Below are positions 1 through 64,000 of a stretch of 64,000 bases of DNA, piece after piece. Position 1 is the stretch's first letter. Each line of letters starts with the position of its first letter. The stretch comes from a bacterium (GTDB taxonomy: Bacteria; SAR324; NAC60-12), in the NCBI GenBank assembly GCA_965205865.1, contig CBDBHR010000030.1, positions 384,001 to 448,000 of the forward strand. The letters are read 5' to 3'. The position numbers and the translations under genes are program-made. The notes below the pieces were generated by a model. The model ran no database searches. It was given only the letters and a program-made list of their open reading frames with translations, and was not told the origin of the DNA.

Positions 1-1660
1 GAATATGCTATTTCACGAACCCGTGTGGCTGCATTACCAGTGAAATCGGTAAATACATTGGTAGAGATTTGTAAAGGTGTGATCGAGTACGCGCTACCTC
101 GGATGGCTAGGGTGAGCGTTAATACGCGTGACGTGTTCTGGACCGGGCGAATGCGTGTCGCAATGGAGGTGCTGTCCCGTCTCGTCCTGCGCTTGTCCTC
201 CGATTCGGCGGAAGTCATATTTGATAAGACATTGGAGTATTATCAAAATCATCAAATTGCGAGAGATCGCTGGTTGACCGACTCTGTACGTAACCTCTTG
301 AAACGTTCCTGGGAAGCTCTTCCGAAAGATCGCCGGCGTTGTCGTGTTCTCGACCTGGTAAACGCTCCGATTGTAGGAATGGACAACTTTACAGTGATTG
401 ACGAAAACTACCCTGATCCAGGGGAATTGCTGCACGATGATGACGAACTCTCTCCGCTGCCCCGTACTTCCGACAATGAGGTACTCTGGCAACAAGTGAC
501 CAGTTTGCTGATACGTGGCTTGCGTGCTGGTGACGAAGCACGTGAGCGGGCATTCGGAAGGATCGCATATGTGGCCCTGTGGGACCAACTGACTGAAACC
601 GAGAGATCCGATATCGCCTTGGCCCTCTGGAGCGGGCGGCACATTGCTCATAGCGTTCTACCCGACCAGACTCGAATTCTGGACTGGGTCTTCCTCTTGC
701 TGCCCGAACCAGAGCCTGGTTTGGCGGAACAGCGCTTCCGTCGAAAATGGCTGACCAACAACGAACCGCAAGAAAATAAATCGAGTCCCGATGATATTCT
801 CTGGCAAGTCGGGAACGCCTTATTGAGTCTGAGAGTTCACAGGTATCCGCTGAATTTGTCCGATGACGAACGGTGTTTCCTTATCAGAGTCGTCGATCAG
901 TGGTCAGACATTACGATACCAAGTAATTCCTTCGGTCCGATGGAAATCCAGATTCGCCAACCCACTCGCATGGCGATTTTTGGTCTGGCATCGGTTCTTC
1001 TGGAAATCAATATTCCGGAGTCTGTTGGTGAAAAGCTCTATGAAAAGGTTAAGGCTTTGAACAATTCCGGCCTTCCTGCTTTCAGGCTCATAGCCGGTCT
1101 TGTCAAGACATTACCGATTCGCTTTGACGAACTAGTCTTACTGATGAGAATGGGATTGGTGTCTGACAATACCACGCAGGGCAAAGACGCGGTAGTAGGA
1201 TTACATTTTTGGTTGCGGACAACTACCGAAACAGCTCCACGGTTACGCCTACCCCCAGACGACCTGATTCGTGAAATCGGCATAATGATAGCTACCCGCA
1301 GGAAAGCAGCGCTCCAACAGGCTCTGGATGTAGCTAAATGGATGTTTGAAAAGGGAAGCGATTCACAAAAGGAAATAATTCGCCCTTTGGCGTTACAAGG
1401 TCTGGGTTATCTGGTCGAGGAATTACGATACGACAGAGAGCATGAGCAGGACGACAACACGCCTCGATGTGCCGTTGCTGCGGTGCGCAGTGCAAAAGGA
1501 AATAATTCGACTTGCCCAATCAATGGCAACGATGGGTCTCGATGACCCCACCGTTGCCAGTTGGTTGAAGCTCATCGAAGAAGACCCATTGCCCGAAGTG
1601 CGACACGTGAAAGACCCGATTCGAGTACGTCAACGCGAGGCATCCCTACCTGGAGAATGA
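1..1660 (+). pseudogene. C-terminal part of a large helical protein, possibly a Dsr1-like (SIR2-associated) defence protein; frameshifted near 1455-1470
   Basis: ORF is open from the window edge (25..1545). The apparent C-terminus (DVPLLR...LAQSM...DPLPEVR) continues in another frame (1442..1660). The family call is from recollection of the RVAMEVLSRLVLRL segment and is unverified. Confidence 0.45.
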
Positions 1661-1727
1661 CGTTATAGCTCCCGCGTCAAGGGAAAGTGATACAATTGAA
1701 AATCATCTTGAATACAGGAGATTCGCA

Positions 1728-3320
1728 ATGAAGAAACCAAAAGAAGCCACTCCAATGGATACACAGATGTCGATATCTCCTGAAGTGCGGATTACAGCAA
1801 CAGATTTTGGTCCCATCACGAGTGGCACCATAGATCTGCGGCCACTGACGGTATTCGTTGGTCCAAGCAATACCGGCAAGACCTATTTCGCCATTCTCCT
1901 CTACGCATTACAACGGATCCTGGATGGATTTCCACGCTTTCCTAACACACGTCAACTTTTTCCTTCTCTTCTTAGGTTTCTCTCTGAAAAATTGTTGATC
2001 CCAAATATGGACAATGACGCGTGGGAAAAAGAACGCCAGGATGTTCTCGAAAAGCTGAAAACCGAGGGGCGGCCGTTCAGCTTTACGGATTTACCCGGGG
2101 GCGCGCAAAATATTTTCCAGGCTTTACTTAAGGACCCGGAGTTATTGGGGGCGGAGTTGGAGACTGAACTCATTCGCTGTTTCGATCTCAATTCTGTTTC
2201 CAATCTGATTCGATTGTCTGACACACCCGATGGGATGAAGATTTCGTTGACTATCTGCGAGGAAGATCTAAACCTATGGCATTTCCACTTTGGAATGTCG
2301 AAATCGGGTATCACCACGGATGGAGGAATCGAGAACGTAGTACTCTTTCCTGAAGGATGGTTAGCTTCGGAGTTAAACGATTGGGACTTCTCTCGTAGAC
2401 GATTAATCGAAAAGGTTCAGGGAACTAATTCCTCACGGGAATATCGGAATCTGCTATTTGAAATACTTCTTATGTTCTCGGACATGGCTGGTGGTGATCG
2501 AACCGGGATACATTACTTGCCTGCCGCGCGGAGTGGCATTATGCAGAGCCATCGCGTGATTGCGAGTTCCCTGGTGACGCGCTCCACCCGCGGTGGTCGG
2601 GAACGCTTTCCGGAACTTCCGACGTTCTCAGGCGTGATGGCCGATTTCTTGCAGCGACTCATCCTTTACGAAGGGGACCGAAAGCCGGACGATCTAATGA
2701 AAAACCTTGCTGACGCCCTCGAGAGTGAAGCGCTTGCCGGACAGATACGGACCAAGAGGGCTCCGCTGGGAGGGTATCCCGAATTCGTCTACCGACCTCA
2801 GGAAACAAAAGAGGACATCCGACTGACTCGTGCTTCGTCCATGGTCTCCGAACTTGCTCCCGTCGTGTTGTTTTTGCGCGGAACCATCAGCCGAGGCGAT
2901 ATGCTCATCATCGAAGAGCCCGAAGCTCACCTCCATCCGGCGGCACAGACCCAGATGGCAGTGACCCTGGCCCGCATGGTTCGCGCCGGGGTCCGGGTGG
3001 TGGTCACGACGCACAGCGACTGGCTGCTCAAGGAGATCGGAAACCTGATCCGGAAAGGGGAGTTGGAAGAAAAGACCGGCAAGCTGATGGACCAGAGTCC
3101 CCTTGCGAGCTCGCTCAGGCCGAGTGAGGTGGGTATCTGGCTGTTCCGAAAGGATTCGACTTCGGCAGGTTCGACAGTGGAGGAAATTCCATTCGACCGC
3201 AGCGAAGGAGTGGAGCCTGAGGACTATGAAAAAGTTGCTGAAGAACTTTACAACCGTTCGGCGAACCTTCAGAACCGGCTCGAGGAAATAAAGGGAGATG
3301 CGAAACGCAAAGTTGAATGA
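1728..3320 (+). CDS. ABC/AAA_15-21-type ATPase
   Basis: Walker A GPSNTGKT; signature-like ASSMVSE; Walker B/D-loop IIEEPEAHLHP; H-switch TTHS. Confidence 0.9.
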   Translation: MKKPKEATPMDTQMSISPEVRITATDFGPITSGTIDLRPLTVFVGPSNTGKTYFAILLYALQRILDGFPRFPNTRQLFPSLLRFLSEKLLIPNMDNDAWEKERQDVLEKLKTEGRPFSFTDLPGGAQNIFQALLKDPELLGAELETELIRCFDLNSVSNLIRLSDTPDGMKISLTICEEDLNLWHFHFGMSKSGITTDGGIENVVLFPEGWLASELNDWDFSRRRLIEKVQGTNSSREYRNLLFEILLMFSDMAGGDRTGIHYLPAARSGIMQSHRVIASSLVTRSTRGGRERFPELPTFSGVMADFLQRLILYEGDRKPDDLMKNLADALESEALAGQIRTKRAPLGGYPEFVYRPQETKEDIRLTRASSMVSELAPVVLFLRGTISRGDMLIIEEPEAHLHPAAQTQMAVTLARMVRAGVRVVVTTHSDWLLKEIGNLIRKGELEEKTGKLMDQSPLASSLRPSEVGIWLFRKDSTSAGSTVEEIPFDRSEGVEPEDYEKVAEELYNRSANLQNRLEEIKGDAKRKVE

Positions 3321-3798
3321 GGTTCTCGACGGAATCCGATCACGAGTGGGTACAGAAAACCTCAGCGATTCGTGCGGCCGGGACGGATGCCGGGTGTCCA
3401 TGGAGGACGTGCCATCTCCCCGAATCATAGTGGACGCGGAACGAGCGTTTCCGGCTCACGAAATGTCAGGCAAACGCTGTGACTTTGTTCTTTTCTTCAT
3501 AAGTTCCGCCGGAGAAATTCTCCTCACACTTCCCATTGAACTCAAGAGCGGCGGTGTCGACGCATCGGAGGTGTCCGAGCAACTGCAACGAGGCGCGGAT
3601 TTCGCCGTTCGCGTTGCGCCGAAAATCTTCAAGTCTGTCTGCCACCCGATTCTGTTTCATGGTAGAAGCATTCACCCGAAACAGCGCAAGACGCTTAACC
3701 GTTCCAAGGTTCGCTTTCACGACCTCCATTTGACCATCAAGACGGCGCGTTGCAATCGTCCCAAAAATCTGGCGCGTACCTTGGAAGACAAAGTCTGA
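3298..3798 (+). CDS. Hypothetical protein with PD-(D/E)xK-like motif, overlapping the ATPase gene
   Basis: KRCDF...IELKSG motif; overlaps the ATPase 3' end. Confidence 0.65.
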   Translation: MRNAKLNEVLDGIRSRVGTENLSDSCGRDGCRVSMEDVPSPRIIVDAERAFPAHEMSGKRCDFVLFFISSAGEILLTLPIELKSGGVDASEVSEQLQRGADFAVRVAPKIFKSVCHPILFHGRSIHPKQRKTLNRSKVRFHDLHLTIKTARCNRPKNLARTLEDKV

Positions 3799-3908
3799 AG
3801 TTGTTCCCTGTTCAGGCTGATTTCAGAATACCGCGTTTTCTTGAATCTTCAATAATATCAGTATCCTGAATTCGACACGATGATCGACGTTTTCAGAGTG
3901 TCTTGGTC

Positions 3909-4281
3909 TCAGCCGTTTCTACTTTCCCGCAGCAGGAAGATTCCCATTGAACCTGCAAGCAGCGGGAGGGTGGCATCGATGAGTAACCAGACGAGGTTGC
4001 GCGTGTCCGTTCCGACTGCGCTGTATGCGGGAGTGAGCGTGTTGAACCAGTTCCAGAAGAAGAGGATACCCACGAACAGGAAGCCATAGAACTGGATGTT
4101 GGCGGTTATAAACTCGCGTGAGATCATCCTGCTGCCATCTTCACCAGCAAGGTCTCTCTTGCGGATGTAGGCGAAGATCACTCCCAACACGATGGTGAGC
4201 AGCATCAACGGGTTCAGGGTATCCCAAATCCAACGACTGTAAGCCCCCGCTTCGCTAGAGACGTGATAAAGCGGCTCAAAT
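3909..4281 (-). pseudogene. Small membrane protein, 5'-truncated at a TIR
   Basis: Three hydrophobic helices; reading frame (FEPLYHVSSEAGAY...) runs up to the GGGG at 4282 without a start codon. Confidence 0.6.
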
Positions 4282-4795
4282 GGGGTCAGGCTTGCGTATT
4301 GGTATTTAATTTGTGAAATGCCACTCAGACAAAGGATTGAGACTTGGTTCCTTTCTGAAACCTTCTTTGCTGAACAGACAACGCATTGCCTTTCAAACCC
4401 AGATGAGAGTCAATCCTCAGATGCGTGAAAACTCCTGCACTATAGACAATTTCTCAATACCAATATGCGGTCACCGTAAAGAACTGACTTATAGTGGTTT
4501 CCAGCCACCTTTCGTCATTCCTCCGGTACAGATCCGGACGTGCACTGCTAACGCATCCGGCTCCTGCTTCGAGTCAGACGCTCAAACGTTGCCGTTTGGC
4601 GCACAAGGTCAGCGCCTGAAACTATGATTTCGGAGCTCAATACCGAGCCTATGTTCTCCCCTGTCAACGCTTAGCGCCTATCCTTGCGAATAACCACTCA
4701 TGACTCGGGGACTCGGCGGGTCGTTACTGCCTTACCGAGTAAGAGACTTTCACTCTCTATTTCTTGCCAGCTTTCCTGGCGCAGGGCCTGACCCC
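4282..4795. mobile_element. Non-autonomous TIR element A (GGGGTCAGGCY family) carrying a mini group II intron in its right TIR
   Basis: Left TIR ggggtcaggcttgcgtattggtatt. Right TIR read on the minus strand is ggggtcaggcc|cgcatattggtatt once 4470-4784 is removed. Confidence 0.85.
4470..4784 (-). ncRNA. ORF-less, internally deleted group II intron copy (5' ~183 nt plus DV/DVI)
   Basis: Near-identical to 41358-41540 and 39584-39704; the 5' end is CUGCG rather than GUGCG; 3' end ...GGUGAC. Confidence 0.9.
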
Positions 4796-4939
4796 TTCTG
4801 GCCAACCTGCCGCGTTAATCTGTATTTTAGGCATTATTATGTGTCTGATTTTATATTTTATGGGCGTATAATGTGATTATATACACATTTAATAGATATA
4901 CTATTGACACGTCTCCTCCTTCATGGGAGAATATCTACT

Positions 4940-5262
4940 ATGAAAAGAGATATTTATCAGAAATTACTCAAGTGGAAATCTTCGCGTAGAAGGAAGCCCC
5001 TTCTTTTGCAGGGTGCTCGGCAGACAGGGAAGACCTATATTCTAAAGGCATTCGGAGAGAGCGAATATGAGCATCTCATATACTGCAACTTCGAAGAGGA
5101 TACTGGTCTTGACGAGTTTTTCAGGCGTGATCTCAATCCGGAAAGAATCCTCAGAGATCTCTCGATATACTACGACCATAAAATAAAGCCGGAAACCGAT
5201 CTCTTGGTGTTTGATGAGTTACAGACCTCAAATCGCGCGCTGAACGCGCTGAAATATTTTGA
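4940..5262 (+). pseudogene. AAA_14-type ATPase, N-terminal fragment
   Basis: MKRDIYQKLLKWK...GARQTGKT...FDELQ, then fused to unrelated sequence. Confidence 0.8.
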
Positions 5263-5264
5263 AG

Positions 5265-5745
5265 ATGAGCCCTTGGCGGGGGCAATTGATGTACAGTCCA
5301 GCGTGATATCGGGCATTGTGCCGGAAGCCGCGTCGACCCCCAGCTTGGTTAGAAAATCGGTGACAGGGATGATAGTGAGCTTCATTGAAAAACCGTGGCC
5401 CTCTTTATTAAATTCTTCGACCATCGCTTCGCTCCAATCTGAATTGTTGTAGCTAATCCACATCTCCAACACCTTCTTTTGAGCCAGCCAGTTCGAAATG
5501 ACTTTAAATCAGCAAGCGAGTATTTTTACAATTTTTTGTGCGCTTACCAATTGAAAGGGGAGTGGAGTCTGGCTAGGAGGCCTCTTTTTCGTTTCCCCGT
5601 CGCCAAGTCCACTTTCCCCCCAAGGAATCCGGAAATGCTGACGATCAAGACTGCGATGAGCACATTGAGCGCCGTCGCCTCGCGCTAGCGACTATTCATA
5701 CCTTACCCTCGGGTCCAAATAGGGGTAAATCAGAGAAACAAAAAG
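5265..5745 (-). pseudogene. Patchwork of ABC-transporter fragments: sugar SBP-like (~5265-5490), DppC-like (~5597-5685), DppB C-terminus (~5692-5745)
   Basis: Translations FLTKLGVDAASGTMPDI; GATALNVLIAVLIVSISGFLGGKVDLA; LIYPYLDPRVRYE* (same C-terminus as 9910..10872). Confidence 0.6.
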
Positions 5746-5987
5746 CCAACGCCCCACTACAAGGTTATTTACAAAGTGAGGCCCTGCAACGGTTGGAAAA
5801 TCTGAAAGCCTATGTGATTGTCTTTGTGGGAAGCGAGGCAAAAGCAGTGGAAGCCATGGAATTGTGAGAACAACCCCTTTAGTCCGCTTACACGTTGATC
5901 TGTGAAAGCCTATTTTCAAAACCACCATGCGCAATCCCCCTCATCCTGGTGAAATAATTAAGGAATTATGCCATATTTTTGTAGCAA

Positions 5988-6596
5988 TCATTCAGATGGG
6001 CCACTCATTTTATATGAGCCTTTTGGCGGAAGAAGCCCAACCTCTCTTGCAAAAACATCTAGCCGGTTAGCAGTTCCTGTTCCCAAATGTAGTTTTACCA
6101 ATGGACGGAGGTCATCATATTTAAGCTCTTCAACCATCAAAAGTGACTTAGCATCTTGATCATCTTTGGTTTCCCCCGAAACTAATTTCATAGTGATTAG
6201 GTAGGGCAGGCTCACAACGGGTAGGATTTCACCAAAAATTTCTACGTCTCGCCTTGCATATTCAATAGCTTCTCTAAAAAGAATATCCAATCCATCTAAT
6301 CTACGATCAATAAAGTCTACAATCAAATCAGATTCTCTTACAGCCACTCCTCCAATAGGTAATGGGTATGTTTTTAATCCTTTATGTTTAAGGGCTTCTT
6401 CAATTTTAGCTGTGTCACTCGTTAAGATGGCTAAATCAACATCTTTAGTAAATTGTTGGCGATCTGTTGGAAGGAAAACCCAGCTTGCTACTCTACCAAT
6501 CAATGCATAATTTTGAATTCCGGTTTCCCGAAGAAAATTAAGAGCGGCTTTAAGAGATGGGTTAGGATCAAAAGTAGGGATCTGATGAATTACCAT
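5988..6596 (-). CDS. Nucleotidyltransferase-fold protein
   Basis: YALIGRVA...TKDVDL motif and C-terminal MKL...KDDQDA; AT-rich. Confidence 0.7.
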   Translation of the reverse strand: MVIHQIPTFDPNPSLKAALNFLRETGIQNYALIGRVASWVFLPTDRQQFTKDVDLAILTSDTAKIEEALKHKGLKTYPLPIGGVAVRESDLIVDFIDRRLDGLDILFREAIEYARRDVEIFGEILPVVSLPYLITMKLVSGETKDDQDAKSLLMVEELKYDDLRPLVKLHLGTGTANRLDVFAREVGLLPPKGSYKMSGPSE

Positions 6597-6806
6597 AATG
6601 TTAGTTCATTTGAATAAAGTGTTTTCCTGAATTGTTGTGTCGTCCCTGCGGGACTTTGAAGGAGACTGTATTTTGTTCCCAGTGATGAATCGCTGGGCTA
6701 CTTCCTTTTGTCCTTCCAGGACTTTTTCTTACATACGAATCTCAAACTTATATTTACCAGAAGCATAACAGAGTAAGTAGTTGACCCTTTATTTTTTAAC
6801 ATGTCA

Positions 6807-8502
6807 CCTAAATCCTGCAATTGAATATTTTGATTGAGTTTCCCCCCACTCTTTGAGAGGTTTTTTTAAAAAAAAGGATTTGAGAGTTGAATTTCCATCA
6901 GTCCTTGCTCATAAAGGTTTTTCCGCCCTCCATTAGATCGTCATATTTTGTGATGATCTGATACCCGCTTTCGCGGGCACAAGATTCAAGACGTACTTCT
7001 CCCTGGATTTGGGAATCTACATCTCAGCAAAATGTATCCACTGGAGTGAAACAAAGGATCCAGGTCTCTCCAACAGCGACCCATGCATCCCATTGAGCAT
7101 TGTAAAGTGTTCTTTCCGGAACTCTCAGTTTTTGTTGACGAGCGCCACTCGTCCATTTTCCTGCCATTCGGACAAGATAGGTGCGCATGGTGGCCGGTTC
7201 CCAACGGCGCAGTATTGCGTTACCACTACAAAGGGCCATCCAGCGCAGCGTGTTGTAAGCGAGTATCGCGCATTGGAACAAGGCACTGTTGGCCCAAAAA
7301 TCGTCGGTTTTAATCTGAGCCAGCGCAGTTTGATTTTTTGCTTCCTCAATCCATGTCTCAGCGACCGCCCTTTGGCCATACTCTTTGTGAGCCTGCCAGG
7401 GAGTGAGCGCGTCAGTGAGAACATAACAAAAATAATCGTACTCCTTCATCTCAAAGAGGGTGGCCATCCCTTTGAGTTCCTCCTCTTTCTCCCTGCGTAC
7501 GGCCATGAATTTTCTTGACCTCCTCCAAGTTTCACATTGGTGGGAAAACTCACACCCTTCCCAAGCGGGCTGCCCCTTCACTTTTTGCCATTTTTGGGTT
7601 TCCAACAACGAGACAAGCCCCTTGAGTTTGACCTTGATCAGATAGCCATGGCCTCGTTCTTCGAGGAAATCCAGCAAATCCCCCACAAAAAAACCACTGT
7701 CTCCACGAAACAGAGTGCGAGTCCGATTTGGAAGGTGAGCGAGAAGTTGCCGCATGAATTCAACGACTCCATTGCTGGTATAGGCACTCCCATCACGAAG
7801 CCAACCCTGAAGAATCTCCTTTGTCTCTGCGCAAAATGCCAGCAGAGGATGATACGAAGCTGCACCGCGTTTGTGGGGATTATATCCGACAGACACTCCT
7901 TGCTGCTTGCCGTAGGCCGTTTTCACAGTGGAGTCCACGTCAATCACAAGACAGTGTAACACCCCAACGATGCTTGTCCCACTTCGAAGCGCCTTACGCC
8001 AGATACCGGCTCGAATCCGATGGTTCAAGCTCTCCATCTCATTGATGTTTTTCTGTGTGAAAGTACGCAGTATCCGGCCGAATGTGGTTTCATCCGGAAT
8101 CCTCAGCCAACCGGCCACACGACTCAAAACACGGTCGTTCCAAACTGTCACAATCGAACGAATCGAACGGGCGCCACCAACAATGCCGACCACCGACAAA
8201 ATGACCATGTCCACCGCGTCATAAAGACCCGTGGCGCCACGCCGATGATCTACGGTCTGCTCTGTCTTTGAAACAATCCCTTCTTTGTGAAAAAATTTGA
8301 CAACCGGAATCAAGCCTGCTTGCGCGGTCAGGTCTCTGCCTCCCTGGCTGATATGGATGTTTTTTGCTGTCGTTCTTGCCGATCTTGCGCTACCTTTGTT
8401 TTTCATGGTAATGGTGATCTCTTAAAATGTTGATTCTGGTGTTAACTATTTGAGTATATTACCATTTCCATGTTTGATTGTCATCTAATTGCAGGATTTA
8501 GG
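6807..8502 (-). mobile_element. IS1380-family element, copy 1 (1696 bp)
   Basis: TIRs CCTAAATCCTGCAATT; 5-bp TSD TGTCA (6802-6806, 8503-8507). Confidence 0.95.
7024..8406 (-). CDS. IS1380-family DDE transposase
   Basis: IDVDST, YHPL, RGDSGF and W-I-E-E-A-K motifs; 460 aa. Confidence 0.95.
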   Translation of the reverse strand: MKNKGSARSARTTAKNIHISQGGRDLTAQAGLIPVVKFFHKEGIVSKTEQTVDHRRGATGLYDAVDMVILSVVGIVGGARSIRSIVTVWNDRVLSRVAGWLRIPDETTFGRILRTFTQKNINEMESLNHRIRAGIWRKALRSGTSIVGVLHCLVIDVDSTVKTAYGKQQGVSVGYNPHKRGAASYHPLLAFCAETKEILQGWLRDGSAYTSNGVVEFMRQLLAHLPNRTRTLFRGDSGFFVGDLLDFLEERGHGYLIKVKLKGLVSLLETQKWQKVKGQPAWEGCEFSHQCETWRRSRKFMAVRREKEEELKGMATLFEMKEYDYFCYVLTDALTPWQAHKEYGQRAVAETWIEEAKNQTALAQIKTDDFWANSALFQCAILAYNTLRWMALCSGNAILRRWEPATMRTYLVRMAGKWTSGARQQKLRVPERTLYNAQWDAWVAVGETWILCFTPVDTFC

Positions 8503-8625
8503 TGTCATTCTGAGCTTACCAAGAATCTCCAGGTCCACAGAGATCCTTCGCAGGCTCAGGATGACCGTTCTGATAGGTTCTCTCGAAAGACTTAAAATGT
8601 TAAAAAACTTTTGACCTGGTACTTA

Positions 8626-8841
8626 AACCGAGTTCGAGATAAGAATCTAATAAATTCAATATGTTATGGAATCTTCATATCTTAGAGAAACCTTGTCATT
8701 CCTGCGAAAGCAGGAATCCGGAGGTATGCAGCCAGACTGAAATCCGGATCCCCGCTCCCCGCTTTCGCGGGGACAAGTTTCGCGAGGATGACATATAAAC
8801 TAGGATACTCATATTATTGAAGATTTATGTCGAACTCAGGT
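8626..8841. mobile_element. MITE with ACCTGAGTTCGA-type TIR, containing a GTCAT-tagged REP pair
   Basis: TIR (a)accgagttcgagataa...ttatgtcgaactcaggt; 6-bp TSD TACTTA; inverted sister copy at 21622-21831. Confidence 0.8.
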
Positions 8842-9090
8842 TACTTAATAACTCGGAAACGACGGGTAATGCTTTTTAGAGGTTGAAAACAGAGGCCGGA
8901 AAGAGTATTTTCTAGTTGCTCAAAACTTGACCACCTCTTTCACTTAAAAGCCTCATGATTTTATATTTAACAAGGGTTCCCAGATTTGTAAACCTAATTT
9001 TAAAAACAATGCCCGGTATTTTTCGTCATCGGCATGCCCTGATGTTTACTTGGCTGCTAGTCCTTCAGATCGTTTGTTCTGAAATGAGTG

Positions 9091-9905
9091 GGGGTCAGGC
9101 TTCGTTAAATCGTTATTGAAATTTTTCATATTTTTGATAGACTTTTCTTTTTAGTTTTTTAACTCTATCTGAAAGGAGTCCTATGTCTCGTAAACCCCGA
9201 ATTCATCTTGCCGGCGGTATGTATCATGTGATGCTTCGTGGAAATGGAGGACAGGCTATCTTTTTTCGGAAAGAGATCGCCAAGTGATCTATATTTTTTG
9301 CAACTCATCCGCTACATTCATCAAAATCCTTGGCGTGCGGGTTTGGTTGAAGATTTGAAAGACTATCCCGATAGCAGTCATTTGTGTTATTTGGAGCATG
9401 AACAAAAGGATTGGCTGTATCTTGATGCGGTTTACCAACGATTTGGAAAACGTCGGTCAGTGGTGATCAGAAAATACACTGCCTTCATCGATGAAAAGGA
9501 AGAGGAGGCGTCTGTTTTCAGGAATGGAGAAGCTCAACCCGACATTATTGGTGATGAGAGTTTTGCCGAAACGGTGAGACCGCGTGTCGAAGAAAACATT
9601 CAAATAGTGCTGAGATGGGAAGATATTCTGAAAAGTGTTGGCGCGATCTTGCAGGTGAATCCTGAGGTGCTCAAAACCCCCGGCAGGCAAAGGAAAAATG
9701 CGCGAGCGCGAGCATTTATCGCGCTCTTTGTTGAAGAATTTTCAGTGACTTCCTTCCAGGAGATCGCCCGTTTTTTTAAGAGAGATATTGTCACCATCAG
9801 CCAAGGGGTGAGTCGACTGAGAAACAATCTCCCTGTCGATGCCAACCTCCGCAGGCAATATGACGCGATTCGCAATCAATTAACGAAATAACGAAGCCTG
9901 ACCCC
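9091..9905 (+). mobile_element. TIR element B with an internally deleted Y1/HUH transposase
   Basis: TIRs ggggtcaggcttcgtta(aa/tt)tcgtta. ATG 9183 gives MSRKPRIHLAGGMYHVMLRGNGG, then jumps to YFLQLIRYIHQNP, so the HUH motif is missing; C-terminal HTH; stop codon lies inside the TIR. Confidence 0.85.
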
Positions 9906-9909
9906 GAAA

Positions 9910-10872
9910 TTATCCATAACGGACCCTGGGGTCTAAGTACGGATAGATCAGGTCGATCATTAGATTGCCCCCTACAACCATGGTGGCGAAAACCAGGTTT
10001 ACTCCGGAGACCACCGGGTAGTCTCTGTTTTGGAGTGCATCAAGCAAGAGCCGACCTAGCCCCGGCAGGTTAAAGATGTTCTCCATGATAACGGCGCCGC
10101 CTACCAGCAAAGGCAACTGCAGGCCAATCAGGGTCACCACCGGGATGAGGGCATTTTTGATGGTGTGCCGGATAATCACGACCCGCTCCCGGAGCCCCTT
10201 GGACCAGGCGGTCCGGATATAGTCCTGCCGGAGCACCTCCAGCATCATGGTGCGCATCATCCGCATGGTGGCGGCTGCCGAGGACGTCCCCAGAATCAGG
10301 CTGGGAATGAAGAACCCCCAGAGATTCCCCAGCGGGTCTTCTGTGAAAGAAACCAGCTCCATCGGTGGCGCCCAGCCCCACCAGATTGCCGGGTATATCA
10401 TGACCATAATTCCCAGCCAGAAGTTAGGCGTTGCCAGGCCGATGATGGCGATGAAGCGCCCCAGGTAGTCGGCGGCCGTATCCTGGCGAATCGCCGAGTA
10501 GATGCCGACCGGCAGGGCTATCATGAGCCCGATTACGATTGCCATGACACCGAGCTCCAGGGTAACCGGCAGTCTATCTAATATCCTCTCCTCTACCGCC
10601 CAACTGGCCATCAGTGATTCGCCAAGGGTGCCGTGCCGGAGAATACCTCCTAGCCAGCGTCCATACTGCACGTAGACAGGCACGTCTAATCCCAGCTTAT
10701 GCTCAAGAGCCTCACGGTCAATCTCCGCCCAGCCAGAGTACGTTTCCATGTTCATCATCATTACGTCTATTGTATCGCCGGGGATGAAGCGGACCGAGAG
10801 GAAGACCAGGATGCTCAATATAAACAAGGTGGGGATTATCAGCAATAACCGCCTGATGATGTAGGCTCTCAT
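9910..10872 (-). CDS. ABC peptide/nickel transporter permease (DppB/OppB-like)
   Basis: YIIRRLL start; EAA-like loop DYIRTAWSKGL; LDPRVRY end. Confidence 0.95.
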   Translation of the reverse strand: MRAYIIRRLLLIIPTLFILSILVFLSVRFIPGDTIDVMMMNMETYSGWAEIDREALEHKLGLDVPVYVQYGRWLGGILRHGTLGESLMASWAVEERILDRLPVTLELGVMAIVIGLMIALPVGIYSAIRQDTAADYLGRFIAIIGLATPNFWLGIMVMIYPAIWWGWAPPMELVSFTEDPLGNLWGFFIPSLILGTSSAAATMRMMRTMMLEVLRQDYIRTAWSKGLRERVVIIRHTIKNALIPVVTLIGLQLPLLVGGAVIMENIFNLPGLGRLLLDALQNRDYPVVSGVNLVFATMVVGGNLMIDLIYPYLDPRVRYG

Positions 10873-10910
10873 GTGATACGCCTCATTGCAATTTCCCCCG
10901 TTATTTCTTT

Positions 10911-11225
10911 CGTCATTGCCACCCCTCTTTTGTCATTGCGAGCCCTGATTCTATTGTCCCGACTCGGAAGTTCGTTGCATAAATCGCATCATGTTCCGGA
11001 GTGGGCCTGTGGTTCGACAGGCTCACCACGAACGGGAAAATCCAACACCCCGTGAACGGGAAAATCCAATACTCCGTTCGCCCTGAGCCCGTGGAAGGGC
11101 CGCCGAAGGCTTTCTCTTTGTTAAGCGCACTTCTGAGACAATAGACTATCGGGGCTTCGTCAAGTTCCTTCACTGCCTCTTCGCTGCACTCAGAGCTTCG
11201 GTTCAGGACAAGCCTCGCAATGACA
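10911..11225. repeat. Nested palindromic REP-like repeats between the permease and SBP genes
   Basis: tgtcattgcgag...ctcgcaatgaca pair enclosing ttcgacaggctcaccacgaacgg...ccgttcgccctgagcccgtggaaggg. Confidence 0.6.
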
Positions 11226-11258
11226 GTAAGAAAGGCCCCCTCTCATTATTCAATGAGT

Positions 11259-11299
11259 AAGGGAGCTGGGAAGCTTGCAAGCTTCCCAGCTCCCTTTTT
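11259..11299. terminator. Perfect 18-bp stem hairpin downstream of the SBP gene
   Basis: aagggagctgggaagctt-gc-aagcttcccagctccctt; the T-tract is on the + strand, so it may be a stabilising hairpin for the minus-strand transcript. Confidence 0.6.
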
Positions 11300-11329
11300 C
11301 CATGAGGTCAGCCACAAGGGGTGAAACCC

Positions 11330-13096
11330 CTAATGACCCATTTCTTTCTTCAGATCCTGATCGATCCAGAGGCGGCCGAAGATTTGATTCTTAGAAAGGT
11401 ATCCCAACCCGAATTCACCGTTGTAACCTTTGACCCACGGCCAGATCGCGTCAAATACTGGATTCATAAGACTCCAGACAGCCCAGTGCCTCTCTACCGC
11501 GTACATATCCATCGCTTTAACCAGCCTCTGCTGCTCCTCGATGGTGGTCGCCGCCCCGGCGGCTTCAAACATGGCTTCGTAATCCGGGTCGTTCACTGCG
11601 GAGGTGTTCCATGAAACGGCGGACGTATAGCGGCCCGGAGGATTGAGAGGATCAGCCGCACTCCCATAGGCCATTTCGTGAGAGATCATTTCGAAATCAC
11701 CGGCTCTTCTTATAGTGACAAATGGAGCTATTGGCTGTACCTGAACCTCGACATCAACGCCAATCTTATTCCAGTATGAAGCGAGTAATTCTGTAAAGTT
11801 CGCATCGTACCGGTCGAGGTGGATATAGACGGTCTTGAACCGAATGCCGTCGGCGCCGCGAGGTAATCCCGCGGCATCAAGCAACGCCTCTGCCCCTGCC
11901 GGGTCATAGTCATAGACTTTCTTGAGCTCTTCGGGCCACTCTTCAAATGGGATGAAATACCCCATCATACCATCCCCTACCTGCCCGTGAGGCGTGGTAT
12001 CTCCATAACCCTTAAAGAAGGCATCTTGAATTGTCTCAAGGTCGAGTGCCATCTGCATTGCCTTGCGCACCCTGATATCGGTAAAGGGCGGCTTATTCAC
12101 GTTAAGACCAGTAGAATTGGTCGACGCAAGGGCAATCGTCCATATCACGAGTTCGGGGTTGGTCTTCTGGAGGCTCTCTACCTGGTCGACAGTCCTTATA
12201 TTACGGAGTAAATCAAGCTTACCCGTGCGCAGTGCCGCCAGAGATGTTGCCACTTCTGGCATAATCGGGGCCCTTATCCCGTCAACATAGGGCAGTCGGT
12301 TCTGCGGGTATTTTTCGTCGTAGCCCCAGTAGTCGGGATTCTTGGTCCACGTAATAGAGCTTCCCTCGACCCAGTCAGTCAGCATAAAGGGTCCGGTACC
12401 GACCAGGTTCCTCCAATCACTAGCGTCGCCGTATTGCTCGATTACCTCGGGGGGGTATATCCAAGCAAGCCAGTCGTCGAGGATACCAGCCAGTGCCTGC
12501 AGGTGTGGCTTCTTCAGCTTAAAAACAACCGTCCATTTATCGGTGGCTTCTATCGATTCGAATGACATAGTTTTGAGAAGCTGAGATTTGGGGCTGAGTT
12601 CGGTGAAGCCGCTGCCCAGACCCATCATGCGGTGAAAGTTATATTCGACATCCTTGGCAGTCAGCTCCCGACCGTTCATCGGTGCCTTATCGTGCCAGTG
12701 AACGCCCTGACGGATGTTGAGGATGATCGTTAGTGGGTCGGGCTGTTCCCAGCTTTCAGCCAGCTGCCCCGTCATGGCAAATACAGGCGCGTTGAGACCT
12801 ACGAAGCCAAATTCGTCCCTATCTATTCCCCAGTTCGGGAAGCCTATCTTCTCTAAAACACCATCGACGAATCCTGCCCCCCAGGCACCAGCGGCCACGA
12901 CGTCAGCATTCTTAAACTCTTCCTTCCGGGCGAAGGTCAATGTCCCGCCATATCGTGGGGCCTCCACCATCTCCCCGGTAGTGGGATCGGTCACGTACTT
13001 GGCTGCCCAGACCTGGCCAGCCATGAAGACGCTTGCTCCCATGATGAGAGCCAGCAGGGTTGCGCTCAATTTTGAGCTGCTTTTTAGATTAAACAT
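11330..13096 (-). CDS. ABC transporter substrate-binding protein, family 5
   Basis: LAESWE, VGTGPF, NPDYW and DIRVRKAM motifs; signal peptide after ATG 13096 with RBS GGAGA; the ORF can extend to 13303. Confidence 0.95.
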   Translation of the reverse strand: MFNLKSSSKLSATLLALIMGASVFMAGQVWAAKYVTDPTTGEMVEAPRYGGTLTFARKEEFKNADVVAAGAWGAGFVDGVLEKIGFPNWGIDRDEFGFVGLNAPVFAMTGQLAESWEQPDPLTIILNIRQGVHWHDKAPMNGRELTAKDVEYNFHRMMGLGSGFTELSPKSQLLKTMSFESIEATDKWTVVFKLKKPHLQALAGILDDWLAWIYPPEVIEQYGDASDWRNLVGTGPFMLTDWVEGSSITWTKNPDYWGYDEKYPQNRLPYVDGIRAPIMPEVATSLAALRTGKLDLLRNIRTVDQVESLQKTNPELVIWTIALASTNSTGLNVNKPPFTDIRVRKAMQMALDLETIQDAFFKGYGDTTPHGQVGDGMMGYFIPFEEWPEELKKVYDYDPAGAEALLDAAGLPRGADGIRFKTVYIHLDRYDANFTELLASYWNKIGVDVEVQVQPIAPFVTIRRAGDFEMISHEMAYGSAADPLNPPGRYTSAVSWNTSAVNDPDYEAMFEAAGAATTIEEQQRLVKAMDMYAVERHWAVWSLMNPVFDAIWPWVKGYNGEFGLGYLSKNQIFGRLWIDQDLKKEMGH

Positions 13097-13527
13097 ACGA
13101 GATTCTCCGTTTGGATGTTTAAAAATATTAAGGATTGATTTGAAACCTGCCTTCATTCCCAAAAGCACGTTCTCGACGAGTCCTCTACTTTTTTGACGGT
13201 TCAAGGTGCTCCTTTCTGCTTTTTGATTAAAAACAAGATTGCGGGTTGCTTTAAAACCTGCTTTCGTCCCCGAAAGCACGTTCTCGACGATTGCTCTACA
13301 CATTGGGTCTCCTTCATTTTCAAGTGATCAAAAAACCGATTCATTGGCTCCAGGATTGGGCAATGAACCATAAACCGACGCACTCAGGCGCCGATGATTT
13401 TCCAAATTCCCCATTGCCGTTCCGTTCCCGGAACGAGTCATCTTAAGGATCTCTTCCTGATGTCGAGATAATATAAGGGGGTAGAACTTGGGATTGGGGA
13501 CTTGTGACTTGTTGCTTAGAACTTATT

Positions 13528-13581
13528 ACTGGGAACTGGGAACTGGGAACTGGGAACTGGGAACTGGGAACTGGGAACTGG
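13528..13581. repeat. Heptamer simple repeat (ACTGGGA)x7.7
   Basis: Direct reading; degenerate heptamers precede it. Confidence 0.95.
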
Positions 13582-13587
13582 CTTTTA

Positions 13588-14393
13588 AGTTTACTCTCAT
13601 AACTACCTCATTGTCAAGATGTTTTTTACTTGAAACAAGTTAATTTCAGACTTTCATGTCATCCTGACGATTTGCCCAAACAGGTGTACCGAAAGCGGCA
13701 ATGCGAAGGATCTCATTATTGCTCTTTCGTCTCTGGAATAAAATATTATAATCGCTCTGCAAATGTATCAAGATTTTTTTATACATGGCGACTCATTCAT
13801 TCATGAGTGTATTCTTATGATCAACGAAAATACTTTTTCATGTTGAGATACAGAAGTCAACATTTTTGGCACTTTTCAATTCCAAGTTGACAGTTTCTAA
13901 AAATCCTCTGGTGATGATATGATGTTTTACATGACTTTCGGCTAAAATATTAGCGAAATTGAAATAAAACCTTCAGGCAAAGGCGATTTCTTGAAAACTA
14001 TCACAAAAGAACGATGATGGCAATATCCTGGTAGATTTCATTATCCCCTTCAGTATCCTCTCTATATAACAATATTTAGAGGAGGTCAATCGATTTTTTT
14101 TTGCTCACCTTAATTCCTCAGGGGCGAGTGCTGGTTTCATCCTGGACTTGATCCTCGCTGCTCTCTATGATGGCAAAATCCTGGTAGATTTCATTATCCC
14201 CTTCAGTATCCTACCATCCGACGATATTTCAAAACGTGTCTAAGATACATGACTTTCGCTCTCAGAATAGCGAAGGCATCCTTGCAGCACAATATAAAAA
14301 TATTTAGAGGATGTCAATAGATTTATTTTGCTCATCTTAACTCCTCAGTGGCGAGTGCTTGTGTCATCCTGGACTTGATCCTCGCTGCTCTCT
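13588..14393 (-). promoter_or_regulatory. Several sigma70-like promoters, two of them within duplicated modules, upstream of the SBP gene
   Basis: TTGACA-17-TATTGT (14317-14289); TTGACC-17-TATAGA (14089-14061); TTGACA-18-TAAACT (13617-13588); direct repeats ~14016-14166 and ~14169-14393. Confidence 0.55.
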
Positions 14394-14591
14394 GTGTCAG
14401 TCCTTGAAAATACGGGGCAATCCTGCCCTTCCCGGAACGAAAAGCATGGGATTCAGAGCAAATCATTTCAATGACTGATGAGCACTCGGCACGCGTGAGA
14501 TATGAAAATAATCTGGATTAATTGTCAGTCAATCAATCCAATTATTGGAACAATTTTTGTGGTAAGTCAGGAATCTTCAGGATGTTTTTAA

Positions 14592-16343
14592 CCTAAGTTG
14601 AGCGATTCGTAATAAAAAAAGCTCCCAACCTTGGGAAAAATGTGTTATATTTCAGTGGTTAAAATAAAAAAATTCACAAAATCTAACACAACCCAACAGG
14701 TAGAGAGCTTTATGGAAAAAAATATAACAGTTCAGGATAAAAAGAAACAGATAATTGATGCCATTCAGCCAACCGATGAACACTTGACAAGTCGTGCCGG
14801 ATTGGCCTTGTTTGCCCAGTATCTGCAAAGCATTCGGCTGATGCCGATCATCGAAAGGTTGTTTGGTTCGATGCGTAAAAATAAAAAAGGAATTGCTGTC
14901 TCTGATTTTTTTGCGCAGATCCTCTGTTTTTTCATGGACGGCAGCAGCCGTCATCTCAGTTGGTTCGATCACCTCAAAAGGGGCGAGGGTTATGCCGCCT
15001 TGCTGTCATGCAGTGAGCAAGACCTTGCCTCCTCGCATGCCGTGAAAAGATTTTTTGGAAAGTTCTCTTTTGTACGAGTCTACCTGTTTCGTCATCTGCT
15101 GCAGATACTGTTTATCTGGAGACTGAAGAAGACTTGTCCAACGGTGATTGTGTTGGGTCTGGATTCGATGGTACTTGATAATGATGATGCCCTGAAACGC
15201 CATGGTGTCCAGCCGACTTACAAGATGGTCAAAGGATTTCATCCCCTGCAGATGAATTGGGGTCGTTATATGGTTGACGCAGTTTTTCGCGGAGGTAGCA
15301 AACATTCGAATCACGGGAAAACTGTTCAGAATATGCTGGTTCATATCGTGAAAAGGATTCGCCGCCAATACCGAGATGATGTACCAATCATGGTGCGCAT
15401 GGACACCGGTTTTTTTGACGAAAAAATCTTTGAAACCTGTGAACGACTGAACATCGGTTAGCTGAAGCGGAGGAAAGTCCTATGCCAATGTGAGGAATGC
15501 TGCGGAAGAAGCCACTGACTGGCAGACCTTCACTTCATCGGGCAAGAAGGAGATCTGGCAGTACACCGAGTTTAAGAGCCAGCAGGGGACATGGAAGAAG
15601 GCTCGTCGCACGATCTACAGCCGCTTGATTGAACACGATAGCCAACTCTCTTTGCCGGGTTTGGATCATGATGGCGTGATCATTACGAACCTTGGTATGG
15701 GAGAGGCCATTGATGGCCAACTCAGCCAAGCCGCTGAAGAAAAGCGCATCGATGCTCATAGCATCCTTGGCTCGTACCACGGACGGGGAAAGGATGAACT
15801 GGCCAACCGGGCGCTGAAAAACTTTGGTCATCAACAACTTCCCTTCAAGGACTTCATTTCCAATACCGCATGGTACTATCTGATGCTGGTTGGCAATAAC
15901 CTCTTCGAATCCTTCAAAGAAGATGTCAGCAAGCCAGTGATTGCGGTAACGATGTATGCTGATACCTTCCGGCGCCAGTTTCTTGATACGGCAGGCAAAC
16001 TGCTTCGTCATGCCGGAAAACTGATCTTGAAAATACCAAAAAAGACCTTTGAGCGCTTGCAATTGGACCAACTATTTGCCACCTGCCAGCACGCATTGGC
16101 GCCAATCTGATCAACGGGTTTCGCTTCAATTAAAAAACAAAAACATTAAAGTTTAAGGGGATAAGTGCGTCCAAAACATGAGAAATGAAGACCTTCCACA
16201 TCTGAAAACAGCATTTTGATGCTCATTCTCACTCAAACATCCATGGATTTGATGATCAAAATCTGATTTCAGAATGATTGCCTTTCTCAGGCAAAAAAAT
16301 CATCTTGAAAATCTGATCCTTTTTTAGAATCGCTCAATTTGGG
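14592..16343 (+). mobile_element. Second IS1380-family element; transposase split (14631..15461 and 15490..16110)
   Basis: TIRs cctaagttgagcgattc / gaatcgctcaatttggg; LDSMV, FHPL and RMDTGF motifs; stop at 15459 with frameshift; no TSD. Confidence 0.9.
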
Positions 16344-16417
16344 AATTTGATTGTCACCAAGACTGAGAAGATCAGCCTGCGCGCCAATAAAAGAAGCAAC
16401 CAGACTTTCAGCAGATT

Positions 16418-16740
16418 TTGTCAAATCTCAAAACAGGTCCCGATGACGTGAAGGCTTTTCTGTTCACGGGTGGTTTGACTGATCCCAGGAAAACCGACTT
16501 TCATTTCGAGTATATGGGCCAAGACAAACGCAATCATCGCTACTTCCCCGACTTTGCGCTTGTGAAAAAGACAAGGGAGTTTTATTTTGTCGAAGTCAAG
16601 GCCGAGAACGAGAGCGGTGATAAAACGGTGGAAGCAAAGCAAAAAGCGGTGGAAAGGCTTCAAAATTTGCAACCGGATAAATTCAAGTACCACGTCGTTT
16701 ATACGTTAGCAATCAAGACAAGCGCAGAGAAATTGAAACA
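16418..16740 (+). pseudogene. Type III restriction endonuclease-like C-terminal nuclease fragment
   Basis: YFPDF...FVEVK PD-(D/E)xK motif; no 5' part. Confidence 0.65.
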
Positions 16741-16746
16741 GATGAG

Positions 16747-18990
16747 GCGCAAAACTTTTCGGGCCGTCATCGTCTTGCAGAGCATTGCAACGGCCCCCTC
16801 CGCAGGCAGAGCCTCGATCAACCGGATCAACATCCACTCGGCGATGTCAAAATTGGACTTTCCGGTGCGCGCATCAAACCCTCGTAAGCCCTGAAAATTC
16901 ATCTTCCTGGGAAGGTTCTGACTCCTCAGAAGACCCAGATCAGAGTTGGTAACCCAAGGGGGATTGCCTATGACCTAAATCCTGCAATTAGATGACAATC
17001 AAACATGGAAATGGTAATATACTCAAATAGTTAACAGCAGAATCAACATTTTAAGAGATCACCATTACCATGAAAAACAAACGTAGCGCAAGATCGGCAA
17101 GAACGACAGCAAAAAACATCCATATCAGCCAGGGAGGCAGAGACCTGACCGCGCAAGCAGGCTTGATTCCGGTTGTCAAATTTTTTCACAAAGAAGGGAT
17201 TGTTTCAAAGACAGAGCAGACCGTAGATCATCGGCGTGGCGCCACGGGTCTTTATGACGCGGTGGACATGGTCATTTTGTCGGTGGTCGGCATTGTTGGT
17301 GGCGCCCGTTCGATTCGTTCGATTGTGACAGTTTGGAACGACCGTGTTTTGAGTCGTGTGGCCGGTTGGCTGAGGATTCCGGATGAAACCACATTCGGCC
17401 GGATACTGCGTACTTTCACACAGAAAAACATCAATGAGATGGAGAGCTTGAACCATCGGATTCGAGCCGGTATCTGGCGTAAGGCGCTTCGAAGTGGGAC
17501 AAGCATCGTTGGGGTGTTACACTGTCTTGTGATTGACGTGGACTCCACTGTGAAAACGGCCTACGGCAAGCAGCAAGGAGTGTCTGTCGGATATAATCCC
17601 CACAAACGCGGTGCAGCTTCGTATCATCCTCTGCTGGCATTTTGCGCAGAGACAAAGGAGATTCTTCAGGGTTGGCTTCGTGATGGGAGTGCCTATACCA
17701 GCAATGGAGTCGTTGAATTCATGCGGCAACTTCTCGCTCACCTTCCAAATCGGACTCGCACTCTGTTTCGTGGAGACAGTGGTTTTTTTGTGGGGGATTT
17801 GCTGGATTTCCTCGAAGAACGAGGCCATGGCTATCTGATCAAGGTCAAACTCAAGGGGCTTGTCTCGTTGTTGGAAACCCAAAAATGGCAAAAAGTGAAG
17901 GGGCAGCCCGCTTGGGAAGGGTGTGAGTTTTCCCACCAATGTGAAACTTGGAGGAGGTCAAGAAAATTCATGGCCGTACGCAGGGAGAAAGAGGAGGAAC
18001 TCAAAGGGATGGCCACCCTCTTTGAGATGAAGGAGTACGATTATTTTTGTTATGTTCTCACTGACGCGCTCACTCCCTGGCAGGCTCACAAAGAGTATGG
18101 CCAAAGGGCGGTCGCTGAGACATGGATTGAGGAAGCAAAAAATCAAACTGCGCTGGCTCAGATTAAAACCGACGATTTTTGGGCCAACAGTGCCTTGTTC
18201 CAATGCGCGATACTCGCTTACAACACGCTGCGCTGGATGGCCCTTTGTAGTGGTAACGCAATACTGCGCCGTTGGGAACCGGCCACCATGCGCACCTATC
18301 TTGTCCGAATGGCAGGAAAATGGACGAGTGGCGCTCGTCAACAAAAACTGAGAGTTCCGGAAAGAACACTTTACAATGCTCAATGGGATGCATGGGTCGC
18401 TGTTGGAGAGACCTGGAACCTTTGTTTCACTCCAGTGGATACATTTTGCTGAGATGTAGATTCCCAAATCCAGGGAGAAGTACGTCTTGAATCTTGTGCC
18501 CGCGAAAGCGGGTATCAGATCATCACAAAATATGACGATCTAATGGAGGGCGGAAAAACCTTTATGAGCAAGGACTGATGGAAATTCAACTCTCAAATCC
18601 TTTTTTTTAAAAAAACCTCTCAAAGAGTGGGGGGAAACTCAATCAAAATATTCAATTGCAGGATTTAGGTATGACAAGGACCCTTTTCGCTCCGCTTCTG
18701 TTGAGATTGTGTTTCCAGTCCTCGGAGAAGAAATCGCGATGAAATAGCTCAACCCCAAGTCCTTCCAGGCGATTGCAAGCGAGGTCAACATATTGCCGGT
18801 TGACTTCATATCCCTCGTAGTGGCAATCCCGCCCCCATTGATCAACGGATGCTGCGAGAAAAGCTCCAAAACCCGCGGTTGGTTCCACGACCAGATCAGG
18901 AGTTCCGAAAATATCTGCCACCAGCATGGTAACCTTGTGGGCCAGACCATCGGGGGTCTGAAAATCTCCAAATTCCTTTTTAGCGCTCAT
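16747..18990 (-). pseudogene. Amino-DNA methyltransferase interrupted by IS1380 and 3'-truncated
   Basis: GDFQTP and EPTAGFGAF (motif I) at 18990-18675; continues after the IS as IGNPPW (motif IV). Confidence 0.85.
16974..18669 (+). mobile_element. IS1380-family element, copy 2 (transposase 17070..18452)
   Basis: Near-identical inverted copy of 6807-8502 (2 aa differences); TSD TATGA. Confidence 0.95.
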
Positions 18991-19074
18991 AGTGCGTCGA
19001 TTCCCGTCACGATTCCTGCTTGTTGGATAACGCGTCTGTATTGCAGCCGCCAAAATTTTATCAGGACTGCTCAG

Positions 19075-19215
19075 AATGGCATCAATTTTCTGTTTCTTTT
19101 TATCCTGTATTGTTGTATCTTTTTCCATAAAGCTCTCTACCTGCTGGGCCGTGTCAGATTTTGTCGTAATATTGTTTTTACTCACTGAAATATAATACAT
19201 TTTCCCTACGGATGA
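19075..19215 (-). pseudogene. Short 5' fragment of an IS1380 related to the 14592 element
   Basis: GKMYYISV...QQVESFMEK...QDKKKQ.IDAI matches the N-terminus of 14631..15461. Confidence 0.75.
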
Positions 19216-19320
19216 GAGTTCAGGCATTGTTACCACGTCCAAAACGAAGTCGACATTGAAGGAACTCTCCGAGGAAGCAAAGTCCATTTTGAAGGCCACG
19301 GTGATTAAGCAAGGAGCCCA

Positions 19321-20196
19321 ATGATGAAGCGCGTTTTATTCAGGTTATCCGTTTCCCCCGCCACTTGCGTTTTTCTCGCGATTCTTCTCGCGACGGCGGT
19401 TGTCGCCGAAGACAAGCCGGCTCTGCTCCTCGCTGAAAAATACAACCAGGATATTGACCTTGCCGCCTATTGGGTGAGCGAAAAACTGGACGGCGTGCGG
19501 GCGTTCTGGGACGGCAAACAGCTGAATTCACGTGGCGGCAACACCTTTGCGGCGCCATCGTGGTTTACCGCCGACTTCCCGTCTGTCGTACTGGATGGCG
19601 AGCTGTGGGTCGGGCGCGGGCAGTTTGAAGAGACGGCATCCATCGTATCCCGCCACACGCCGCACGACGGCTGGCGACAAGTGCGCTACATGGTCTTTGA
19701 CTTGCCCGAGGACCCCGGTATTTTTGATGAGCGGCTGCAAAATCTGCGGACCGCCGTCGCTGCATCGGCAAGCGAATTTCTCGCCGTCATCCCACAGCGC
19801 ATAGTTCCTGACCACAAGTCGCTGCTGGAAATGCTGGACACCGTCGTCGCCAAAGGCGGCGAAGGACTGATGCTGCATCGCGGCGATTCTCGCTACCATG
19901 GCGGGCGCAGCATGGATTTATTGAAACTGAAACGATTCGATGACGCGGAAGGAATCGTGATCGCCCACAATCCCGGCCAGGGAAGGCTCGCCGGGCTGAT
20001 AGGAAGTGTCACGGTGCGAACCGCGCAGGGCGCCATCATTAGAATCGGCAGCGGGTTTTCCGACGATGAGCGTAAGAATCCGCCGCCCATTGGCACTACC
20101 ATCACCTTCAAGCACCAGGGATTCACCGCCAAGGGCAAACCGCGGTTCCCGGTCTTCTTGCGCATTCGCGACGACGAGCCAGCGGGAAACAGATAA
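19321..20196 (+). CDS. Minimal ATP-dependent DNA ligase with signal peptide (Lig E type)
   Basis: WVSEKLDGVRA, DGELW, EGLML, LLKLK and PRFP motifs; N-terminal signal ending AVVA. Confidence 0.9.
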   Translation: MMKRVLFRLSVSPATCVFLAILLATAVVAEDKPALLLAEKYNQDIDLAAYWVSEKLDGVRAFWDGKQLNSRGGNTFAAPSWFTADFPSVVLDGELWVGRGQFEETASIVSRHTPHDGWRQVRYMVFDLPEDPGIFDERLQNLRTAVAASASEFLAVIPQRIVPDHKSLLEMLDTVVAKGGEGLMLHRGDSRYHGGRSMDLLKLKRFDDAEGIVIAHNPGQGRLAGLIGSVTVRTAQGAIIRIGSGFSDDERKNPPPIGTTITFKHQGFTAKGKPRFPVFLRIRDDEPAGNR

Positions 20197-20742
20197 AGAT
20201 TCCTACCATCAGACTGTCGGCCTGAAGCACGGGATTTGTGGTCGCCCCTCCTTTTTGCGGATCTTCTCATTCAGTCACTTATCCATCAGGACGTTCCGCA
20301 GAATCGGCGCGAGAAATTTCAGCATGCCCTTGACGTGTTTGCGCCAGGCTCGATAAGTGACATTTTCGTCCAAGGGGACGTACGGGATCTCATCCACGGA
20401 GAGCTTTTTGAATCGGAAAGCGCCATATCACAAAAGAATTCGATGACCTGAGCAGCCCTAGAAAAATAGATCGAATTCGGTTCTTTACCTTGCTCTCGCC
20501 GGGGAACAGAGCAGCTACTGATTTCAAGAAGTTATGACGTGGAGCATTAGCGGAAAATCGCATTGACGATGTTCTATTTGAAAAAGTGGAAATTTAGCAG
20601 ACGAGCGTTTTTTGCTAAGCAGCTTCTAAGTTGAGAACTTTTTTATCACGATTCACACAAGCCTGGTTTAAATCGTGACTTGAAAGAATTTGTTAGAGAG
20701 ATTGTTGGAACTATAAACACCCAAGAATACAATGGAGGGATT

Positions 20743-21003
20743 ATGGCAAAAACCGCTACAATCACTGTGAAAATAAACGAAAAATTGAAACAAAATGCTG
20801 AACGAGTATTGAAGACTTTGGGAATCAATACTTCTCAAGTAATCACCATGCTTTATAAACAAATCGAGTTGCAACAAGGAATTCCTTTTCCGGTGAAAAT
20901 TCCGAATGAGGAAACGATTGAAGCCTTAGAAGACGTAATTGCCGAGAAAAACATGGATACCTTTGAGACGCTGGATGAGCTCTATAAGGATTTGGACATA
21001 TGA
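20743..21003 (+). CDS. dinJ: RelB/DinJ-family antitoxin
   Basis: RHH-type N-terminus, GIPFPVKIPN motif; ATGA overlap with the toxin. Confidence 0.85.
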   Translation: MAKTATITVKINEKLKQNAERVLKTLGINTSQVITMLYKQIELQQGIPFPVKIPNEETIEALEDVIAEKNMDTFETLDELYKDLDI

Positions 21004-21275
21004 TCATAGAGATCCGGCGGCAGACAAAATTTAAAAAAGATATCAAACGACTGAAAAAACAAGGCAAGGATGTCACCTTATTAAAAGAGATCTTAGAACT
21101 GCTTTGCAAAGACGAACCGCTGGATAAAAAATATCTCTACCACCCATTAAAAGGGAATTATCAAAGATTTCGGGAATGCCATATCGAATCGGATTGGTTG
21201 TTAATCTATCAAAAATCTACAACCAAATTAATCCTAGTTCGCTCAGGTTCTCATGCGGAGCTTTTCAATATGTAA
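21000..21275 (+). CDS. yafQ: YafQ-family mRNA interferase toxin
   Basis: FKKDIK, HPLKG, RECHI.SDWLLIY and RSGSHAELF motifs. Confidence 0.9.
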   Translation: MIIEIRRQTKFKKDIKRLKKQGKDVTLLKEILELLCKDEPLDKKYLYHPLKGNYQRFRECHIESDWLLIYQKSTTKLILVRSGSHAELFNM

Positions 21276-21610
21276 GTCCTCATTTTGACACTGTTCACTC
21301 ATCATTCCCAAAAAGGGTTCAATCGAGTACATATCCATTTTATTTTATTGAACTTATAAAGATTTCAATGTCATCCTAGCGCACGCGGAGATCCAGTTGG
21401 TATACTCCGAATCTCTGGATCCCGGATCAAGTCCGGGATGACAAAGCGAGTATACAGCTTTAAGAAAAAGCATTTTGCAATGGTAAATGAACAGTCTCAT
21501 TTTTTTGTTTCCCTTCTCCTTCTTCCTAACGATGTCAAATCTCAATTTTCAGTGGAGCATTGATTCGCATAATCAGGGCTTGCCGAAAAACTTTTATTTT
21601 TGAAAAAGGT

Positions 21611-21981
21611 GTAACTATTCAACCTGAGTTCGACATAAATCTTCAATAATATGAGTATTCTAGTGTATATGTCATCCTCGCGAAAGCGGGGATCCGGATT
21701 TCAGTCTGGCTGCATACCTCTGGATTCCTTCCCTGCGTACGCAGGGATCTCGCAGGAATGACAAGGTTTCTCTAAGATATGAAGATTCCATAACATATTG
21801 AATTTATTAAATTCTTATCTCGAACTCAGGTTATTCAGGTCTTTTCAGAGACCCCTTCGATTTTGGCACGGATTTTCCATCTAAAATATCGTGGGAGGAC
21901 GTGAAAAAGATTGATCCTCCCTGGGAATCTTTTTTCAACGTTATTTAATCAATCAGGTTCTTAAGAGACCTGAATAGTTAC
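21611..21981. mobile_element. MITE with GTAACTATTCAGGT TIRs, with a second MITE (21622-21831) inserted in its left TIR
   Basis: gtaac[tattca]acctgagttcga...tcgaactcaggt[tattca]ggtct...agacctgaatagttac. Confidence 0.8.
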
Positions 21982-21988
21982 ACATGAC

Positions 21989-22864
21989 TTATGAATTGCT
22001 CAACTCGGGTTTCTCAAACGAGTTGCCAACGAGAGAGGCGATGGTTCGGATATGGGCTGGTGTCGTATTGGCACCTCCCCCAATAATTGCAGGTTCATGG
22101 CTCAGCAGGTTTTCGACGACTTGGGGAAAACCGGTGGCGACCTGTCCAAATGGCTGAGGAAGCGTTTCATCCAGCAAGATGCTGACGATACCAAAATGGC
22201 GGATGATGGAAGCTGTCAAAGCCACCAATTTCGGATGTTGCCAAGAGGCTTGGATGCCGATAAAGTCCGCATTTTTTTGCACTTCTTCCAATTGGCGCGT
22301 CAGGGTGGAGGGATCGTCATGCAGAGTGAATTTCAAATGCGCGACTATTTGCTTTTGCATGGAACGTTTCGCCACCCGGACCGCCATCTTCAAATCTTCC
22401 CAATCCGCAAACTCACTGAACATGACGAAGCGAGCTCCCGTATCAGCTTGATAAATCAACTGTGTTCCGTATGCTCGTTCCATCCATAGCTTTGGGATGT
22501 CCCCGGATATGTCTTTTTTGATGGAGGTCACGCTTGCTGCCGGAATGCCACGCATGCCGACCCCTTTTCGTAAAAGAGCCATCCCATTATTGTTGATATT
22601 TTCTCCACGATTCTCGATCTCCAGGGTTTTTAAGACAAATTGATGGGCCCCTTCGGTATTGATTCGCAAAATCGATGCTCCGGCATTGAGATAGGCTTGA
22701 TGCATCTGCGAGACCAATGCGGGGTGAGTCAGGTTGGCCAGGAAACAGGCATTGGTTTCGGGGAATCCCCATTCCCGCAGAAGTAGAGGCTTGGCGCCAT
22801 CACAGATCACCGGAGCGTGTTTTTCCAGATGGTTAAGAAGAGAAAACTGCGGAAAAGTTGCCAT
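21989..22864 (-). CDS. Homocysteine S-methyltransferase-fold protein lacking the Zn-binding cysteines
   Basis: ICDGA, HQAYLNAGA, IIGGGANTTPAHI (canonical GGCCGTTP). Confidence 0.75.
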   Translation of the reverse strand: MATFPQFSLLNHLEKHAPVICDGAKPLLLREWGFPETNACFLANLTHPALVSQMHQAYLNAGASILRINTEGAHQFVLKTLEIENRGENINNNGMALLRKGVGMRGIPAASVTSIKKDISGDIPKLWMERAYGTQLIYQADTGARFVMFSEFADWEDLKMAVRVAKRSMQKQIVAHLKFTLHDDPSTLTRQLEEVQKNADFIGIQASWQHPKLVALTASIIRHFGIVSILLDETLPQPFGQVATGFPQVVENLLSHEPAIIGGGANTTPAHIRTIASLVGNSFEKPELSNS

Positions 22865-22901
22865 CGTGTCTGCCGAGCCGGTTCGAGGAGTTCATGCGGG
22901 A

Positions 22902-23612
22902 TTACTTGAGCAGGGAATCGAGGGCATTCCTGTCAAAATGCTCACTTATCAATTCTCCAATACTTGCCGGATTGTTCAGTCCGCTTGCCAGAAAGGGCAG
23001 CAATGCCAGTACGCGGACCGAGGTTTTTTCTTCCAGAGTGAGCCACTGATAAAAGATCAAGTCGGCATGTTTGGAATTGAGACGGTTGGAAAGAACAATG
23101 CCGACAATTTCTACTTTTGCCTGCTGAAGCGCATGTAGCTGCAAGAGGGTTTCTGCCAGTTCACGTTCCCCGATATTGGTGACCCAAACCACCCGCGGAT
23201 TCCAGTACCGGAACAATTCGATTTCCATCTCCGTTTCAGTCAGTGGCGTATAGAGACTGCGGCCCCCTTCGATCACAATTCGCTCAAAATGCGTGTAGAG
23301 CTGCTTGAAATGGTGCTGCAGCACTTTTGTTTTCAGTGTAATACCATCTCGCCGGGCGGCCAGCACGGGTGGCAGGTCTTCATTCAATAAAAAGGGATTG
23401 ACGAGATTGGGATGCTCGTTCATGGAGGCCGCTCGATGCAGACGCAACCCATCTCCCGGCAGGTCGGCGGCGTTGTAGTCCATCTGTCCCACATCTACCG
23501 GTTTCCAGGCGGCTGTTTTATAATTCCGGCTCAAGAGATGGAGCAAGCCGAGCGCCACAAAAGTTTTGCCAACCCCTTTTGCCGAACCTCCTACATAAAT
23601 CGAGGCGCTCAT
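22902..23612 (-). CDS. bioD: Dethiobiotin synthase
   Basis: GVGKT, WKPV and IEGG motifs. Confidence 0.85.
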   Translation of the reverse strand: MSASIYVGGSAKGVGKTFVALGLLHLLSRNYKTAAWKPVDVGQMDYNAADLPGDGLRLHRAASMNEHPNLVNPFLLNEDLPPVLAARRDGITLKTKVLQHHFKQLYTHFERIVIEGGRSLYTPLTETEMEIELFRYWNPRVVWVTNIGERELAETLLQLHALQQAKVEIVGIVLSNRLNSKHADLIFYQWLTLEEKTSVRVLALLPFLASGLNNPASIGELISEHFDRNALDSLLK

Positions 23613-24133
23613 TTGTTCCTTTTTAAGATTGAGTACGAAATATGCATTTCCTGTATAATAATGGTTCTGACATTTTTTTTAATTCTTAATAAATTGAAAA
23701 TAAATCATTTCAAATACTTAGAAAAAGTATCTGAATTATTTACAACTCTGAGTCAGTTTCTCAGTTTGAAATAATTCAAGCAATCCCGATGACCGTGTCA
23801 TGCATGACTTGATCAGGCATCCAGGAGTTCTTTGGCAGGCCCCCTGGATTCCTGGGCAAGCCAGGAATGACATTGATTCTGTGTACGGAACAAAGAATAC
23901 TTCATAGGTATTTCAAAACTGTTAGAAGTATTGGTATAACATAAGCTCAAAAATCAATAAAGGACTCCGATCACTCTGATCAAACTAAAAAAAATAGCAA
24001 AAAAACCTGGTTCGTTTTGGCAATTTATATAATTCATGGTAGTTTACTGGTTTTTGAACGGAGCGTGATCGAACCTTACCAAGGTTGGGTTCCATAGGAT
24101 TGCGCGAAAGAAATTATCATCCCATTCGATTGT

Positions 24134-25402
24134 ATGACCAAGACGCTGAAAGATTTAGGGAAGCTCAAACGAGAACTCGACGTGGAGATTCCTTTTGACG
24201 AAATTAAACCTGAATACGATGAAGTATTTTCCCAATTGAAGGCGGTCACTCTGCGAGGATTTCGTCCCGGAAAATTCCCCAAAGGATGGCTGCAAAAACG
24301 TTTCATTGAACAAATGACCGTGGAAGCGCGGGAGCGGGTGATTCCTGATTACTTCACTCGGATCGTTGATGAAATGAAGTTGCACCCTGTGACCGAGGCA
24401 ACGGTCACGGAGATCACCTTTACTACGAAAAAACCGATGAACTTCAAATTGACCTTTGAAGTTCAACCGGAACCCGCTCTGCTCGATTATCAAAAATTGA
24501 AATTGGAAAAACAGGATGGCGTGGTGGAACCTGAAGAAATAGAAAGCAAGATCACTCTGTTTCGCAAGAGCCGGAGCACGTTTGAAAGCAAATCCGAAGG
24601 AGAAGTTGCAGAAGAAGAAGACCGGGTCACAATCGACTTTAAACGAACCATTGGAGAAGAAAGCGACGAACAAATGGATCAATCGCTTGAATTGAATGAA
24701 AGTCTCTCCCCCGAATTCAAAGACAAAATCTTAGGCATGAAGGTAGGGGAACACAAAGAGTTTTCTTTTGAAATCACTGAAGACCATATGGAAGAGCATG
24801 AGGGAGAGACTGCTGAAATTGAATTGACCTTGAAAGATCTGGAACGGAAATTACTTCCTGAAATGGATGCCGACTTTTTCCAACAGTTTGAAAACGCTGA
24901 AAACGAAGAAGCGTTTCGCCGCTATGTGGTTGAGCAGCTTATAGAAGAAAAGGAAGGTGAGTTGCGTTTATTTTATCATGAGGAATTGAAAAAGCAGTTG
25001 CTCCAGTGTTATGATGAATTTGAATTACCGGAATCACTGATTGAAAAACGAGAAAAACAATGCGAAGGGGAATTGCGCAAATCGAAGAATGGGATTTCCG
25101 AAGCGGAGTTGAATGCCCGCAAGAATGAGCAACTCGATCAATACAAATCTCTATTGCGCATTGAATTTATTCTCAAGCAAATCGCCATGGCAGAGTCTTT
25201 GAAACCCGAGGGAGATGCAGTTGCCCGTCGATTCGCATCCATGGCGCAGCTTTGGGGCGCGCATCCTGATGAATTCATTCACAGTCCGCTTGGTCCCGGA
25301 TTTTACCATCAAATTTATCTGCAGATTTCTCAAGAGCGCGTGCTTGATTATCTAGTCGATCGCCTCGTGGGAAAAATCGAGGTTGCTGTTGTTGAAAGCT
25401 GA
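24134..25402 (+). CDS. tig: Trigger factor
   Basis: GFRPGK ribosome-binding motif; lies upstream of clpP-clpX. Confidence 0.95.
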   Translation: MTKTLKDLGKLKRELDVEIPFDEIKPEYDEVFSQLKAVTLRGFRPGKFPKGWLQKRFIEQMTVEARERVIPDYFTRIVDEMKLHPVTEATVTEITFTTKKPMNFKLTFEVQPEPALLDYQKLKLEKQDGVVEPEEIESKITLFRKSRSTFESKSEGEVAEEEDRVTIDFKRTIGEESDEQMDQSLELNESLSPEFKDKILGMKVGEHKEFSFEITEDHMEEHEGETAEIELTLKDLERKLLPEMDADFFQQFENAENEEAFRRYVVEQLIEEKEGELRLFYHEELKKQLLQCYDEFELPESLIEKREKQCEGELRKSKNGISEAELNARKNEQLDQYKSLLRIEFILKQIAMAESLKPEGDAVARRFASMAQLWGAHPDEFIHSPLGPGFYHQIYLQISQERVLDYLVDRLVGKIEVAVVES

Positions 25403-25514
25403 TTCCCTGGTGGTGGAGGGTTGGTTGGCAGCCGGAAAGAATCTAGTCGCCCCGCTCATGACTGAAGCGCGACACCAACTGGCGCGGCTGGAATGAGAAA
25501 GGAGAAAATATTTT

Positions 25515-26117
25515 ATGCCTTTAGTGCCGATGGTGGTGGAACAAACCAATCGTGGGGAACGCGCCTACGATATTTATTCGCGTTTGCTGAAAGACCGGAT
25601 CATCTTTCTGGGAACGCCAGTGGATGACAATATTGCCAATTTGATGATCGCCCAACTGCTTTTTCTGGAAGCGGAAGATCCGGAAAGTGACGTGTTCCTT
25701 TACATCAACTGCCCAGGAGGAATGGTCACTGCAGGATTTGCCATTTATGACACGATACAATATCTTAAGCCGGACATTCAGACTATATGTCTTGGGCAGG
25801 CAGCGAGCATGGGAGCGATTTTATTGGCGGCAGGGACCCGGGGAAAGCGTTTTGCGCTGCCCCATGCGCGCATCATGATTCATCAGCTCACCGGAGGGTT
25901 TTCCGGGCAAGCGGAAGATATAGACATTCAAGCAAAAGAAATGTTGCGCCTGAAAATGACAGTAAATGAAGTCTTAGCCAAACATACCGACAAAACACTG
26001 ACGGAAATTGAAAACGATACACTGCGTGACTATTATTTTTCCAGCGAAGAAGCCAAATCCTATGGCCTGATCGATGCGGTCATGGTCAATCGGGATTTGC
26101 CAGCAAAAGAGGAATAA
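25515..26117 (+). CDS. clpP: ATP-dependent Clp protease, proteolytic subunit
   Basis: [19 protein letters not shown] and MIHQ motifs. Confidence 0.98.
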
Positions 26118-26174
26118 AATGACTTTTGCCGGTCCCACTCAACCAGAGTTTGCTGGAAAACGGAGAATGAATTT

Positions 26175-27431
26175 ATGAAGAATCAAAAAGATATCCTCTT
26201 GCGTTGTTCTTTTTGTGGAAAAACCCAGGATGAAGTGAAGAAAATCATCGCAGGGCCGACCGTTTATATTTGCGACGAATGCATCGAGCTTTGCAATGAT
26301 ATCATGGAAGAGGAATGGCACAAAGACCGGGTTATTGATCCCGGTCAGCTCTTGATGACTCCCGTTGAGATCAAGTCGGTGTTGGACAACTACGTGGTGG
26401 GACAGGAAAAAGCGAAAAAAGTCCTGGCCGTTGCCGTCCACAATCATTACAAACGCTGCCATGCGAACTACAACAGCAGTGACGTAGAATTGCAAAAAAG
26501 TAATATTCTCCTCATTGGTCCTACGGGAACCGGAAAAACGTTGTTGGCCCAAACACTGGCGAAAATTCTCAATGCGCCCTTTGCCATGGCCGATGCCACG
26601 GCTTTGACGGAAGCAGGCTACGTGGGAGAGGACGTGGAGAATATTATCCTCAAATTGCTGCAGAATGCCGACTATGACATAGAACGCGCCGAACAGGGGA
26701 TTATCTATATCGACGAAATCGACAAAATAACGCGCAAAACAGAAAATCCTTCAATCACGCGGGATGTTTCCGGAGAAGGCGTGCAGCAAGCATTGCTTAA
26801 AATCATTGAAGGCATGGTAGCCAACATCCCACCCCAGGGAGGGCGTAAGCATCCCCAGCAGGAATACCTGCAAGTCGACACCACTAACATCCTCTTCATC
26901 TGCGGAGGCGCCTTTGTGGGTTTGGATACGATCATCAATAAACGGATCGGGGACCACTCCATTGGCTTTGGCGCTTCCATTCCGAATAAACAAGGGCAGT
27001 CCAACTCCGAAACCTTCGAACATCTCGAACCTGAAGATTTGCTGAAATATGGCTTGATTCCCGAATTCATCGGACGACTGCCGGTCATCACAACGTTGGA
27101 GGACTTGGGAGAAGAGCATTTGGTCCGGATCCTCCAGGAACCCAAAAATGCTATCCTGAAACAGTATCAAAAACTCTTTGAATTGGAAGAGGCGGAGTTG
27201 ACCTTCACGCAAAGCGCAATTCAAGCAATCGCCCGGGAAGCCATCAAACGCAAAACCGGAGCACGGGGGCTTCGTTCCATTCTGGAAAATATCATGTTGG
27301 ATATCATGTATGACATTCCCTCGAATCCGCAAATCAAGGAATGCGTGGTGACCGAATCAACCATTGCTCAAAAAGCCGCACCTAAACTGGTCATGCACAA
27401 ATCTGCAGGCAGACGGGCTAAAGCAGGCTGA
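26175..27431 (+). CDS. clpX: Clp protease ATP-binding subunit
   Basis: CSFCGK zinc finger, [21 protein letters not shown] loop. Confidence 0.98.
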
Positions 27432-27546
27432 GTTTATGGGATGTGGCGAGGCAACCCCGTGAATCGATACCGCCATTTCTCCATCCTTCATCTTTTTCGT
27501 CTTGTTGAAGGGACTCTTTCCTTGATTCTTGTCTGTTCGATAATGC

Positions 27547-28542
27547 ATGAAGACTTTTGATGTTTTTGGCATAGGCAATCCTCTGGTCGATCTGCTGGCT
27601 CATGTTTCCGGACATTTTTTAAAAGCGCAGGGTCTGGAAAAAAACCGCATGTACCTCGTCGATTTTGAAAGACAGCAAAAGATCCTTGCAGAACTGGAAA
27701 AAAACGACATGGAGGTGTTGTATATGCCGGGTGGTTCTTGTGCCAACAGCATGATCGGGATTGCCCAACTTGGCGGCTCGAGCATCTATGGCGGGAAAAT
27801 AGGAAGGGATGAATACGGGGCGATTTACAAAGAAAAACTGGTAGAAGCGAAAGTCGCCTCTTCCTTGGGAGAAGGCGATGGCTCCACGGGAAGCAGTCTC
27901 ATTCTGGTGATGGAGGATGCGTCGCGAACCATGAACACGCATTTGGGAATCTCCCGGAATTTCCGATTCGCCGATATTTCCCAGGACTTGCTGAAAGCGG
28001 TTCAGTATCTATACATTGAAGGGTATCTTTGGGACACGGAAGAACAAAAAAAAGCCATCCTCCTCACCATCGACAAGGCCCGGGAGTTTGGCGTCAAGAT
28101 TTCCCTCAGCCTGTCCGATCCTTTTTGCGTGGCGCGTCACGCTGCCGCATTCAATAAACTATGCCGGGATTGCGTGGATCTGGTATTTTGCAATCAGGAA
28201 GAGGCGTTTGGTTTGACGGGAACCACCATTTCGCAGGAAGCGTTGCATCGCTTGAACGAACAGATTGAAACCGTGGCTATGACACTAGGACCCCGTGGAG
28301 CCTTGATTGCTCACCAGGGTCGGGTTACTTATATTGATCCATTTTCTCTTCAAGTGATGGATACCACCGGGGCTGGAGATGCCTTTGCCGCAGGGTTTTT
28401 ATATGGCGTCACGCAAGGCAAATCCATCTTGGAAAGCGGACGAATTGCAGCAGCTATGGCGGCTTTGATCATCAGTCGGTTGGGACCCCGTTATCAGGGG
28501 GATTTGAAAAGCGGACTGCAGCAATTATTATCATCCTCGTAA
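27547..28542 (+). CDS. PfkB-family (adenosine-like) kinase
   Basis: GNPLVD, GGS.AN and DTTGAGDAF motifs. Confidence 0.9.
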   Translation: MKTFDVFGIGNPLVDLLAHVSGHFLKAQGLEKNRMYLVDFERQQKILAELEKNDMEVLYMPGGSCANSMIGIAQLGGSSIYGGKIGRDEYGAIYKEKLVEAKVASSLGEGDGSTGSSLILVMEDASRTMNTHLGISRNFRFADISQDLLKAVQYLYIEGYLWDTEEQKKAILLTIDKAREFGVKISLSLSDPFCVARHAAAFNKLCRDCVDLVFCNQEEAFGLTGTTISQEALHRLNEQIETVAMTLGPRGALIAHQGRVTYIDPFSLQVMDTTGAGDAFAAGFLYGVTQGKSILESGRIAAAMAALIISRLGPRYQGDLKSGLQQLLSSS

Positions 28543-28579
28543 TCATCAAGACCAATTGCTTCATCAATCGAGACTCCAA

Positions 28580-29818
28580 ATGGAACATCAGGCAATGCCT
28601 GAATTGCTGGCGCCTGCCGGCAGTCCGGAAAAATTGAAAATTGCGGTGTTGTACGGAGCCAATGCGGTTTACCTGGCAGGACCCCTCTTCGGCTTGCGAG
28701 CAGGAACTGATAATTTTTCCGACGTGGAACTGGAGGAAGGTGTCATCTTTGCGCATCAACGACGCGCAAAAGTCTATGTTACTTTGAATACCTTCCCACA
28801 TGATGAAGAGCTACTTCACCTTCCGGAATATGTGACATTCCTGGAGACCTGTGGTGTCGATGCCGTGATTGTTTCAGATGCGGGATTACTCTCCGTGGCG
28901 CAACAGCGCTCGAACCTGCCGACCCACCTCTCCACCCAGGCATCCTGTCTGAATTCCTATGCGGCCATGCTTTGGAAAAACCTGGGCGTGAAACGCATTG
29001 TGCTGGGACGGGAAATTTCCATTGAACAAGCGCATGCCATTCAGCAACAGGCGGACATTGAAGTGGAAATGTTCATTCATGGCGCCATGTGTACGGCCTA
29101 CTCCGGTAACTGTATTATCTCCAATTTCACCCTGGCCCGTGATAGCAACCGGGGAGGCTGCGCGCAGAGTTGCCGCTTTTCTTATTCCATTTGGGAAAAC
29201 AGAAAAGAACGAGAGGCCGGAACCGAGCCATTGTATGAAAACGTGAGCTTCATGAGCTCCAAAGATTTGCGGGGACTGACACTCCTCCCGCGTTTCATTG
29301 ATGCCCGGATCTGCAGTCTCAAAATTGAAGGGCGCATGAAAAGCAATCTCTATGTCGCCACTACCGTTCGGGCTTATGCTTCGGCATTGAAAAAGTGTCA
29401 GGAAAATCCTGGAAAAAACGCTGTCGCTCTCGTTCGCTTATCAGCAGAATTGGAAAAAATCCCGCATCGCCAATATACGCAGGGATCCTTGATTCAACCC
29501 GCGGGGACGGACAGCATTTATGATGGTCAGGAACAAGCGGGAAAACACAACTCGCGCTATGAAATGGCGGGAACCATTGTCGAAGTACAATCTCGATATA
29601 TGACCATGATGGTACAGAATCCTATCAGCAACCAGGACGATCTTGAAATTCTATCCTTTGATGGAACCACCATTCCATTGAAAACCAACGACATGAAAAA
29701 TATCCGGCACCAACCCATTCCAAACTCCCGGACTAACAGCCTTGTAGTGCTTCCACTTGCCGACAAAGCGCAACCTCTCAATCTCGTCCGAAAACGGTCC
29801 GGTAACACCCACGGGTAG
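28580..29818 (+). CDS. U32-family protein (TrhP-like tRNA hydroxylation)
   Basis: ELLAPAG, HLSTQ, HGAMC.AYSG.C, NRGGCAQSCR and LKIEGR motifs. Confidence 0.9.
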   Translation: MEHQAMPELLAPAGSPEKLKIAVLYGANAVYLAGPLFGLRAGTDNFSDVELEEGVIFAHQRRAKVYVTLNTFPHDEELLHLPEYVTFLETCGVDAVIVSDAGLLSVAQQRSNLPTHLSTQASCLNSYAAMLWKNLGVKRIVLGREISIEQAHAIQQQADIEVEMFIHGAMCTAYSGNCIISNFTLARDSNRGGCAQSCRFSYSIWENRKEREAGTEPLYENVSFMSSKDLRGLTLLPRFIDARICSLKIEGRMKSNLYVATTVRAYASALKKCQENPGKNAVALVRLSAELEKIPHRQYTQGSLIQPAGTDSIYDGQEQAGKHNSRYEMAGTIVEVQSRYMTMMVQNPISNQDDLEILSFDGTTIPLKTNDMKNIRHQPIPNSRTNSLVVLPLADKAQPLNLVRKRSGNTHG

Positions 29819-30327
29819 AGTAGTGGAGAGGCATTTTTCATCAATCCGGACACGGAACTGTCAAAGCGCTCTCCCGACATGCGTACATCATTGGCATCGA
29901 GGAAAGTTCAGGCATTGTCGGTGAAATCGGCGATTGTCTGAATTTGGAGGGAAACCACGCTCATCTCGACTGCCTCCCACGGAAAAAAACAATCCCTGAG
30001 ATCCTTGCTCGAGCAGAAGGGCAATGAAGGCAGGCACCATACATTAAGATCCCTTTTGAAAATCCTGAAAAAGAATCGAAGTGCTCCCTTGACATTGGAC
30101 TACAACACGATTAATTTTGTATGTCTTTACTCTTTGTGAAAATCGCGCATTTTGCATAGAGCATAGTCAGCTTGGCCAGTTTCTTCAGGTTGGCCAAGCT
30201 TTTTGAGAATCACAAGATGAATCACAAGATGGAATACTACGCACGCAAAGGCCAGTCTCTGGCAAAACATCTACGAGGGGTGGCTTTGGGTTCGAGGAAC
30301 GCATGGTAGTATGCCCGTAGCAGAGTA

Positions 30328-30957
30328 ATGAAAACCTACACAGTCCAATTCGAGATTGCCGGCCCAACGGCCATGTGGACCCGGCCTGACACCGGCTCGT
30401 CCCCTGTGTCTTATGTGGCGCCCACCCTCAGCGCAGTGAAGGGCATCTTTGAGTCTATCCTTCGTTGGAAATCCGTGAACGTGCGCCCGAGAAGAGTGGA
30501 AATATGCCAGCCGGTACAGTTTCATCGTTATGCAACGAACTACAGTGGGCCATTGCGCGCATCTGAGGCAATAAAGAAAGGCACATCATTTCAGTTGTTC
30601 GCATTGGTGTTGGTGAACGTTTGCTATCGGCTCTACGCTGAAGTGGACTGGAATCGTGAGCCAAACGGTGAACGCGCGCAGGCACCTGATGGTCAATGTT
30701 CGCTCCATGCTTTTCAGGATGCCTTTAATCGTCGTTTGAACAACGGTCAGTGGTTTTACACACCCTGCCTTGGATGGAAAGAATTCGCCCCAGATTACGT
30801 GGGAGCATTTCGCTCGGAAACACGGGTGTGCGAGAGTGAAAGTCATGAGCTGCCATCCATGTTGCGCATGGTATTTGACTGCCCGCAGCAAGGTCTTGTA
30901 AAACCAAGTTTCTGCCAGGGAATGAAAGTTGAGAAAGGAGTGTTGGTCTATGCTTAA
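30328..30957 (+). CDS. cas5: Type I-C Cas5
   Basis: GPTAMWTRP, SY..PT.SAVKGIFESI and PCLGWKEF motifs. Confidence 0.9.
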   Translation: MKTYTVQFEIAGPTAMWTRPDTGSSPVSYVAPTLSAVKGIFESILRWKSVNVRPRRVEICQPVQFHRYATNYSGPLRASEAIKKGTSFQLFALVLVNVCYRLYAEVDWNREPNGERAQAPDGQCSLHAFQDAFNRRLNNGQWFYTPCLGWKEFAPDYVGAFRSETRVCESESHELPSMLRMVFDCPQQGLVKPSFCQGMKVEKGVLVYA

Positions 30958-33133
30958 TGAACTCTATCAGGTCTCGCAGGCTATGGAGCGAGTGGGCATC
31001 ACTCCTCCACCGCGACATCCGCGGATTAGTCCGATGGGCAAAAACCGGGAACTGTTGGTTTTACGGCTGAATGACAAGGCTGAACCGGCCGATGTGGAGT
31101 TCGTTTCAGGAGAAGTGGGGGGCGGTCTTTTTCGCGTGGAGCACGGATCGTCGGGTTGTAGCTTCCCCGGATTCAATATCCCAACGCCACTTCTCGATCT
31201 CACTCAGACATATACCGACGAAGTGACATCTGTTTTGGAACAGCTTTTTTTCGTCTTACGGCAGAAATCGAATCCACCGACAGAGCAGATTCACCATATA
31301 CTCACGGAACTCGCTGGACTGTCCAAGCCGCGCAAACTCACTGATATGCAACGCAGCCAGTTCCGGCGTTCGGTAGTCGACTTGGTCGAGGAACTTGGAG
31401 ATAAGTTTGCCAATACAGAACCGGAACTGGCCAATTTCAAGCGAATTCTAAACATAGTGGGATGTGCCGAACTCGACTTGGATCAGTTCAGCCAGAACCT
31501 AACGGACACCCTGCTTTACACGGCGAGGACAGCAGATCATGAGACCCTCTCCTTAATCCAAGGAGCCCTGTTCGGCATGCTTGATTGGAGAAGACACACC
31601 ATCGATTTCGGCTCAGACGACTACTGGGGAGAAAAGGCAAAGAAAGACAAAAATGCAAATCAACCCGTTTATCTCGACGTGGCAAACATGGATCACAATC
31701 ACAAACCTGTCGCTCATCAGGATACAAGTCAAGCGATAAACAAAATCTTGGTTCAACAATCCGAAGCGGAAGATCAGACAACTCAAAATGATGTTGACGC
31801 CTTCGGAAGTCGAGGTTCATTGCAAGACAAGTACCCGGCGCCAAAGATCGCAGAACTCGGTGATGTGAAGCTTTTTTCAGTAAATACTATCGAAATTTCA
31901 GCACTGAATCGCTATGGACTCAAGGGTTCAGATCAGTTTCAGACAACCACCAGAATCACGCAGCGGATGAATGACTCGTTGCTTTATCTAGCCGATGAGA
32001 AGAAAAAGGGTATCACTTGTCAGCCAATTCCCAGCGTCCAACCCAAAAAACGCGATCTGTTGATTTCCTATCTGGAGGACGCGCCAAATTTTCAGGAAGA
32101 GTTGGCCGATTTGTTCGGTGGTGAGGCACAGACCTTTGGTGATGCGGATTTTGCTGCGCGAACACAGCCTGTGCTTAAAGCCTTGAATGGCAAGTTGCAA
32201 ACGGAGCCGAATCTGAAAGTTCGAATTCTGGCTCTGTGTTCACTCGACAAGGCACGGAAGCAAATTAGCCTGCATCGCCAGTTTCGTGTGCAGGACATCG
32301 TTCGGGCAGCTGGTGACTGGAAGATCGGAGCTGCCAACACGCCGCCCGTTTCCATCTGGTTCTACGACAAGAATGAAAGGAAGCTCGTATGGAAAACCCA
32401 TTTTGTCCCTCATCCACTTGAACTGACATCGGTCATAAATCGCGTCCGGAGTTCAGACCCCAGGTCCGGATTTAGATCCTCGTTCCAACGTGCTGTTACT
32501 ATTTCAGACGCTTACGACGTATTCTTTGCCGACGGACCAATATCCGGGAGCAAGACGCGCCTTTGCTTTTCTCTTCTCTTGTATCGGATGTCTCCAGTCC
32601 TCACCCGCCTCGGGGTCGTCAAGGCCGGACTGAATCGGAAAGGCTTGGGTGAGCCAGTTCGTTGGCAATGCAGGAAGGCGATTTCGCTCCTCGGCATTCT
32701 TCTTCATCAACTCGGACACCTAAAGGATCAGTTTATGGAAGACTCAATCTATCAAATCGGGCGGCTGCTTGCTTTGGCTGACAGCCTGCATTTCCAATAC
32801 TGTAAGTGGGTCCGTACTTCGGACAACAACCGCAAGTCTGGCAAGGTGGATGCGCCTTCCGAATTACTTGGTAACGCACTTTTCAACTTCGCCCTCGATA
32901 ATCCAGTCGTGGCACTAGCCCGTCTCGCCGAGCGCATCCGGCCATACAAGGGCTGGGCAGACACATACTCTGACGAGAGCTCAGGATTGGTTCGTTGGTT
33001 TGTTCTTCAAATGGGCGAATGTGAACGTCATCTCGACGTCACTAAACTGCCCCCACGAATGGAAGACATTCACAAGGCCCAACTCCTTCTCGGCTACTTG
33101 GCCGACCACCCCAAAACTAAAACAGAGGATTAA
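30950..33133 (+). CDS. cas8c: Divergent Cas8c large subunit, with a probable internal Cas11 start at 32735
   Basis: Lies between cas5 and cas7; MLNELY start; C-terminal YQIGRLLA...QLLLGY. Confidence 0.8.
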   Translation: MLNELYQVSQAMERVGITPPPRHPRISPMGKNRELLVLRLNDKAEPADVEFVSGEVGGGLFRVEHGSSGCSFPGFNIPTPLLDLTQTYTDEVTSVLEQLFFVLRQKSNPPTEQIHHILTELAGLSKPRKLTDMQRSQFRRSVVDLVEELGDKFANTEPELANFKRILNIVGCAELDLDQFSQNLTDTLLYTARTADHETLSLIQGALFGMLDWRRHTIDFGSDDYWGEKAKKDKNANQPVYLDVANMDHNHKPVAHQDTSQAINKILVQQSEAEDQTTQNDVDAFGSRGSLQDKYPAPKIAELGDVKLFSVNTIEISALNRYGLKGSDQFQTTTRITQRMNDSLLYLADEKKKGITCQPIPSVQPKKRDLLISYLEDAPNFQEELADLFGGEAQTFGDADFAARTQPVLKALNGKLQTEPNLKVRILALCSLDKARKQISLHRQFRVQDIVRAAGDWKIGAANTPPVSIWFYDKNERKLVWKTHFVPHPLELTSVINRVRSSDPRSGFRSSFQRAVTISDAYDVFFADGPISGSKTRLCFSLLLYRMSPVLTRLGVVKAGLNRKGLGEPVRWQCRKAISLLGILLHQLGHLKDQFMEDSIYQIGRLLALADSLHFQYCKWVRTSDNNRKSGKVDAPSELLGNALFNFALDNPVVALARLAERIRPYKGWADTYSDESSGLVRWFVLQMGECERHLDVTKLPPRMEDIHKAQLLLGYLADHPKTKTED

Positions 33134-33137
33134 CCTT

Positions 33138-34049
33138 ATGAGCACTAAAGAGCAAAAAACCATAACCCAAGTTCCCCGGATCACTGGACTGCTCGTCATC
33201 GAAGTCCGTAAATCCAATCCCAACGGCGATCCTGAACGCGAAAGCTCGCCGCGCCAGCGGCCGGACGGCAAAGGTGAGATCTCACCGGTGTCCGTCAAAC
33301 GCAAGCTCCGTGATCTGGTCCTGGAAAAAGAGGGTGTGGTCTGGCAGGAGATCAAGGGCAAACTAAAAATTCAGAGTGACCGGCAATTCCAAATTTTGGA
33401 AGACCGCGGCCTCAAAAGAGCGGATGTAAGCAAACAGCTTTCGGAGGACTTCGAGGGCTTCAAAGGAACCTATTGGGATGGACGATTGTTCGGTAACACT
33501 TTCTTAGAGGAGGATGGCGGTGACACGATCCGCTCCGGTGTGGCACACTTTGGTGTCGGCATTTCTGTTGCGCCAATCGAAATTGAGTTTTCGACATGGA
33601 CGAAAAAAGCGCCGGCGCAGGAAGGCAAAACACGCGGTATGGCTCCAATGGCGTTCCGCGTCGTAAAACATGGCGTTTATGCCGTACCTTTTTTTGTCAA
33701 CCCCAGTTTGGCCCACAAGACGGGATGCACGAAACTCGACATAGGTCTGATGCTCGAGCTTCTACCACTAGCATACGCGCATACCCGATCGGTTATTCGA
33801 ACAATGGTCGAGGTAATGCACGTTCACGTTTTCACCCATAATAAGCCGCTCGGTTCGCTGTCGGATTTCGCTCTGCTAGATGCGCTCACGCCCCGAAAGA
33901 AATCGGATTCGGACAAGCCGTCAAATTCGCTGGACGAGTATGAGGTTCCTACTTGGGATGCTATTAAAGACGAACCTATCCGGGCCGGAGCCAATAAAAA
34001 TATTGCGGATTGCGGCACTTACCGTGACTACACGATTGAGAACGAATAA
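33138..34049 (+). CDS. cas7: Type I-C Cas7 (Csd2)
   Basis: SNPNGDP, VSVKRKLRD and YWDGRLFG motifs. Confidence 0.92.
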   Translation: MSTKEQKTITQVPRITGLLVIEVRKSNPNGDPERESSPRQRPDGKGEISPVSVKRKLRDLVLEKEGVVWQEIKGKLKIQSDRQFQILEDRGLKRADVSKQLSEDFEGFKGTYWDGRLFGNTFLEEDGGDTIRSGVAHFGVGISVAPIEIEFSTWTKKAPAQEGKTRGMAPMAFRVVKHGVYAVPFFVNPSLAHKTGCTKLDIGLMLELLPLAYAHTRSVIRTMVEVMHVHVFTHNKPLGSLSDFALLDALTPRKKSDSDKPSNSLDEYEVPTWDAIKDEPIRAGANKNIADCGTYRDYTIENE

Positions 34050-34051
34050 AC

Positions 34052-34850
34052 ATGTCATCGCTCGCCAATCTGTCGCTTCTGGCCTATAGCGCCCGAAGAG
34101 GTGCGCCAGAAGAGAGCTACCATGAACATGTAGCCAATGTGCGCCGCCTTTCGGCCAAGTTTACCCGCGAAGCGGTAGCATACTCGTCGGCATGCTGGCG
34201 GGAATCATTTCAAACGGTGGTGGAGTTGGTAGCCACTTACCACGACCTCGGTAAGTTGGACGACATCTTCCAAGACATTCTGCGTCGTAACCGCCCCAAT
34301 AAAGAAGGATTCAATCACGTCGAAGCGGGCACCGCTCATCTCCTGAAAGGAAAGCTGGGTGGACTTCTCTTTCCGTACCGCCTTTCGTGAACGTTGCAGC
34401 TTGACCAGCCTGCTCCAGATCGCCGGACGGATCAGTCGTCACGACGAATACACCGAAGCCGAGGCGTGAGATTTTCGGCACGACGAATCTGACTCCCTAA
34501 ACCTACATCCTCACTTCAAGAGCTCGCAAAAGGTGCTTACTGATATGCTTGCCGAGTACGGCGAGTCTATCAGCCCGCAACACTGCACCGAAGCATTACG
34601 TCGAGAAGTTAATGCGGGCTTCGGAAAAACCGAAAGCATGGCTCGGCAAATCATTGCCGCTGAGAACAAGGAGGACTATCCCCAAGTTGCTCAACACTGC
34701 CGGATTATCACAGCGGAGACACACACGGCGCTTGTCTGTCAGGAATTGATTGACCGGTTTCAAACAAAAGATCCCAAACAATCTCCGATAGTCGTCCGCT
34801 TGAGTGTTGTTCCTCTGAAAATCGGGAAAAATAACTGTAAACCGGGGTAA
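34052..34850 (+). pseudogene. cas3: cas3 remnant: HD domain joined to helicase motifs V/VI; helicase core deleted
   Basis: EH...YHDLGK...NH, then frameshifted VDFSFRTAFRERCSLTSLLQIAGRISRH and stop codons. Confidence 0.85.
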
Positions 34851-35038
34851 CCACGCCGGAAAATGCCGTCTATTTGCAAAATACCAACACTTCACAGGGT
34901 GAATTATGCTGAGAACAGGTACCAACACTCAAGAGGGAGACTATCGAAAATCGAATAAAGGTTTATCGAAAATCATTTGACCGGTTCGCGCATTTGCTGG
35001 TATAATTTCATGATAATTTGCTGGTTTTTGCAACCAGC

Positions 35039-35510
35039 GTCTCCCCTTGCTTCGGTAAGGGGAGCGGATTGAAACCTTCCTTCCCGGTCTGTTGATCTCA
35101 ACGCGCTTAGTCTCCCCTTGCTTCGGTAAGGGGAGCGGATTGAAACATCACGAATTCCTGCCAGGAATTCATTTGACGTAGTCTCCCCTTGCTTCGGTAA
35201 GGGGAGCGGATTGAAACTTAAAGAGTAACTATTCAGGTGCGAAAACACTGGGCTAGAGGTCGACAGAACCTCTAAATTGCGTCAAAATACCTCGAAAGTG
35301 GATGATTTAGTTCGCTTTTTCTAAGGAAAATACCCGCAAGCCCAGGAAACTCGCACCTGAATAGTTACCTTAAAGAATATAAATAGCTTGACAGAATTGA
35401 TCGTCTCCCCTTGCTTCGGTAAGGGGAGCGGATTGAAACTTTTGATGAGAGGCGAACCGTCGTTGGCTCCGTTGTCTCCCCTTGCTTCGGTAAGGGAAGC
35501 GGATTGAAAC
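35039..35510 (+). CRISPR. Type I-C array: 5 repeats of GTCTCCCCTTGCTTCGGTAAGGGGAGCGGATTGAAAC (37 bp)
   Basis: Repeats start at 35039, 35110, 35181, 35403 and 35474; spacers 34, 34, 33 (after MITE removal) and 34 nt; AT-rich leader upstream; possible degenerate repeat at ~35547-35578. Confidence 0.97.
35225..35368. mobile_element. 144-bp MITE inserted in CRISPR spacer 3
   Basis: TIR gtaactattcaggtgcga / tcgcacctgaatagttac; 8-bp TSD CTTAAAGA. Confidence 0.9.
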
Positions 35511-35596
35511 GTGTTCTTTCGGTGGATTGTCTTTTGTGTTGAAAGGGTCGGCTTTGGTCCTTTAAGGAGGATTGCAACCTCCGGAGGAGACCGCTC

Positions 35597-35697
35597 ATGG
35601 CAAAAACGAAAGCCCCGATTCATAACAATTTCTTTCTGCGGCAGTTCAGTAATCTTCAGACCGCGCGCTCCTTTTTTGAAGAATATCTTCCTGCTTG
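35597..35697 (+). pseudogene. Rpn/YhgA-like nuclease, N-terminal fragment
   Basis: RBS GGAGGA; MAKTKAPIHNNFFLRQFSNLQTARSFFEEYLP, truncated at the repeat array. Confidence 0.6.
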
Positions 35698-36259
35698 GTG
35701 ACTACCCCTGGATTCCTGCCTGCGCAGGAATGACAACAAAGGCGTAAAACTGAAAACTATTGATATTACTACTTATAATCAATTTCTTAAAATAATCCGG
35801 GCACCTTTCATTTTCCAGTTTACAGTTCCTCTGTCATCCTCGCGAAGGCGGGGATCCATCTTCGTGACTACCCCTGGATTCCTGCCCGCGCAGGAATGAC
35901 AACAAAGGCGTAAAACTGTAAACTATTGATATTACTACTTATAATCAATTTCTTAAAATAATCCGGGCACCTTTCATTTTCCAGTTTACAGTTCCTCTGT
36001 CATCCTCGCGAAGGCGGGGATCCATATTTGTGACTACCCCTGGATTCCTGCCCGCGCAGGAATGACAACAAAGGCGTAAAACTGTAAACTATTGATATTA
36101 CTACTTATAATCAATTTCTTAAAATAATCCGGGCACCTTTCATTTTCCAGTTTACAGTTCCTCTGTCATCCTCGCGAAGGCGGGGATCCATCTTCGTGAC
36201 TACCCCTGGATTCCTGCCTGCGCAGGAATGACAACAAAGGCGGCAAACTGTAAACTACT
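35698..36259. repeat. Tandem 166-bp repeat (x3.4) containing inverted GTCAT-tagged REP hairpins
   Basis: Units start at 35698, 35864, 36030 and 36196. Confidence 0.95.
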
Positions 36260-36609
36260 TTTTTCTATTTTTGAAGGCTCCCATAATTCGTATATTTATT
36301 AAAAATAAATGCCGACTTCTATATCTCAATACAAGATAAAGTTAATCATTAAACTTTATAAGTATGAGTTAATGAGTCGCCGTATAAAAAAAAGTCGACA
36401 AACATTCCCTGAGCGAGTAAACATTTTTTCCAACTTCCAAGGATGGTTTCAAACACGCCCGGAAGAAAAGTGGCGAAACATTCGATAGACTGCCCATGCC
36501 CCCAAGAAACCTGCCAGAAAATCAAAAAAATCCCTCCTGAATTCCCCTTGACACACCCATTTTCAAATGGTAAGGTCTTCTGTAAATTTTTATTTTTCCT
36601 ACTATATGG

Positions 36610-37467
36610 ATGGATATGATAACGTCATTATTTGCGATCAAGGTCGTTGCCGCTTTGGCGATTCTCGTTATGGGTATCGTCGGAGGTATCATCCCACTCC
36701 TGGTTGCCCGTCACGACACAAGCCGCCGCTTTATGTCGATGGGCAATGCCCTGGCAGGCGGTATCTTTCTCGGCGCCGGGTTCATTCACCTGCTGCCCGA
36801 AGCCGGCGAAGCGCTCGAGGAGTTGATCGACTACCCCCTGGCGCCGTTGTTGGTGGCAGTCGGCGTGCTTGTGCTGCTGCTTATCGACCGTGTTCTGTTA
36901 GAAACCAACCGTACACTCGATCCGGGGCAGGGCGAGAAGACTCACCAGCCCATCTACCCTTTAATTCTGTTTGTGGTACTGTCTATCCACTCCATTATCG
37001 CCGGCATCGCCCTTGGGCTCGAGGCTGAAGTGGCCGCTTCCTTGCTGGTCATGCTGGCCATCCTGTTCCACAAGGGATCGGCTGCTTTTGCCCTGATAGT
37101 CAGCGTGCATGTCTCAGGCGCTGACAGGAAACGCTTATGGACAGTCTTGACAATCTTTGTCTTGATGACGCCGTTGGGGATCGTGTTCGGTATGGTCGCC
37201 TCCGGCTTTTTTGAAGGGCGAGCCGCGTTGTTGATCGAAGGGAGTTTCAACGCGCTGGCTGCAGGGACCTTTATTTACATAGCCATCCTGGATATCATCA
37301 ATGTAGAGATGTCCAGGGTCGATGACCGCATTGCGCATTTCGTGCGCCGTTCATTACTCGGGGACGATGAGGTGGCAATGCCTTCGCATGATACGGATCG
37401 CATATTCAAGTTCGCGCTGGTATTCGTTGGCCTGAGCAGTATGGCAGCGATTGGGATCTGGGTATAA
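36610..37467 (+). CDS. ZIP-family metal transporter
   Basis: AGGIFLGAGFIHLLPEA, HSIIAG and HKG motifs. Confidence 0.9.
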   Translation: MDMITSLFAIKVVAALAILVMGIVGGIIPLLVARHDTSRRFMSMGNALAGGIFLGAGFIHLLPEAGEALEELIDYPLAPLLVAVGVLVLLLIDRVLLETNRTLDPGQGEKTHQPIYPLILFVVLSIHSIIAGIALGLEAEVAASLLVMLAILFHKGSAAFALIVSVHVSGADRKRLWTVLTIFVLMTPLGIVFGMVASGFFEGRAALLIEGSFNALAAGTFIYIAILDIINVEMSRVDDRIAHFVRRSLLGDDEVAMPSHDTDRIFKFALVFVGLSSMAAIGIWV

Positions 37468-37491
37468 GAGTATCATTCCGCCGGTGACACT

Positions 37492-38487
37492 ATGAGTTCC
37501 AATCACGACAAACATAAAGGTGCTAGTCACAGCCACCAGGGTCACCATGGTCCGGGCAAACATGATCATTCCCACGAGTTGCGCCATGCCGGCAAGCGCA
37601 GCCTGATCGCTGCCTTTATTTTGATCGCCGTTTTTATGTTCGTAGAGGTTATCGGCGGCGTTTTGTCCGGCAGTCTGGCGCTGCTCGCCGATGCGGGACA
37701 CATGCTTACCGACGCGGCATCCATTGCACTGGCCCTGGTCGCTATGCTGTTCGCCGTGCGGCCTTTCTCCGTGCAACGCACCTTTGGTTATCATCGGCTT
37801 GAGATCCTGGCAGCCTTACTGAATGCACTGGCCCTCTGGCTGATCGCGGCCTGGGTGATAGTCGAGGCTTATGACCGCTTCACATCCGTACCCGAGGTAA
37901 AAGGCGGGCTGATGCTGAGCATAGGTATCATCGGTCTTGGCGTCAATATCGCCGCGGCCTGGATCCTCCATGGTTCCTCCAAACATAACCTCAACGTTGA
38001 GGGTGCCTTTATGCATGTTATCGCGGACCTGCTGGGGTCGGTGGGCGTCGTTGTATCAGGTACTCTTATCCTGGTTTTTGGCTGGACGCTTGCTGACCCC
38101 ATTGCCAGTGCGATCATTGCCCTTCTCATACTTATCAGCAGTTGGCGCCTGCTGGCAAAGGTCGTTCACGTGTTACTCGAGGGTACGCCCGAACATATTG
38201 ACGTGTATGATCTTTGCAGCGAATTGGAAGCGGTGGAAGGCGTCACCCTCGTCCATGACATCCACGTCTGGACACTCTCTCCAGGCAACGAGGCGCTCAC
38301 CGCGCACGTCCTCATCGATCCGGACTACCCGGGTGACATGGAAGACCTGCGTTTGCGCCTGCGGGAGATTGTTTCCCATGATTTCGGTATAGGCCATATT
38401 ACCCTTCAGGTGGAAAAGTCACTGGAGGGATGCACTGAAGATCACCATTTTGATCACCTGGTGGCCCATGTGCGCTCGACCGACTGA
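37492..38487 (+). CDS. Cation diffusion facilitator (CzcD/ZitB-like)
   Basis: His-rich N-terminus; SLALLADAGHMLTD, HVIAD and HDIHVW motifs. Confidence 0.95.
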   Translation: MSSNHDKHKGASHSHQGHHGPGKHDHSHELRHAGKRSLIAAFILIAVFMFVEVIGGVLSGSLALLADAGHMLTDAASIALALVAMLFAVRPFSVQRTFGYHRLEILAALLNALALWLIAAWVIVEAYDRFTSVPEVKGGLMLSIGIIGLGVNIAAAWILHGSSKHNLNVEGAFMHVIADLLGSVGVVVSGTLILVFGWTLADPIASAIIALLILISSWRLLAKVVHVLLEGTPEHIDVYDLCSELEAVEGVTLVHDIHVWTLSPGNEALTAHVLIDPDYPGDMEDLRLRLREIVSHDFGIGHITLQVEKSLEGCTEDHHFDHLVAHVRSTD

Positions 38488-38686
38488 ATTCGTGCTATTT
38501 GTGCTTATGAGAAGATAAATCCGACTATCTCTCCGGTCGACTGACGAGGAATTGGGGTCAGGCCTGCGACTTTGGGAGTTTAAGTTTAAATTTCCGTTTG
38601 ATCTCTTCGACACGGTTTTGCAGATCAGGAGACTTTCTGATTTTTTGTCTCAGCTGATGGATTCTGGCACTGATCGTCGAATCATC

Positions 38687-39517
38687 TCAATTGAGCTTGT
38701 TTGCCAGCTCTCTGATTGTCGCGGACTTCAAGTTGAAAGCGATCATTCCAACCACGGCCAGCGCTTCACTGAACTTGCGGGACTGCCCCGCATTTTTTAA
38801 TTGTTCCTCCTCAATCCGATAAACCTCCGAAACCCGCTGAATAATCTTTTCTAAAGAAGGAGGCGCGTGAGGCTTCGTTTTCAGTTGCTCGAAAACAGAA
38901 CTCAGGAAATGATCTTCTCCGATTACTTCGGGATGAGTTGACCCTTTTTTAAAATTCACTTCGGAGGCGATTCCCCTTCTTTCATGAATATAAGTCGCAT
39001 AGAATTTCCTCGCCTCAGAACGATCTGAGGAAAAGAGAGACAATCCCAAGTCACAATGCAACCAATCCGGCTGCTTTCCCCCCAAATAAGCGGCATGGCT
39101 ACTCCAGGGAAATTCCGCCAATTCCTTGACGATTCCCGCTCGGGTCGGATTGAGGTGGATGTAACGTATTAAGGCAAGCAAATAGCGGTCTTGATCCACT
39201 AACAGAGCTTTGTAACGCCCTTGGAATAAGTGTCCGACTCGTTTTTGCCGTTTGTTGATCCAACGGGTGTAACGAAATGATACATTTTGCATAATCGGCG
39301 AAAGTGGCTGACTGCCGGTTTGGATGGCTAGATGCGCATGATTGTTCATCAAACAAAAGGCATGAATGCGATGATCAAAACGCGCATGACCCTCTGCAAG
39401 CAACTTGTAAAAATGATGATAATCCGTATGCTCGAAAAATAGGGCTTGTCCGCCATTGCCACGGAGCATGACATGATAAAGGGCGCCGGGGAAGTAAAGA
39501 CGAGGTTTGCGGGACAT
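38687..39517 (-). CDS. Y1 (HUH) tyrosine transposase with a DnaA-C-like HTH, shortened by a CGA>TGA change
   Basis: YHVMLRGN, LMNNHAHL (HUH), YIHLNP (catalytic Tyr), WSS; the copy at 47123 reads through to KREI*. Confidence 0.92.
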   Translation of the reverse strand: MSRKPRLYFPGALYHVMLRGNGGQALFFEHTDYHHFYKLLAEGHARFDHRIHAFCLMNNHAHLAIQTGSQPLSPIMQNVSFRYTRWINKRQKRVGHLFQGRYKALLVDQDRYLLALIRYIHLNPTRAGIVKELAEFPWSSHAAYLGGKQPDWLHCDLGLSLFSSDRSEARKFYATYIHERRGIASEVNFKKGSTHPEVIGEDHFLSSVFEQLKTKPHAPPSLEKIIQRVSEVYRIEEEQLKNAGQSRKFSEALAVVGMIAFNLKSATIRELANKLN

Positions 39518-39583
39518 TGGCAAAATCGGCTGAAGGGAGAAACTTAAAATTAAAAATCATAACTCCTGTTTCCCAAACTCGCA

Positions 39584-41540
39584 GTCACCGTAAAGAACTG
39601 ACTTATAGTGGTTTCCAGCCACCTTTCGTCATTCCTCCGGTACAGATCCGGACGTGCGCTGCTAACGCATCCGGCTCCTGCTTCGAGTCAGACGCTCAAA
39701 CGTTGATTCGGATACGGGTGGGTTGTCCTTACAGAAGGAATGTGTAGTTTGACCAGTACTTTGAAGCGTTCCCAGTTCATCCTCTTTGCTTTGTGACTCC
39801 TCCGTCTTAGTGATTTGAACCACGTCCGATGGATTTCCGTGCGAAAAGCATTCAAGGAACTCCGGTTGCCGGGGACTCCATAGTAGTTGTACAGACCGTT
39901 TAAAACAGACCTGAGCCATTTTCCTTGTTCATGCGCATTTTCATGACGTTTGCGTTTCGCTTCAAGTTTGATCTCTTTGAGCTTCTTTCGCAACCTTTTG
40001 GAAATGGTGAGACGGGTGAGCTTGAATTTTCCATCCTTTATCCGAGTGTCACAGACATGAGTGAATCCTGAAAAGTCGAAACTTTCCGGTTTTCCCAGAC
40101 CTTGTTTTTCCCGGTTATCGGCGGCAAATCGCCCGAACTCGATGAGGCGTGTTTTCTCTTCATGTAAAGTCAGTCCAAATTGAGAGAGGCGTTCTCTTAG
40201 TTGGCGATTAAATTTCTGGCCATCTTCAGAATATTGAAAACCCACGACGAAATCATCCGCATAGCGAATGATGTAAACTTCCCCCCGAGCTTCCCGCCTT
40301 CTCCATTGATTGACCCATAGATCTAAAACATAGTGCAGGTAGATATTTGAATAGATTGGAGAAACTACCGAACCTTGTGGTGTTCCGACCACCGTTTCAG
40401 ACCACTTCCCCTCTTCGATGACTCCGGCGCGCAACGTTTTCTCTACTAAACGCAGAATCCTTTTGTCGGAGATTCGATGCTCGATAAATTTCAGCATCCA
40501 ATCATGCTGAATTGTGTCGAAAAATCCTTGAATATCCGCATCTAAGATGTAGCTCACTTTCCGTTGGGTAATGGCCACATACAAAGCGTCTAAGGCTTGA
40601 TGTTGGCTTCGTCCGGGTCGGAACCCGTAACTAAACCCAAGGAAATCCTCCTCATAGATCGATTCCAACGTCCAAACAAGGGCTTGTTGTACGATCTTGT
40701 CTTCAAGTGCGGCTATTCCGATTGGCCTTTGACGGCCATCCGGTTTAGGAACCCACACTCGCAGAGAAGGGTGAGGACGATAACGTTCTTGGTGGATCCT
40801 CCCGTGCAGATCGTTAATCCGCTCCAGGAGATTTATGCCATACTCATTCCAGGTCTCCTCGTCCACTCCCGCCGCTGAGTTGCGATTGAGATCAAAGTAA
40901 GCTCTCCGCAGTAAGTCAGGGTTGATGTGATGAAAGAGATTGTTGAATTGAAGATGGGGGTTCCTCTTCGCCCTTTGGCGCACCCTGCTTAAACCGCTCT
41001 CTGATTTTACCGGCCTCTGAGTTCCGAACACAGGAGGGCAAGCAGAATTCCTCTCAGCCAAGTCCCTTTGCTCCACAGGCTCCGTTGATTTCCTTTGCAT
41101 TGTTACTCTCTACAAATGATCTCATTGTTCGCCGCTTCATCGCTACTACGAACTTGTCCGACTTCCTGAAGACGTAGATATCGGGGTTATTTATTAATTT
41201 TCCCGATCCGACTACCAATAGAATGTTGACAGTCGTCTTCAGGATCTCCCAGGTTCCGATCAAGAAACTTCCACACATGCACCGGGTCTTTGACTCCGCC
41301 AGGCTCAGCCGAGACTCACGCTAACGCCTTCGGTTGATATTGCCTTCCCCACCAGACCACAAGGTCAGCGCCTGAAACTATGATTTCGGAGCTCAATACC
41401 GAGCCTATGTTCTCCCCTGTCAACGCTTAGCGCCTATCCTTGCGAATAACCACTCATGACTCGGGGACTCGGCGGGTCGTTACTGCCTTACCGAGTAAGA
41501 GACTTTCACTCTCTATTTCTTGCCAGCTTTCCTGGCGCAC
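39584..41540 (-). mobile_element. Full-length group II intron (class E-like by inference)
   Basis: 5' GTGCGCCAGG; DV GAGCCGGATGCG...CGCACGTCCGGATC; 3' ...GGTGAC; RT ORF in DIV. Confidence 0.95.
39688..41100 (-). CDS. ltrA: Group II intron reverse transcriptase/maturase without an endonuclease domain
   Basis: AAGVD, RPIGI, GFRPGR, GTPQG and YADD motifs; X domain; 470 aa. Confidence 0.95.
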   Translation of the reverse strand: MQRKSTEPVEQRDLAERNSACPPVFGTQRPVKSESGLSRVRQRAKRNPHLQFNNLFHHINPDLLRRAYFDLNRNSAAGVDEETWNEYGINLLERINDLHGRIHQERYRPHPSLRVWVPKPDGRQRPIGIAALEDKIVQQALVWTLESIYEEDFLGFSYGFRPGRSQHQALDALYVAITQRKVSYILDADIQGFFDTIQHDWMLKFIEHRISDKRILRLVEKTLRAGVIEEGKWSETVVGTPQGSVVSPIYSNIYLHYVLDLWVNQWRRREARGEVYIIRYADDFVVGFQYSEDGQKFNRQLRERLSQFGLTLHEEKTRLIEFGRFAADNREKQGLGKPESFDFSGFTHVCDTRIKDGKFKLTRLTISKRLRKKLKEIKLEAKRKRHENAHEQGKWLRSVLNGLYNYYGVPGNRSSLNAFRTEIHRTWFKSLRRRSHKAKRMNWERFKVLVKLHIPSVRTTHPYPNQRLSV

Positions 41541-41654
41541 AGCCTGACCCCGTACCGTACTCTGGGAGAGGACTTGACATCCTCCGGGGGATACGATAGA
41601 GATGGAGTGCTTTCTTTAGAAGAATTTTTAAAACAGTCTGATAAGGAGGACCGG

Positions 41655-42689
41655 ATGGCAAATGTAAGCATGGAAAAAGAGGAATTGATCGATGGCATGC
41701 CTCGGGATAAGCGGGGATACTGGCACCCTGAAGGAGGGACAGGTGCCCCCAGTCCTTTGTTTGCCTGGCCACCCAAGCCCCTCGCGGCTTTCAAATACCT
41801 GTTTGGCTTCCCGGGTTACCTGTTTCCGTGGAATATGATCTATTTTAGCATCGCCACGGTCACATGGCTCTACTTCCAGCCGGCCTTGTCCCGCTGTGTC
41901 ACATTCCAACTTGACTGGATCCTGGAGATGTTTGTCCGCAACCTCGTGCTGCTGGTCCTCATTTATAGTGCCTGGCACTACTGGCTCTGGTCGCGTAAGT
42001 CCCAAGGGCTCCAGTACAAATACAACGCCGAGTGGCTGGCAACGGGAAAGCGGAAGTTCCTCTGGGGGGACCAACTGCGCGACAACATCTTCTGGTGTTG
42101 TGTCAGTGCGGTTCCGATCTGGACGGCGTATGAAGTGCTGATGATGTGGGCCTACGCCAACGAGCTGCTGCCCTACATCGATCCGCGAGAACAGCCGGTC
42201 TACTTTATCGTGCTGCTGGTCTGTATGCCAATGATTCGAATCTTCCACTTATACTGGGTCCATCGTCTCTTGCACTGGCCTCCGCTCTTCAAGCGAGTGC
42301 ACTACCTCCATCATAAAAACATCAATGTCGGGCCCTGGTCCGGTGTGGCCATGCATCCGATTGAGCACCTGGTTGTCTTCAGCAGTGTTCTGATTCACTG
42401 GATCGTGCCCTCGCATCCCATCCACATGCTGATGAACGCCCAACACAACGCGCTCCCGCCGGCTCAGGGGCATTCCGGGTTCCAGCAGCTGGTTATCAAG
42501 GGAAACCTCCGGGTCCCCGGTGCCAGCAGCTATTTCCATCATCTGCATCACCGCTTCTTCGAGTGCAACTACGGGGAACCCATGATGCCGTTGGATCATT
42601 GGTTCGGGACCTATCACGATGGCTCTCCCGAGGCCCACGAAGCGATCCTGAAGCAGCAAGCCCAGAAAAACATGAGGTTCAGTGCCTAG
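41655..42689 (+). CDS. Sterol desaturase / fatty-acid hydroxylase family protein
   Basis: His boxes YWVHRLLH, HYLHH and HHLHH; RBS AGGAGG before ATG 41655. Confidence 0.9.
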   Translation: MANVSMEKEELIDGMPRDKRGYWHPEGGTGAPSPLFAWPPKPLAAFKYLFGFPGYLFPWNMIYFSIATVTWLYFQPALSRCVTFQLDWILEMFVRNLVLLVLIYSAWHYWLWSRKSQGLQYKYNAEWLATGKRKFLWGDQLRDNIFWCCVSAVPIWTAYEVLMMWAYANELLPYIDPREQPVYFIVLLVCMPMIRIFHLYWVHRLLHWPPLFKRVHYLHHKNINVGPWSGVAMHPIEHLVVFSSVLIHWIVPSHPIHMLMNAQHNALPPAQGHSGFQQLVIKGNLRVPGASSYFHHLHHRFFECNYGEPMMPLDHWFGTYHDGSPEAHEAILKQQAQKNMRFSA

Positions 42690-43104
42690 TGTATTGCCTG
42701 TTTAATACATTTGTATTATTGGTCATTTGGTAGACATTTCTTCGGCAGTTTTAGTCCAAACATATGGTTTTGGGTTGGATTGTGCGCCTCGATGTAACTA
42801 TGGATGGCTTCGGTCAACTCGAGCACGCTTTTGAAGGCGCCTCGCCGTCGCCACTCCAACGGAATTGCCGCTGGTTCCAATCGTTTTGGCAATCTCTTGA
42901 TTCTTAAGGATCAGCAGCCAACTGCGCGCACGAAGAGCGTCTCGCATCGCTCCGGTCTGACGGCGTGCGGTTTTGCTCAATTCATCCCGTTCTTCCCGGG
43001 TCAGTTTTATACTTGGCGCTTTCCTAATGCTGTCTCCATAATGCAAATAAAAAGAACAGCTCGGTATAGCAAACCAAGGAATTATTTATACATTAATGAC
43101 ACAC
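42689..43104 (-). mobile_element. Internally deleted IS630-family remnant
   Basis: CTAG at both ends with gtgt...acac termini; KLTREERDEL...ALRAR HTH fragment. Confidence 0.6.
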
Positions 43105-43257
43105 TAGCATGCAGGAACTGACTGAAATGGATGTTTGACTTTGGTCTCTCACTGCATCGCCGAACATGTTGAGACTGTAGACGACAAGCGTGAAGTCAGG
43201 GGTGGGATGGCAGCTTCTGCCACCGCCGTCCCACAGTTGGTAGGCAATCAGCCCAAT

Positions 43258-45084
43258 CTAGAATCCCATTTCCTTCTTCAGCGCCTGGTCAATCCAGAGG
43301 CGGGCGAACAGGGAACGACGGTCCGGGCCTCCCAGATCGGATTCACCGTGATACCCCTTGAGCCATGGCTGGATCGCGTTAAAGCTGGGAGCTTTATGAC
43401 CCCATACATACGTGATCCCTAACTTCTCTAGCTGGTACATATCTGCCTCTCTAGCCAGCTTCATCTGCTCCTCAATGGTGGTAGCGGCTGCGGCGGCGTC
43501 AACCATAGCGTCATAAGCCGGGTCCCTGAATCCGGGACGTTGTGGAAGAAACTGTAGCCCCCACATAACGGAATAATCTGGCGCGGCCACCATATTCATC
43601 ATACCTTCATAACTATGTTCCTTGACACTAGAGATATGGCGAGGGACATCCACTGTCTTAATCGTCACATGAACACCGATGTCCGCCCAGTAGGCGGCCA
43701 CTATTTCTGCATAGTCTAAAGGGAAATACTCCGAGAGGTTTTCCAAGACCGTCTTGAATCGAATGCCGTCGGCGCCGCGCGGATACCCTGCCTCATCAAG
43801 CAACGCTTCTGCCCCTTTCGGGTCATAGGTATAGCGTTCCTTGATCGCTTCGGGCCACTGTTCAAAGGGGATGTGATACTCAACAAGACCATCCCCCAGC
43901 ATCCCCTGAGGTTTCCACTTTGCATAACCCTTAAAGTAGGTATTGTTAATGGTCTCCAGGTCCAGGGCCTTCTGCATGGCTATGCGCACCCGGATGTCGT
44001 CAAAGGGCGGCTTGAGCATGTCCAGAGCAAAAGTCTGATTCGCTCGAGAGAATTGCGAGAACAGCTCGATTTCGGGGTTAGTCCGCCGGAGGCTTTCTAC
44101 CTGATCGATAGACTTTATGTCAGCGGAGGCGTTGTGACCGATGTAATCCAGCTTACCTGAGCGAAGTGCCGCCAGAATGGTCGCGTCATCTTTCATAATC
44201 AGGCCCCTTAACTGGTCCGCATAGGGCAGGCGGTTCTGCGTGTATTTTTCGTCGGTGCCCCAGTAGTCAGGGTTCTTGTCATAGGTCATAGAACTGCCAT
44301 CGACCCAGTCGGTCATCATCCAGGGCCCGGTGCCGACCAGATTTCTCCAATCCCTAATGTCGCCGTGTTGCTGGATGACCTCAGGCGGTAATACCCAGGG
44401 ACAGCGGCCGATGAGGATCTCCCTCAGCGCATCGAGGTTTACCGCCTTCAGCTTGATCACAACCGTCCATTTGTCGGTGGCCGTTATCGATTCGAAGGGG
44501 AGCTTGACGAGTACCGCACAAATGCCTGCAGGGGTAGGTTCGCTGAAGCCGCTGCCCAGACCTAATATCCGGTGGAAGGAATACTCGACATCACTGGCAG
44601 TTAGCTCCCGACCTGACATGGGTGCCTTATTGTGCCAGTGAACGCCCTGGCGAATCTTGAACACGTACGTGAGAGGATCCGGGGTCTCCCAGCTTTCCGC
44701 CAGCTGCCCTTTTATGGCAAACAGAGGGAATAATTGATTTTGGAAGCGAAATAAATTCCTGTCCGTTGCCCAGTTCCCGATGCCCAGCTTCTCTGCAACG
44801 CCACTGAGGGGGTCGCAGGTAGGCCCGAGGTAGATGGCAGTACTCGGAGGCACGCACTTCTGGGCATAGGTGATTGTCCCGCCGTACTCAGGTACGCTCA
44901 CCATTTTACCCGTGGTCGGATCTTTGACCATCTTTTTCTCAGCAGCCACGACCGAACTGACTCCGAGGGCGGCCACCATCAGGGTGAGGGTGAGCAACAA
45001 GGATTGCAATTTTGCAGCAGACCAGGCGCCTGCCGGGTTCAGCCCCACGAGAGGGGTAAAAAGTTGCTTGATATACATGTCCAT
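43258..45084 (-). CDS. ABC transporter substrate-binding protein, family 5 (paralogue of 11330..13096)
   Basis: DPTTG..V..P.YGGT, LAESWE, VGTGPW and NPDYW motifs; signal peptide. Confidence 0.95.
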   Translation of the reverse strand: MDMYIKQLFTPLVGLNPAGAWSAAKLQSLLLTLTLMVAALGVSSVVAAEKKMVKDPTTGKMVSVPEYGGTITYAQKCVPPSTAIYLGPTCDPLSGVAEKLGIGNWATDRNLFRFQNQLFPLFAIKGQLAESWETPDPLTYVFKIRQGVHWHNKAPMSGRELTASDVEYSFHRILGLGSGFSEPTPAGICAVLVKLPFESITATDKWTVVIKLKAVNLDALREILIGRCPWVLPPEVIQQHGDIRDWRNLVGTGPWMMTDWVDGSSMTYDKNPDYWGTDEKYTQNRLPYADQLRGLIMKDDATILAALRSGKLDYIGHNASADIKSIDQVESLRRTNPEIELFSQFSRANQTFALDMLKPPFDDIRVRIAMQKALDLETINNTYFKGYAKWKPQGMLGDGLVEYHIPFEQWPEAIKERYTYDPKGAEALLDEAGYPRGADGIRFKTVLENLSEYFPLDYAEIVAAYWADIGVHVTIKTVDVPRHISSVKEHSYEGMMNMVAAPDYSVMWGLQFLPQRPGFRDPAYDAMVDAAAAATTIEEQMKLAREADMYQLEKLGITYVWGHKAPSFNAIQPWLKGYHGESDLGGPDRRSLFARLWIDQALKKEMGF

Positions 45085-45649
45085 GAGAACTCCTTATACA
45101 TGATTTTGACAATACTTCACCCAGCCATTGAGCCCATCGAAAGAACGGGTGCTCGAACGCCCGGATGAGGAAAAAAAGATTCCCGGGGAGGATCAATCGT
45201 TTTCAATTCCTCTCACGATATTGTTCAATCGATCGGGAACCCTCTCATTCACTAAAACAACTTAGCGAAGGCATGATCCTAGTACAATAACAACAACGCA
45301 ATGTCTAGCCCCAAATGCAAAAAAATGCGGGATTCGCAAAAAAAAATAAAAAATCAATAAATCTGCTCAAATCCGGGGACAGTCAGAAGCCGTTCAGTTC
45401 AATAACGTTGAAAAAAGATTCCCGAGGAGGATCAATCGTTTTCACATCCTCCCAGGGTATTGTTCAATCGATCGAGTGGGAACCCTCCCACAGCTAATTT
45501 TGAATCAAACGAGCGGAAATCCTCTCCTTCCCTAAAACAACAAGGCATGATTTCAGCACTACTACGCGGCGCAAAGCCTATAGCAAGTTTGGATCAGGAG
45601 AATTGCGCAACAATGGAGGTCAGCTATAAAAAGATATATTGCGGTCAAT

Positions 45650-45835
45650 CTTCGGCATGAGCCAAAAAGCGAATGTTCGCTCCACAGTCCAGCGTTTTTT
45701 CCAACGGCGATAATGATCGTAAACGCTTTGCCAGGGAGGTAAATCATGGGCAAGCATGCTCCACTGACAACCCGTTTTCAGGACATACAAAATCGCATTG
45801 ACGATGCTATGTTTGCTATGAATACTTTTGGCCAC
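45650..45835 (-). pseudogene. IS5-family transposase remnant
   Basis: NAILYVLKTGCQW...DLPPW fused to KRWTVERTFA. Confidence 0.8.
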
Positions 45836-45929
45836 GCAGGGGGCGGAACGTTTAAAAAAAGGGGAGTTTCAGTAACAAGGAGGAGCATGTGAAGCCTGTC
45901 CCGGACTTGATCCGGGGGATGCAAAGCCT

Positions 45930-46215
45930 GAGTGAGCAACTCGAGCATGGATTTCCCCTGTTTTCTGGTAGTGGAAATGGGCTCGGATACAAAATGCCTG
46001 CGTTCCTTCAGCAGTTCGGAAGCCGCCTGAGATTTTCTGTTTCAATTTGACCATGCGGATATCTCTCTCGGCTTGGTTGTTGTCAAAAGGAACTTGAAAG
46101 TCATGCATGAATAACAAGCTTTCCTTTTCAAAGAGGATCAAACGATCGAGTAAATTTTTTGCTTTCGTCTGTTTGGGGCGTTCTCGTTTCTTTTTTTGAG
46201 GACTTGCAGGATAGA
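45930..46215 (-). pseudogene. IS66-family transposase C-terminal fragment
   Basis: [26 protein letters not shown]. Confidence 0.85.
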
Positions 46216-46231
46216 GCTTGAGAATGAGATT

Positions 46232-46297
46232 GGGGTCAGGCCTTTGTTGTTGTGTTATTCAAGTATTTAAATAAGCCAATAACAAAAGCCTGACCCC
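46232..46297. mobile_element. 66-bp hairpin TIR element D
   Basis: ggggtcaggc-ctttgttgttg...caataacaaaa-gcctgacccc. Confidence 0.85.
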
Positions 46298-46906
46298 ATT
46301 TCTCCGTTCAGCGAAACCATCTGGGTCAAGCAGCCCGGCTTGGGCGCGTCGACGGCGTGGCACCAGGACGGCGCGACACATTGGGACAACCCCGAGTTGG
46401 ATCGGGGCACCCACGGTTTCAACTTCATGGCTTAGCTTCACCCCACCAATCCGACGAATGCGTTGTGGGTGATTCCAGGGACACACAAGCGGGGCAAGCT
46501 CGATATCGTCGCACGGATCCAAGCCAATGGAGGTTCAGACCGTCTCCCGGACGCCGTACCGATGCTGGGAAACCCCGGCGATGTGGCGATCTGCAACCGC
46601 CAGGTGTTGCATGGCTCCTTTCCCAACACCTCACCGGGCATGCGGGCGACTTACCAGTTTGGCTTTCACCGCCGGGCTTCCCTCCTGGGCGTGAAGGGAT
46701 GGAGTGCCCAGCTCTACGACGAGACGCGGATCCATGAACGCTCCCGCATCATCGCCCTGGCCATCGATGCCCGTCACCAGCGTTTTCCCCATGAACCGCG
46801 CTACCTCTATCAGCCACTGACCGATGAGCTGGACGCCATCCACTGGAACAGCTTCACGCGCGAGCACCTTTTGAAAAACTACAACCGGAAAGACATGTCG
46901 GTCTGA
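46298..46906 (+). pseudogene. Phytanoyl-CoA dioxygenase (PhyH) family; 5'-truncated at the TIR, internal TAG at ~46433
   Basis: IWVKQPG...AWHQD...LWVIPGTH...HGSFPN...R. Confidence 0.85.
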
Positions 46907-47045
46907 GCATAACCGCTGAGAAGGCTCGGGCAGAAGCTTGTCTCCTGAGACGAAAGGGGGATGGGCCTCACTTCGGCCAATGGATTAATAGGGGACAGGT
47001 CAAGCAAGCCTACAATAAGCACCGAACAATAAACCAGAAATCATC

Positions 47046-47090
47046 ATGACAGAAGATAATGTTGACTTTTTAGTCATTGGTTCAGGGATT
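47046..47090 (+). pseudogene. First 15 codons of an FAD-dependent oxidoreductase (NadB-like), cut by the TIR
   Basis: MTEDNVDFLVIGSGI| ends inside a Rossmann GxGxxG motif at the GGGG. Confidence 0.55.
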
Positions 47091-47584
47091 GGGGTCAGGC
47101 CTGCGACTTTGGGAGTTTAAGTTTAAATTTCCCGTTTGATCTCTTCGACACGGTTTTGCAGATCAGGAGACTTTCTGATTTTTTGTCTCAGCTGATGGAT
47201 TCTGGCACTGATCGTCGAATCATCTCGATTGAGCTTGTTTGCCAGCTCTCTGATTGTCGCGGACTTCAAGTTGAAAGCGATCATTCCAACCACGGCCAGC
47301 GCTTCACTGAACTTGCGGGACTGCCCCGCATTTTTTAATTGTTCCTCCTCAATCCGATAAACCTCCGAAACCCGCTGAATAATCTTTTCTAAAGAAGGAG
47401 GCGCGTGAGGCTTCGTTTTCAGTTGCTCGAAAACAGAACTCAGGAAATGATCTTCTCCGATTACTTCGGGATGAGTTGACCCTTTTTTAAAATTCACTTC
47501 GGAGGCGATTCCCCTTCTTTCATGAATATAAGTCGCATAGAATTTCCTCGCCTCAGAACGATCTGAGGAAAAGAGAGACAATCC
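47091..47584 (-). mobile_element. TIR element E: 3' half of the element C transposase with one TIR
   Basis: Near-identical to 38554-39046; C-terminus intact. Confidence 0.92.
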
Positions 47585-47915
47585 GGGTGCGCCAGGCTAT
47601 GCAGATGGCTCTGCAAAGAGGAAACGCAAACGAGGCCTCCTGCCCACTGATCAACCCGTTCAATTGATAAGCGGACAAAAGGAGACCTCCCTTTTTCCTT
47701 CTTGAGAATCGCTGTTTTTTCTTCTTCCTCGAGTCAGGGTGAAAAAAATCAAGCCTGAGAGAATCTATTCTTTTTTTGTCGTATCATCCTAAGCAGAACG
47801 GTTGTTTGTGAAGAGGGTCACCTTTTGTCTTTGATGTGACGGACAATCTAACGTATGATTGGAGCGCATTTTGGACTGATACCGTCTTTCTCCCGATTCG
47901 CAGGAACGGTCAATC

Positions 47916-49019
47916 ATGGAAACATTCGAGGTTCTCAAATTTTTTCAAACCCAGTTGCTTGGCATTTCGATACAAAATTTGCTGATTGCATTTGGTATTC
48001 TGCTGGCAGGATTTTTCGTACGAAAAATCGTTATGGTTATTTTCGCGCATTTGATCCAAAAAGCGCGAGGGTCCCGTTTTCAATTCGATCATCTTTTTTT
48101 AGAGAGTCTGAATAAACCCATCGGCTGGGTTCCTCCGCTGATTGCCGTCTATGCGGCCTCCCTGGTATTGCAGCTACCGACGGAACCGGTTGATGTGGAA
48201 CGATTTGTGGAAGCATTGTTTCGGGCGAGTTGGATTTTGTTAGGGATCTGGATTGCCCTTCGACTTTTCGAAGTGCTTTGTAATCTTTGGATGGATGCGG
48301 CCATTGAAACGGAAACGAAGCTCGACGACCAGATGATTCCCATTCTTCGCAAAGCCGGACGAGCCTTTTTGATTTTGCTGGGAATCATACTTTTCGTGCA
48401 AAACATGGGTTATTCCGTCGGCAGTTTGATTGCCAGTCTGGGTCTGGGAGGCGCTGCTATTGCTCTGGCTTCGAGGGACACGTTGGCCAATCTCTTTGGT
48501 TCGCTGGTCATTTTTTTCGATCGCCCTTTCCAAATTGGAGACTGGATAGAGGTGGATAATATCGAAGGTACGGTTGAAGACGTGGGGTTACGCACCATCC
48601 GCATCCGTACCTTCGCCAACAGCTTGATCACGGTGCCGAATTCCCATTTTACCACCAGCGTCATCAACAACTGGTCCCGCATGCAAAAAAGACGGATCAA
48701 ACTGACTGTTGGAGTGACCTACGGGACCTCCGCCCGGCAGATGCAGGCGGCATTGCAAGGAATCAGGACGATCATTCTGGAAGATGATCAGCTCCACCAT
48801 GACTTCTTTCTGGTCAATTTTGTCGGGTTCGGCGCCTACAGCCTCGATATTCTGGTATACTGCTTCAGCGTCACCACCGTCTGGCAGGAACACATGGACG
48901 TGAAAGAATCGTTTCTTTTGAAAATCATGACGAAAATTGAAGAATTGGGACTGGAATTTGCTTTTCCCACCCAAACCCTGCACCTTGATCCTCCCCAAGC
49001 GGAAGAGGATCTCAAGTAA
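47916..49019 (+). CDS. mscS: MscS-family mechanosensitive channel
   Basis: SLGLGGAAIALA, PFQIGDWI, GTVEDVGLR and FAFPTQT motifs. Confidence 0.93.
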   Translation: METFEVLKFFQTQLLGISIQNLLIAFGILLAGFFVRKIVMVIFAHLIQKARGSRFQFDHLFLESLNKPIGWVPPLIAVYAASLVLQLPTEPVDVERFVEALFRASWILLGIWIALRLFEVLCNLWMDAAIETETKLDDQMIPILRKAGRAFLILLGIILFVQNMGYSVGSLIASLGLGGAAIALASRDTLANLFGSLVIFFDRPFQIGDWIEVDNIEGTVEDVGLRTIRIRTFANSLITVPNSHFTTSVINNWSRMQKRRIKLTVGVTYGTSARQMQAALQGIRTIILEDDQLHHDFFLVNFVGFGAYSLDILVYCFSVTTVWQEHMDVKESFLLKIMTKIEELGLEFAFPTQTLHLDPPQAEEDLK

Positions 49020-49194
49020 TTTAAAGCTCAATAGCAGTCCGTTTTTTCTCGAGAAAAATTTCTCGTACGGGCAAAATTATAATTGATGAAGAGAAAAAAT
49101 AATTTTATATTGATTGATTGATCGATATGATCCTTAATAGCATGAAAATTTTCAGTCATTGTAGCGAATAAATTTTTAATTTTCGGATTCCCTC

Positions 49195-49938
49195 ATGCAT
49201 CCATTCCTTTTTTCCGCTTTCATAGCAACGCTTGCCACCTCATTTGTCGCCTTATTTTTTCTGACGAGTGGTTCATTCATAATGGCCGAGGAACAACCGA
49301 TCGCATTCAGTCATGATGAGCATGCCACTCAAAATCAAATACCCTGTCAATACTGCCACATTTATGCGAGGCGATCTTTTTCCTCAGGTGTGCCTCCTGT
49401 CAGTATTTGTCTGGGTTGTCACGGGACGAAGGAAGCTCCCTTGATCCTGCCGGAAAGTGTGGAAGTGAATAAAATGCGGGACTATTGGGCAAAACAGGAA
49501 CCCATTCCCTGGGTCAAAATTCACGACATTCCCGACTTTGTGCGTTTCCCTCACACGAAACACGTCAACGCTGATTCCGAGCGTTTCAAGGAAGGCGCGG
49601 AAAAGGGTTGTGACGAGACCAGCGATGAACGTTCACTGGCGTGTAAAGTGAAATTTTTCAAACAAGGAGGAGACGACCGCTGCATGGCCTGCCATGGTGG
49701 AATAAAAACGATGGAAGTAGCGCAAGTGGTCGACAGTAACTTTGGCGAGATGGGATGGTGTCTGCAATGCCACCTCGAAGTGAAAGGGGCAGTTGCCAGG
49801 AAAAGTGCGCTCAGCACCCTTCAGGGTTGGTTCAATGCCAAAGAACAAGATGAAAAACGAGAAAAATTGATTGGATTGGAAAACGCGAAAGGGTACCACA
49901 ATCCTGTTCTCACAGACTGTTACAGTTGTCATTATTAG
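49195..49938 (+). CDS. actA: Pentahaem cytochrome c, alternative complex III subunit A
   Basis: Five CxxCH motifs; QPIAFSH; N-terminal TM helix. Confidence 0.85.
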   Translation: MHPFLFSAFIATLATSFVALFFLTSGSFIMAEEQPIAFSHDEHATQNQIPCQYCHIYARRSFSSGVPPVSICLGCHGTKEAPLILPESVEVNKMRDYWAKQEPIPWVKIHDIPDFVRFPHTKHVNADSERFKEGAEKGCDETSDERSLACKVKFFKQGGDDRCMACHGGIKTMEVAQVVDSNFGEMGWCLQCHLEVKGAVARKSALSTLQGWFNAKEQDEKREKLIGLENAKGYHNPVLTDCYSCHY

Positions 49939-49949
49939 GAGACGTTGCA

Positions 49950-52925
49950 ATGAAAAAAGGCCTCAGTAGAAGAAATTTATTCAAATACATGGGATTGGGT
50001 GGCGCAACGGCGCTGGCAGCGAGTTGTGAGCAAAAACCTGAAAAATTGATCCCCTTGCTGCTCCCTCCCAATGAGTTTGAATACACTCCCCAGACGGCAT
50101 ACCAATATATGACCACCTGCCAGGAATGCTCGGCAGGCTGCGGTATGATGGTCACTGCCCGGGAAGGCCGGGCCCAAAAAGCGGAAGGCAACCCCAATCA
50201 CCCTGTCAACCAAGGGGCGCTTTGCGCCAAGGGGCAGGCATCCATGCAAGCGCTCTACAATCCGGATCGACTCGCTTTTCCTCAACAATCCGCAAGGCCA
50301 TTGAGCTGGGCTGATGCGGTGAATATTTTTACGGAGAAAGTACAGGGGGCCGCCGGACAAATCGCATATCTCGGCAAACCGCTCACAGGGAGTGATGGTC
50401 CCTTCATCGAGCAATGGCTTGCGGCCGCAGGTGGAGGAAAACGGGTCAACTTCGAGGTCCAATCGCGGGTCAGCGAAAGAACTGCCAATCAAATTGCGTT
50501 TGGGCGGGCGGAGCTGCCGCATTATGCTCTTGAAAAAGCCAAATATTTGCTCAACTTCAGCAGCGATTTTATGGAAACCTGGGGCAGTGTCGTGGAAAAC
50601 ACCCGTCAATTCACTGCCATGCATGCCTATCAAAATGGCCATAAAAACAAATTCCTGCATGTGGGACCGCATGTTTCCCTGACTGGCGCCAAAGCCGATG
50701 AATGGGTGCCGATCAAACCGGGCGCCGAAGGCATGATGGCATTGGCCATTGCCCAGCAAGTGCGCAATACAAAGGATAATTACAAATTCTTGGAGGGATA
50801 TCTCGCTGAATTCGCCCCGGAAAAAGTTGCGGATCAAATCGGAATCACTGCTGAAACCATCAAAAGAATCGCCGGGGAATTCGAGTCTCATTCCCCAAGC
50901 CTCGCTTTGGGTGGAGGCAACATAGTGGCCACGGAACACGGTACCAGCACTCTGGTTGCGATCAATATCTTGAATGCAGTTGCCGGGAATCTTGGCGAGA
51001 CGGTGCGGTTTCTCGATCAAACGACTGCTGTTCCCGACTCGCACCGGGAAGTACTGCAACTGATCCGGGATTTGAATGAGGAGAAAGTCAGAGTACTGAT
51101 CATTGACGATGTCAATCCGGTTTATGCGTTGCCTCCTTCGTTCGGCTTCGCGCAAGCCATGCAGAAGGCATTTGTGGTGGCTCTCTCGACATTCCGGGAT
51201 GAAACCACAAGCCAAGCCGACCTTGTTCTTCCCACGCTGACCGCTTATGAAAGCTGGGGAGACACCTTTCTGCGCTCCGGAATCCGCAGTATCATGCAAC
51301 CGGTGATGTCACCGGTGGACAAATTTGACGCAAAAGCCAAAGCCGATGTTTTGCTGGCGGTCAACAAGCAGCTGGGGACAGGTCAGTTTGCAGGTGTTGG
51401 CAGCTATCAGGATTATTTAAAAAACGTCTGGGCCGGAATTCACGCAGAGACGGACAGCAGCGATCCATTCGCCGCTTTTTGGATAAAAACATTGGAAATG
51501 GGGGGATTATTCAATGAAGCGACGCCTGTCCATGTCTTCTTGCAGCCGGATGTGAGCAAGTACAAACCACAAGCCCCCCAACTGGAAGGAACAGGTCTGA
51601 CTTTGTTGCCTTCACCCTCCTTGATGATGGGAGATGGCAGTGGAGCCAACAGACCCTGGTTGCAGGAAATTCCAAATCCCATGACTCAAATCGTCTGGGA
51701 TTCCTGGGTCGAGATCAATCCCGATACCGCCAGAAAGTTGGCCATTGGAGATCGGGAAGTCGTACGGGTGAGCACGCCTCACGGCAGTGTGGAAGCAACG
51801 GCTTATTACCATTTTGGTATTCATAGAGATGCCATCGCAATCCCTTTAGGCCAGGGGCATACGCGCTCGGGTCCGGTTGCGGACAATTACGGAGTCAATG
51901 TTCTTGATTTGCTCCCGCTAAAAACCGACCCGGACTCCGGGGATCTCAGTTGGGTCAGTGTCAATGCCCAAGTCGTCCGCGCATCACAGCGTTCCTATAC
52001 CGTCAACGTCGATGGCAACGCCCGTCAATTGGGTCGCAACATCGCCTTGGCCACAACGCTGGAAGCACTTAAAAATCCGCAGTCCGATGACAACGGTCAC
52101 CCGCAACGCCCCACGGAAGCATATCCTCCACGCCGGGAAACGGCTGGATACTACAAACCATATCGTTGGGGGATGACCATTGATCTGGATCGTTGCAATG
52201 GCTGTTCGGCCTGTGTGGTTGCTTGTTATGCGGAAAACAATTTACCAGTAGTAGGTAAAGAACGAACCGGGTTGGGACGCGAAATGTCTTGGATCCGCAT
52301 CGATCGCTATATTGAAGGACATGGAGATGATTTTGAAACTCGCTTCGCTCCCATTACTTGTCAGCAATGCGAGAATGCAGGTTGTGAACCCGTCTGTCCG
52401 GTATATGCCACCTATCACAATTCTGAAGGATTGAACGTACAAGCCTACAATCGCTGCGTGGGAACCCGGTATTGTTCCAACAACTGCGCCTACAAAGTGC
52501 GCCGCTTCAATTGGTTCAATTACGAATTTCCCGAGCCTCTCAATCAACAGTTGAACAGCTCCATTACCACCCGCAGTGTGGGAGTGATGGAAAAATGCAC
52601 CTTTTGCGTGCAGCGTATCAAACAGTCCCAAAGCGCCGCTCGTCAGTTGGGACGCGACGTCAAGGATGGGGAGGTTTTGACGGCTTGTCAACAGACTTGT
52701 CCAACGCAAGCCATCACCTTTGGCAATCTGATGGACCCCGAAAGCCAAGTTTCTCGAAATGCCAGGCGGAGGGAAAACGGAGAGGGTGAAAATGGCGCAA
52801 AAAATCGGGACCGTCAATATGAAATGATTGCTGAATTAAATTACAAACCAGCCATCACGTATCTCAAGAAAGTCAATCTGCATGACGCGCCGTCGTTCCA
52901 TCATGGCGAAGAATCACACAGCTAA
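49950..52925 (+). CDS. actB: Molybdopterin-oxidoreductase-like/Fe-S fusion, ACIII subunit B
   Basis: Tat motif SRRNLF and lipobox-like AASC; C-terminal Fe-S motifs; GVMEKCTFC. Confidence 0.9.
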   Translation: MKKGLSRRNLFKYMGLGGATALAASCEQKPEKLIPLLLPPNEFEYTPQTAYQYMTTCQECSAGCGMMVTAREGRAQKAEGNPNHPVNQGALCAKGQASMQALYNPDRLAFPQQSARPLSWADAVNIFTEKVQGAAGQIAYLGKPLTGSDGPFIEQWLAAAGGGKRVNFEVQSRVSERTANQIAFGRAELPHYALEKAKYLLNFSSDFMETWGSVVENTRQFTAMHAYQNGHKNKFLHVGPHVSLTGAKADEWVPIKPGAEGMMALAIAQQVRNTKDNYKFLEGYLAEFAPEKVADQIGITAETIKRIAGEFESHSPSLALGGGNIVATEHGTSTLVAINILNAVAGNLGETVRFLDQTTAVPDSHREVLQLIRDLNEEKVRVLIIDDVNPVYALPPSFGFAQAMQKAFVVALSTFRDETTSQADLVLPTLTAYESWGDTFLRSGIRSIMQPVMSPVDKFDAKAKADVLLAVNKQLGTGQFAGVGSYQDYLKNVWAGIHAETDSSDPFAAFWIKTLEMGGLFNEATPVHVFLQPDVSKYKPQAPQLEGTGLTLLPSPSLMMGDGSGANRPWLQEIPNPMTQIVWDSWVEINPDTARKLAIGDREVVRVSTPHGSVEATAYYHFGIHRDAIAIPLGQGHTRSGPVADNYGVNVLDLLPLKTDPDSGDLSWVSVNAQVVRASQRSYTVNVDGNARQLGRNIALATTLEALKNPQSDDNGHPQRPTEAYPPRRETAGYYKPYRWGMTIDLDRCNGCSACVVACYAENNLPVVGKERTGLGREMSWIRIDRYIEGHGDDFETRFAPITCQQCENAGCEPVCPVYATYHNSEGLNVQAYNRCVGTRYCSNNCAYKVRRFNWFNYEFPEPLNQQLNSSITTRSVGVMEKCTFCVQRIKQSQSAARQLGRDVKDGEVLTACQQTCPTQAITFGNLMDPESQVSRNARRRENGEGENGAKNRDRQYEMIAELNYKPAITYLKKVNLHDAPSFHHGEESHS

Positions 52926-52959
52926 ACTTTAATATCCATAGCCTGACAGGAGGTTTTTT

Positions 52960-54342
52960 ATGAGTGCAACAACACTCAGCTATGCGAAAATCGATGACGA
53001 CCTACTCGCCCTGCTGGATCGTCCGCACCCCTCTTATTTTCTCTTGGTACTGGGCTTCGTGACAGCGCTGGGATTGGGTGTACTTTCCGTTGCCGTTCAA
53101 ATCAACGTTGGTATTGGTTACAGCGGGATCAGTCATCCGATTGGATGGGGAGTCTACATCACTAATTTCGTATTCTGGATCGGGATTGGTCATGCCGGCA
53201 CGCTTATTTCCGCAGTTTTTTATTTGACTCGCGCTCCCTGGAGAACAGCTATCTATCGTGGCGCGGAAGCGATGACGGTTTTTGCGGTGATGACTGCGGG
53301 ACTCTTTCCTCTGCTGCACACGGGTCGTCCCTGGCTCGCCTATTGGCTGATCCCTTACCCCAATCAAAGGATGCTCTGGGTTAATTTTAAATCGCCTTTG
53401 CTTTGGGACGTTTTTGCGGTGACCACCTACCTGACTGTTTCTGTGCTTTTCTTCATGATCGGCTTGATTCCGGATATTGCGATCATACGAGATGACGCGA
53501 TTCGTAAAGGCAAGAAATTGCGGGCATTGATCTTCATCCCCTTGTCATTTATGTGGCGTGGTACCAATTTTCAATGGATGCACTATCTCCGCGGCTACAT
53601 GATATACGCCGCCATCGCCACCCCTCTTGTCTTCTCAGTACATTCCATCGTTTCCTGGGATTTTGCCATGTCCTCACTTCCAGGCTGGCACACTACGATC
53701 TTTGCCCCTTATTTCGTCGCTGGCGCAATTTTCTCGGGATTGGCGATGGTGATGACGGCTTTGATTCCAATGCGGGTTGTATTCGACTTGGAAAAATACA
53801 TCACCGATCACGTCATTCAAAGCGTCTGCCGCGTCATTCTGTTCACTTCGGTGATCGTGGGTTACGCGTATGGCAGTGAATTTTTTATTGCCTGGTACAG
53901 TGGCAGCGAATTCGAACGCTCTCTCTTTTACTTCAGGACCTTTGGCGCCATGGAAGACTGGACGCTTTTGGGAGAGCAAGAAATCGGTTTTCCACAGATT
54001 GCATTCTTTTTGATGGTTTTCTGCAACGTGATTGCGCCTCTTCCTCTCTGGCGTTGGAAAATCCGCAACAACATCGTTTGCGTGTGGATCATCTGCGCCC
54101 TGATCAACGTGGGGATGTGGTTCGAACGTTTCAACATTGTGGGCAGCTCCCTGCAAAGGGATTTCATCCCCTCCGCCTGGGGGTCCTATTGGCCGACCGT
54201 TGTTGAGTTTGGCATAACTATTGGCAGTTTTGGTTTCTTTTTCACGTTGTTCAGTTTATTCGCAAAATCCCTACCGCCCATGGCCATCATGGAAATGAAA
54301 GAAAACGCGCATCCCCCCATGAAGAAGGAGATAGATGAGTAA
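52960..54342 (+). CDS. actC: NrfD/PsrC-family quinol-binding membrane subunit
   Basis: FVFWIGIGHAGTLISA, SPLLWD and WFERF motifs. Confidence 0.93.
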   Translation: MSATTLSYAKIDDDLLALLDRPHPSYFLLVLGFVTALGLGVLSVAVQINVGIGYSGISHPIGWGVYITNFVFWIGIGHAGTLISAVFYLTRAPWRTAIYRGAEAMTVFAVMTAGLFPLLHTGRPWLAYWLIPYPNQRMLWVNFKSPLLWDVFAVTTYLTVSVLFFMIGLIPDIAIIRDDAIRKGKKLRALIFIPLSFMWRGTNFQWMHYLRGYMIYAAIATPLVFSVHSIVSWDFAMSSLPGWHTTIFAPYFVAGAIFSGLAMVMTALIPMRVVFDLEKYITDHVIQSVCRVILFTSVIVGYAYGSEFFIAWYSGSEFERSLFYFRTFGAMEDWTLLGEQEIGFPQIAFFLMVFCNVIAPLPLWRWKIRNNIVCVWIICALINVGMWFERFNIVGSSLQRDFIPSAWGSYWPTVVEFGITIGSFGFFFTLFSLFAKSLPPMAIMEMKENAHPPMKKEIDE

Positions 54343-54856
54343 GTTTAATGGAGTCTGGGCCAGTTTTGAGTATCTTGACGAACTCACGGAGGCAATTGAG
54401 AAAGTGCGGCAGCAGGGAACACAGCCGCAAGTGCTTTCTCCCTGCCCCCGGCATGAAATCGAACGCGCATTGGGAGATCCGCAAACCCGGCTACCCTTCA
54501 TCGCTTTGATTTTTGGCGCCTTGGGTTGCCTGACCGGATACAGTTTTCCCGCCTGGACGGCCTCTGATTGGATTTTACCAGTGGGCGGGAAACCCCTTTT
54601 GGCGATTCCACCCTTCACTATCATAGGATTTGAATTGACCATCTTGTTCACCGCTCTTTTTACGCTGGCAGGCATGATTGTTTTGATTGCGTTTGACGCC
54701 CTTCGCTATCCTCTGCCGAAAGGGGTTAAAAAATACGCGCGCTTTCAAAGAGATCGTTTCGGTCTGGTGGTTGCTTGCGAATCCAATCAAACCCAGGATT
54801 TTGAAAAACTCTTAAAAGCTCATGGAGCCGAGGAGGTGCGCATTGAAACTCATTAG
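54335..54856 (+). CDS. actD: ACIII subunit D (DUF3341)
   Basis: Two TM helices; VGGKP...FELTIL; operon position. Confidence 0.85.
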   Translation: MSKFNGVWASFEYLDELTEAIEKVRQQGTQPQVLSPCPRHEIERALGDPQTRLPFIALIFGALGCLTGYSFPAWTASDWILPVGGKPLLAIPPFTIIGFELTILFTALFTLAGMIVLIAFDALRYPLPKGVKKYARFQRDRFGLVVACESNQTQDFEKLLKAHGAEEVRIETH

Positions 54857-55535
54857 ACTCATGCAGACCCTCCGTACCAACGTTCCAGCCACCGCATTCG
54901 TCATAATCCTGATGATTCCGAGTATTGGCATGGAAGGATGGGCCAATCCTCCCAATCGTCCTTTGAGCGACCCTGAAAAGGGAGGCTACAATTTCAAGGA
55001 TGATGCGCGCCCCTGGTTCGACTGGATTGAAATTCCCTACTATCGGGAAATGTTCGATGGCCCCGGTATCAAAGCCCAGCAAGAAGGAACTTACCAGCAA
55101 TTTCCCCAAGGCGCGGTTCCCGTAAAATTCAGCTTAGGAAAAATCCAATCCATCTTTGAACCGATTCTCTTTGCGGAGCGGGAAATCAAACCACAAAATC
55201 CGACGCAAGCCACCGCTGAATCGATTGCGAGGGGACAGCTGTTGTTCAATACGTACTGCAGCGTATGTCATGGAAAAACGGGGAAAGCAGACACGGTTGT
55301 TGCGCAAAAATCCAAGGGGATCCTTTATATTCCCGCAGATCTTACTCTGTATATTCAAACTTTTGGCGAGCCCCATCTTTACAACAAAATACGGTACGGC
55401 AGCTACTACAACACGGGATATTATTACCCCCTGCCCGGACTGATGCCGTCATACGGAGCGCAAACCTCCCCTCAGGACCGTTGGGATATGGTTAACTACA
55501 TGAAGAGTGAAAATTTTGGTAAGGAGGCGAAATAG
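54843..55535 (+). CDS. actE: Monohaem cytochrome c, ACIII subunit E
   Basis: CSVCH...MPSY...DRW; start uncertain (TTG after GAGGAGG). Confidence 0.85.
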   Translation: MKLIRLMQTLRTNVPATAFVIILMIPSIGMEGWANPPNRPLSDPEKGGYNFKDDARPWFDWIEIPYYREMFDGPGIKAQQEGTYQQFPQGAVPVKFSLGKIQSIFEPILFAEREIKPQNPTQATAESIARGQLLFNTYCSVCHGKTGKADTVVAQKSKGILYIPADLTLYIQTFGEPHLYNKIRYGSYYNTGYYYPLPGLMPSYGAQTSPQDRWDMVNYMKSENFGKEAK

Positions 55536-56810
55536 ATGAAAGAGTTATTGGATAAGTCAGGCTTCGAGATTTCAGGCCCCGTGAAAATGGGGCTTTGGAT
55601 CTGCGTGGTCCTCGGAGTACTGATGTTCATTACTGGCTTGGCTACCAGTGGTCAGGAAGGACTGGTACGCACTTGGGAGACCTTGTTGATCAACGTCATG
55701 TTCTGGGGAGGATTGGCTCAAGCCGGAGTGATCTGGTCCGTGATCTGGCAAATCACTGATGCGAAATGGGCAAGGCCATTCAAACGCATGGCAGAAGCCT
55801 GTGGGGCGTTTTTGCCCCTTTCTTTTTTCTTGTTCATCCTGGTTTTTTTTGGAAGCCATTTTCTTTACGAATGGGTGGAAAATCCTTTCATGCACCATGG
55901 GCGCGCGGTCAAGGAGGGCTGGCTGAATCTCCATTTCTTTGTCGCTCGAAATATTTTCTGGCTGGTATTGATGTACGGCGTTTCTTACATCTTTGTGATT
56001 ACCTCTCTGAAGCCCGATTTTGGTCTGGCCCGTCAGTTGTCGCAAGGATGGGGAGGCAAACTGGGGGATTTTCTCCTCAAGGGATACGGGGCGCATGAAA
56101 ACGAAGTGCTTCGTTTGGAACAGCTCTCCCGGAGACTGGCTCCTACACTGGCGCTGATTTATACGATTGCGGCAACTTTCATTGCCTGGGATTTTATCAT
56201 GAGCCTGGACCAGGAATGGTTCAGCACCCTTTTTGGCGTATTCATTATAGTGGGGAGTTTGCAGACGGCCCTGGGGATTCTCCTGGCAGTGGCAGTGACG
56301 TTTCGCGACAAGTTGGATCTTGGAGAGTACATCACGATCAACCGCTTGCACGATCTGGCTAAAATGACATTTGCTTTTTCTTTGGTGTGGACCTACATGG
56401 GCTACTCTCAATATCTTGTCATTTGGTATGCGGATCTTCCCGAGGAAACTCCATTCCTGGTCATCCGTTCATTTGAACAGCCCTGGCAAACGCTGTTCGT
56501 CATCGTTATCTTGTGGATTTTCGTATCCGTCTTTTTGATCTTGTTGCCCAAGACCATCTGCCGCACTCCCTGGATCATTCGTATTGTGGGAATTTATGTT
56601 GCAATCGGGCATTGGGTGGCCATCTATTTGCTGATCGTTCCCTCGCTTCAGGAGCCGGGACATTATCACATTCTTTTTGGCGCCCATGAAATTTTAATCA
56701 CGCTTGGATTTCTTGGCGCATTTTTCCTCTGTTATTTCACTTTTCTGGGAAAAGTGCCGATTGTCCCCATCTCGGACAAACATCTTTGCAAATCATGGCA
56801 TGGTCACTGA
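55536..56810 (+). CDS. actF: ACIII membrane subunit F
   Basis: Polytopic; WFSTLFG, HDLAK and SQYLVIWYADLPEE motifs. Confidence 0.88.
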   Translation: MKELLDKSGFEISGPVKMGLWICVVLGVLMFITGLATSGQEGLVRTWETLLINVMFWGGLAQAGVIWSVIWQITDAKWARPFKRMAEACGAFLPLSFFLFILVFFGSHFLYEWVENPFMHHGRAVKEGWLNLHFFVARNIFWLVLMYGVSYIFVITSLKPDFGLARQLSQGWGGKLGDFLLKGYGAHENEVLRLEQLSRRLAPTLALIYTIAATFIAWDFIMSLDQEWFSTLFGVFIIVGSLQTALGILLAVAVTFRDKLDLGEYITINRLHDLAKMTFAFSLVWTYMGYSQYLVIWYADLPEETPFLVIRSFEQPWQTLFVIVILWIFVSVFLILLPKTICRTPWIIRIVGIYVAIGHWVAIYLLIVPSLQEPGHYHILFGAHEILITLGFLGAFFLCYFTFLGKVPIVPISDKHLCKSWHGH

Positions 56811-57003
56811 AATTCTCCCCATTCCTCCTTTTTGCTCCCTGGGAAGGAAGGATGCTTCGGGAAGGAGTTTTGTGAACTTTCATTTAAAGACTTGACAGAT
56901 GAGCTACTCCAATATTAATTTAGGGAGATTGGAGTGAATCTCTTATTGAGAGAGATTTTTATATAAACTCCGCGCAAGAGATGATTTTATTATAAGGGAG
57001 AAT

Positions 57004-57702
57004 ATGATGGCAGTTTTCACAATGGACGGTTTATACATGATATTACGTTGGGCCCATTTATTGGCGGGGATCACCTGGATTGGCCTTCTTTATTATTTTA
57101 ATTTTGTGCAATCAGAATGGTTTAAAGAAACGGAGGCCGGTGCCAAGTCCGCTGCTGTTCAAAAATTGGTTCCGCGCGCTTTATGGTGGTTCAGGTGGGC
57201 AGCGATGGTGACATTCCTGGCAGGAGCTCTCACTCTTTTGTTAAAAGGCGGCCATGCTGGTTGGGCGATTTATGATACCTCCTGGGGTATTTTCATATTG
57301 ACCGGATCTGCAATGGGAACCTTGATGTTTTTGAATGTCTGGCTCATTATCTGGCCGGCGCAACAAGTGGTCATCGCATCGGCAGACCAAGTGGCTCAAG
57401 GAGGAAAAGCCATTCCGGATGCAGTGGAACGAGGAGCGAAAGCAACATTGGCTTCTCGTACGAACACGCTCTTTTCCATTCCGATGCTATTCTTCATGGG
57501 AGCGGCCAGTCATTTGCCTTTGAATGCTTCAGAAGATTATAGCAGAAGCGCCCTGGTGATTGTGCTTGCCATCATCATCGGCGCACTCGAAATAAATTCC
57601 ATAGTGGGCAAACCGAGTGTGATGACAACAGTGAAAGGAGTCATCACTTGGGGTTTTGGCCTGTCTGTGGTTTTATACGCAGTCATTGAAATTATAGTCT
57701 GA
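57004..57702 (+). CDS. Urate oxidase N / PuuD-like membrane protein
   Basis: RWAH..AGITWIGLLYYFNF and ASRTN motifs. Confidence 0.8.
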   Translation: MMAVFTMDGLYMILRWAHLLAGITWIGLLYYFNFVQSEWFKETEAGAKSAAVQKLVPRALWWFRWAAMVTFLAGALTLLLKGGHAGWAIYDTSWGIFILTGSAMGTLMFLNVWLIIWPAQQVVIASADQVAQGGKAIPDAVERGAKATLASRTNTLFSIPMLFFMGAASHLPLNASEDYSRSALVIVLAIIIGALEINSIVGKPSVMTTVKGVITWGFGLSVVLYAVIEIIV

Positions 57703-57804
57703 TCTCTTCTCTCTTTTCCGTTTCACAGGCAACGCCAATCCGGGGGTTTCCGGATTGGCGCCTGTCCGCATTTCCCAATATCCGTTTGAAAAATTCTTTT
57801 TTAT

Positions 57805-58155
57805 ATGAAAAATCGAACAGTCTGCGGATGGATATTGGCATGCTTGTTGGTAATAATAATCGGCTGCGAGAAGAGCCGGAATTCCTCTTCGCAGAGTTCT
57901 GCGGATAGCGTTTTGCTCCAAAAAGGGAAAATCGTCTATATTGCGAATTGCACTGCGTGCCATCATACGGATCCCGCGCAAAATGGAGCGCTTGGCCCCT
58001 CAGTGGCGGATTCTTCATTGGAACTCCTGCAATTGCGACTCTTGCAATCGAAATACCCGGCAGGGTATGTTCCTAAGAGAAGCACAAAAATCATGCTCCC
58101 CCTACCCCATCTTAAAAATAACATCCAGGCGCTTCATGCTTTTTTGAACCAGTAA
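57805..58155 (+). CDS. Cytochrome c lipoprotein
   Basis: Lipobox IIGC; CTACH. Confidence 0.85.
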   Translation: MKNRTVCGWILACLLVIIIGCEKSRNSSSQSSADSVLLQKGKIVYIANCTACHHTDPAQNGALGPSVADSSLELLQLRLLQSKYPAGYVPKRSTKIMLPLPHLKNNIQALHAFLNQ

Positions 58156-58331
58156 AAGCAGCGGGACACCCCCTTAAAAAACGCTAGACCTATCAGAGAT
58201 AAAAAGGTATCTTTCGTCATGGATATTTGTGAGATACGCAACCAGATGGCTATTATCCGCAAGGAGACGAGAGACAGTGGTATCCGGTTGTTTGTTGTTT
58301 CTGCGCGCCCCCAATCAATATCAAGAAGTTT

Positions 58332-59219
58332 ATGCGAATACTCATTGCGGATGACAATGTAGAAATTCTTGATCAACTGAGACATTTCCTTGAAATGCAA
58401 GGTCACGGCGTCATCGAAGCTCAAGATGGCAACCAGGCGCTTGAACTTTTCGAGCAACAGAAAGTGGATGCCGTCTTCAGTGCGCTCACCATGCCCAAAA
58501 TGGGAGGCATGGAACTCTTGAAAGAACTGAAAGCGCTGCGTGCCAATCTCCCTTTTGTGCTCATCTCCCGGCATGAAGGCGCTCAAAACATCCTGGCTGC
58601 CTTGCATTTGGGGGCTTGTGATTTTCTCATCAAACCTCTCACCACTGCCAATCTCCATCGAACTCTTCACCAAGTCAGCGCCTTGTATGGGGATTATCAA
58701 TTCGACTATTTTTGCTTGGAACACTCCATCTCGGAATCTCGCAGTTTGGAGTTAGGAAACGATTTTGAATATATCAACCAGATTGTGGCTTTCATTACCC
58801 GGGATGCGCCTTTTTATGGAATTCTCGAAAAGGAAGACCTGTTCTCTCTGGATATCGTATTGGCGGAAGCTTTGGAAAACGCCATTTTTCATGGTAATCT
58901 GGAAATTCCTTCTGAATTGAAAAATGACGGGTATTCCCTTTTTCAGGAAGAAGGAACGCGACGCAGACAAATCATGCCGTATCGAGATAGAAAAATTTAT
59001 CTTTTCTATGAAATCACGCAAAATTCCGTCAAATATGTAATTCGTGATGAAGGAAATGGATTTGCGCACGAAAATATTTTGGATGCCAGGGACCCGGATA
59101 ATCTTTTCAGAATCACGGGTCGAGGGATGTTGCTGACAATCAATTTCATGGATGAAGTTTTTTGGAACGAGCGGGGCAATGAAATCACCATGGTCCGTTA
59201 TCGCAAAAGAAATCAATAG
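58332..59219 (+). CDS. Receiver domain plus RsbW-like HATPase
   Basis: ILIADD start; EALENAIFHGN, DEGNGF and GRG motifs; the usual phospho-Asp appears replaced (FSALTMP). Confidence 0.85.
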   Translation: MRILIADDNVEILDQLRHFLEMQGHGVIEAQDGNQALELFEQQKVDAVFSALTMPKMGGMELLKELKALRANLPFVLISRHEGAQNILAALHLGACDFLIKPLTTANLHRTLHQVSALYGDYQFDYFCLEHSISESRSLELGNDFEYINQIVAFITRDAPFYGILEKEDLFSLDIVLAEALENAIFHGNLEIPSELKNDGYSLFQEEGTRRRQIMPYRDRKIYLFYEITQNSVKYVIRDEGNGFAHENILDARDPDNLFRITGRGMLLTINFMDEVFWNERGNEITMVRYRKRNQ

Positions 59220-59222
59220 TGC

Positions 59223-60038
59223 TTGCCAACCATTATGACCCGTTTCAATCTTTATTCTAATCTTTCTTCACTGTTCTGCTCACGAAAATATTCTCTGATT
59301 TTCCCATTGCTACTTTTGCTGGGGAGCTTGCTGCAAAGTTGTGGCACAGGAATTGATGGTGAACTGACTACAGTCGAATTGTACCATAAAGCCTTGATGT
59401 CCTATGAAGATGATTCTCTAAAAGAGGCGCAGACTGGTTTTGAAAAAGTCATCGAGCAAAGTCCGGAAACTCGTCTGGCCACGCTTTCCTATTTGAAATT
59501 GGGTGAACTGCATTTCAATACCTCCGCATGGGATGAGGCGGAAATCAATTACCGCGCTTTCCTCGATCTCAGTCCGAATAGCCATCTGACTCCCTATGTC
59601 TTGAGCCAGCTGATTTCCCTCAACTACAAGAGAAATTTTCAGGGACTGATTTTCAAAAGCCGGGAGTCCGATCGAAATATGGAACCCAATCGAAAAATCA
59701 TCCGGGATTATCAGCGTTTTTTCTTTTTATACCCCAACAACGCCTACCTCTCCGACGTGAAAACTTTCCTGACCCGTGCCAGGAGAGACCTTGCTGATCA
59801 TGAATTTATAGTCGGGGATTTTTATTTTGAACAAAAAGCGTTTCATTCCGCGATCTCGAGGTATTTACACCTTTTGAAAACCTATCCTGAATACCCGCGA
59901 AACAAAGAAGTCGCACTGCGATTGATCGACGCCTATCAAGCCAATCAGCAACCTCAGCTTGCCGATGAAATGCGCAAAGCAATGGAAATACGCTTTGCTT
60001 CGGATCGTAATGAAGGAATGTCGTCACAGGCGCCATAA
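59223..60038 (+). CDS. bamD: Outer-membrane assembly lipoprotein BamD
   Basis: Lipobox LQSC; TPR repeats; LADHEFIVGDFY. Confidence 0.85.
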   Translation: MPTIMTRFNLYSNLSSLFCSRKYSLIFPLLLLLGSLLQSCGTGIDGELTTVELYHKALMSYEDDSLKEAQTGFEKVIEQSPETRLATLSYLKLGELHFNTSAWDEAEINYRAFLDLSPNSHLTPYVLSQLISLNYKRNFQGLIFKSRESDRNMEPNRKIIRDYQRFFFLYPNNAYLSDVKTFLTRARRDLADHEFIVGDFYFEQKAFHSAISRYLHLLKTYPEYPRNKEVALRLIDAYQANQQPQLADEMRKAMEIRFASDRNEGMSSQAP

Positions 60039-60069
60039 AGGGGATGGGAGGATAGAACGGGGACCGTCC

Positions 60070-60540
60070 ATGAAAACTGAAGGACAGAGTATAAGTCCAT
60101 CCATGTCCCGCAAAGTTCCAATTACCGCATTTGAATCCAATTGGCATTGGGGCAAGCCCATGTTTTTTGTACGTCCTCAACGTCGATTCAAGAATGAGGA
60201 TCATATTTCGAGCAAGGGAAAGCATTTCATTTGCAAGATCTGTAAAACCCCTGTCAGCCAACCTCGCTATTTACTGGCCATCGATGGTGACACGCCTTAT
60301 CATACATTCTATAATCCCAGTCATCGTCGTTTTGACGTCATGACCCTTTCCTTCTGTCAGTCGGTGCTCGACGTTTCTCCTCCTTCAGCGGAATACGCTT
60401 GGTTTGTGGGGTACATCTGGATTGTCCTCTGTTGCGCATCTTGTTATGAGCATCTGGGATGGCGATTCGAAAGCGCAGAAAAATCACCAAAACAATTTTT
60501 CGCCATGATTGCGGACAAGCTTGAAACTGCGGCGAGCTAG
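60070..60540 (+). CDS. Bacterial cereblon (CULT domain) protein
   Basis: CxxC...NP...WF.GY.W...CxxC..HLGW.F. Confidence 0.85.
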   Translation: MKTEGQSISPSMSRKVPITAFESNWHWGKPMFFVRPQRRFKNEDHISSKGKHFICKICKTPVSQPRYLLAIDGDTPYHTFYNPSHRRFDVMTLSFCQSVLDVSPPSAEYAWFVGYIWIVLCCASCYEHLGWRFESAEKSPKQFFAMIADKLETAAS

Positions 60541-60675
60541 CGCTCTTTGCGCATTCCAAATGCTCTGCAAAAATGGGATTTTCTCAATCTTTAGATTGAA
60601 AGTCGATGTGTTTTCAGTTAATAAGAAAGATTTATAAATTACGCGTATTCATCTTGATCCCATAAAGGAACTCAA

Positions 60676-61392
60676 ATGCCGATTTCGATAGAAGACTTGG
60701 TGGCGCTCAGTCGAACAGATCAGCAACTGAACACTTCACAACGTAGTTCAGAGCAGCTGGAGCAACAAATCATGGAAGCGCGTGAGCCACTGAGTCACTA
60801 CGAATCAGAGCTCGAGGAAAAAAAGGAACAATTTGAGTCGGTCACTCTGATCAATCGAGACGCGCAAAAAAAAATGGAGGAAGAAGATCTCTTTATCAGC
60901 AAAGTAGAAGCTCAGGTTCCTTTGATCAGAACGGTAAAAGAATTCAACGCCCGTAAAAAAGAATTGGAAGAAGCTCGGAAACGGCGTGGGATTGCGGAAA
61001 ACGAATCACTCGAAAGTGAGATCAAACAAGAAGAATACCGGACGGAGTTGAATCAGCTTCAAGAAAATTGGAGCCAGGCAAAAGAAGAATTCGAGAAAAA
61101 TATTACCGACCTGGTCCTGCGAAAAAATTCCACCACAAAAAAGCTGAATGAGTTGAAGAATCGTCAAGTCGATTTAAGGACAAAACTCGATGCCGCATTG
61201 AGTCGCCAGTATCAGAACTTTCGTCAAAGGAATATCGTTCCTGCCATTTGCCCGGTTGTCAACAAAGCATGCAGCGGATGCAACTCGGTGTTGCCGCCAC
61301 AGATGTTCAATGAAATGATTGCCAACCCGGACAAACACCGCAATTGCCCATTCTGCTTCCGTATTATTTTCTACCTTGCTGAAAAACGGTAA
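60676..61392 (+). CDS. Coiled-coil protein with C4 zinc ribbon (CT398-like)
   Basis: Long coiled coil; CSGC...CPFC. Confidence 0.85.
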   Translation: MPISIEDLVALSRTDQQLNTSQRSSEQLEQQIMEAREPLSHYESELEEKKEQFESVTLINRDAQKKMEEEDLFISKVEAQVPLIRTVKEFNARKKELEEARKRRGIAENESLESEIKQEEYRTELNQLQENWSQAKEEFEKNITDLVLRKNSTTKKLNELKNRQVDLRTKLDAALSRQYQNFRQRNIVPAICPVVNKACSGCNSVLPPQMFNEMIANPDKHRNCPFCFRIIFYLAEKR

Positions 61393-61429
61393 TGCCCACT
61401 CATACAGGTTCATTCGGTTGTAACTCCCC

Positions 61430-62686
61430 GTGCTTATTCCTTCTTGTTTGCTTCTTTTCAAAAAATTTTTCTACCGCTTCAACTGGCGAATCACTCCATT
61501 GATTTTCTTCGTTTGTCTGGGAGTTTTCCTCTCGGGTTGCGGAGAATTTCACTATTATCTGCAAGCCATCGAAGGACATCTGGATATTTTGAACCGCAAA
61601 AAAGACTTGCGACAGTTGCTGCAAGATCCTCAAACCCCACCCCCATTGGCCAGGAAACTCAGATTGGTCCGGCATGTTCGCCAATTTGCCAAAGAACAAC
61701 TGCAATTGCCACGCATCCAGGGGTACACGGCTTATGCCGATATCGAAAAAACCTATGTCAGTACGGTGGTGACGGCCTCTCAGGCCTTGAAACTGGAGCC
61801 ATACCAATGGTGTTTTTTATTCGTAGGATGCGTGGCGTATCGCGGGTACTTTGATTCTGCGCGGGCAAAAGCCTATGCCGGTCAATTGGCAAAAGAAGGC
61901 TGGGACGTCGCTCTCGGAAAAGTTCGCGCCTATTCGACTTTAAAGTGGTTGAATAATGAATTTATGCCCGATTATTTCAAAGACCCCATTCTCAATACAT
62001 TTATTGAACGTTCAGACAGGGAGATTATTGGCACCTTGATTCACGAAATGGCCCATCAAGTGGTTTTTGTTGCCGGAGACACTTCCTTCAATGAATCTTT
62101 TGCTGTCTTTGTGGAACAGGAAGGGATGAAGCAATATATGCAATCCCGCAATCAAGAAGACTCCCCGGCATACCGGCGTTATCTTCAGAGCAATGAAGAC
62201 CAAAACCGCTTTCTGCGGATCATCCGGACCTTCTATAAGAGATTCGAGGAACTCTATCACTCACCATTGTCGGAAAAGGAGAAATTGCTTCACAAAAAGC
62301 GACTTTTTCTGGAAATGCGGGAAAAATATCGACAAATTGCGCATCAATTCAAAGTGTTGAATTACCGCGGTTGGTTTGAACAACCCTTGAACAATGCGCA
62401 TTTATTGGGAATAAAGCGATACCATAGTTATACGACTTCTTTCCAGCGAATTTTTGAGGAGCAGCATCGGCATTGGCCTGCATTTTTTAAGACAATTGAA
62501 GAAATTGCAGATCTTCCCAAAGATGAGCGTGACGCCTATTTACAGTCGCGACAATCCACGAACCGAGGTTCTTTTTCGGAAAACCAGGGGTTTTCAAAGG
62601 GGAATATCCGGAAGGGAAATTTCAGGATTCTGCCGAAAAAACGATTTTACTCAAATCCATATAATCTGCAGACCAATTTGCAATAG
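61430..62686 (+). CDS. Predicted zinc aminopeptidase lipoprotein
   Basis: Lipobox LSGC; HEMAH...FNES; 3' end overlaps glyS. Confidence 0.85.
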   Translation: MLIPSCLLLFKKFFYRFNWRITPLIFFVCLGVFLSGCGEFHYYLQAIEGHLDILNRKKDLRQLLQDPQTPPPLARKLRLVRHVRQFAKEQLQLPRIQGYTAYADIEKTYVSTVVTASQALKLEPYQWCFLFVGCVAYRGYFDSARAKAYAGQLAKEGWDVALGKVRAYSTLKWLNNEFMPDYFKDPILNTFIERSDREIIGTLIHEMAHQVVFVAGDTSFNESFAVFVEQEGMKQYMQSRNQEDSPAYRRYLQSNEDQNRFLRIIRTFYKRFEELYHSPLSEKEKLLHKKRLFLEMREKYRQIAHQFKVLNYRGWFEQPLNNAHLLGIKRYHSYTTSFQRIFEEQHRHWPAFFKTIEEIADLPKDERDAYLQSRQSTNRGSFSENQGFSKGNIRKGNFRILPKKRFYSNPYNLQTNLQ

Positions 62687-64000
62687 AACGGCATAGGAAC
62701 AAACGATTGCGCCTCTTGGCGCAATCTTCATCCATCACCAGGATTTTATCGAAAAAGAGAGTAATTGCAGGTTCCAGTTCAAAAAGAGTTTGAAAATATT
62801 GATTCAAATCCGCTGCGGAATCAGTCAAAGGCACGACTTTTTTCCACAAAGCTTTTTCTTCTTTTTCAGTGTAGGATTCTATTGAAACCCAATCAGGAAG
62901 ATTGCTTTGATTTTTTGAAATATTGTTTGCGCGGACGATAGCTTCGACTGCTCGTTTGAACGCGGGAGATTCCAAATGATCTCTTGCCATCTCCGCCAAT
63001 TGCAGTTGTTGCATGGGCAATAAGGCTTTTGCAGCCAATGACGCCTCGATCACGTCGAAGCGGATCTTGGCTTCCTGCATGAAAAAACGTTGCCGCAGCG
63101 CAAAAAACCTTAACAGTTCCCCTGTGATTCCAGGAATATCCAGACTCAAATCCTGTTGCTCATTCAAAATTTCCAGGCAGCGAACGGAAAGCTCATGAAG
63201 AGAAATGAGCAACTTCGATTCCAGCACTATCTGGACGATGCCCTGTGCCATCCGACGTAACGCATAGGGATCTGCAGAGCCTGTGGGAATGAGATCAAGG
63301 GAAAATGCAGTGGCCAGCATGTCTAGTTTGTCGGCTATGGCTACCGCGGCAATTTCAAGATGCCGTGGGATACTGTCTTGGGCAAAACGGGGATGGTAGT
63401 GTTCCCGTATTCCCTCACTGACCAAGGGATCCTCTTTCCGCAAGCGGGCATAATGGGCGCCAATGACTCCTTGCAAGGATGGAAATTCAGAAACCATCTG
63501 GGTTTGCAGGTCGAATTTACAGAGTGTGGCAAGTCGTTCAACTACATTTTTTTGTTGCTCATTCATACCAAGCTGCTCTGCAACGAAAATGCTCAGGATT
63601 TGCAAGCGTTCAATTCGTTGCGCAAGGGAGCCGCGTTTATGGAAAAAAACCACCCGTTGCGCTTTTTTATTGAAAAATGCCGGATCATGTTTTTGATCTT
63701 CCAGAAAAAAGAAGCGAGCATCATTCAAACGAGCGCGAATCACTTTCTCATTACCGCGCACTACGATTCGAGATTGGTGAGTGTTTCCATTACGAACCGT
63801 AATGAAACAAGGTAGCAATCGTTGATTTTTATCATATACGGGAAAGTAGCGCTGGTGTTTGGCCATAGCAGTCACCAGCACTTCCGGAGGCAGCAGCAAA
63901 AAATCATGCGCAAAATTTCCCAGCAAAACCGTGGGCCATTCCAGCAGGTTGGTCACTTCTTCCAAGAGTTCTTCTTCCATGACGACACAAAAATTATGTC
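62622..64000 (-). CDS. glyS: Glycine--tRNA ligase beta subunit (5' part lies outside the window)
   Basis: LLEEV..L.EWP, HQRYF, GNEKVIRARL.DA.FF, EFP.LQG and GSADPYALRR motifs. Confidence 0.97.
   Translation of the reverse strand, partial: HNFCVVMEEELLEEVTNLLEWPTVLLGNFAHDFLLLPPEVLVTAMAKHQRYFPVYDKNQRLLPCFITVRNGNTHQSRIVVRGNEKVIRARLNDARFFFLEDQKHDPAFFNKKAQRVVFFHKRGSLAQRIERLQILSIFVAEQLGMNEQQKNVVERLATLCKFDLQTQMVSEFPSLQGVIGAHYARLRKEDPLVSEGIREHYHPRFAQDSIPRHLEIAAVAIADKLDMLATAFSLDLIPTGSADPYALRRMAQGIVQIVLESKLLISLHELSVRCLEILNEQQDLSLDIPGITGELLRFFALRQRFFMQEAKIRFDVIEASLAAKALLPMQQLQLAEMARDHLESPAFKRAVEAIVRANNISKNQSNLPDWVSIESYTEKEEKALWKKVVPLTDSAADLNQYFQTLFELEPAITLFFDKILVMDEDCAKRRNRLFLCRSIANWSADYMDLSKIVFSAES

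Follow-up and report, generated by a model that had tools for sequence, protein, structure and literature searches.

The stretch of SAR324 DNA analyzed here (64,000 nucleotides, referred to as the window) contains a group II intron that splits the TIR of an element encoding a Y1/HUH transposase. This raises the question of whether introns of this kind are specialized for insertion into the ends of such elements or have reached this location by some other route. The features that bear on the answer are as follows.

41541..41551, minus strand: 5′ exon, the outer 11 nucleotides of the TIR, GGGGTCAGGCT, with the GGGGWSAS motif and IBS1
39584..41540, minus strand: full-length group II intron, 1957 nucleotides, from 5′ GTGCGCC at 41540 to CGGTGAC 3′ at 39584
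41284..41506, minus strand: domain I core (Rfam RF02005, 168.2 bits, E 8e-49)
41353..41358, minus strand: EBS1, GGUCUG, pairing with IBS1, CAGGCY; terminal loop of a hairpin in the Rfam alignment
39688..41100, minus strand: intron-encoded protein of 470 residues, RT and maturase (TIGR04416, RVT_1; YADD present)
39584..39679, minus strand: domains V and VI with the AGC triad and the 3′ end ...ACGGUGAC (RF00029, 31 bits, under the gathering score of 40)
39560..39583, minus strand: 3′ exon, formed by the inner portion of the TIR split by the intron, TGCGAGTTTGGGAAACAGGAG...
38687..39523, minus strand: intact gene for a TIRYT-type Y1/HUH tyrosine transposase of 278 residues (Pfam Y1_Tnp, 49.7 bits; cut-off 23)
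38554..38578, plus strand: distal TIR, without an insertion, of the TIRtron that holds the intron at 39584-41540
4282..4795, no strand assigned: non-autonomous TIR element hosting an intron remnant, about 200 bp without the intron; TIRs at 4282-4306 (plus) and at 4785-4795 with 4446-4469 (minus)
4470..4784, minus strand: dead intron remnant of 315 nucleotides, comprising intron positions 2-183 and 1836-1957, with EBS1 deleted and C as first base

The Intron and the Element That It Splits

A preliminary description of this DNA had proposed that 39584-41540 is a group II intron, and the Rfam matches to domains I, V, and VI, the TIGR04416 RT/maturase, and the exact boundaries bear this out. The features of a mobile group II intron are all present: ribozyme domains, an RT/maturase in domain IV, EBS1-IBS1 pairing, and multiple copies with empty paralogues. 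RF02005 (domain I) matches both window copies, the full-length intron with 168 bits and the mini copy with 93 bits (gathering score 49), and the RF00029 alignment (GAGCCGGAUGCG...CGCACGUCCGGAUC) stops exactly on the last base of the intron, 39584. The intron starts with GTGCG and finishes with ...GAC, as expected of a group II ribozyme (GUGYG and AY), and a genome search found intron-less paralogous TIRs that support the boundaries. Comparison within the genome identified three further full-length copies that are identical to or 99% like this one. The encoded protein matches TIGR04416 with 342.7 bits (cut-off 300) over residues 63-434 of 470, and Pfam RVT_1 with 127 bits. About 35 residues remain past the TIGR04416 match, and no endonuclease domain was detected in the protein, neither HNH nor another Pfam family appearing up to an E value of 5. 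Absence of such a domain is shared with intron classes A, C, D, E, and F and the g1-g4 varieties; the available text of PMC3552965 holds no target data. The exon-exon joint (39583 to 41541) is not present in the contigs of two RNA libraries, which is evidence neither for nor against splicing, and differences in library depth at the intron locus are inseparable from copy number.

The intron lies between bases 11 and 12 of the TIR. Excision of 39584-41540 fuses GGGGTCAGGCT to TGCGAGTTTGGGA and yields a match of 22 in 24 bases to the opposite TIR at 38554 (GGGGTCAGGCCTGCGACTTTGGGA). An empty paralogue of the occupied end, GGGGTCAGGCT joined directly to TGCGATTTTGGGAAATAGGAG, is found at C29:20777. 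Excision of the mini copy at 4470-4784 fuses GGGGTCAGGCC to CGCATATTGGTATT and restores a TIR similar to that at 4282, so that the claimed rebuilding of a TIR holds for both window copies. GGGGTCAG is present at both ends of the window TIRtron, whose TIRs thus carry GGGGWSAS. The transposase gene shares the strand of the intron, follows it at a distance of 60 nucleotides, and is intact, in agreement with the earlier suggestion that the intron spares the ORF. Its translation contains HAH and YIHLNP, the HUH motif and catalytic Tyr of a RAYT-like Y1 enzyme; it scores 68 bits against NCBIfam REP_Tyr_transpos, under the cut-off of 80, and residues 225-277 have a weak match to Bac_DnaA_C (E 0.005, 17.3 bits), under the cut-off of 31.5. 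TIRtrons, as described in the sections available to us, encode TIRYT transposases and have TIRs that share GGGGWSAS (Di Nocera et al. 2013, PMC3733652; PMC6006769), TIRYT being TnpAREP subclass 2.1 (Quentin et al. 2018, PMC6006769). The host element belongs to this family, which is described as having a RAYT-like Y1 transposase between GGGGWSAS TIRs, a DnaA_C-like helix-turn-helix at the C terminus of the enzyme, and TIR repeat families of moderate abundance.

Insertion Sites across the Genome

The genome contains 49 intron-derived pieces with 41 5′ junctions and 36 3′ junctions, and the approximately 45 intron copies constitute 0.9% of its length. Throughout the 41 5′ junctions the intron reads inward and occupies the position between TIR bases 11 and 12. 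The 5′ exon is exactly GGGGTCAGGCY at 23 of them; 35 have a perfect CAGGCY, and 31 combine this with at most one mismatch in −11 to −7, while a single junction is a tandem intron-intron joint. The 36 3′ junctions have T at base +1 in 30 cases, C in 5, and G in a single case. Of their 3′ exons, 27 are assigned to eight TIR-arm types and 9 are outside recognized arms, the number of host arm types being at least eight. These junctions, together with relatives in other phyla, extend well beyond the window the original claim that insertions occur at one TIR nucleotide, in the same orientation, in elements with different arms.

An intact 470-residue ORF is present in four intron copies. Sixteen copies are ORF-less, about 692 nucleotides long, and share one common deletion (positions 572-1835); this same deletion form is found in most host TIR types. 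The potential hosts comprise several TIRYT families with more than 100 TIR ends, and 114 exact-core ends are unoccupied. The genome has 145 occurrences of GGGGTCAGGC (about 9 expected); in the window, where 3.4 matches with up to one mismatch are expected, there are 10, a number reached in 1 of 100 shuffles. Nested TIR elements, too, are concentrated at TIR ends (17 cases).

Recognition of the Target

All six positions of GGUCUG can pair with CAGGCY. The Rfam alignment places 41358-41353 in the terminal loop of a hairpin, and ten distinct EBS1 hexamers occur among the relatives, each able to pair at 5 or 6 of 6 positions with its own 5′ exon. Structure and covariation therefore agree in supporting the placement of EBS1 that had been predicted from the window. 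The first base of EBS1 is only weakly tied to the last base of the exon (7 T and 3 C with the A variant, 10 C and 12 T with the G variant).

CAGGCY occurs at 4467 sites in the genome, of which 138 (3.1%) have the GGGGT prefix. Among CAGGCYT sites, usage is about 50-fold higher where the prefix is present, and no more than 4 of approximately 1058 prefix-less sites are occupied. Because of this preference, it is clear that something beyond EBS1 confines insertion to TIRs. A few insertions are at sites with two or three mismatches in −11 to −7, but even the divergent sites retain GG(G) at −10 to −8. In IIB-type introns, EBS2 is located in an internal loop on the 5′ side of the EBS1 hairpin; a search of this loop in the window intron and its relatives gave no consistent match complementary to GGGGW. 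The only CCCC run sits in a helix of the Rfam structure. With respect to EBS3, two domain I columns covary with base +1, about the same number as is expected by chance from three lineages.

Relatives in Other Genomes and Metagenomes

Related introns were collected from genome contigs (37 loci, 16 dropped) and metagenome contigs (80 loci, 43 dropped), and 58 junctions were kept. Loci were dropped when the 5′ end was off the contig, the 5′ hit was missing, or the junction was not resolved; they include L073 and L120 (4 of 6 pairs) as well as L127, which is ambiguous and can also be read as GGGGCAGGC followed by GAAAGCG. Seventeen of the 58 junctions are within one mismatch of GGGGWSAS, as compared with 2.1% of random positions in the same loci. 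In 13 of the 17, from 8 independent sources (several phyla and metagenome contigs), the motif is in the identical register, −11 to −4, although it should be noted that the register labels rest on junctions placed partly by EBS1 complementarity. In a tree that omits 16 loci with no clean ORF of at least 380 residues, the clade containing the window intron (SH-aLRT 97, 13 rows) has GGGGWSAS-type exons in 11 rows and other exons in 2. Target specialization across the clade is real.

Homologues had been expected to show exons of this type and neighboring Y1 genes. The former are seen in the 13 junctions in register, and in four loci, L026, L032, L039, and L050, the intron is immediately followed on its 3′ side by a Y1-like ORF, with an intron-less copy of the same element also present for L039; all of the Y1 matches adjoining foreign introns are under curated cut-offs. 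When 150 of the 201 candidate flanking ORFs of the genome-contig loci were compared with Pfam, Y1_Tnp was found, weakly, only in L032, and many DDE transposases were nearby. A PF01797 search of five foreign genomes yielded many classical IS200 and RAYT-like genes, none of those listed adjoining an intron locus. The target 10-mer is a repeat in the genomes of three relatives, with 18, 148, and 10 occurrences versus 1, 31, and 4 for the control; generic GGGGWSAS, a more degenerate pattern than such a comparison can resolve, is not enriched over the control in two foreign genomes.

Alternative Explanations

The distribution could have arisen if one or a few original insertions into a TIR had been followed by copying of intron-bearing elements as units by the transposase. 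The hosts are indeed mobile and multi-copy, as the 114 empty ends indicate, 12 intron-bearing copies are within one MITE type, and the copies at C28:358767 and C29:409136 have 30 nucleotides of identical 5′ flank, which points to duplication at the DNA level. However, eight TIR-arm types carry introns, the MITE, an element of about 80 bp, has 6 introns at each of its ends, and one ORF-less deletion form extends across most host types. Intron variants are scattered over the host types with no clustering (18 changes versus a shuffled mean of 18.1), albeit in a tree without a strongly supported branch. The relatives in other phyla are in the same register with matching EBS1 and, furthermore, cutting off the outer 11 nucleotides from the rest of the TIR should hinder transposition of an occupied element. 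Copying of intron-bearing elements is thus an improbable source of the pattern as a whole. It is very improbable, in turn, that the intron has no TIR specialization, such that only the 6-7 nucleotides read by EBS1 and EBS3 are needed and TIRs are hit merely because they are common. This would fit the observations that EBS1 pairing alone is demonstrable, EBS2 not having been found, and that a few sites with two or three mismatches in −11 to −7 are used, but GGGGT precedes 3.1% of CAGGCY sites and yet 23 of 41 junctions have the exact exon and 31 of 41 are within one mismatch. The near absence of insertions from prefix-less CAGGCYT sites and the GG(G) retained at divergent sites point in the same direction.

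Specialization for TIRs could also have a mechanistic basis in the host, if entry depended on TIRYT activity through single strands or hairpins exposed by the transposase or by replication, or through transposase-bound ends. We regard this as unlikely, although endonuclease-less introns are described as using single-stranded DNA at forks (PMC4424553) and Y1 transposases as acting on single-stranded DNA (PMC6006769), in the portions of these sources at hand. The excess of gene-proximal over distal TIRs occupied beside TIRYT genes or their N-terminal remnants (7 versus 2) is in the expected direction but not significant, and the attraction of TIR ends for nested elements, which also fits such a dependence, has to be set against the symmetrical use of MITE ends and the expectation that the IBS1 bases would be paired and hidden inside a hairpin. 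The GC skew is too weak for a test of replication strand bias: skew on the intron sense strand is positive in 29 cases and negative in 20, in a 30-contig assembly where it is weak and noisy. It is similarly doubtful that the intron clade has co-diversified with TIRtrons across phyla and is mechanistically dependent on them, either by entering TIRs exposed as single-stranded DNA or by moving with them as composites capable of both DNA transposition and retrohoming. Were this so, composite intron-bearing TIRtrons would be the group II counterpart of IStrons. On this reading, insertion might also put the TIR out of action and thereby restrain the transposon.

Comparison with Known Systems

The preliminary description had stated that no such lineage was known. 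This stands for Y1/TIRYT elements, since a literature search of article text, as distinct from supplementary files that may list TIRs or intron exons, found no paper linking group II introns with TIRtrons; it does not stand for IS inverted repeats in general, as homing into those of ISRm17 has been published for RmInt2 (PMC4615759). As far as the available account of RmInt2 of S. meliloti GR4 goes, it is endonuclease-less, all of its copies are in ISRm17 inverted repeats, so that each element offers two sites, one on either strand, target recognition relies on EBS/IBS pairing, and the authors call the habit a survival strategy (Martinez-Rodriguez et al. 2014, PMC4615759). The present intron is likewise endonuclease-less, EBS/IBS-guided, and located in the inverted repeats of an element. 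The two differ, on that account, in that RmInt2 uses one IS in one species, whereas the targets here are the GGGGWSAS ends of many TIRtron types and the clade extends over several phyla. The present intron also differs in having a Y1/HUH (TIRYT) element as host, many more copies, and a predominance of ORF-less derivatives. Other plasmid introns are 49-55% identical to the intron protein over its full length, but the best S. meliloti plasmid ltrA match, which may be neither of the class D introns RmInt1 and RmInt2, is 34% identical over residues 75-347 only, and the window intron is therefore probably not a close relative of RmInt2.

The target of RmInt1 is inside the transposase gene of ISRm2011-2. 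In the accounts available, this S. meliloti intron is also endonuclease-less, with a homing site in a multi-copy IS and priming at forks (PMC4615759, PMC4424553), but, unlike the site used here, its target is away from the terminal repeats of the IS (PMC4615759). Terminators and attC sites are listed, with unique homing sites, as the three target specificities of bacterial group II introns in the part of the review available (Zimmerly and Semper 2015, PMC4424553). The present intron resembles those of class C (IIC) in having no endonuclease and in exploiting a DNA motif that recurs in many copies instead of a unique gene. For IIC introns, which have a very short IBS1, the insertion point directly follows a stem-loop and depends on structure, whereas the site here is within a repeat arm and is read by a covarying 6-nucleotide EBS1. 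The site does not fit class C, the insertion being inside a TIR arm, 11 nucleotides from the end of the element, and not 3′ of a terminator or attC site. IStrons are group I introns fused with parts of IS200/605-type transposons. They share with the present case a self-splicing intron joined to a Y1/HUH transposon (cited in PMC6006769, in its available text), but here a group II retroelement parasitizes the end of the transposon. In the text available, the term “group II intron” has 0 occurrences in PMC3733652, and “intron” in PMC6006769 refers to IStrons only.

Proposed Mechanism and Implications

The results indicate that this is very probably an endonuclease-less mobile group II intron that homes into the outer TIR ends of TIRtrons and their miniature derivatives. 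EBS1 (GGUCUG) is complementary to TIR bases 6-11 (CAGGCY), with insertion invariably between bases 11 and 12; in the mechanism that we propose, the 3′ half of EBS1 reads the conserved SAS of GGGGWSAS and its 5′ half the three element-specific bases that follow. The additional determinant may be a protein contact or an unrecognized pairing with GGGGW at −11 to −7. By analogy with RmInt1 and IIC introns, the intron would reverse-splice into DNA that is transiently single-stranded or unwound, with priming by nascent strands at forks. The protein is encoded by the four autonomous copies, and the ORF-less deletion copies have probably reached many TIR types in trans. For such an intron, TIRs would represent numerous sites where insertion is harmless, two in every element and in opposite orientations. 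The lineage could follow TIRtrons between hosts through a change of three EBS1 bases, since GGGGWSAS is common to those of different phyla.

Homing into IS inverted repeats, as far as the available text goes, was documented for one rhizobial intron, RmInt2; here it is a conserved trait of a clade that aims at a single motif, GGGGWSAS, common to TIRYT elements across phyla. TIR targeting explains how a genome can hold about 45 copies of an endonuclease-less intron with no hits in host genes, and an EBS1 whose 3′ half stays fixed while its 5′ half varies represents a natural rule for retargeting. The intron also provides a handle on the poorly studied TIRtrons, since it shows where they truly end and may render them inactive.

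Results

The Intron and Its Host Element

The complete group II intron in the window occupies one terminal inverted repeat (TIR) of an element with an intact Y1/HUH transposase gene.

Features of the intron locus
39584-41540, minus strand: complete group II intron, 1957 nt, 5' GTGCGCC ... CGGTGAC 3'
41284-41506, minus strand: domain I, Rfam RF02005, 168 bits
39688-41100, minus strand: ORF of the intron-encoded RT/maturase (IEP), 470 aa, NCBIfam group II RT/maturase and Pfam RVT_1
39584-39679, minus strand: domains V/VI, Rfam RF00029, 31 bits, below the gathering score of 40
38687-39523, minus strand, as the intron: intact Y1/HUH transposase gene, 278 aa, Pfam Y1_Tnp, 49.7 bits

The RF00029 match contains the AGC triad and terminates precisely at the final intron base, 39584, and the IEP scores 342.7 bits against the NCBIfam model (cut-off 300) and also passes Pfam RVT_1. 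No endonuclease domain was detected in the IEP, because it has no further family match up to E 5 and stops about 35 residues past the maturase match. Excision of the intron joins GGGGTCAGGCT to TGCGAGTTTGGGA; the rejoined TIR has 22 of 24 bases the same as the opposite element end at 38554, and a genome search located, at C29:20777, a paralogue of this occupied end that has no intron. Intron removal, the Rfam matches and the element ends bear out all the coordinates and junctions given for both window copies in the preliminary description, and also its statement that the transposase ORF is spared, this gene lying intact, in the same orientation, 60 bases downstream of the intron. It should be noted that in contigs of runs X15 and X16 the depth over 39540-39767, the intron 3' end, was about 1500-2500 in one RNA library versus 5-17 over the adjoining transposase gene, a ratio far above that of two other runs, with copy number and contig effects included; accumulated excised intron RNA may account for it.

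The transposase scores 68 bits against the NCBIfam REP-associated tyrosine transposase model, below the cut-off of 80, and its C terminus has a weak Bac_DnaA_C match (E 0.005). RAYT-like transposases with flanking TIRs have been named TIRYT and their elements TIRtrons, many TIRYT TIRs having GGGGWSAS in common (Di Nocera et al. 2013, PMC3733652), and most TIRYTs are assigned to TnpAREP subclass 2.1, with a DnaA_C/HTH-like C terminus and the same TIR consensus, GGGG[AT][CG]A[CG] (Quentin et al. 2018, PMC6006769). The window TIR, GGGGTCAG..., and the transposase family matches agree with this description. The source assembly has 4.74 Mb in 30 contigs, with the window at C30:384001-448000, and contains several TIRYT families, mutually 34-67% identical, and many remnants; GGGGTCAGGC occurs 145 times versus about 9 expected, mostly in inverted pairs that delimit elements between 66 bp and about 1 kb long.

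Other intron and TIR features of the window
4470-4784: intron remnant, 315 nt, intron positions 2-183 and 1836-1957, without EBS1
9091-9905: TIR-bounded element with GGGGTCAGGCT ends, TIRYT gene degraded or with an internal deletion (tblastn residues 2-31 and 112-274)
46232-46297: 66-bp element, nearly all of it two inverted GGGGTCAGGC-type arms, a REPIN-like hairpin MITE
47091 to about 47600: truncated second copy of the 38554 TIRtron, with identical distal TIR and the TIRYT C-terminal 119 residues

The remnant is preceded by GGGGTCAGGCC and lies within one end of a short non-autonomous element, the opposite end being at 4282. At 17 places in the assembly (e.g. C30:568345, C4:25420 and C26:288337) a complete TIR stands 3-6 bases behind a shortened TIR core, GGGGTCA(G) or as much as 15 nt, so that TIR elements evidently nest in one another's ends. 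The 4-5 purine-rich bases 5' of GGGG (GAAAT, AAAG, GAAG) may be part of the element end. Separately, 6678-6723 matches the Rfam sRNA Acido-Lenti-1 (47 bits, gathering score 37).

Copies and Insertion Sites in the Genome

BLAST with the intron returned 92 segments in 49 clusters, 41,387 bases in all (0.87% of the assembly).

Intron copies
Full length, intact ORF: 4
ORF-less, about 692 nt, one common deletion (572-1835): 16
Others with both ends: 10
5' end only: 11
3' end only: 6
Internal pieces: 2

Six copies (C28:262897-264375, C28:326218-327823, C29:627016-628615, C30:653968-655382, C30:788483-789835 and C30:1205902-1207500) contain, at intron position 396-401, about 830-910 additional bases in a twintron-like arrangement. 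Other group II intron RT genes, 31-40% identical to the IEP (C15:7553-8452, C25:24305-25204, C26:166303-167202, C24:131765-132394 and C30:878628-879896), indicate that several intron families coexist in this genome.

Insertion is precise at TIR position 11/12, as had been proposed from two copies in differing TIR arms, and this now extends to 41 5' junctions and eight TIR-arm types. Exact GGGGTCAGGCY precedes 23 of the 41; perfect CAGGCY is present in 35, in 31 of them with at most one mismatch in -11..-7 (-1 being the last 5'-exon base). The sole 5' junction without a TIR exon is a tandem at C26:239010-240179, in which the second intron starts directly after the first intron's final base. T is favored at +1 (T 30, C 5, G 1 at 36 3' junctions), and 27 of the 36 3' exons fall in the eight arm types, the other 9 elsewhere. 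An approximately 80-bp MITE has received the intron in both ends (6 and 6), and 114 other TIR ends with the exact core are empty. Where a TIRYT gene or remnant adjoins, the intron occupies the gene-proximal TIR in 7 cases and the distal TIR in 2, which is suggestive at most. As regards strand bias, GC skew is too weak in this assembly to be a guide, the intron sense strand being positive in 29 cases and negative in 20.

Exon Pairing and Relatives in Other Bacteria

Rfam alignment upholds the earlier placement of EBS1 in a terminal loop at 41358-41353. In a domain I alignment with relatives from 37 loci in other genomes (IEPs 46-86% identical), this position holds ten different hexamers, each complementary at 5-6 of 6 bases to its own 5' exon.

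EBS1 hexamers and their 5' exons
GGUCUG: CAGGCY
AGCCUG: UGGGCU
UGGGUG: CACCCA
UGUCUG: CAGGCA
CGCCUG: CAGGCG
AGAGCG: CGCUCU
AGCUUG: CAAGCU
UGAGCG: CGCUCA
UAAGCG: CGCUUA
UUAACG: CGUUAA

In four lineages the intron's 5' end reads GAAAGCG or GAGCG in place of GUGCG; this boundary was set by the EBS1-exon pairing itself. Within the source genome the first EBS1 base is G or A and is weakly associated with the last exon base; A-variant copies follow T in 7 cases and C in 3, and G-variant copies follow C in 10 and T in 12. No EBS2 complementary to GGGGW was found in the internal loop 5' of the EBS1 hairpin, either in the intron or in its aligned relatives, and no convincing EBS3 was found.

With 80 metagenome loci added, and their junctions placed by domain I profile alignment and EBS1 complementarity without consulting the motif, 58 junctions outside the source genome were obtained. 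Seventeen are within one mismatch of GGGGWSAS in any of six registers, versus 2.1% of 11,599 random positions in the same loci. Thirteen have the identical register (motif at -11..-4, insertion three bases past it), from 8 independent sources: Spongiibacteraceae, Planctomycetaceae and Desulfobacteraceae MAGs, Candidatus Thiodiazotropha, Psychrobium and three metagenome contigs. Another four differ from the motif at two bases in this register, among them those of 'Deltaproteobacteria bacterium TL4' (82%-identical intron) and Endozoicomonas. In IEP trees the introns at GGGGWSAS sites group together: such exons occur in 11 of 13 rows of the clade with the window intron (SH-aLRT 97), and the Planctomycete copies are in a neighboring clade. 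Relatives outside both clades use unrelated targets, such as CGCTTA-type exons or, in a Klebsiella plasmid intron, a site upstream of a bacteriocin gene. At four foreign loci (L026, L032, L039 and L050) the intron is immediately followed, in the same orientation, by a Y1-like ORF, below curated cut-offs in each case, and L039 holds besides a copy of its small element, with an inverted partner, that is free of the intron. The target 10-mer GGGACAGGCR is repeated in three such genomes (18 versus 1, 148 versus 31 and 10 versus 4 for the reversed-pattern control), in Psychrobium as inverted pairs 98 bp apart.

The closest foreign relative (L018 1127-2499, from TL4, 82% IEP identity) is split in domain I by an element carrying HTH and DDE_3 transposase ORFs. 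The 49%-identical Klebsiella pneumoniae intron (plasmid NZ_CP130268.1, 5' junction at about 145 of locus L135) is widespread, thousands of Klebsiella plasmids carrying it; a gene for a colicin-like bacteriocin lies downstream, and its target is unrelated to TIRs. It is preceded by palindrome-like tactgtgtatatgtacagt, which we take to resemble a LexA box.

Discussion

The main points of the interpretation of this intron as TIR-specialized are supported. EBS1 pairs with IBS1 at the site, but EBS1/EBS3 pairing by itself does not account for site choice: only 138 of 4467 genomic CAGGCY sites (3.1%) have the GGGGT prefix, and these received 23 of 41 insertions exactly (31 with at most one mismatch), whereas among roughly 1058 CAGGCYT sites that lack it, at most 4 are occupied. 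There is therefore a further requirement, which coincides with GGGGW. Carriage of the intron by its host elements does not account for it either, since intron copies are not grouped by host TIR type: a tree of 27 copies, built from ribozyme parts only and having no strongly supported branch, requires 18 changes of TIR type (shuffled mean 18.1). One ORF-less deletion form is found in most TIR types, and therefore this non-autonomous derivative, mobilized in trans, has retrohomed many times; contigs of two RNA libraries, as of two further runs, contain its joint, 39704>40970. The joints listed from these contigs do not include the exon-exon joint 39583>41541, and they bear on splicing in neither direction.

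GGGGW would be read by the protein or through an unrecognized pairing. Reverse splicing would use DNA that is unwound or single-stranded and would be primed at replication forks, as is established for endonuclease-less introns (Zimmerly and Semper 2015, PMC4424553). That review names homing sites, terminators and attC as the target specificities, three in all. Dependence on single-stranded DNA or hairpins generated by the HUH transposase, or on transposase activity otherwise, is possible but less probable.

For RmInt1, IS elements are the classical homing targets. The strategy of homing into IS ends is not new either: RmInt2 of S. meliloti GR4 is located in the inverted repeats of ISRm17, where, as its authors noted, it has twice as many sites, with one always on the lagging strand (PMC4615759). 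In P. putida, only 2 of 9 intron copies are tabulated as REP-associated (Tobes and Pareja 2006, PMC1525189). The TIRYT literature found contains no link to group II introns. The earlier remark that no such lineage had been described holds for the Y1/TIRYT target, the general strategy being published: subscription journals and supplementary files aside, no description was found of TIRtrons as group II intron targets, of a family-wide end motif used over many TIR types, or of a habit and register kept through an intron clade over several phyla.
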